Assembly (NCBI GenBank): GCA_964016885.1
Contig: OZ024741.1
Location: 2,480,001-2,544,000, forward strand
DNA from: Eledone cirrhosa
Lineage: Eukaryota
DNA: 64,000 nt
Direction of reading: 5' to 3'
Below the pieces are notes generated by a model. The model did no database searches. It was not told where the DNA came from and saw nothing but the letters and a program-made list of their open reading frames with translations. Position 1 is the stretch's first letter, and every line of letters begins with the position of its first letter. The translations under genes and the position numbers were made by a program. This document shows positions 1-64,000 of the stretch, piece after piece.

Positions 1-30348: not shown

Positions 30349-30428
30349 CTTTCAACTAATTAGTTTCTGGAATGGAGTAAATATATTTTCCGAAGATCAT
30401 GTTGAAAAGCATTCCGTCGTCAGGAAAG
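30349..30428 (-). ncRNA. Type I hammerhead ribozyme with a 10-nt palindromic stem III
   Basis: Minus strand: CTTTC-CTGACGA-C-GGAATG...CATTCC-A-GAAA-CTAATTAG-TT-GAAAG. Confidence 0.78.
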
Positions 30429-30619
30429 ACTCTTTTCGTGTAAGTTTCCAGGCATAGCGAGGAGTCTGGAAACTTATTAAAAAAATAATTCAGTGGATAG
30501 GAAATAGCGAAGCGTGGACTGAAATCCTAGCCATTGAGAAAATCACTGCCTCTACGTCTGTGGCAAATTCAAAAAGAATCAATCACGTGACATCGAGGTC
30601 AATCAGTGGAAAGCGAGTA

Positions 30620-30680
<61 letters not shown>

Positions 30681-30864
30681 ATATGTAGGAGGTGAGTTTT
30701 ATTGTAGTACAATAAAGCAATGCAGATATCGGATAAGAAGCACTCTACAGTTTGTATGACTGGAGTATACATAATATATAAGATCAAAAGATTTTAAATC
30801 AACATATGTTGATTTAAAACTGCACTATCCACAAGTGTTTTTTAACCTTCATATCATGTCCTCC

Positions 30865-30935
30865 TATTTTATCTGATGAAAACACAAACGTTATTGCATG
30901 ATTATATTTGTTTTTGAAATGCGCATAATAAAATA
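30865..30935 (+). ncRNA. Type I hammerhead ribozyme (same family as 14640; element about 30803-30968)
   Basis: TATTTTAT-CTGATGA-...-GAAA-TGCGCA-TA-ATAAAATA. Confidence 0.8.
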
Positions 30936-30963
30936 CATGGAACTCATTTAACCATCTTTTGAT

Positions 30964-31033
<70 letters not shown>

Positions 31034-31073
31034 GTTTGCGAGGTTTTTGATATGAAATCGTGTGTCGAAACAA

Positions 31074-31196
31074 ATATTGTTATACTTGGGGAGGGTTCTT
31101 ATTTGTGTAATATTGCCAGAATTAATAACAGAAGTGAGTTCTGTTATTAATTCTGGCAACATTACACAAATATGACCCTCCCCAAGTATAACAATA
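31074..31196. repeat. Hairpin with about 58-bp arms within (TA)n
   Basis: TATTGTTATACTTGGG...AATAACAGAA gtgag TTCTGTTATT...CCCAAGTATAACAATA. Confidence 0.85.
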
Positions 31197-31226
31197 CATA
31201 TATATGTATATGTATATGTATATGTA

Positions 31227-31374
<148 letters not shown>

Positions 31375-31399
31375 AATATATGTATATATATATATATAA

Positions 31400-31446
<47 letters not shown>

Positions 31447-31450
31447 TATG

Positions 31451-31484
<34 letters not shown>

Positions 31485-31501
31485 GATATACATATATACA
31501 C

Positions 31502-31534
<33 letters not shown>

Positions 31535-31726
31535 AATATATAACATATATATATGTGTATATATATGAATATATAACATATATATGTATATATATATAAA
31601 TATATAATATATATAGATATGTATATATATACAAATATATATCATATATATATATCCAGAAATACCCGTCGAAACGGCTTGAGCTCTGCCGTCGAGGTAA
31701 TGAACATGTTATATATCTTGAACATG

Positions 31727-31796
<70 letters not shown>

Positions 31797-31875
31797 CATC
31801 TTTTTTTCTTTATACTTTCACTCGTGTAGGACACCTGGGTTATTTTTAATTTTGTAAAAAAAACCTCACTTTCTA

Positions 31876-31917
<42 letters not shown>

Positions 31918-32261
31918 GTACATTAGTTCTATCGTTACTTTGGTATGTTATTGTGAGTTAAATTTTGCCTACCACAATGTCAGATTTGTCAAGCTATTTA
32001 AACGTATGTTATTACTCTAAGGACCTAACTCATTGAGTGCTTTGCTAACTCATCACCTTATAAGTAGGCCGAATTTGCTTGCAAACCGCCAGAGATTCGA
32101 TTTTACTAAATATCCAATTATATATGTACGTGTATATATAAATATATAATATTTATATATATAAACATATATATACATATAAATATATAAACATATATCT
32201 ATATCTATATATCTATCTATCTAATATATATAAACTCATATCTATCTATCTGACTATCTAT

Positions 32262-32320
<59 letters not shown>

Positions 32321-32406
32321 TACATATAATATATATATAAGCACACACACATATTTATATTCATAATGTACAATATATGTAATATATAGGATACATTATG
32401 TATGTA

Positions 32407-32442
<36 letters not shown>

Positions 32443-33077
32443 AACCACAAACCCTCCATCTCCATTCTACTTTTGAAAAGCACAAGAACTGCGAAACCGG
32501 TAAAGGAAACAAATAAATATTCTTAAGAGGACTCCAGTTGTATTTTCTATTCCTTATATTTTCTTTTTGTCTTTTCGTTATATATTCTTTTATAAGAAGG
32601 TGACTCCTCTTACACTGGAGATCCGCCTGTTTATGAGGGGGGGAGCATCAACTGACACTGGGATAAACAGGCGAAACTCCAGTGTCAGAGGACTCGTTAG
32701 TTATCCTTATTAAAACACTACTAACTTATTGACTACTCTTTCCTTTCAGCCATCAACCATTAACGGATATATATATATGTATATATACAGTAATAATAAT
32801 AAATTTGAAGACTAAAATCCAAAGAGGGCTCGATAAGGATAAATATATATCAAATATAAAGGGCTTCTACAGGAGAAATCATGAGGAACCGTAGAGAAAA
32901 TATTTATTAAAATAACAGATTAAAGTTTAAGCAAAGAATCGCTGCTTTCACCCTTAACAGGATCTTCTGAAACTAACAAAGTCAATCTGTAAACGCAGAA
33001 GTGGATATTTCAAAAAACGTTGCAACCGGAGGAAGACAGGAAGACGATACTTTAGTTCGTGGAAATGTTCCCTATAA

Positions 33078-33132
<55 letters not shown>

Positions 33133-33308
33133 CGTGCGTGCGTCTGTGTGTGTATGTATTTTGATATATATGTACATATATATATATATATATACATAAA
33201 TATATATATATAGATATGCATAACTATATGTATATATACACACAAATACCTATCTCTATATATACATATATATATAGAAGGGCTTCTACAGGAGAAATCA
33301 CGAGGAAT

Positions 33309-33355
33309 CTTCCTGATGATTTCTTCCAAATGAAACAGATCTAGTCCTGTAGAAG
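33309..33355 (+). ncRNA. Type I hammerhead ribozyme (family of 16584-16684)
   Basis: CTTC-CTGATGA-tttcttccaaat-GAAA-CAG-atctagtc-CTG-TA-GAAG; downstream flank is homologous to 16685-16760. Confidence 0.7.
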
Positions 33356-33439
33356 CCTTTCTATATAACATATTTATACTCTGCTTTGTATTGAGTACCT
33401 TACTTACTGTGGTTTCCCCCGATTGAACACGGGATAAAG

Positions 33440-33575
<136 letters not shown>

Positions 33576-33978
33576 GTAGAACACTGGAAGGTAATATGCG
33601 TAGTGGTAGAGCACTCAGTCCATGGGACGAGTTAGCTTGTAATGGACATGGTTATAACCATGTCCATTACGAGCTGAAGATCCGCTAAGGTGAAAGCATT
33701 GTTCTCGATATCGTGAACTAACTGTTGTGTTTCCACTTATATATATATATAGAGAGAGAGAGAGCGAAGGAAATGTGATAAGGAACCAGATGGACCATAA
33801 CGCACCAAAGTACTCAATACTTAGGGTAGTAGAGTGGGTAATAGGAACGAGTAGGACCCCGACGGCTGAGCTCAAGCCGTTTCGACGGCTAATTCTGGAC
33901 TAAATGGTATTTTTATTAAATATGGATTTGAAAACCTAGGTTTTCAAATCCATATTTAATAAAAACACCACGTTTTTT

Positions 33979-34045
33979 TATTTATTCTGACGACTGAAAA
34001 CAGATATAAATATCTGCTTCCAAGAAACCACTGGTAAATGAAATA
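33979..34045 (+). ncRNA. Type I hammerhead ribozyme, preceded by a perfect palindrome at 33910-33965
   Basis: TATTTATT-CTGACGA-C-TG...CAGATAT aa ATATCTG...CA-A-GAAA-CCA c TGG-TA-AATGAAATA. Confidence 0.7.
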
Positions 34046-34065
34046 ATTATATATAGTTATATATA

Positions 34066-34125
<60 letters not shown>

Positions 34126-34130
<5 letters not shown>

Positions 34131-35587
34131 ATAAATGCTCTGAAATAGCGATATATATGTGAATATAGACATAGAATATTCGAAAATATTCTGTATGTTT
34201 ATAATAAACATTTTGAAGACCTAATCGCTATAGAATAGAATACGTCACGTATTACAATTAGATTCTCGATAAAAGCAAGGGAAGTAATCTACGCGTTTCA
34301 TTCTTATTAGAAATCTTCAGGACTACATATCCAGTGCTTTTATCGAGAATGACACAGCTAGAGACTTATAGAATACTTAGCTGTGTACATGAACTGGTTT
34401 GAAAGAGCGGTTGCCGGTCCGGCAGAAATTAGAAATTGGAATAAATGCTCTGAAATAGCGATATATATGTGAATATAGACATAGAATATTCGAAAATATT
34501 CTGTATGTTTATAATAAACATTTTGAAGACCTAATCGCTATAGAATAGAATACGTCACGTATTACAATTAGATTCTCGATAAAAGCAAGGGAAGTAATCT
34601 ACGCGTTTCATTCTTATTAGAAATCTTCAGGACTACATATCCAGTGCTTTTATCGAGAATGACACAGCTAGAGACTTATAGAATACTTAGCTGTGTACAT
34701 GAACTGGTTTGAAAGAGCGGTTGCCGGTCCGGCAGAAATTAGAAATTGGAATAAATGCTCTGAAATAGCGATATATATGTGAATATAGACATAGAATATT
34801 CGAAAATATTCTGTATGTTTATAATAAACATTTTGAAGACCTAATCGCTATAGAATAGAATACGTCACGTATTACAATTAGATTCTCGATAAAAGCAAGG
34901 GAAGTAATCTACGCGTTTCATTCTTATTAGAAATCTTCAGGACTACATATCCAGTGCTTTTATCGAGAATGACACAGCTAGAGACTTATAGAATACTTAG
35001 CTGTGTACATGAACTGGTTTGAAAGAGCGGTTGCCGGTCCGGCAGAAATTAGAAATTGGAATAAATGCTCTGAAATAGCGATATATATGTGAATATAGAC
35101 ATAGAATATTCGAAAATATTCTGTATGTTTATAATAAACATTTTGAAGACCTAATCGCTATAGAATAGAATACGTCACGTATTACAATTAGATTCTCGAT
35201 AAAAGCAAGGGAAGTAATCTACGCGTTTCATTCTTATTAGAAATCTTCAGGACTACATATCCAGTGCTTTTATCGAGAATGACACAGCTAGAGACTTATA
35301 GAATACTTAGCTGTGTACATGAACTGGTTTGAAAGAGCGGTTGCCGGTCCGGCAGAAATTAGAAATTGGAATAAATGCTCTGAAATAGCGATATATATGT
35401 GAATATAGACATAGAATATTCGAAAATATTCTGTATGTTTATAATAAACATTTTGAAGACCTAATCGCTATAGAATAGAATACGTCACGTATTACAATTA
35501 GATTCTCGATAAAAGCAAGGGAAGTAATCTACGCGTTTCATTCTTATTAGAAATCTTCAGGACTACATATCCAGTGCTTTTATCGAG
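34126..35587 (-). mobile_element. Retrozyme-like array 2, left part: about 4.7 copies of the 310-bp monomer; HHRs at 34284-34326, 34594-34636, 34904-34946, 35214-35256 and 35524-35566
   Basis: TTGGAATAAATGC at 34126, 34436, 34746, 35056 and 35366; reverse complement of the array 1 unit. Confidence 0.9.
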
Positions 35588-36622
35588 ACGAGAATCTAAT
35601 TGTAATACGTGACGTATTCTATTCTATAGCGATTAGGTCTTCAAAATGTTTATTATAAACATACAGAATATTTTCGAATATTCTATGTCTATATTCACAT
35701 ATATATCGCTATTTCAGAGCATTTATTCCAATTTCTAATTTCTGCCGGACCGGCAACCGCTCTTTCAAACCAGTTCATGTACACAGCTAAGTATTCTATA
35801 AGTCTCTAGCTGTGTCATTCTCGATAAAAGCACTGGATATGTAGTCCTGAAGATTTCTAATAAGAATGAAACGCGTAGATTACTTCCCTTGCTTTTATCG
35901 AGAATCTAATTGTAATACGTGACGTATTCTATTCTATAGCGATTAGGTCTTCAAAATGTTTATTATAAACATACAGAATATTTTCGAATATTCTATGTCT
36001 ATATTCACATATATATCGCTATTTCAGAGCATTTATTCCAATTTCTAATTTCTGCCGGACCGGCAACCGCTCTTTCAAACCAGTTCATGTACACAGCTAA
36101 GTATTCTATAAGTCTCTAGCTGTGTCATTCTCGATAAAAGCACTGGATATGTAGTCCTGAAGATTTCTAATAAGAATGAAACGCGTAGATTACTTCCCTT
36201 GCTTTTATCGAGAATCTAATTGTAATACGTGACGTATTCTATTCTATAGCGATTAGGTCTTCAAAATGTTTATTATAAACATACAGAATATTTTCGAATA
36301 TTCTATGTCTATATTCACATATATATCGCTATTTCAGAGCATTTATTCCAATTTCTAATTTCTGCCGGACCGGCAACCGCTCTTTCAAACCAGTTCATGT
36401 ACACAGCTAAGTATTCTATAAGTCTCTAGCTGTGTCATTCTCGATAAAAGCACTGGATATGTAGTCCTGAAGATTTCTAATAAGAATGAAACGCGTAGAT
36501 TACTTCCCTTGCTTTTATCGAGAATCTAATTGTAATACGTGACGTATTCTATTCTATAGCGATTAGGTCTTCAAAATGTTTATTATAAACATACAGAATA
36601 TTTTCGAATATTCTATGTCTAT
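35588..36622 (+). mobile_element. Retrozyme-like array 2, right part: about 3.3 copies; HHRs at 35841-35883, 36151-36193 and 36461-36503 (core CTGAAGA)
   Basis: Period 310; orientation switches at ...TTTTATCGAGA CGAGAATCTAATTG. Confidence 0.9.
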
Positions 36623-36732
36623 ATATATATATATATATATCAGGACTGGTGCTCTGAAATAGCGATGTATACATGACTGTATGTATAGTATATTTGACAA
36701 TATACCGTATGTTTAATTAAAAACATTTTGAA

Positions 36733-37841
36733 GTCCCAACATGTTGTTGTCGAAGGAGTAAAATCAAGCCCAGCCAAAGTCAGCAGTGGCGTCCCACAAG
36801 GCACTGTGTTGGACCCACTTCTTTTCATCATCTACATTAACGACATTACTGATATCATCAAGCACAGCAACATTAGTTTCTTCCCAGACGATTCCATGCT
36901 CCAGGTCATCAATGAAGTGGGTGACCTGACATCCTCCAGTCAGACATACTGGCTGTTATCTAATGGGCGGGAAAGAACAATTTGCTGTTGAATGAGGATT
37001 AGTTTGAGTTAATCCACTTTGGAAAAAAGGATACCCTGAAACTACCATACTCTCTTCCTTCAGGTGAAATTCTCGTGGCATCCAAGAACATCAGGGACCT
37101 GGGAGTAATTGTGGACAACAACATAAGCTGGGCCACTCATATAAATAGCAAAGTTGACATGGCCTGCAGAATGTGTTCCTGGATTCTCGGAACCTTCCAG
37201 TCGAGAGATATCCACACGGTTATCCTTCTCTTCTCCACTTTTGCCCGACCCCACCTTAAATACTGTTGTCCACTGTGGTCTCCCTACACGAAACAAAGTA
37301 TCACGAAAGTTGAAGCACCTCAAAGGTCAATTACAAAAAAGATAGGTGACATGACAGACCTTGACTTTTGGAGTCGATTAGAAAAGCTCAACCTTTATTC
37401 TCTCCAACGCCGCCGTGAGCACTACATTATCAGCATGATGTTTAAAATATTCCATCAGCTTAGCCCAAATGATGTTGGCATCACCTTTAGTGTACACCCA
37501 AGGCTTGGGCCCCGTGCTATCCACCCACGACAAAAATCTCACTCGCATCTCATAACAACAATACGGCACAGTTATGTCACCTGAATTGGCCCTGCACTCT
37601 TTAACATTACACCAAAACATATTAAAACAGAAACAGACCCCATCAAGTTCAAGAAGTCTTTGGACAAATTCCTTCAAGAAATCCCGGATATGCCTCTTAC
37701 ACCCGGATATGCCTCCGTAAACGATAACTCTCTGCTCGAGTGGGCCATGGTGCCCAAACACTAATTTGTAAGACTTCGCCAGGTGGTGCTATTAAGTTCG
37801 ACATGGCCTGGGCCAATACTGGCCAAATGTTATCAAAGTTA
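36733..37841 (+). mobile_element. 5'-truncated LINE family B (decayed RT C-terminal half)
   Basis: VSSGVPQGTVLDPLLFIIYIND, FPDDS, RDLGVIVD, YCCPLWSP; tail GTTATCAAAGTTA(TA)n. Confidence 0.92.
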
Positions 37842-37853
37842 TATATATGAATA

Positions 37854-37893
<40 letters not shown>

Positions 37894-38076
37894 AACCAGT
37901 AAGACCCCGACAGCTGAGCTCAAGCCGTTTCGAATTAGCCGTTTCGAATTAGCCGTCGAAACGGCTTGAGCTCAGCTGTCGGGGTCTTACTGGTTCCTAT
38001 TACCCACTCTACTACCTCAAGTATTGAGTACTTTGTTGCGTTATGGTCCACATGGTTCCTTACCACATTTCCTTCG

Positions 38077-38141
<65 letters not shown>

Positions 38142-38254
38142 TACATACATATATATGAATATATATACACACACATATATTTGAATATATATATATATAC
38201 ACATTTGAATATATATATATATCCACATATATATGAATATATATATACACACAC

Positions 38255-38285
<31 letters not shown>

Positions 38286-38688
38286 CACACACATATATAA
38301 ATATATATATATATACACACACATATCTATATAAATATATATACAAATATATATAAATATGTATACATATGACGTACATGGGAGTCGACTCCCATGTACG
38401 TCAATACTCATCTTTTTCCATTTATCTGAGGGTTCTAAACCCCATTATCAGACTTTAGTCGAAAAATACGGTGAAAGCTATTCTATTTTCTAATATAAAA
38501 ATATATGTATAAATATATATATACATATATATATATATAAATAAAGTCCTGCTATGTATTATCTTTCAATTCCTTTACTTTCTCTGCTGCTATTCTTCGT
38601 GTCTGTTTATACCACAAGTGTAAGAAGGAGGATTTATTTCCAACCCAAATTTTGTAGGCCTCCTTCATTGCTTAGATGGCATCTTTGA

Positions 38689-41635
38689 ATGATAGCCATT
38701 GCTAACACCCCAAATGTCACACCAGTGCTGCTGTTAAATGTTATAGGTCATGTGAAACTCACTAACATGAGTAAAATTATATACCTGCGCGACTTAATCA
38801 TAAGCAATCAGGCAATATGCATGGCACTAACCGAAACGCACTTGATAAGCAGTATAGCAGATGCGGAAATACATATACCGAAATATACTGTATTTCGTTC
38901 AGACAGGAAGGAGAGATCTCATGGTGGGGTTACCCTGTACATCTGTGAAGATGTCACACCCATTGTATTGTTGACACATTCAAACTCAGTCTGTGACACA
39001 CTGATAGTACATATGAACAGAAGGATGGAAGAAGACCTTGACAAACTGGACCAGGGTCTCAACATCCTGCTGCTGGTAGACTTTAACCTTCCAAAGGTCA
39101 AATGGCCTGAGGCCCACCTCCTCCCTGGAATGACATCACTAGAACAGAGATAGACGGAGACCCTGCTGGCCCTCACACACACAGGCTTTTCATGGAACAA
39201 GCAGTACTCCTCCCAACAAGAGGCGAGAATGTTGTGGATCTCTGTTTTACAAACAACACCGTGCTCATCCACAATGTAAAGGTAACACCAACGCTTTTCT
39301 CGGATCATAACTTAGTAGAACTAATGATATGTGGTCCGAGAGAATCAACAGAGACACAACCATCAAGAAGCACCGGGAACTTATCCAGCCTTAGCTTCTA
39401 CAAGGCAAACTGGAAAAAGATCAACGAAGAGATCCGGAAGCAATTATGGAGCGGCAACATCACCACACAAGACACCAATACACATTTTCAACACTTCAAT
39501 ACAACAATACAAACTATATTCCATAAGTTTGTCCCGGAGAAAAAAGCCAACGGACACAAAAATCTTATTCCCAGAGACAGGATAATCCTTATGAGACGAA
39601 GAACTAAGCTCTCAAATAAGTTGGATGCATAACAGAAAAACAAGAAGGAATCCTATCTGAAACAGACACTACTTGAAATTGGATCTGCACTCAAACTTCC
39701 CATGAGAAGGAGAGGGTAGAGAGAGAAGCTAGGGCCATAGAAAATATTAAAACAAACTCTAAGCCCTTCTTTAAATTTGCAAAATAAACTGCCTCAGTAC
39801 ACTGCAAGATTGGGCCACACTTTCAAAAATGGTTCATTAACCGAGGAATCCAAGGGATAAGTGAAATACTGAACGAACAATACAAAATTGTGTTCACACC
39901 CCATTGAGGCATATGCAAATAATGAAGCCAGAGGATTTCTTTGATGCCACAACACTCCATGAAGAAATGGGTACCATCAACCACATAGACATAACGGAGG
40001 AGGATTAGAACAAATTAGAAAAAACTCAGCTGCTGGACCTGATATATTCCCAGCAGCCCTCCTAAAAACATATAAGCGTGCCTTAGCAAGACTACTGAAG
40101 ATCCTCTTCAGAAGTTCTTTGGCGAACGGTAAACTACCCAGAGAACTAAAAGAAGGCACAATATGCCCTATCCATAAAGGAGGAAGTAGAGTGGAGGCCA
40201 AAAACTACAGTCCAGTCTCCCTGACGTCACATATCAGTAAGGTCATGGAACGAATCATCAGAAAGAAACTGATCACGTTCCTTAATGAAAATGACTGCCT
40301 AACTAGTAGGCAGCATGGCTTTCGCCCAGGAATAAGCTGCCTTACACAGCTGTTACAACACTATCACTGGGTACTGAAACAACTGCTGGACAGCTCACAT
40401 GTGGACATGATATATCTTGACTTTGCGAAGGTATTTGACAAGGTCGACCACAGAATGATATGTCACAAACTACACAGACTCCCATAACTGGAAAAGTAGG
40501 TGAGTGGCTGCATGATTTCTTAAAAGATAAAAGCCAGACAGTTGCAGCCAACGGAGCCCTCTCAAAGGAAACACCAATAACAAGTGGGGTGCCCCAGGGC
40601 ACAGTCTTGGAACCACTACTGTTTTTGGTGGCTCTCTCAGACATGCCCTCTATAGTATATACAACATCCCTCACTAGCTATGCTGATGACACTAAGGTAG
40701 CACAGGAAATCAAAAACCCAGCTGATGCTGCACTTTTATAACAAGATCTGGATACCATATACAAATGGGCTGAGGACAACAACATGCAGTTTAATGCTGG
40801 AAAATTTCAAGCCCTACAATACTAACCTGCTAACACAAATACAGTACAACACAGCTACACCCGACCAGGAGGATTCGAAATCCCCGTGTCGAAATCGATA
40901 CAAGACCTGGGAATAGACAAGAGTGATGATGCATCTTTTTCTTCACACATCATGAAAGTGGCGACAATGTGCAGACGACTCGCTGGCTGGATCTTGAGGA
41001 CTTTCCGGACAAGAGACCCAGAGACCATGTTGATACTATGGAGGACATTTGTCCTAATACGCCTGGACTACTGCTCCCAGTTGTGGTCACCCCATAGTGT
41101 CAAACTAACCACGGAGCTTGAGGCAATCCAACGAAACTACACCAAGGGTATTGCCACTATGAAGGAGATAAGCTACTGGGAGAGGCTAAAAGATCTGAAC
41201 CTCTACTCCTTGGAACGAAGACCGGAGAGATACGCAGTGATCTACATGTGGAAAATCCTGGAGGGACTAGCACCAAACTTTGGCATTGAGAGCTGGACCA
41301 ACCCCCGAACAGGACGTCACTGTTTGGTGCCAAAGGTCCCGTCTATTATATCTAGAATAAGGAGCAGATATTGCAATAGCCTGGGGTTCAAAGGCCCTCA
41401 ACTCTTCAACAAGATGCCGAGGGATCTGAGAGATTTGCATGGTGTGGACGTGGATTTTTTCAAGAAACATCTCGACACCCTGCTATCCAGGATCCCAGAT
41501 GAGTCCACAGCACGGTACGAAGGTAACCACAGGGCAGCAGCAACGAACTCATTTTTACACCAATGACCAGCCAATACAGGCTGGAGACAGAACGTGTAGC
41601 AACAAGGGCAGTGCCCCAGTATGGCTGAGGCCATT
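38689..41635 (+). mobile_element. LINE family A (CR1/L2 group), near-complete decayed ORF2: AP endonuclease plus RT
   Basis: ALTETHL, FRSDR..RSHGGV, DFNLP, PTRGENVVDL, SDHNLV; GPDIFP, QHGFRPG, YLDFAKVFDKVDH, GVPQGTVL, YADD, LDYCSQLWSP; several stops and frameshifts. Confidence 0.93.
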
Positions 41636-42099
41636 TCAAACTAATAATTTATATAGCTCTGATTAATGATTGTTTATTTAATTCATTCATAGAGCCACAT
41701 CGTTGAAGGTGGGCTACACTCATATATGTATCTATGATCATGTTTAAATATATATGTGTTTTCTCCTACTTATTGTATATATATATACAATAACGAAAAA
41801 CTCACACACATAATGTAGAGTATATAAAAGGGAAAGTGACTAATCAACAGGTTTACAAACGACATTGGTGTTGGTCTGAGAATGAAACCGACCTCCTCGT
41901 AAATGCATGGTTTTGTCTCCCCTAAACTGCAAATATAGACCCTTCATGTCTGAATTATATTGCCGAAAAAAAAAAAAAACACAGCCCAAAGGTAAATAAG
42001 CGGTCGGTGAAGTAAATAAGAAGGTCTCATTCAAATTAATTCAGAATCACTTTGAAAAACTTCGTCATATATTTTCTCCAAATTTTGGTCAAGCGAATC

Positions 42100-45000
42100 A
42101 ACAACAACAACAACCGCCCCAAAATGAACAATAACTACAACAACAGCCACAACAAAAACAACAGAAACAACCACTCCTACATTTCAAGACAATCGTAGAT
42201 TTACTGAATGACACTGTGACCAGCCCTTCGCCTTCAGATTCTCATTCACCTCAGCAACCACCACAATTGTCATCATCATCATCTACTACTGCTACTACTA
42301 TTAACATTTCTACCACCTCAACTAATAATACACCACCGCTTTCTTCCTCTACATCTGAATCATACAGAACTACGAAAATTCTAACAAAATACATGAAGCA
42401 GAATGCGCCCACCACAGCACGAACACGAAACCCAAAAATATGCCGTTATTCACTACGCCAGAATCTCTGCACACTCAGCGATTACATCTTCACACATCTA
42501 CCTGGGACGAGACTCACAATCCATACAAATACTACCAGCCAAAGCAAACATCCCTCAATAACATCAACACCATTAAATACTAAATCAAACGTTAAAACAG
42601 ACGTAACCCAGAATCCCCAAATCTGCCGATATTCCCAACGCGAGAGACTATGTCTGCAGTATGACTGTCCCTTCGCTCATCTTCCAGGGACCCAACACAC
42701 TAACAGAAACGGGGCTCCAAGCCAACACCTAACCCACAATTAAAACACCCCTTGCTGCAGTAATGCTGGCCCAGTCTTTTCACAAAGACACAACAAAAGA
42801 GGTATCTACAACCCTATCCAACAGTGCAACCACACCTCCAGTCAAAAACTGCTCCCTAAGCAGGAAAACTCTTTTTTAGCCATGATGAACCTGACAAAAG
42901 AGATACAAAAAAAACCTTCTAGCCATCAACCAACACTATCCTATGCTATTACCCCAGTGCACCAATTCCCCACATTGCTGTCACTAACACACAATCACAA
43001 AACAAGCCCCCTGCAACAGTCAAAACCAGCAACTACACTAGCCTCCACATTTCTACCAAATGTACAAGATTTTAGCCCTTCCATCAACACCCCAAAACGG
43101 AAGGTCCAATTCATTGAGAATTGGGTTGGTAACCACCCACACCACATTCCATTTCTTCATCCCAACTAAGACCTACCTTGACAACTCCACTTGGAAGCCG
43201 TTAAGTGAAGGTGAATAAATTTACAATCATCTGCACGGATCATGTCGACAGAAGGAAGGATGGAACTGCCATTTTCCTGCATGATTCCTTTACAGCAAAT
43301 AGAAATATCCCATTCTTCAATGGCTACTGTGAATCAGTCACCGTGTACAACAAAGCCAATGACTTGATAATACTGCGCTTTAAAGAATGCCTCAACAGCA
43401 TTAAGTGTTTTATACAACAGTGCCATTCTAGTAATATACTTATGATGGGAGACTTTAATCTACCCTGTATTGATTGGTCTACAAACAAGTTGAAACCAGG
43501 CACCTCAACCACTGACAAAGAAGCAGTTGAGTCACTTCTTCACTTTATGAATGAGTTTTTCTTGTCCCAACTTGTCCTTGCACCAACAAAATATCAGAAC
43601 ATTTTATACCTAGTGTTTAGTAACCACACTATACATATTACCGTGGAAAAAACCCTTACATGGTTCTTTTCAGCCTGAGATTCCACCAGCCAAAAGTTAA
43701 TGCTAGTGACCTCTCTCCAGCCCACCCATTTGATAACTTGGATCTCTATAATGCCAACTGGGATGCAATCATGAACGAGCTATCACATGTTGACTGGTTT
43801 TTCACACACGCACACATCACCACCAACATTTAAACAACCTGGCAGATATTTGTAGACACTGTCACAAATATATGTGAAAAACACACCCCCACCAAGACCT
43901 GTCAAGAAAACTAAGTGCAGAATGCCCCCAAATAGAAAAAAAAATTACCAGAAAAATAAAACGAACAAAAAAAAATCAACATACTAAAATACTGCCAACA
44001 GCAACACACACATTCGACGGCTATCGCACAGCTTGAATCACCAAACTATAACCTCCAACAATACATGAAAACCATCATCAATAACCAAAGAACAGCTGAA
44101 GGGAAGTGGACCATTGAGAAAATCAAACTCAGCCCCAAAAGTGTTCTTTTCGTTTGCGAAAATACACAAGGTCACCGTCTCCACTGTTGGCCCGCTAATT
44201 GATGAAAATGGCATTTAATGCCAAAACCATGGGCGAGATACTGCAGAAACAATACTGCTCTGTTTTCAGCAATCATGATATGGCCGATCTGGGCTGTATC
44301 AGTGATGTTAATTCCCAACACACTATGTCAGACATAACGTTTGGCGCCCCTGATGTCTTAGCGGCAATAAACGAAATTAAACACAATTCAGCAGTAGGCC
44401 CCGACAGGTTCCCTGCTTGTGTCCTGAAGGTGTGACGACACCAACTTGCATCTCCTCTTGCTAATCTGTCGAGGAACTCACTGGACACTGGCTATATTCC
44501 TGAAAACTTTCTGTCCCAGTCTGTTGTTCCAGTTTTTAAAAAGGGAAACAAGTTCCTTGCAGTGAACTACCGTTCGATCTCATATCATTAAGATATTTGA
44601 GAGAGTGATGAGATCGCGAACAACCTACTTTCTTGAAAGCAACAATCTGCCGAATACCAGCCAATATGGGTTCTGTAATGGAAGGGAGTGCCTAACGCAG
44701 CTCCTGCATCACTTTGATGACATTTTGAGAGCTTTGGGAGAGGGCTCCAACACTGAAGTCATCTACCTTGATTTCACCAAGGCCTTTGATAGGGTTGATC
44801 ACAACCTTCTACTGAGAAAACTATCCAACATTGGTGTCTCTGGAAAGTTGCTGCAGTGGATCAAATGTTTCCTGACAAACTGAGCCCAACATGTTGTAGT
44901 TGAAGTCAGTGGCATACCACAAAGAATTGTGCTGGGCCCACTTCTTTTCATTATCTATATCAATGACATTATAGACATCATCAAGGACAGCAACATACGA

Positions 45001-45970
45001 ATCTTTGCAGATGATTCCAAGCTCCAGAAGGTCATCAATGGAGTGGGTTACCGGACATCCTTCAGTCAGACCTACTGGCTGTTATCCAATGAGTGGATAA
45101 GACAATATACAGCTGAACGAGAATAAATTTCAACTAATCCACTTTGGAAAAGAGGATGCACTGAAAGTCTCATATTCTCTCCCCGCGAGTGAAGACCTCG
45201 TGGCATCCAACAACATCATAGATTGGGAATAATTGTGGACAACAACATAGGCTGGGCCACTCATATAAATAGCAAAGTTGACATGGCCCGCAGAATGTGT
45301 TCCTGGATTCTCAGAACTTTCAAGGCAAGAGATATCCCCACTGTTATCCTTCTCTTTTCCACTTTTGCCCGACCCCACCTTAAATACTGTTGTCCACTGT
45401 GGTCCCCTCACACGAAACAAGGTATCATGATAGTTGAAGCACCTCAAAGGTCAATTACAAAAAAGATAGATGGCATGACAGGCCTTGACTATTGGGGTCG
45501 ATTAGAAAAGCTCAAACTTTATTCTCTCCAACGTCGCCGTGAGCGCTACATTATCTGTATAATGTGGAAAATATTCCATCAGCATGCCCAAATGATGTTG
45601 GCATCACCTTTAATGTACACCCAAGGCTTGGGCCCCGTGCTATCCGCCCACAACAAAAATCTCACTCGCATCTCATAACAACATTACAGCACAATTATTT
45701 CACCTCAATTGGCCCCGCTCTCTTTAACATTACAGCAAAACACATTAAAACAGGAACAGACCCCATCAAATTTCAAGAAGTCTTTGGACAAATTCCCACT
45801 GAAAATCCCGGATAAGCCTCCTACACCCGGATATGTCTCCGTAAACAATAACTCTCTACTTTAGTGTGCCATGGTGCCCAAACACTGATTTGTAAGACTT
45901 CGCCAGGTGGTGTTATTAAGTTAGACATGGCCTGGGCCAGTACTGGCCGAAACCTATCAAAGTTATCAAG
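42100..45970 (+). mobile_element. LINE family B (CR1/L2 group), near full length and decayed: ORF1-like region with two CCCH-type fingers, APE and RT
   Basis: 42216-42743 has CRYSQRERLCLQYDCPFAH; MGDFNLPCIDW; GPDRFP; YLDFTKAFDRVDH; FADD; 3' tail TATCAAAGTTATCAAG. Confidence 0.9.
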
Positions 45971-45971
45971 G

Positions 45972-47620
45972 TTGTATAATAAAATGGCACGAAAGCCAGT
46001 CTCTATCAGGAATGACGTCTCTTGAATAGAATCATTGTTAAACCTTTCAAACTATTCATGGAACAAATGGTATTTCATCCAACAAGAATTGAGAATATCC
46101 TGGATTTCTGCGTCACGGACAATAACATAGTAGAACTGGTAACAAATAACCTGAGGAAGACTGTAGATATGCAATCAATGGGAAGCAATCGGTTTCTGTC
46201 CAACCTAATCTTCCGCAATACTGGAAAAGGATTCAGGAGGAGATGACGAAGTAAAACTGGACTGACAGTCTCTGAAGATTTCAACATGCAACTTGAGCAA
46301 GTCATAGCAATAATACAAGATATTCCCAGAGACAAAAACATCCTTATGAGATGGAGAACGAAGATCTCAAACCGGTTACACATAAAAGATAAAGAAGAAG
46401 GGATCCCATTTGAAGCAGGCACTGTTTGAAATTGAAACTGAACTAAAACTCTTCCATGAAAAAGAGAGGAGAGAAAGAGAAGCCTGAGTTGGAGAATCCT
46501 AATGTTTTCTTTAAATTTGCAAAAGAGACCGCCCCTGGATAGGGCTACTTTTATAGAAAAAAGTAGCCCTATCCCGTAGTGCACAGAGGCTGTCTCTTTT
46601 GCAAATTTAAGGAAAGCCAAGGGATAAGTTAGGTACTTAACGAACAATATATAAGTGTTTTCACGCCTCCAATGAGACACACATGTCAGATGAGTTCGTT
46701 AACACCACTGCATTACACAGAAATGGCAACCATATAGATATAAAGGAGGAAGATGTAATATCAGCCATAGATGAAATGAGGCTAAATTCAGCAGCTAACC
46801 TGACGGTTGTCCAACAATCTTCATAGAAACATGCAAACGAACTTTAGCAAAACCACTGCAGATCTTCCAAAGCTCCCTTGTAAGTGGTAAACTACCGAGA
46901 AAGCTAAAAGGTACACCGGGTCAGGAGGAATCGAAATCCTTGAATGGAAATCAATATGGGACCTATGTATTAACATGATCAATGATGCTTCGCTTAATGC
47001 AAACCTCACTAAAATGACGGTAATGTGCAGAGGACTAGCAGGCTGGATTCTGAGGACTTTCAGCCGTGGTCACTCCACAGTGTCAAACTAACCACATAAC
47101 TTGAAGTAATCCAATGAAGCTACACCAAGAGGATTGCCTCAATGAAAGAGATGAGCTACTGAGAGAGGTTGAAAGAACTTAAGCTCTACTCTGGAGCGAA
47201 GATAGGAGAGATACGCAGTGATGTACATATGGAAGATCCTGGAAGGGCTAGCACCAAACTTCGACATTTGGAGCCGGACCAACTCATGAACAGGACGCCA
47301 CTGAATAGTGTCAAAGCTCCCATCCTTCACATCAAGAATAAAGACCAGATACCGCAATAGCCTGGGGTTAAAATGCCCCCCACCCCAGGTCCTTAATAAT
47401 CTGTCACAAAATCTGAGATGATGTGCATGTAGATGTTTTCAAGAAACATCTCGACATCCTGTTAACCATCCAGATGAACCCACAGCACGAGGCCAAGCAC
47501 AAATTAGGGCGCTTCCAACAAATTCCCTTTTACATCAATGACCAACTATAGTAAGGGTATCGTCAATGGCGGTGCCCCAGCATGGACTCAGCCAGTCGAC
47601 TGTAACACGTCAAAGAGTAA
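45972..47620 (+). mobile_element. Older, internally deleted copy related to LINE family A
   Basis: MEQMVFHPTRIENILDFC, IPRDKNILMR, TGGAAGATCCTGGAAGGGCTAGCACCAAAC, 3' UTR GGCGGTGCCCCAGCATGG...AAAGAGTAA. Confidence 0.8.
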
Positions 47621-47799
47621 TAGATTAATGTGTTATATATATAAATATATATACTCGTATAATTATAGTTTCCTGTCATATTTTAATGTATGAGAGTTCA
47701 ACAGTCTTCTCGGTCCATTTTATGGTACCCTCTTTCTTCCTGAGAGCGGCCAGGCTTGCCGAAAAGAAGAGGCCCCGGAGGTAAGGGTTCAGGGCCCGA

Positions 47800-50250
47800 T
47801 GAATGTCACAATTGCACTCAGAAGGTGGCTCCCGGCTTCGGCTGATAGTGAGGGATATATGGTTATGCCTTAAATGACCCTTTAGTCCAGCTTCTGATTT
47901 ACATATCAAACCACATTTAGTGCAGATGACAAGATTTTAAGCGGAACAGGATAGAAGGTTTGATCGAATCCAAATTTTAGATTTTAAATCACGAAGATGT
48001 ACCAGATGAGATATTTCATAGTTGTTTACACCTTTATGGCAGACAGTTCTCCATTTTCCACGGTCAGCAGCAGATATGGCTTCAAAAGAAGTAAGATTTA
48101 TCAGATTTAAGATTGTACTTCAGTTTGTCTTTATATCTAAGTAATGATCTGCTTACATTATGAAGTTGACTGTATAATACCTTTGGTGTACTGTTCCCAG
48201 TCATCCGTAGGACACAACCAGCCCATCTAAGTTGGGGGGATTGCACCAGAAATGACTCAGTTCCACAGATGTTGCACTTTGTGAACAGGTCAGGAGTTGT
48301 TAGTAGCACTGCACGATAAACTGCAACTTTCCTTTTCAGGGATATGCCTTTCATATGCCATAGGCGATGATGTAGTTTGCCAAAGGCGTCAGTTGCTTTG
48401 GTGACGCAATTGACGATCTCACCAATCAGGGAAGCAGAGGGTTCACCTTGCTATCAAGTTAAAGTATTCACATACTTCAGATCGTTGCCATCAAAAGTGA
48501 TGGGAACCTGATCAAGTCGACAAAAATAAACAGCTTCTGGTTCTTTTCACGAACCTTCTATGTAACCTGGAAAAGGGAGAATATATTAATAGTGTCTCGA
48601 TATGTGCGGAAATCACATTAGTTTTCCAGATAGATATCAACAAATCTGAATGTATTTCTATTGAGAAAGACACAGGCAAGTACCTTGCCAGTAATAGAGA
48701 GAAGGGAGATGTCATGAGAGTTGTCACAGATTTCTTTTACATACGTTTTTGAAGACATAGATTGTAGATGTATCTCTGAAATTTTGAGGGACATATTCGA
48801 CCTTCCAGATTTTCAGAAATAAGCGAAGATTATGAATCAGTTCTTAACCACCATATTCGAAACTTTGGGACTGGATGTCATCTATACCAGGAGCTTTATT
48901 TGATGTCAGTTCCTTGATAGCAGCTTGTTCTTCATTCAAGCTTGGGCTGAATGATAATTTGGAGTGTCTCAGACCTTTGAGTAATAGACGATATTACATC
49001 TACGTTTCACTCAGCATTAAGAATGTTTTCAAAGTGTTCTTTCCATCGAGAGATTATCTCAGCTTTGTCTGTGTATATGGTTGTACAATGAGAGGATAGA
49101 ACTGGATTTGGCCATTCACCACCTTTTGTCCATTATAAAGATCCTTGAGTACTTTTTATCAGCAACGTCTTGTAGTTCAGCTGCGGTAGCTGTCCAACAG
49201 ACATCCTTCCGCTTTCCAAGTGAGGACTATACTTGCTGTTTACCATCTTTATAGGCTTTCTTTTTAGTTGTTGAGTTTTTATCTCCAATCCAGAGCCTGT
49301 GTTATACATCTCGCTGATAAAGTTCTGGACATCTGAGTTGCTCTCATCAAATCTACGGAGGCTACATAGGTGGCATCTTCGAGCGCTTTCTCTCAGAATT
49401 CTGGACAGAGTCGAGGGATGAGTTATGTTTTTCAGAAAGCTGCCGCCTCTTATCTCAGTGGGGATCTCAAAGCACTCACATCAACCTTATGTGAGATCGG
49501 CGGCTTTTCAAGAACCCTTTTTTTTTAGGGGGTGGGGGGGGTGGTGATTGACTGAATCCTTACTGCACAGCAGAGAATGATCCATGAGATAGCAAGAAGA
49601 ATCAAAATATCAAGTGATATGTGTGATGACAGTGAGCCATGTACTAATCGTTGGATCTAGGATACATCCATGTTGTTTTATAGTTTGTTGGTTATTGAGA
49701 AAAGCTATTAGTGACACTAAGATAAAATTCCTGGCAGAGGGAAATCAGCCTAAGCCGATTATATGTCCATAGCTCCGACTCCATTAAATCCAAAGGCGTC
49801 ATGCCATGTTTGGTGGTCATTTCCTTTACTAGCACTGAAACAGTGGAGACCACTGTGTGAAGCTGATCACGGAATATATCGATATCCTGCTCAGATGAGA
49901 GTTGTGGTATAAAACATGAAGACTGTAAGAGAGTTTGTTAAAGAGTCATGACAGGATCACTGACACGTTTAAAGAATTATGTCAGTGATTTAGCAATGTC
50001 AGATCTAATGATAAAACCAACAGATTGACTGTAGTCTTCATCGGAAGAAGAATGTGTACCCTTCCAACTGCTTCTTCCATTTGAGGTGTGCCAGGGAGTA
50101 GGGTTTCGCTTATGGCACAGATATCGATATATTTGTTAAGGGCATTACAGATCACGGCTGTCGTGGAGTGTTCTAACATTCCAGGAACCAAAGGTTGAAT
50201 GATTTGTTTTGTTCCGACCGCATATTTGGATAATCAGACAGCGCAGTTGA
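47800..50250 (-). mobile_element. Decayed RTE-clade LINE (APE, RT remnants, C-terminal C2H2-like finger)
   Basis: IDICAISETLLPG; ISLKRKVAVYRAVLLTT; QLRWAGCVLRM; RYKDKLKYNLK; ICKSEAGLKGHLRH. Confidence 0.8.
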
Positions 50251-50847
50251 CTGCCAGGTTAAAAGATTGAGCAAGCATTTGTTTAGGGCTCACTGTGTAG
50301 GGAAGCAGTGTTATGCCTAAAAATCACCTGCTTTGCCACACCAAGAAGACACGAACAGCACATAGTGCTCATATTTTGTACGCGAACAATCACCACTTAA
50401 TGGTCGCCACTGTATAGAGCTGCAGATAAGGACCTCCTGTAATACCCTTTACTTGTCCCCATGACCTTTGCTCTCTCACTAGTGGGCTTTGTGTTAGTGG
50501 TGAGATATCAAGTAAACAGAACTGGTAGAGTTGTTGAGCTACCCACACACATGAATTGTTTATATTGGTGAAGGGTTGTGTTGGACCACATTTTGGGGGA
50601 AATGTTGATAAAGAATTGGTGCAAAATTTTGCCACGAACCCAATGAACAAAACACCTCAGGTACTGGATGGCCGTTGATTCTCAACAGTCCCACCGCCCT
50701 TTGATGGGTTTTGTTTTTCATCCTACAGGGTGTCTAAAAATCCTCCTCCTCAGAAAGCAAGTTGTCGGTTTAGTCCCCGACAACCTCACCATGTGAAAGG
50801 TTGTACTGGGTTACATGTTACCAGTAGTGCTCACAAATGGTCTGCCC

Positions 50848-50851
<4 letters not shown>

Positions 50852-50900
<49 letters not shown>

Positions 50901-50911
50901 TGTGTGTGTGC

Positions 50912-51000
<89 letters not shown>

Positions 51001-51058
51001 TGTGAGTGTGTGAGTGTGTGTGAGTGTGAGTGTGTGTGTGTGTGAGTGTGTGTGTGTG
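50852..51058. repeat. (GA)n(GT)n microsatellite
   Basis: Direct reading. Confidence 0.97.
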
Positions 51059-51964
51059 GTTAATACGAAGCATTGTGAGAGATGTAATATAAGACCGATA
51101 ATTAAAAAAAAAAACGGTAGAAAAATACAAAGAGCAAATGTTGACAAAAGAAACGAAAGTAATGTTTTACCCAGTGTATTTCGACATGATGTTTCAGTGC
51201 TATTACCCACTTTTTAAATCTAGAGCTGAAACAGTTCAAAACAACACCAACGATCGATGTGTTCTTCCTTAACTGGCCTACGTGTCTGAAATACGTATGC
51301 GTGAAATCATTATAGTAATTAGACTGCCTCGTTTCCAATCAAGTATTGATCTGTATTTTTTTCCGTTTGATTCTGAAATTGGCGGCGGTATCTGTTGCTA
51401 TGGTGACCTCAACGTTTTGGCGGCGGTATCTATTGCTATGGTGACTTCAACGTCTTGGCGGTGGTATCTGTCGATGTTATTTTAATAGAAGACGTATATA
51501 TAGTTGCTAGTTGCTGTGTTATTTATCCGGAAGTGTTTCGTTATGGATTCTGGTTGAAAAACGGGTGTAAGCACTCCACGTCAGTTGTATCTATCCAGCT
51601 TAAAGGTGGCGATCAAACATATTGGAGTTACCATATTGGAGTTACCATATTGGAGTTACCACAGATGAAATAAACGTTAAGACAAAGGTTACATAATCAT
51701 ATGTATTAATATATAGGATTGTGTTATTTTTGTCTTCACGTTTATTTCATACACATATACACACATACATACATACATACATAGTGTGTGTGTGTGTGTG
51801 TGTGTAACGTTTAGTTACAGTGGTTTCACCAGTTTGAGCACTCAATGCCAATATGGGTCCTGTTGCCAGGTTTTGTATTACATTATAATCGCTACCCTTA
51901 AAAAGCAGAGTGATAATAATAATAATCAGGAACGAAGTATCACTATAGAATTATTATGTTTATT

Positions 51965-52057
51965 CACATGTGACGCGCGTTTTGCAATCGATCAGCTCAA
52001 GGTGCGATCGGTATTGATAGCGCGCCCCTCTGGAATCAATAGCTCATCAGACTTGTG
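51965..52057 (-). ncRNA. Decayed type I hammerhead (G12->A)
   Basis: Minus strand: CACAAGT-CTGATGA-GC...GC-AAAA-CGCGCG-TC-ACATGTG; related to 59656-59746. Confidence 0.55.
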
Positions 52058-52135
52058 CATTTTCAAATAAATAAATGAATATATATATATATATATTTGA
52101 AAATGTGTGAGATCCTTGGTACAGTTAGGTATATT

Positions 52136-52379
52136 TGAAAAAAAAGGAAAAGAATGACTTCACTTGTAGTCCTAAATAATTTGATTTAATTTTATATTAT
52201 AATAATATGAGACCGATACAACAACATACATTTCTGACAAATATTCCCAAACTATCCTTATTCTTCTCTTTACTGTCATCCCATTCAAGAATGGGATGTT
52301 GTTGATATCGGTCTCATATTATAAAATTAAATCAAATTATTTAGAACTACAAGTGAAATCATTCTTTTCCTTTTTTTCA
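52136..52379. mobile_element. Fold-back element with about 85-bp inverted arms
   Basis: TGAAAAAAAAGGAAAAGAATGA...ATGAGACCGATA versus TATCGGTCTCAT...TCATTCTTTTCCTTTTTTTCA. Confidence 0.8.
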
Positions 52380-52389
52380 TATATATATA

Positions 52390-53405
52390 TGGAATAGAAT
52401 GAAACGAAATTTCATTTCTCACTCTTAGTACGGCACTTACTTAAATGTAAGTATGTATGTATGTATACGTACATACATATATGTATACAGCGTACAGTAG
52501 TATGTATATATATACACACATGCACACATATATATATATGCACGTATCGGTTTACCGAACATTTATTATAATGCTTGGTTTGTTTGTTTGTAAACAAACA
52601 AACAGTCCGAATTAGGCCGTACAGTGTTTAGGCAACCACGTCACCTTTTTGTTCAACACTGACACAGGAACGATGTACTAGTTTCAAGCTTATTAGCTAT
52701 CGTCAGCATCGTATACCTTCCCGTCAGATGTTTGAACGTCTGAAAGTATATACTTTCCTTATGCATATTAACGGCTGAGCAGCCTAATTTGCATATCGAG
52801 TGAGTTCAGTCGGCCGGGCACACCGAAAACAAACCGAGCATTACAATAAATGTACGGTAAACCGATACGTGCATATATATATATGTGTGCATGTGTGTAT
52901 ATATATACATACTACTGTATACGTACATACATATATGTATGTACGTATACATACATACTTACATTTAAGTAAGTGCCGTACTAAGAGTTAGAAATGAAAT
53001 TTCGTTTCATTCTATTCCATTTATTGTTTTCGGTGTGCCCGGCCGACTGAACTCACTCGATATGCAAATTAGGCTGCTCAGCCGTTAATATGCATAAGGA
53101 AAGTATATACTTTCAGATGTTCAACCATCTGGCAGGAAGGTATACGATGCTGACGATAGCTAATAAGCTTGAAACTAGTACATCGTTCCTGTGTCAGTGT
53201 TGAACAAAAAGGTGACGTGGTTGCCTAAACACTGTACGGCCTAATTCGGGCTGTTTGTTTGTTTACAAACAAACAAACCAAGCATTATAATAAATGTTCG
53301 GTAAACCGATACGTGCATATATATATGTGTGCATGTGTGTATATATATACATACTACTATACGTCTGTATACATATTTGTATGTACGCATACAAACATAC
53401 ATACT
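52390..53405. mobile_element. Hammerhead-bearing element of about 440 bp, present as one minus copy followed by about 1.3 tandem plus copies
   Basis: 52390-52575 is the reverse complement of 52827-53019; 52575-52830 is the reverse complement of 53026-53280; AAACAAACC(G/A)AGCATTA at about 52827 and 53271. Confidence 0.85.
53144..53186 (+). ncRNA. Type I minimal hammerhead ribozyme; identical inverted copy at 52670-52712(-)
   Basis: ACGATG-CTGACGA-T-AGCT-aata-AGCT-T-GAAA-CTAG-TA-CATCGT. Confidence 0.9.
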
Positions 53406-53479
53406 TATATATATGAAGTATTTCCGTAGGAAAGGTAAAGGAAAAGAGAGTGCTCTATGTAGGCTACAGGGCTTTTTAG

Positions 53480-53663
53480 TTATGTAATAAACAACATAAG
53501 ATAATTATTTCGTTTACCTATGGATTCTTGAAGATAGATACTTATGTCTGTCTTCATTCATCTGAAGAAATATTTCCTCTGATGAATGAAGACAGACATA
53601 AGTGTCTGTCTTCAAGAAACCATTGTTAAATGAAATAATTATCTTATGTTGTTTATTACATAA
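53480..53663. repeat. Hairpin with about 90-bp arms containing a decayed hammerhead (about 53571-53638)
   Basis: CTGATGA-A-TGAAGACAGACA taag TGTCTGTCTTCA-A-GAAA-CCATTG..AAATGAAATA; resembles the 33979 family. Confidence 0.7.
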
Positions 53664-53779
53664 TTATATATATATATAATGTAGACGTGGATGAAACTAG
53701 CGTCTGGTTGATATGAAATAGAGGGTGATACGTCCGGAGATGAAGAGGAACGACAACAACAACAACAAGTACAGCAAGT

Positions 53780-55372
53780 AGCAGTACTATATAGGCGGCA
53801 GTACTATAGAAGTGGCAGTACTATAGAGGTGGCAGTACTATAGAGGTGGCAGTACTATAGAGCTGGCAGTACTATAGAGGTGGCAGTACTATAGAAGTGG
53901 CAGTACTATAGAGGTGGCAGTACTATAGAGGTGGCAGTACTATAGAGGTGGCAGTACTATAGAAGTGGCAGTTCTATAGAGGTGGCAGTGCTACAGAGGT
54001 AGCAGTTGTAGTATAGAGGTGGCAGTACTATAGAGGTGGCAGTACTATAGAAGTGGCAGTGCTATAGAGGTGGCAGTACTATAGAAGTGGCAGTACTATA
54101 GAGGTGGCAGTACTATAGAAGTGGCAGTTCTATAGAGGTGGCAGTGCTATAAAGGTGGCAGTACTATAGAGGTGGCAGTACTATAGAGGTGGCAGTATTA
54201 TAGAGGTGGCAGTGCTACAGAGGTAGCAGTTGTAGTATAGAAGTGGCAGTACTATAGAGGTGGCAGTACTATAGAGGTGGCAGTACTATAGAGGTGGCAG
54301 TACTATAGAAGTGGCAGTTCTATAGAGGTGGCAGTGCTACAGAGGTAGCAGTTGTAGTATAGAGGTGGCAGTACTATAGAGGTGGCAGTACTATAGAGGT
54401 AGCAGTATAGAGGTAGTAGTACTATAGAGGTGGCAGTACTATAGAGGTAGCAGTATAGAGGTAGTAGTACTATAGAGGTGGCAGTACTATAGAGGTGGCA
54501 GTACTATAGAAGTGGCAGTGCTATAGAATGTGGCAGGGCTACAGAGGTGGCAGTACTATAGAGGTGGCAGTACTATAGAGGTGGCAGTACTATAGAGGTG
54601 GCAGTACTATAGAGGTGGCAGTACTATAGAGGTGGAAGTATTATAGAGGTGGCAGTATTATAGAAGTGGCAGTACTATAGAGATGGCAGTGCTACAGAGG
54701 TAGCAGTAGTAGTATAGAGGTAGTAGTACTATAGAGGTGGCAGTACTATAGAGGTAGCAGTATAGAGGTAGTAGTACTATAGAGGTGGCAGTACTATAGA
54801 GGTAGCAGTATAGAGGTAGTAGTACTATAGAGGTGGCAGTACTATAGAGGTAGCAGTATAGAGGTAGTAGTACTATAGAGGTGGCAGTATTATAGAGGTG
54901 GCAGTATTATAGAGGTGGCAGTACTATAGAAGTGGCAGTGCTACAGAGGTAGCAGTAGTAGTATAGAGGTAGTAGTACTATAGAGGTGGCAGTACTATAG
55001 AGGTAGCAGTAGTAGTATAGAGGTAGTAGTACTATAGAGGTGGCAGTACTATAGAGGTGGCAGTACTATAGAGGTGGCAGTGCTACAGAGGTAGCAGTAG
55101 TAGTATAGAGGTAGTAGTACTATAGAGGTGGCAGTACTATAGAGGTAGCGGTAGTAGTATAGAGGTAGTAGTACTATAGAGGTGGCAGTATTATAGAGCC
55201 GAGGTTTACTTTGCCTTTCATCCTTACGGGGTCGATAAAATAAAGTACCAGTAATGTACTGGAATAATTGCTGGCCTTGTGCAAAAAGTAGAAACAAGTA
55301 TTATAGAGGTGGCAGTACTATAGAGGTGGCAGTGCTATAGAGGTGGCAGTGCTATAGAGATTGCAGTAGTAG
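53780..55372. repeat. 17-bp minisatellite (AGAGGTGGCAGTACTAT)n, interrupted by a SINE 3' half at 55198-55297
   Basis: Direct reading. Confidence 0.96.
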
Positions 55373-55947
55373 CGTGGTTCTGTCAAGACCAGTCTTCCTC
55401 TCCTAGTAGTACTGCTCCCTGTTTATCTATTAGGCTGAGCTGTTCTACCTACCTATGTATTCATGTTGTAAACTGTAACTTTCATTCACAACGTCCAGTC
55501 TTCTTACCCCTTCCGTAGTCAGTCAGTCAGACAGACAGACAGTCAGTCAGACAGACAGACAGTCAGTCAGGCAGTCAGACAGACAGAAAGACGGAGTGAC
55601 AGTCAGTCAGACAGTGAAGTGAGGTGTAGTGAGGTGTAGTATAGTAACCTGAGCTAAGCTGATGTACGTCTTGTCAATATAAAAACAGTTGTCGGTGATC
55701 TGACAACAGAAACACGTTACTTCGACCCCACCCCCTCTCCAATAAACGACATTTTCTCCTTTTTATGTCTAAAATAGATGAAAATAAACTGAATAAAACT
55801 AAACTTGAAATACAATAATAATCCCCAAATAAATGGGTGGGGTGGGGGTATATTATATATGTCTTTAATAAATGACTGAACATGGGAGAGCGAAAGTTAT
55901 GAATTATAAACATCGGACTTGAAGACATTTTTTAACGTTACTCAAAT

Positions 55948-56120
55948 AATTGTTTCTACTTTTGGCACAAGGCCAGCAATTAACCAATGTATTACTGTTA
56001 CTTTATTTTATCGACCCCGTAAGGATGAAAGCAAAGTTAACCTCGGCGGGATTTGAACGCAGAACGTAAAGGGTCGTAACTCTATGCGGCAAAGTATGGT
56101 GCCCGACGCTCCACCGATTC
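55948..56120 (-). mobile_element. SINE family 1 copy
   Basis: Reverse complement of the core and tail. Confidence 0.85.
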
Positions 56121-56319
56121 TTCCCCCTACCCTGAACTTTACCTAAATAATATAAATAAAACATTATTCGGATTTTGACAAAAAAAAAAGAAAAGAAATT
56201 CATGCTTTTATATCCTTATTTTATTAGTGAAAAATATTTTGTTTCAATTTATTGTCAGCTCTTCTCTACATTTAGAACGAAAGTTCTATAGCATAGGGCA
56301 AACCTATATATTTGTTGTT

Positions 56320-56625
56320 AAGGCCCCCATCGGTCTCGAATGACCATGATTTTACACCTAGAAAGTTCCCCTCCAAAGCTCAAGTTTGAGCATGATTGTT
56401 TGTAGAAGACCAACAGTCACCCATAGCAACCTCCCCTCTCCACACCACCGATGTTGTCCAAGGGCCGATACAGCTTGGTACCAGTGACATTGCAACTCAT
56501 TTCTACAGTTGAGTGAACTGGAACAACGTGAAATAAAGTGTTTTGCTCAAGAACATAACGCACCGCCCGGGATTCGAACTCACAACCTTACGATTGTGAG
56601 CTCAACGCTTTAACCACATGCCTTC
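56320..56625 (-). mobile_element. tRNA-derived SINE family 2 (CORE-like body), tail type a
   Basis: Minus strand: TGTGGTTAAAGCG...GAGTTCGAATCCCG...GTTCTTGAGCAAAACACTTTATTTCACGTTG. Confidence 0.8.
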
Positions 56626-57542
56626 ACTATATATTTGTAGATGTATAGAAATAGCTAAGTTCTATGGTGTTAAAAACAAACTGAGGTAATGTGTCAGATC
56701 TTGTAACATGTATAGTCGGAGGAGAAAGTGAGACAGTGATAGAGAAGAAGTAAGAAAATGATATAGAGGAAGAATCGACTCCAGTAGTATACTGGTATTT
56801 ATAGCGATCTAGAAAGGATCCGGGACACAACAAAGATTCTAACATTCTAACGACTCTGTCAATCTTCTGCCCTCTAAGTTATAAAACACGCACAAAAGAG
56901 TAAAGTTGAAGTGCAGACAAAAAGGCATCGATAATGTCAGACTAGGACCAATGGACGTTCATAATTAACTAATTAGTTGATTAGCTAAAGGACCGATGGG
57001 TAAAAAGATTAATAAAACTAAAGTGAAAATTCACCGGTACAACAATGTTTCAGAACATGATCTCACATCAAAACCCTTAAAACAAAGACAAGAAGGATGT
57101 GTATAAATATATATAAACTAAAAATAACTCTTCTATTGAAAACTGACTTATTCCAGTAAAACAGTGGGATTAAGAAGATCCATAATCTTACAATGTGAGT
57201 TCTACCCAATTGGTAAATGGGTTAACGCGTTTAAAGCCTGCCGCACGTTGTATGTATATGTATGTATGTCGATCGACTGTCGATATATATATATATATAT
57301 TGTTATACTTTGGGAGGGTCATGTTGCCAATAAGAAACACACGCACCAGTTGCTTTCACTTCAATTTATTATAAATTAAATTTATAAATTTTGGAATTTA
57401 TAAATTTCCGGTTGGTTGGTTGGTTCCACAACCAGACGATTGTTCATATATTGTCAAAGTTCTTCCGTCACACATTCTGTATATCAATATCGGTTTCAAC
57501 ACACGTTTTCAGATAAAGAATCTTGCTAAACAGATTCAGAAA

Positions 57543-57612
<70 letters not shown>

Positions 57613-57858
57613 ATAAATTAACGGAGCCATAGACTCTCGCTATTCCCTGTCAATAATGTGCTCAAAGGAGAAGAAATCCTGAGCTCTTTAAAATACAATA
57701 TGTTGAAAAGGTAACACACTAGAGAGTGATAGTGCGCCATCAATAAAACAGGGAAAAACCACCAGTGTATGGAATCTATAACCTATGAAAGGCAGACTAT
57801 AGACACGATAACTAAAAATATAAATTAAAGTATAAATACATACCTCTATAACTATATA

Positions 57859-57941
57859 ACACACGTACAAATCCAAAGAGATCTGTTTCGCCAGTAAGTT
57901 GTTGACAGAAATAAAATAGCCCATGGTTCATCAGCGTGTGC
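57859..57941 (-). ncRNA. Type I hammerhead ribozyme with a full hairpin stem III
   Basis: Minus strand: GCACACG-CTGATGA-A-CCA...TGG-C-GAAA-CAGATCT cttt GGATTTG-TA-CGTGTGT. Confidence 0.8.
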
Positions 57942-58029
57942 AAGGGTATACATTTCAGACAACTCTAAGAAAATCTAAAGCGACCGTCCAGCTACACGTG
58001 GGAGAGAGAAGTCACAGCGTGTTTATAAA

Positions 58030-58243
58030 GGCGAGTGGCCAAGTGGTTAGAGAATTGGATTCGCAATCGTAAGGTTGTGAGTTCGATTCCTGGACCCGGC
58101 AATGCGTTATGTCCTTGAGCAAGACACTTTATTTCATGTTGCACCGCCTACCTGGAGTTGCGACCGATAAATAGTATTAGCAATTGGAAAGACCAATGGA
58201 AACGTCATTTACTCGGTCCGATTTGGCGAAAGTCGATCGACAG

Positions 58244-58246
<3 letters not shown>
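58030..58246 (+). mobile_element. tRNA-derived SINE family 2, tail type b
   Basis: A box TGGCCAAGTGG, B box GTTCGATTCC, CORE-like GTCCTTGAGCAAGACACTT. Confidence 0.85.
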
Positions 58247-58308
<62 letters not shown>

Positions 58309-58477
58309 TGCGAAGTTGTAGATGTTAAAGAGTCCTATAAGGCCGTGATACATACTTCAATGACGATCAATATCGTGAATTGCATCTATCGTATAAGTAG
58401 CCTCTACTGTCACTAATATAACCACACTACATCATACCATAAATCGAGAACTTCTCTTATTTAACGTTGATGCCGCC

Positions 58478-59600
58478 TTAGATCCTCAAACCAGGAAGTG
58501 ACTTACATATCATACAGTGTGAAGGTTTACCACCTGCTAGTCTTTGTTGGTATGTTTTGTGGCGCTGTGTTAGTCCACCTGCAGAGTGACGCACTTTGGT
58601 ACAGATGACACATGGGGTACTCAAAGTGTTATTGCCATGAGTGTGATGGCTTAGTAGCCCAACCTTTGACATACACACACGACTGCGCCCCTCATATGTA
58701 AGAGTCAATTGCGAACCACGTTCTAGGAACAGACTAACACCCTATATATTTGACTGCCTGCTTCACTTCTGCTTCTTTTTAAATTCCTTAACACCAATCA
58801 GATTTTGCAACTGGGCTCTGTTCCAAGATTTTCCCATGTTTCGGTATTAAAGTTGCCCTTCTTCAGAGTATCTTTCAGGCAGTATTTATAGCTTTTGTGT
58901 GGCTTGTACTGGAACAGTTTACCATACAATAATTGTTTTGGAAGTCTGCTAACCTCTAGGCGTACTATGCGACCTGACCACCGGTCACCTCGTTTCATGA
59001 TCCTGGTCTGGGTGCATAGTAGACAGGCTCGCTGCAGTACATCAGTATCTAGTGTATGAGACAACCATGAGATCTTGAAAATCAAGCGCAAGTATTGTTA
59101 GTGGAAATGTTGGAGGTGTTGGATATACCCACAGTTGTCCATGTCTCACATCCATAGAGTATGGCTGTAAACACATGTTTGATACACTTCAACGTGTTCA
59201 CAGTAATATCTGATTGCTACCACAAACACCGCCCCAGCTTACCAAAAACACCAGAAACTTTAGATAACCAGTAGCTTACATTTTCACCAAGGGTGCTGGT
59301 GCTGAAGCGAGTACTACCCTGGTAGACAAACTTATCCACAACCCTTTAATATTTTTCCTTTGACAGATATAGATGGTGAAATTTATGGATGTCCGGGTGC
59401 ATGCTGGTACATCACCGCCGTCTTTTTCAGGCTCATTATCAGTACAAACATCAAACGCTGCCGAGAAGCAATCCACCAGAAGTTGAGTTCTTCATGTGTT
59501 GGGTTAACAAGATCGCAGTCGTCTGCATAAAGAGGATCAAGTAGAAGTGCAATATGTGTTTTTGATGTAGCAAAAGATTTGAAAGATTTGTCAGATAACG
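58478..59600 (-). mobile_element. Decayed 3' half of an RTE-clade LINE with several C-terminal zinc-finger remnants
   Basis: LYADDCDLV, WSGRIVRLEVSRLPKQLLYGKL, CMSKVGLLSH, CVICTKV..SAGGL, CMICKSLPGL. Confidence 0.8.
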
Positions 59601-59655
59601 TATATATATATAAAGAGTCGAAGTCAATGAAGCAGCATATGTACAAACTTTATTG

Positions 59656-59746
59656 ACATGTTACAATTGTTTCGATATCGATCAGCTCAGGGTACAATCG
59701 AGGTGACGAGGCTTGATTCATGTTTTCGACATCTCGTTAGATATGC
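59656..59746 (-). ncRNA. Decayed type I hammerhead (G5->A)
   Basis: Minus strand: GCATAT-CTAACGA-GATGTCGA...TCGATATC-GAAA-CAATTG-TA-ACATGT. Confidence 0.55.
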
Positions 59747-59857
59747 GAGCTTACATCTGCAAATACACTTATTTACACTCTGCACACTACAGCCGTAACT
59801 CTGGAATACAACCCAAACGAAACGGACCTCGTAACAGCATTGAGTGCTTCAAACTTA

Positions 59858-59912
<55 letters not shown>

Positions 59913-59916
<4 letters not shown>

Positions 59917-60090
59917 GTCGATTGACTTTCGTCAAATCGGACCGAGGAAACAATGCTTCCATTGGTCTTTCCAATGATACTATCTATCGGTCACAACTCC
60001 AGGTAGAATAGCAGCGTGAAATAAAGTGTCTTGCTCAAGGACATATCATCCGGTCCGGGAATCGAACTCACAATTCTCCAACCACTCAGC

Positions 60091-60093
<3 letters not shown>
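59913..60093 (-). mobile_element. SINE family 2, tail type b, inverted relative to 58030
   Basis: Reverse complement of the 58030-58246 head and tail. Confidence 0.85.
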
Positions 60094-60121
<28 letters not shown>

Positions 60122-60565
60122 GGCAATATCTATGTGTTCTTAGTAGAAAAGTGGCAGTGGCTTCAATATTCAGCTCAGTCACTTCTTCTAGTTGCAGAGG
60201 AAGAGACTAAGGTGAACCTTTAAAGATACTAACACTCTTCTATCTGAAAAAAAAAAAACTTCTACAATCTACCTACACGTATTGAGTGCACAACAGTTAC
60301 TGCTTGAATGTTTTAGATACGGTATTTTAAACAGGTATTTATAAAATATTTAAACAGTACAGTATGTAAAACATAAGAATGTTAAATTGTTACTTTCATC
60401 TAATCTACCTGTGATAGATGAGAGATAAGATGGAGGTGGAGTAGCAGTGGAGGGGAGTGGGGTGACGTGTTGTGTCTCTATTGAACCATGGTCATCTACA
60501 ACGGAGTGGCTCTCGTAGAAAGCTGAGATAACAAGAGGACGTGACTGAGCATCAGATTATCACTT

Positions 60566-63500
60566 ATGTAGTCAACAGGTTTGAGAGGTGTAGTCAATAG
60601 GTTGAAGAGGTGTAGTCAATAGGTTGAAGAGGTGTAGTCAATAGGTTGAAGAGCTGTAGTCAATAGGTTGAAGAGGTGTAGTCAATAGGTTGAAGAGGTG
60701 TAGTCAATAGGTTGAAGAGGTGTAGTCAATAGGTTGAAGAGGTGTAGTCAATAGGTTGAAGAGGTGTAGTCAACAGGTTTGAGAGGTGTAGTCAATAGGT
60801 TGAAGAGGTGTAGTCAATAGGTTTAAGAGGTGTAGTCAATAGGTTGAAGAGGTGTAGTCAATAGGTTGAAGAGGTGTAGTCAATAGGTTGAAGAGGTGTA
60901 GTCAATAGGTTTAAGAGGTGTAGTCAATAGGTTGAAGAGGTGTAGTCAATAGGTTGAAGAGGTGTAGTCAATAGGTTGAAGAGGTGTAGTCAATAGGTTG
61001 AAGAGGTGTAGTCAATAGGTTTAAGAGGTGTAGTCAATAGGTTGAAGAGGTGTAGTCAATAGGTTGAAGAGGTGTAGTCAATAGGTTTAAGAGGTGTAGT
61101 CAATAGGTTGAAGAGGTGTAGTCAATAGGTTGAAGAGGTGTAGTCAATAGGTTGAAGAGGTGTAGTCAATAGGTTGAAGAGGTGTAGTCAACAGGTTTGA
61201 GAGGTGTAGTCAATAGGTTGAAGAGGTGTAGTCAATAGGTTGAAGAGGTGTAGTCAATAGGTTGAAGAGGTGTAGTCAATAGGTTGAAGAGGTGTAGTCA
61301 ACAGGTTTGAGAGGTGTAGTCAATAGGTTGAAGAGGTGTAGTCAATAGGTTGAAGAGCTGTAGTCAATAGGTTGAAGAGGTGTAGTCAATAGGTTGAAGA
61401 GCTGTAGTCAATAGGTTGAAGAGGTGTAGTCAATAGGTTGAAGAGGTGTAGTCAATAGGTTGAAGAGGTGTAGTCAATAGGTTGAAGAGGTGTAGTCAAC
61501 AGGTTTAAGAGCTGTAGTCAATAGGTTTAAGAGCTGTAGTCAATAGGTTGAAGAGGTGTAGTCAATAGGTTGAAGAGCTGTAGTCAATAGGTTGAAGAGG
61601 TGTAGTCAATAGGTTGAAGAGGTGTAGTCAATAGGTTGAAGAGGTGTAGTCAACAGGTTTAAGAGCTGTAGTCAATAGGTTTAAGAGGTGTAGTCAATAG
61701 GTTGAAGAGCTGTAGTCAATAGGTTGAAGAGGTGTAGTCAATAGGTTGAAGAGCTGTAGTCAATAGGTTGAAGAGGTGTAGTCAATAGGTTGAAGAGGTG
61801 TAGTCAATAGGTTGAAGAGGTGTAGTCAACAGGTTTGAGAGGTGTAGTCAATAGGTTGAAGAGGTGTAGTCAATAGGTTGAAGAGGTGTAGTCAATAGGT
61901 TGAAGAGGTGTAGTCAATAGGTTGAAGAGGTGTAGTCAATAGGTTGAAGAGGTGTAGTCAATAGGTTGAAGAGGTGTAGTCAATAGGTTGAAGAGGTGTA
62001 GTCAATAGGTTGAAGAGGTGTAGTCAATAGGTTGAAGAGGTGTAGTCAATAGGTTGAAGAGCTGTAGTCAATAGGTTGAAGAGGTGTAGTCAATAGGTTG
62101 AAGAGGTGTAGTCAATAGGTTGAAGAGGTGTAGTCAACAGGTTTGAGAGGTGTAGTCAATAGGTTGAAGAGGTGTAGTCAATAGGTTGAAGAGCTGTAGT
62201 CAATAGGTTGAAGAGGTGTAGTCAATAGGTTGAAGAGCTGTAGTCAATAGGTTGAAGAGGTGTAGTCAATAGGTTGAAGAGGTGTAGTCAATAGGTTGAA
62301 GAGGTGTAGTCAATAGGTTGAAGAGGTGTAGTCAACAGGTTTAAGAGCTGTAGTCAATAGGTTTAAGAGCTGTAGTCAATAGGTTGAAGAGGTGTAGTCA
62401 ATAGGTTGAAGAGCTGTAGTCAATAGGTTGAAGAGGTGTAGTCAATAGGTTGAAGAGGTGTAGTCAATAGGTTGAAGAGGTGTAGTCAATAGGTTGAAGA
62501 GGTGTAGTCAATAGGTTGAAGAGGTGTAGTCAATAGGTTGAAGAGCTGTAGTCAATAGGTTGAAGAGGTGTAGTCAATAGGTTGAAGAGGTGTAGTCAAT
62601 AGGTTGAAGAGGTGTAGTCAATAGGTTGAAGAGGTGTAGTCAACAGGTTTAAGAGCTGTAGTCAATAGGTTTAAGAGCTGTAGTCAATAGGTTGAAGAGG
62701 TGTAGTCAATAGGTTGAAGAGCTGTAGTCAATAGGTTGAAGAGGTGTAGTCAATAGGTTGAAGAGGTGTAGTCAATAGGTTGAAGAGGTGTAGTCAACAG
62801 GTTTAAGAGCTGTAGTCAATAGGTTTAAGAGGTGTAGTCAATAGGTTGAAGAGCTGTAGTCAATAGGTTGAAGAGGTGTAGTCAATAGGTTGAAGAGCTG
62901 TAGTCAATAGGTTGAAGAGGTGTAGTCAATAGGTTGAAGAGGTGTAGTCAATAGGTTGAAGAGGTGTAGTCAACAGGTTTGAGAGGTGTAGTCAATAGGT
63001 TGAAGAGGTGTAGTCAATAGGTTGAAGAGGTGTAGTCAATAGGTTGAAGAGGTGTAGTCAATAGGTTGAAGAGGTGTAGTCAATAGGTTGAAGAGGTGTA
63101 GTCAATAGGTTGAAGAGGTGTAGTCAATAGGTTGAAGAGGTGTAGTCAATAGGTTGAAGAGGTGTAGTCAATAGGTTGAAGAGGTGTAGTCAATAGGTTG
63201 AAGAGCTGTAGTCAATAGGTTGAAGAGGTGTAGTCAATAGGTTGAAGAGGTGTAGTCAATAGGTTGAAGAGGTGTAGTCAACAGGTTTGAGAGGTGTAGT
63301 CAATAGGTTGAAGAGGTGTAGTCAATAGGTTGAAGAGCTGTAGTCAATAGGTTGAAGAGGTGTAGTCAATAGGTTGAAGAGCTGTAGTCAATAGGTTGAA
63401 GAGGTGTAGTCAATAGGTTGAAGAGGTGTAGTCAATAGGTTGAAGAGGTGTAGTCAATAGGTTGAAGAGGTGTAGTCAACAGGTTTAAGAGCTGTAGTCA

Positions 63501-64000
63501 ATAGGTTTAAGAGCTGTAGTCAATAGGTTGAAGAGGTGTAGTCAATAGGTTGAAGAGCTGTAGTCAATAGGTTGAAGAGGTGTAGTCAATAGGTTGAAGA
63601 GGTGTAGTCAATAGGTTGAAGAGGTGTAGTCAACAGGTTTAAGAGCTGTAGTCAATAGGTTTAAGAGGTGTAGTCAATAGGTTGAAGAGCTGTAGTCAAT
63701 AGGTTGAAGAGGTGTAGTCAATAGGTTGAAGAGCTGTAGTCAATAGGTTGAAGAGGTGTAGTCAATAGGTTGAAGAGGTGTAGTCAATAGGTTGAAGAGG
63801 TGTAGTCAACAGGTTTGAGAGGTGTAGTCAATAGGTTGAAGAGGTGTAGTCAATAGGTTGAAGAGGTGTAGTCAATAGGTTGAAGAGGTGTAGTCAATAG
63901 GTTGAAGAGGTGTAGTCAATAGGTTGAAGAGGTGTAGTCAATAGGTTGAAGAGGTGTAGTCAATAGGTTTAAGAGGTGTAGTCAATAGGTTGAAGAGGTG
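60566..64000. repeat. 22-bp minisatellite (GGTGTAGTCAATAGGTTGAAGA)n, over 150 units, running off the window
   Basis: Direct reading, period 22, with variant units in a higher-order pattern. Confidence 0.98.

Follow-up and report, generated by a model that had tools for sequence, protein, structure and literature searches.

The window analysed here is a stretch of 64,000 nt from Eledone cirrhosa (GenBank assembly GCA_964016885.1, contig OZ024741.1, positions 2,480,001 to 2,544,000 of the forward strand). At 34,125-36,624 it contains an inverted array in which two exact arrays of a 310-nt unit abut at 35588/35589 in opposite orientations, with (TA)n on either side. An overview of the features is given in Table 1. 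The left arm (1464 nt, zero mismatches) is 428 nt longer than the right arm (1036 nt). No target-site duplication is legible, the array ends sitting inside (TA)n. The older relative that ends at the same right TA tract is likely an earlier insertion whose TA tract was hit again.

Table 1 Inverted 310-nt array and related features. Coordinates are those of the window except where a locus is named
Feature	Position	Strand
Left (TA)n target tract, preceded by a (CA)n run	34095..34124	
Left arm of 4.72 identical units, running from unit position 226 to 3, with its start at site B	34125..35588	-
One-sided 'tail' at the left outer end, unit positions 226-189, absent from the right end	34125..34162	-
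Four complete hammerheads, each including the stem-I extension	34262-34350, 34572-34660, 34882-34970, 35192-35280	-
Central hammerhead; 16-mer at 35502-35517, second 16-mer cut to 14 letters at 35575-35588	35502..35588	-
Inversion junction 35588/35589, blunt, 5-letter overlap retained twice	35584..35593	+
Right arm of 3.34 identical units, running from unit position 83 to 188, with site A as its outer end	35589..36624	+
One 310-nt unit	35817..36126	+
Type I hammerhead, core at 35847, predicted cut after 35877	35817-35905	+
Two further hammerheads (36127-36215 and 36437-36525)	36127..36525	+
Right (TA)n target tract	36625..36640	
Older relative (80% over 90 nt) whose end lies at the right TA tract as well	36638..36741	-
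Second array of the family, different haplotype, single orientation, ending at site B, TA-rich on both sides	29150..30028	+
Older, diverged sister family, four loci	L039:8165-9270, L087:7316-7819, L107:3516-4320, L118:3319-3814	

The initial annotation had described units in minus orientation, a duplicated CGAGA and then units in plus orientation, forming a palindrome with arms of about 1 kb and one hammerhead as its loop. This description is correct: CGAGA stands twice in tandem at 35584-35593, and a perfect palindrome is formed by arms at 34473-35508 and 35589-36624 (1036 nt each) around an 80-nt spacer with one hammerhead, sense on the minus strand. The orientation was further said to flip exactly within the inverted repeat of stem I. 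The junction does lie inside this helix, with 14 of the 16 letters of the 16-mer on its left side and 7 on its right, but it is a blunt join that keeps five letters twice and not a seamless crossover. The junction sequence folds as a DNA hairpin (z -4.89).

A type I hammerhead core with stems I-III and the cut triplet is present in 8/8 copies in the inverted array. Its 6-bp inner stem I is prolonged by a 16-bp helix between unit positions 1-16 and 74-89, which agrees with the earlier reading of the 16-mer, found in both orientations, as the stem-I extension. The 16-mer is the longest inverted repeat in the unit, and its outer stem-I pairing has a z of -4.25, with 1 of 200 shuffles equally stable. 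Stem III consists of one pair with a palindromic tetraloop, as is described for HHR_Amex1 of the axolotl. Rfam gave no hammerhead match to the unit, neither at the gathering score nor at E values up to 10, and the ribozyme call is therefore based on the core motif and the stems. No ORF of 120 aa was found over the inverted array, and the GC content is 0.32-0.33. The unit is a non-coding, non-autonomous non-LTR retrozyme with a predicted self-cutting motif. It has the tandem units of 150-450 bp, the type I hammerhead in each unit, the lack of coding sequence and the GC content below 50% that define this class. It lacks an ORF of its own with RT and GIY-YIG, which marks an autonomous Penelope-like element (PLE). 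Metazoan non-LTR retrozymes (PMC7229834; Li et al., bioRxiv 10.64898/2026.07.22.740005) are likewise described as non-coding tandem units of 150-450 bp with low GC and a type I hammerhead each, and mobilisation by PLEs has been proposed for them. In Li et al. (10.64898/2026.07.22.740005), one of nine Xenopus elements is reported to have self-cleaved.

The 3.0-Gb genome was searched with a pattern for the outer end at site B, which gave 988 exact matches. A total of 102 arrays was mapped: the two in the window, 20 of 23 other listed arrays and 80 of the 988 pattern matches. These last 80 loci are the first in order on C1 and were selected by a B end. Inverted arrays account for 92 of the 102, all of them minus-then-plus (head-to-head) and none plus-then-minus; six are closed with one orientation and four are cut off by a gap or by the end of the sequence examined. 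Since 92/102 arrays are inverted, inversion is the normal layout of the family, and the junction as such is ordinary within it.

Outer ends, on which the initial annotation was silent, as it was on the (TA)n target, are fixed and paired. In all 88 inverted arrays with both ends visible, one end is site A (unit position 179-200, mostly 191 or 200) and the other site B (226-233, main site 226). The two sites are 26-40 nt apart. This pairing was found in 17/17 arrays of the set not picked by ends and in 71/71 of the set picked by a B end, and TA-rich flanks are present on both sides in 86/88. An exception among loci examined later is L262, a seamless stem-I join with B at both ends. Of the arms, 138/176 are longer than two units, and neither arm type is the longer one (41 to 47). 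From the 988 matches, the 74/80 pattern-match loci that are inverted and the 12/18 B ends lying exactly at 226, the family is estimated at 900-1,400 inverted insertions, that is, about a thousand. An older, diverged sister family, which shares unit positions ~120-296, has the same polarity and matching end sites in four loci.

The arrays fall into 35 haplotypes, and 93/768 units deviate from the majority of their own array. In 66/68 arrays, both arms carry the same letter at each of the 15 sites that are polymorphic in the family, and in 2/68 a family site differs between the arms; arms taken from different arrays agree in 11%. In 12 arrays a private variant is found in every unit of both arms; one private variant is fixed in one arm only. 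This pattern fits repeated copying of one monomer, most simply a circle. A long linear transcript from a uniform array would equally give identical units, for any single event.

Inner junctions were analysed at 91 loci, each against the haplotype of its own locus (L048 was left out). Their breakpoints are distributed over the whole unit. Microhomology is found at 53 junctions, 11 are blunt and 27 carry inserts, many of which are copied from nearby sequence, while a few long 'inserts' are anchoring errors on short arms. Among the 64 insert-free junctions, 34 have microhomology of at least 2 nt (18.5% expected). Short fold-back loops were counted at four scales (observed 3, 6, 9 and 22 vs 1.5, 3.8, 9.1 and 18.5 expected, the last pair within 31 nt). 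An excess of short loops seen with the window's unit as reference was gone once each locus's own haplotype was used. Overall, the junctions look as if two cDNA ends of independent origin had undergone end joining.

A survey of other arrays for inversions at the same 16-mer was suggested in the initial annotation, and random placement was named as contrary evidence. Random placement is largely what was found: joins from stem-I arm to stem-I arm make up 2/91 junctions, the window locus and L056. With the window locus left out, the 3' arm of stem I holds 20/180 breakpoints vs 9.3 expected (p 0.001, or 0.11 when all 16-nt windows are scanned) and the 5' arm 12/180 vs 9.3. Genome-wide, the seamless stem-I join has 18 exact matches, where ~0.3-0.5 are expected and random joining would yield this product in 0.035% of cases; its reciprocal has none. 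Seventeen of the seamless loci were examined: two are complex, and the other 15 are simple two-arm insertions, among which two represent a local duplicate. Stem I is accordingly a minor hotspot, some 30-fold, that takes up roughly 1-2% of joins. It may be due to microhomology alone, or stalling of the enzyme where it runs into the stem-I helix may contribute as well. The template switch guided by this helix during reverse transcription, as first proposed, was thus right in pointing to a product of retrotransposition and to stem I as a site of some preference. The helix as the cause of the inversion is unsupported, because 89/91 junctions lie elsewhere and inversion is the default.

Insertions of PLEs are described as carrying an inverted truncated copy and a tail of 30-40 bp, usually on one end, and as lying in (TA)n targets (Craig et al., 10.1101/2021.04.23.441226); according to the same source, how PLEs produce tandem and inverted insertions is undefined. 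A PLE protein, which has been modelled as a dimer, cuts and extends both strands; its two start sites on the RNA delimit the tail, and the strands showed no difference in start site in vitro (Frangieh et al., PMC11167929). All three parts of this insertion signature, the inverted copy, the one-sided tail and the (TA)n target, are found in the retrozyme arrays.

The same end pairing occurs in autonomous elements of this genome. The RT-coding family P0003 encodes 905 aa with RVT_1 and GIY-YIG above the Pfam cut-off, and in 9/9 of its inverted pairs one long end is combined with one short end, 40-41 nt apart. The RT-coding family P0002 has the same pairing in 6/6 resolvable pairs (seven in total). 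The inverted pairs of both families were picked from neighbouring matches on opposite strands. Pfam found nothing in most PLE-like ORFs; P0001, P0002 and P0004 are families that we take to be PLE-like from motifs only. In P0003 (L240-L249), the left arm, in terms of the assembly plus strand, carries the long end in 9/9 pairs, which is expected in ~1 of 256 cases by chance; such a bias is absent in P0002 and in the retrozyme.

A profile from eight copies of the conserved part of the unit was run, in search of a partner element, against 100 loci that represent four RT families and include flanks of 1.5 kb. Its matches were confined to retrozyme arrays and a sister copy, and none of the 100 loci shares any part of the unit. 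Local alignments of the unit with the ends of two RT families are at chance level, 160 and 173 of 300 shuffles scoring as high. Mobilisation of retrozymes by PLEs has so far been argued from co-occurrence and pLTR homology (10.64898/2026.07.22.740005; PMC7229834).

The array is a head-to-head retrozyme insertion into a TA microsatellite. It likely arose through priming of a Penelope-type RT on both cut strands and end joining of the two copies, here within stem I. The unit would be transcribed, cut and closed into a circle. A PLE protein acting in trans, probably as a dimer, would bind the RNA near positions 180-230 and nick both strands of (TA)n. One target strand would then prime at site A and the other at site B, 26-40 nt away, and each cDNA would grow to as many as about 20 units by circling the template before the two cDNA 3' ends are united by microhomology-mediated end joining. 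In the window, priming from the top target strand would have given the left arm, and priming from the bottom strand the right arm. Stem I would matter at the joining step only, where it probably holds up the enzyme and supplies the longest stretch of microhomology in the unit (16 nt).

This reading draws on the layout, the single polarity, the two fixed outer starts paired one each and the shared haplotypes, all of which are directly seen, as are the short microhomologies at spread-out junctions and the small excess at stem I. It is weakened by the six closed arrays with a single arm, by L262 with both ends at B, by the in vitro start site being the same for both strands (PMC11167929) and by the lack of an autonomous partner among the 100 loci of four RT families; for the stem-I step, the excess at the 3' arm falls to p 0.11 in the scan of all windows. 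More tentatively, a PLE dimer could hold one circular RNA at two sites, one per nicked strand, and copy both arms at once, with stem I serving as pause and splint where the cDNAs meet. If true, one mechanism would account for the inverted copies of PLEs, their one-sided tail and retrozyme arrays that are born full-length.

Both arms could also stem from a single cDNA whose 3' end snaps back, here on stem I, and copies itself into the second arm. This is in essence the template switch of the initial annotation. A similar model was put forward by Arkhipova et al. (2013), and self-priming has been proposed for the inverted ends of PLEs (PMC3846280). It gives the same polarity and a shared haplotype, and it suits the hairpin formed by the junction sequence, the 18 seamless stem-I joins and L259, which stops at the same unit position 3 as the window's left arm and then slips. 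We nevertheless regard it as unlikely: short loops are not in excess at any scale tested, the end of the second arm at the other fixed site (88/88) is left unexplained, and site B shares only about two letters with (TA)n. Priming on both strands from two separate RNA molecules, one per target strand, would spare two enzymes from displacing each other on one circle. Dual priming has been proposed for L1 (PMC2837659), and 2/68 arrays do have arms that differ at a family site. Yet arms agree in 66/68 against 11% by chance and the private variants of 12 arrays sit in both arms, which makes two templates very unlikely and viable only if a single source locus dominates the RNA of each cell.

Recombination between inverted 16-mers after insertion, by which part of a tandem array is flipped, would make use of the longest inverted repeat of the unit. 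It was the second origin offered in the initial annotation and can be given almost no credence, because the reciprocal product, which is expected too, is missing (0 exact matches vs 18). Moreover, plus-then-minus arrays are absent (0/102), 89/91 junctions lie outside the arm-to-arm joins of stem I, and recombination cannot place a fixed start site at both outer ends. Palindromes are a known artefact of long reads, and the junction is unbridged in the listed contigs of X1, X2, X3 and X5, which include three short-read runs, although this carries no weight either way. Fold-back chimeric reads or an assembly error are nonetheless exceedingly improbable: the two flanks differ, the arms are unequal in length, 92 loci have junctions of their own with one polarity and paired ends, and run X1, which may be the source sample, has TA loose ends at unit positions 200 and 231.

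Priming on both target strands, as preferred here, relates the arrays to known systems. Endonuclease-bearing PLEs share the head-to-head truncated copy, the tail of 30-40 nt on one end, the (TA)n target and two RT starts (10.1101/2021.04.23.441226; PMC3846280; PMC11167929), whereas the retrozyme has no ORF, both its arms are multimers of the 310-nt unit, and no sequence link to a PLE was found in the loci of four RT families searched. Twin or dual priming of L1 likewise involves priming by both target strands, head-to-head arms and microhomology at the inner junction (PMC2837659). Unlike in L1, the retrozyme has no poly(A) start, both starts are fixed, and inversion is the rule (92/102) where it is a variant in L1 (PMC2837659). 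Twin priming of the L1 type, with a poly(A) start and a variable internal start, was rejected as a candidate, both starts here being internal and fixed.

Metazoan retrozymes are described as tandem in PMC7229834 and 10.64898/2026.07.22.740005, whose main texts use the word 'orientation' 0 times; no mention of fixed paired ends was found in the text available to us. Li et al. propose that tandem copies multiply locally once an element has inserted; the Eledone arrays, by contrast, look born multimeric. In the literature text available to us, no report was found of inverted two-armed retrozyme arrays with paired ends or of stem-I joins, and the available text of PMC13282606 does not mention retrozymes. 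Non-LTR retrozymes and the PLE layout are both already known; new are the stem-I test and the finding that this genome's autonomous elements have their ends paired in the same way. With about a thousand young insertions of one polarity and strictly paired ends, the family offers a natural data set for the PLE mechanism. Each insertion is also a kilobase palindrome and may be a source of dsRNA and instability.

The unit was found in 20 public sequencing runs from 17 studies with 18 organism labels, and no RNA run was among those listed. Runs X4, X5 and X10 each contain it as a single self-closing contig of 340 nt, and the haplotype of X4 and X10 is also present in this genome. In 12.8 million raw DNA reads of X4's organism, no match to the unit was found. 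Such occurrences of the unit may represent contamination, an RNA circle or horizontal spread.

At L259:4330-4560, the junction contains several short slips, one of them at unit position 3. Further hammerhead families and repeats are present in the window. At 52500-53353, another hammerhead family is arranged head-to-head, with arms 88% alike and ribozymes at 52706 (-) and 53150 (+). A third family, found at 16590-16690 and also at L174 and L179, consists of two back-to-back hammerheads with a core nearly identical to that of the retrozyme and a longer stem III. Another hammerhead-like motif, which has a long stem II loop, is dispersed in three copies at 14648, 26392 and 30873. Just left of the inverted array, at 33570-34070, lie short palindromic insertions. 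They comprise arms of 85 nt (96%) and two almost perfect hairpins (42 nt and 66 nt). Similar palindromic pieces occur at 16430-16870 and beside several PLE-like loci. Decayed LINE-like ORF pieces, their family judged by eye, are found at 36780-37790, 38689-41566 and 43205-45678, and minisatellites of 17 nt and 22 nt with a strong G skew at 53781-55368 and 60567-64000.
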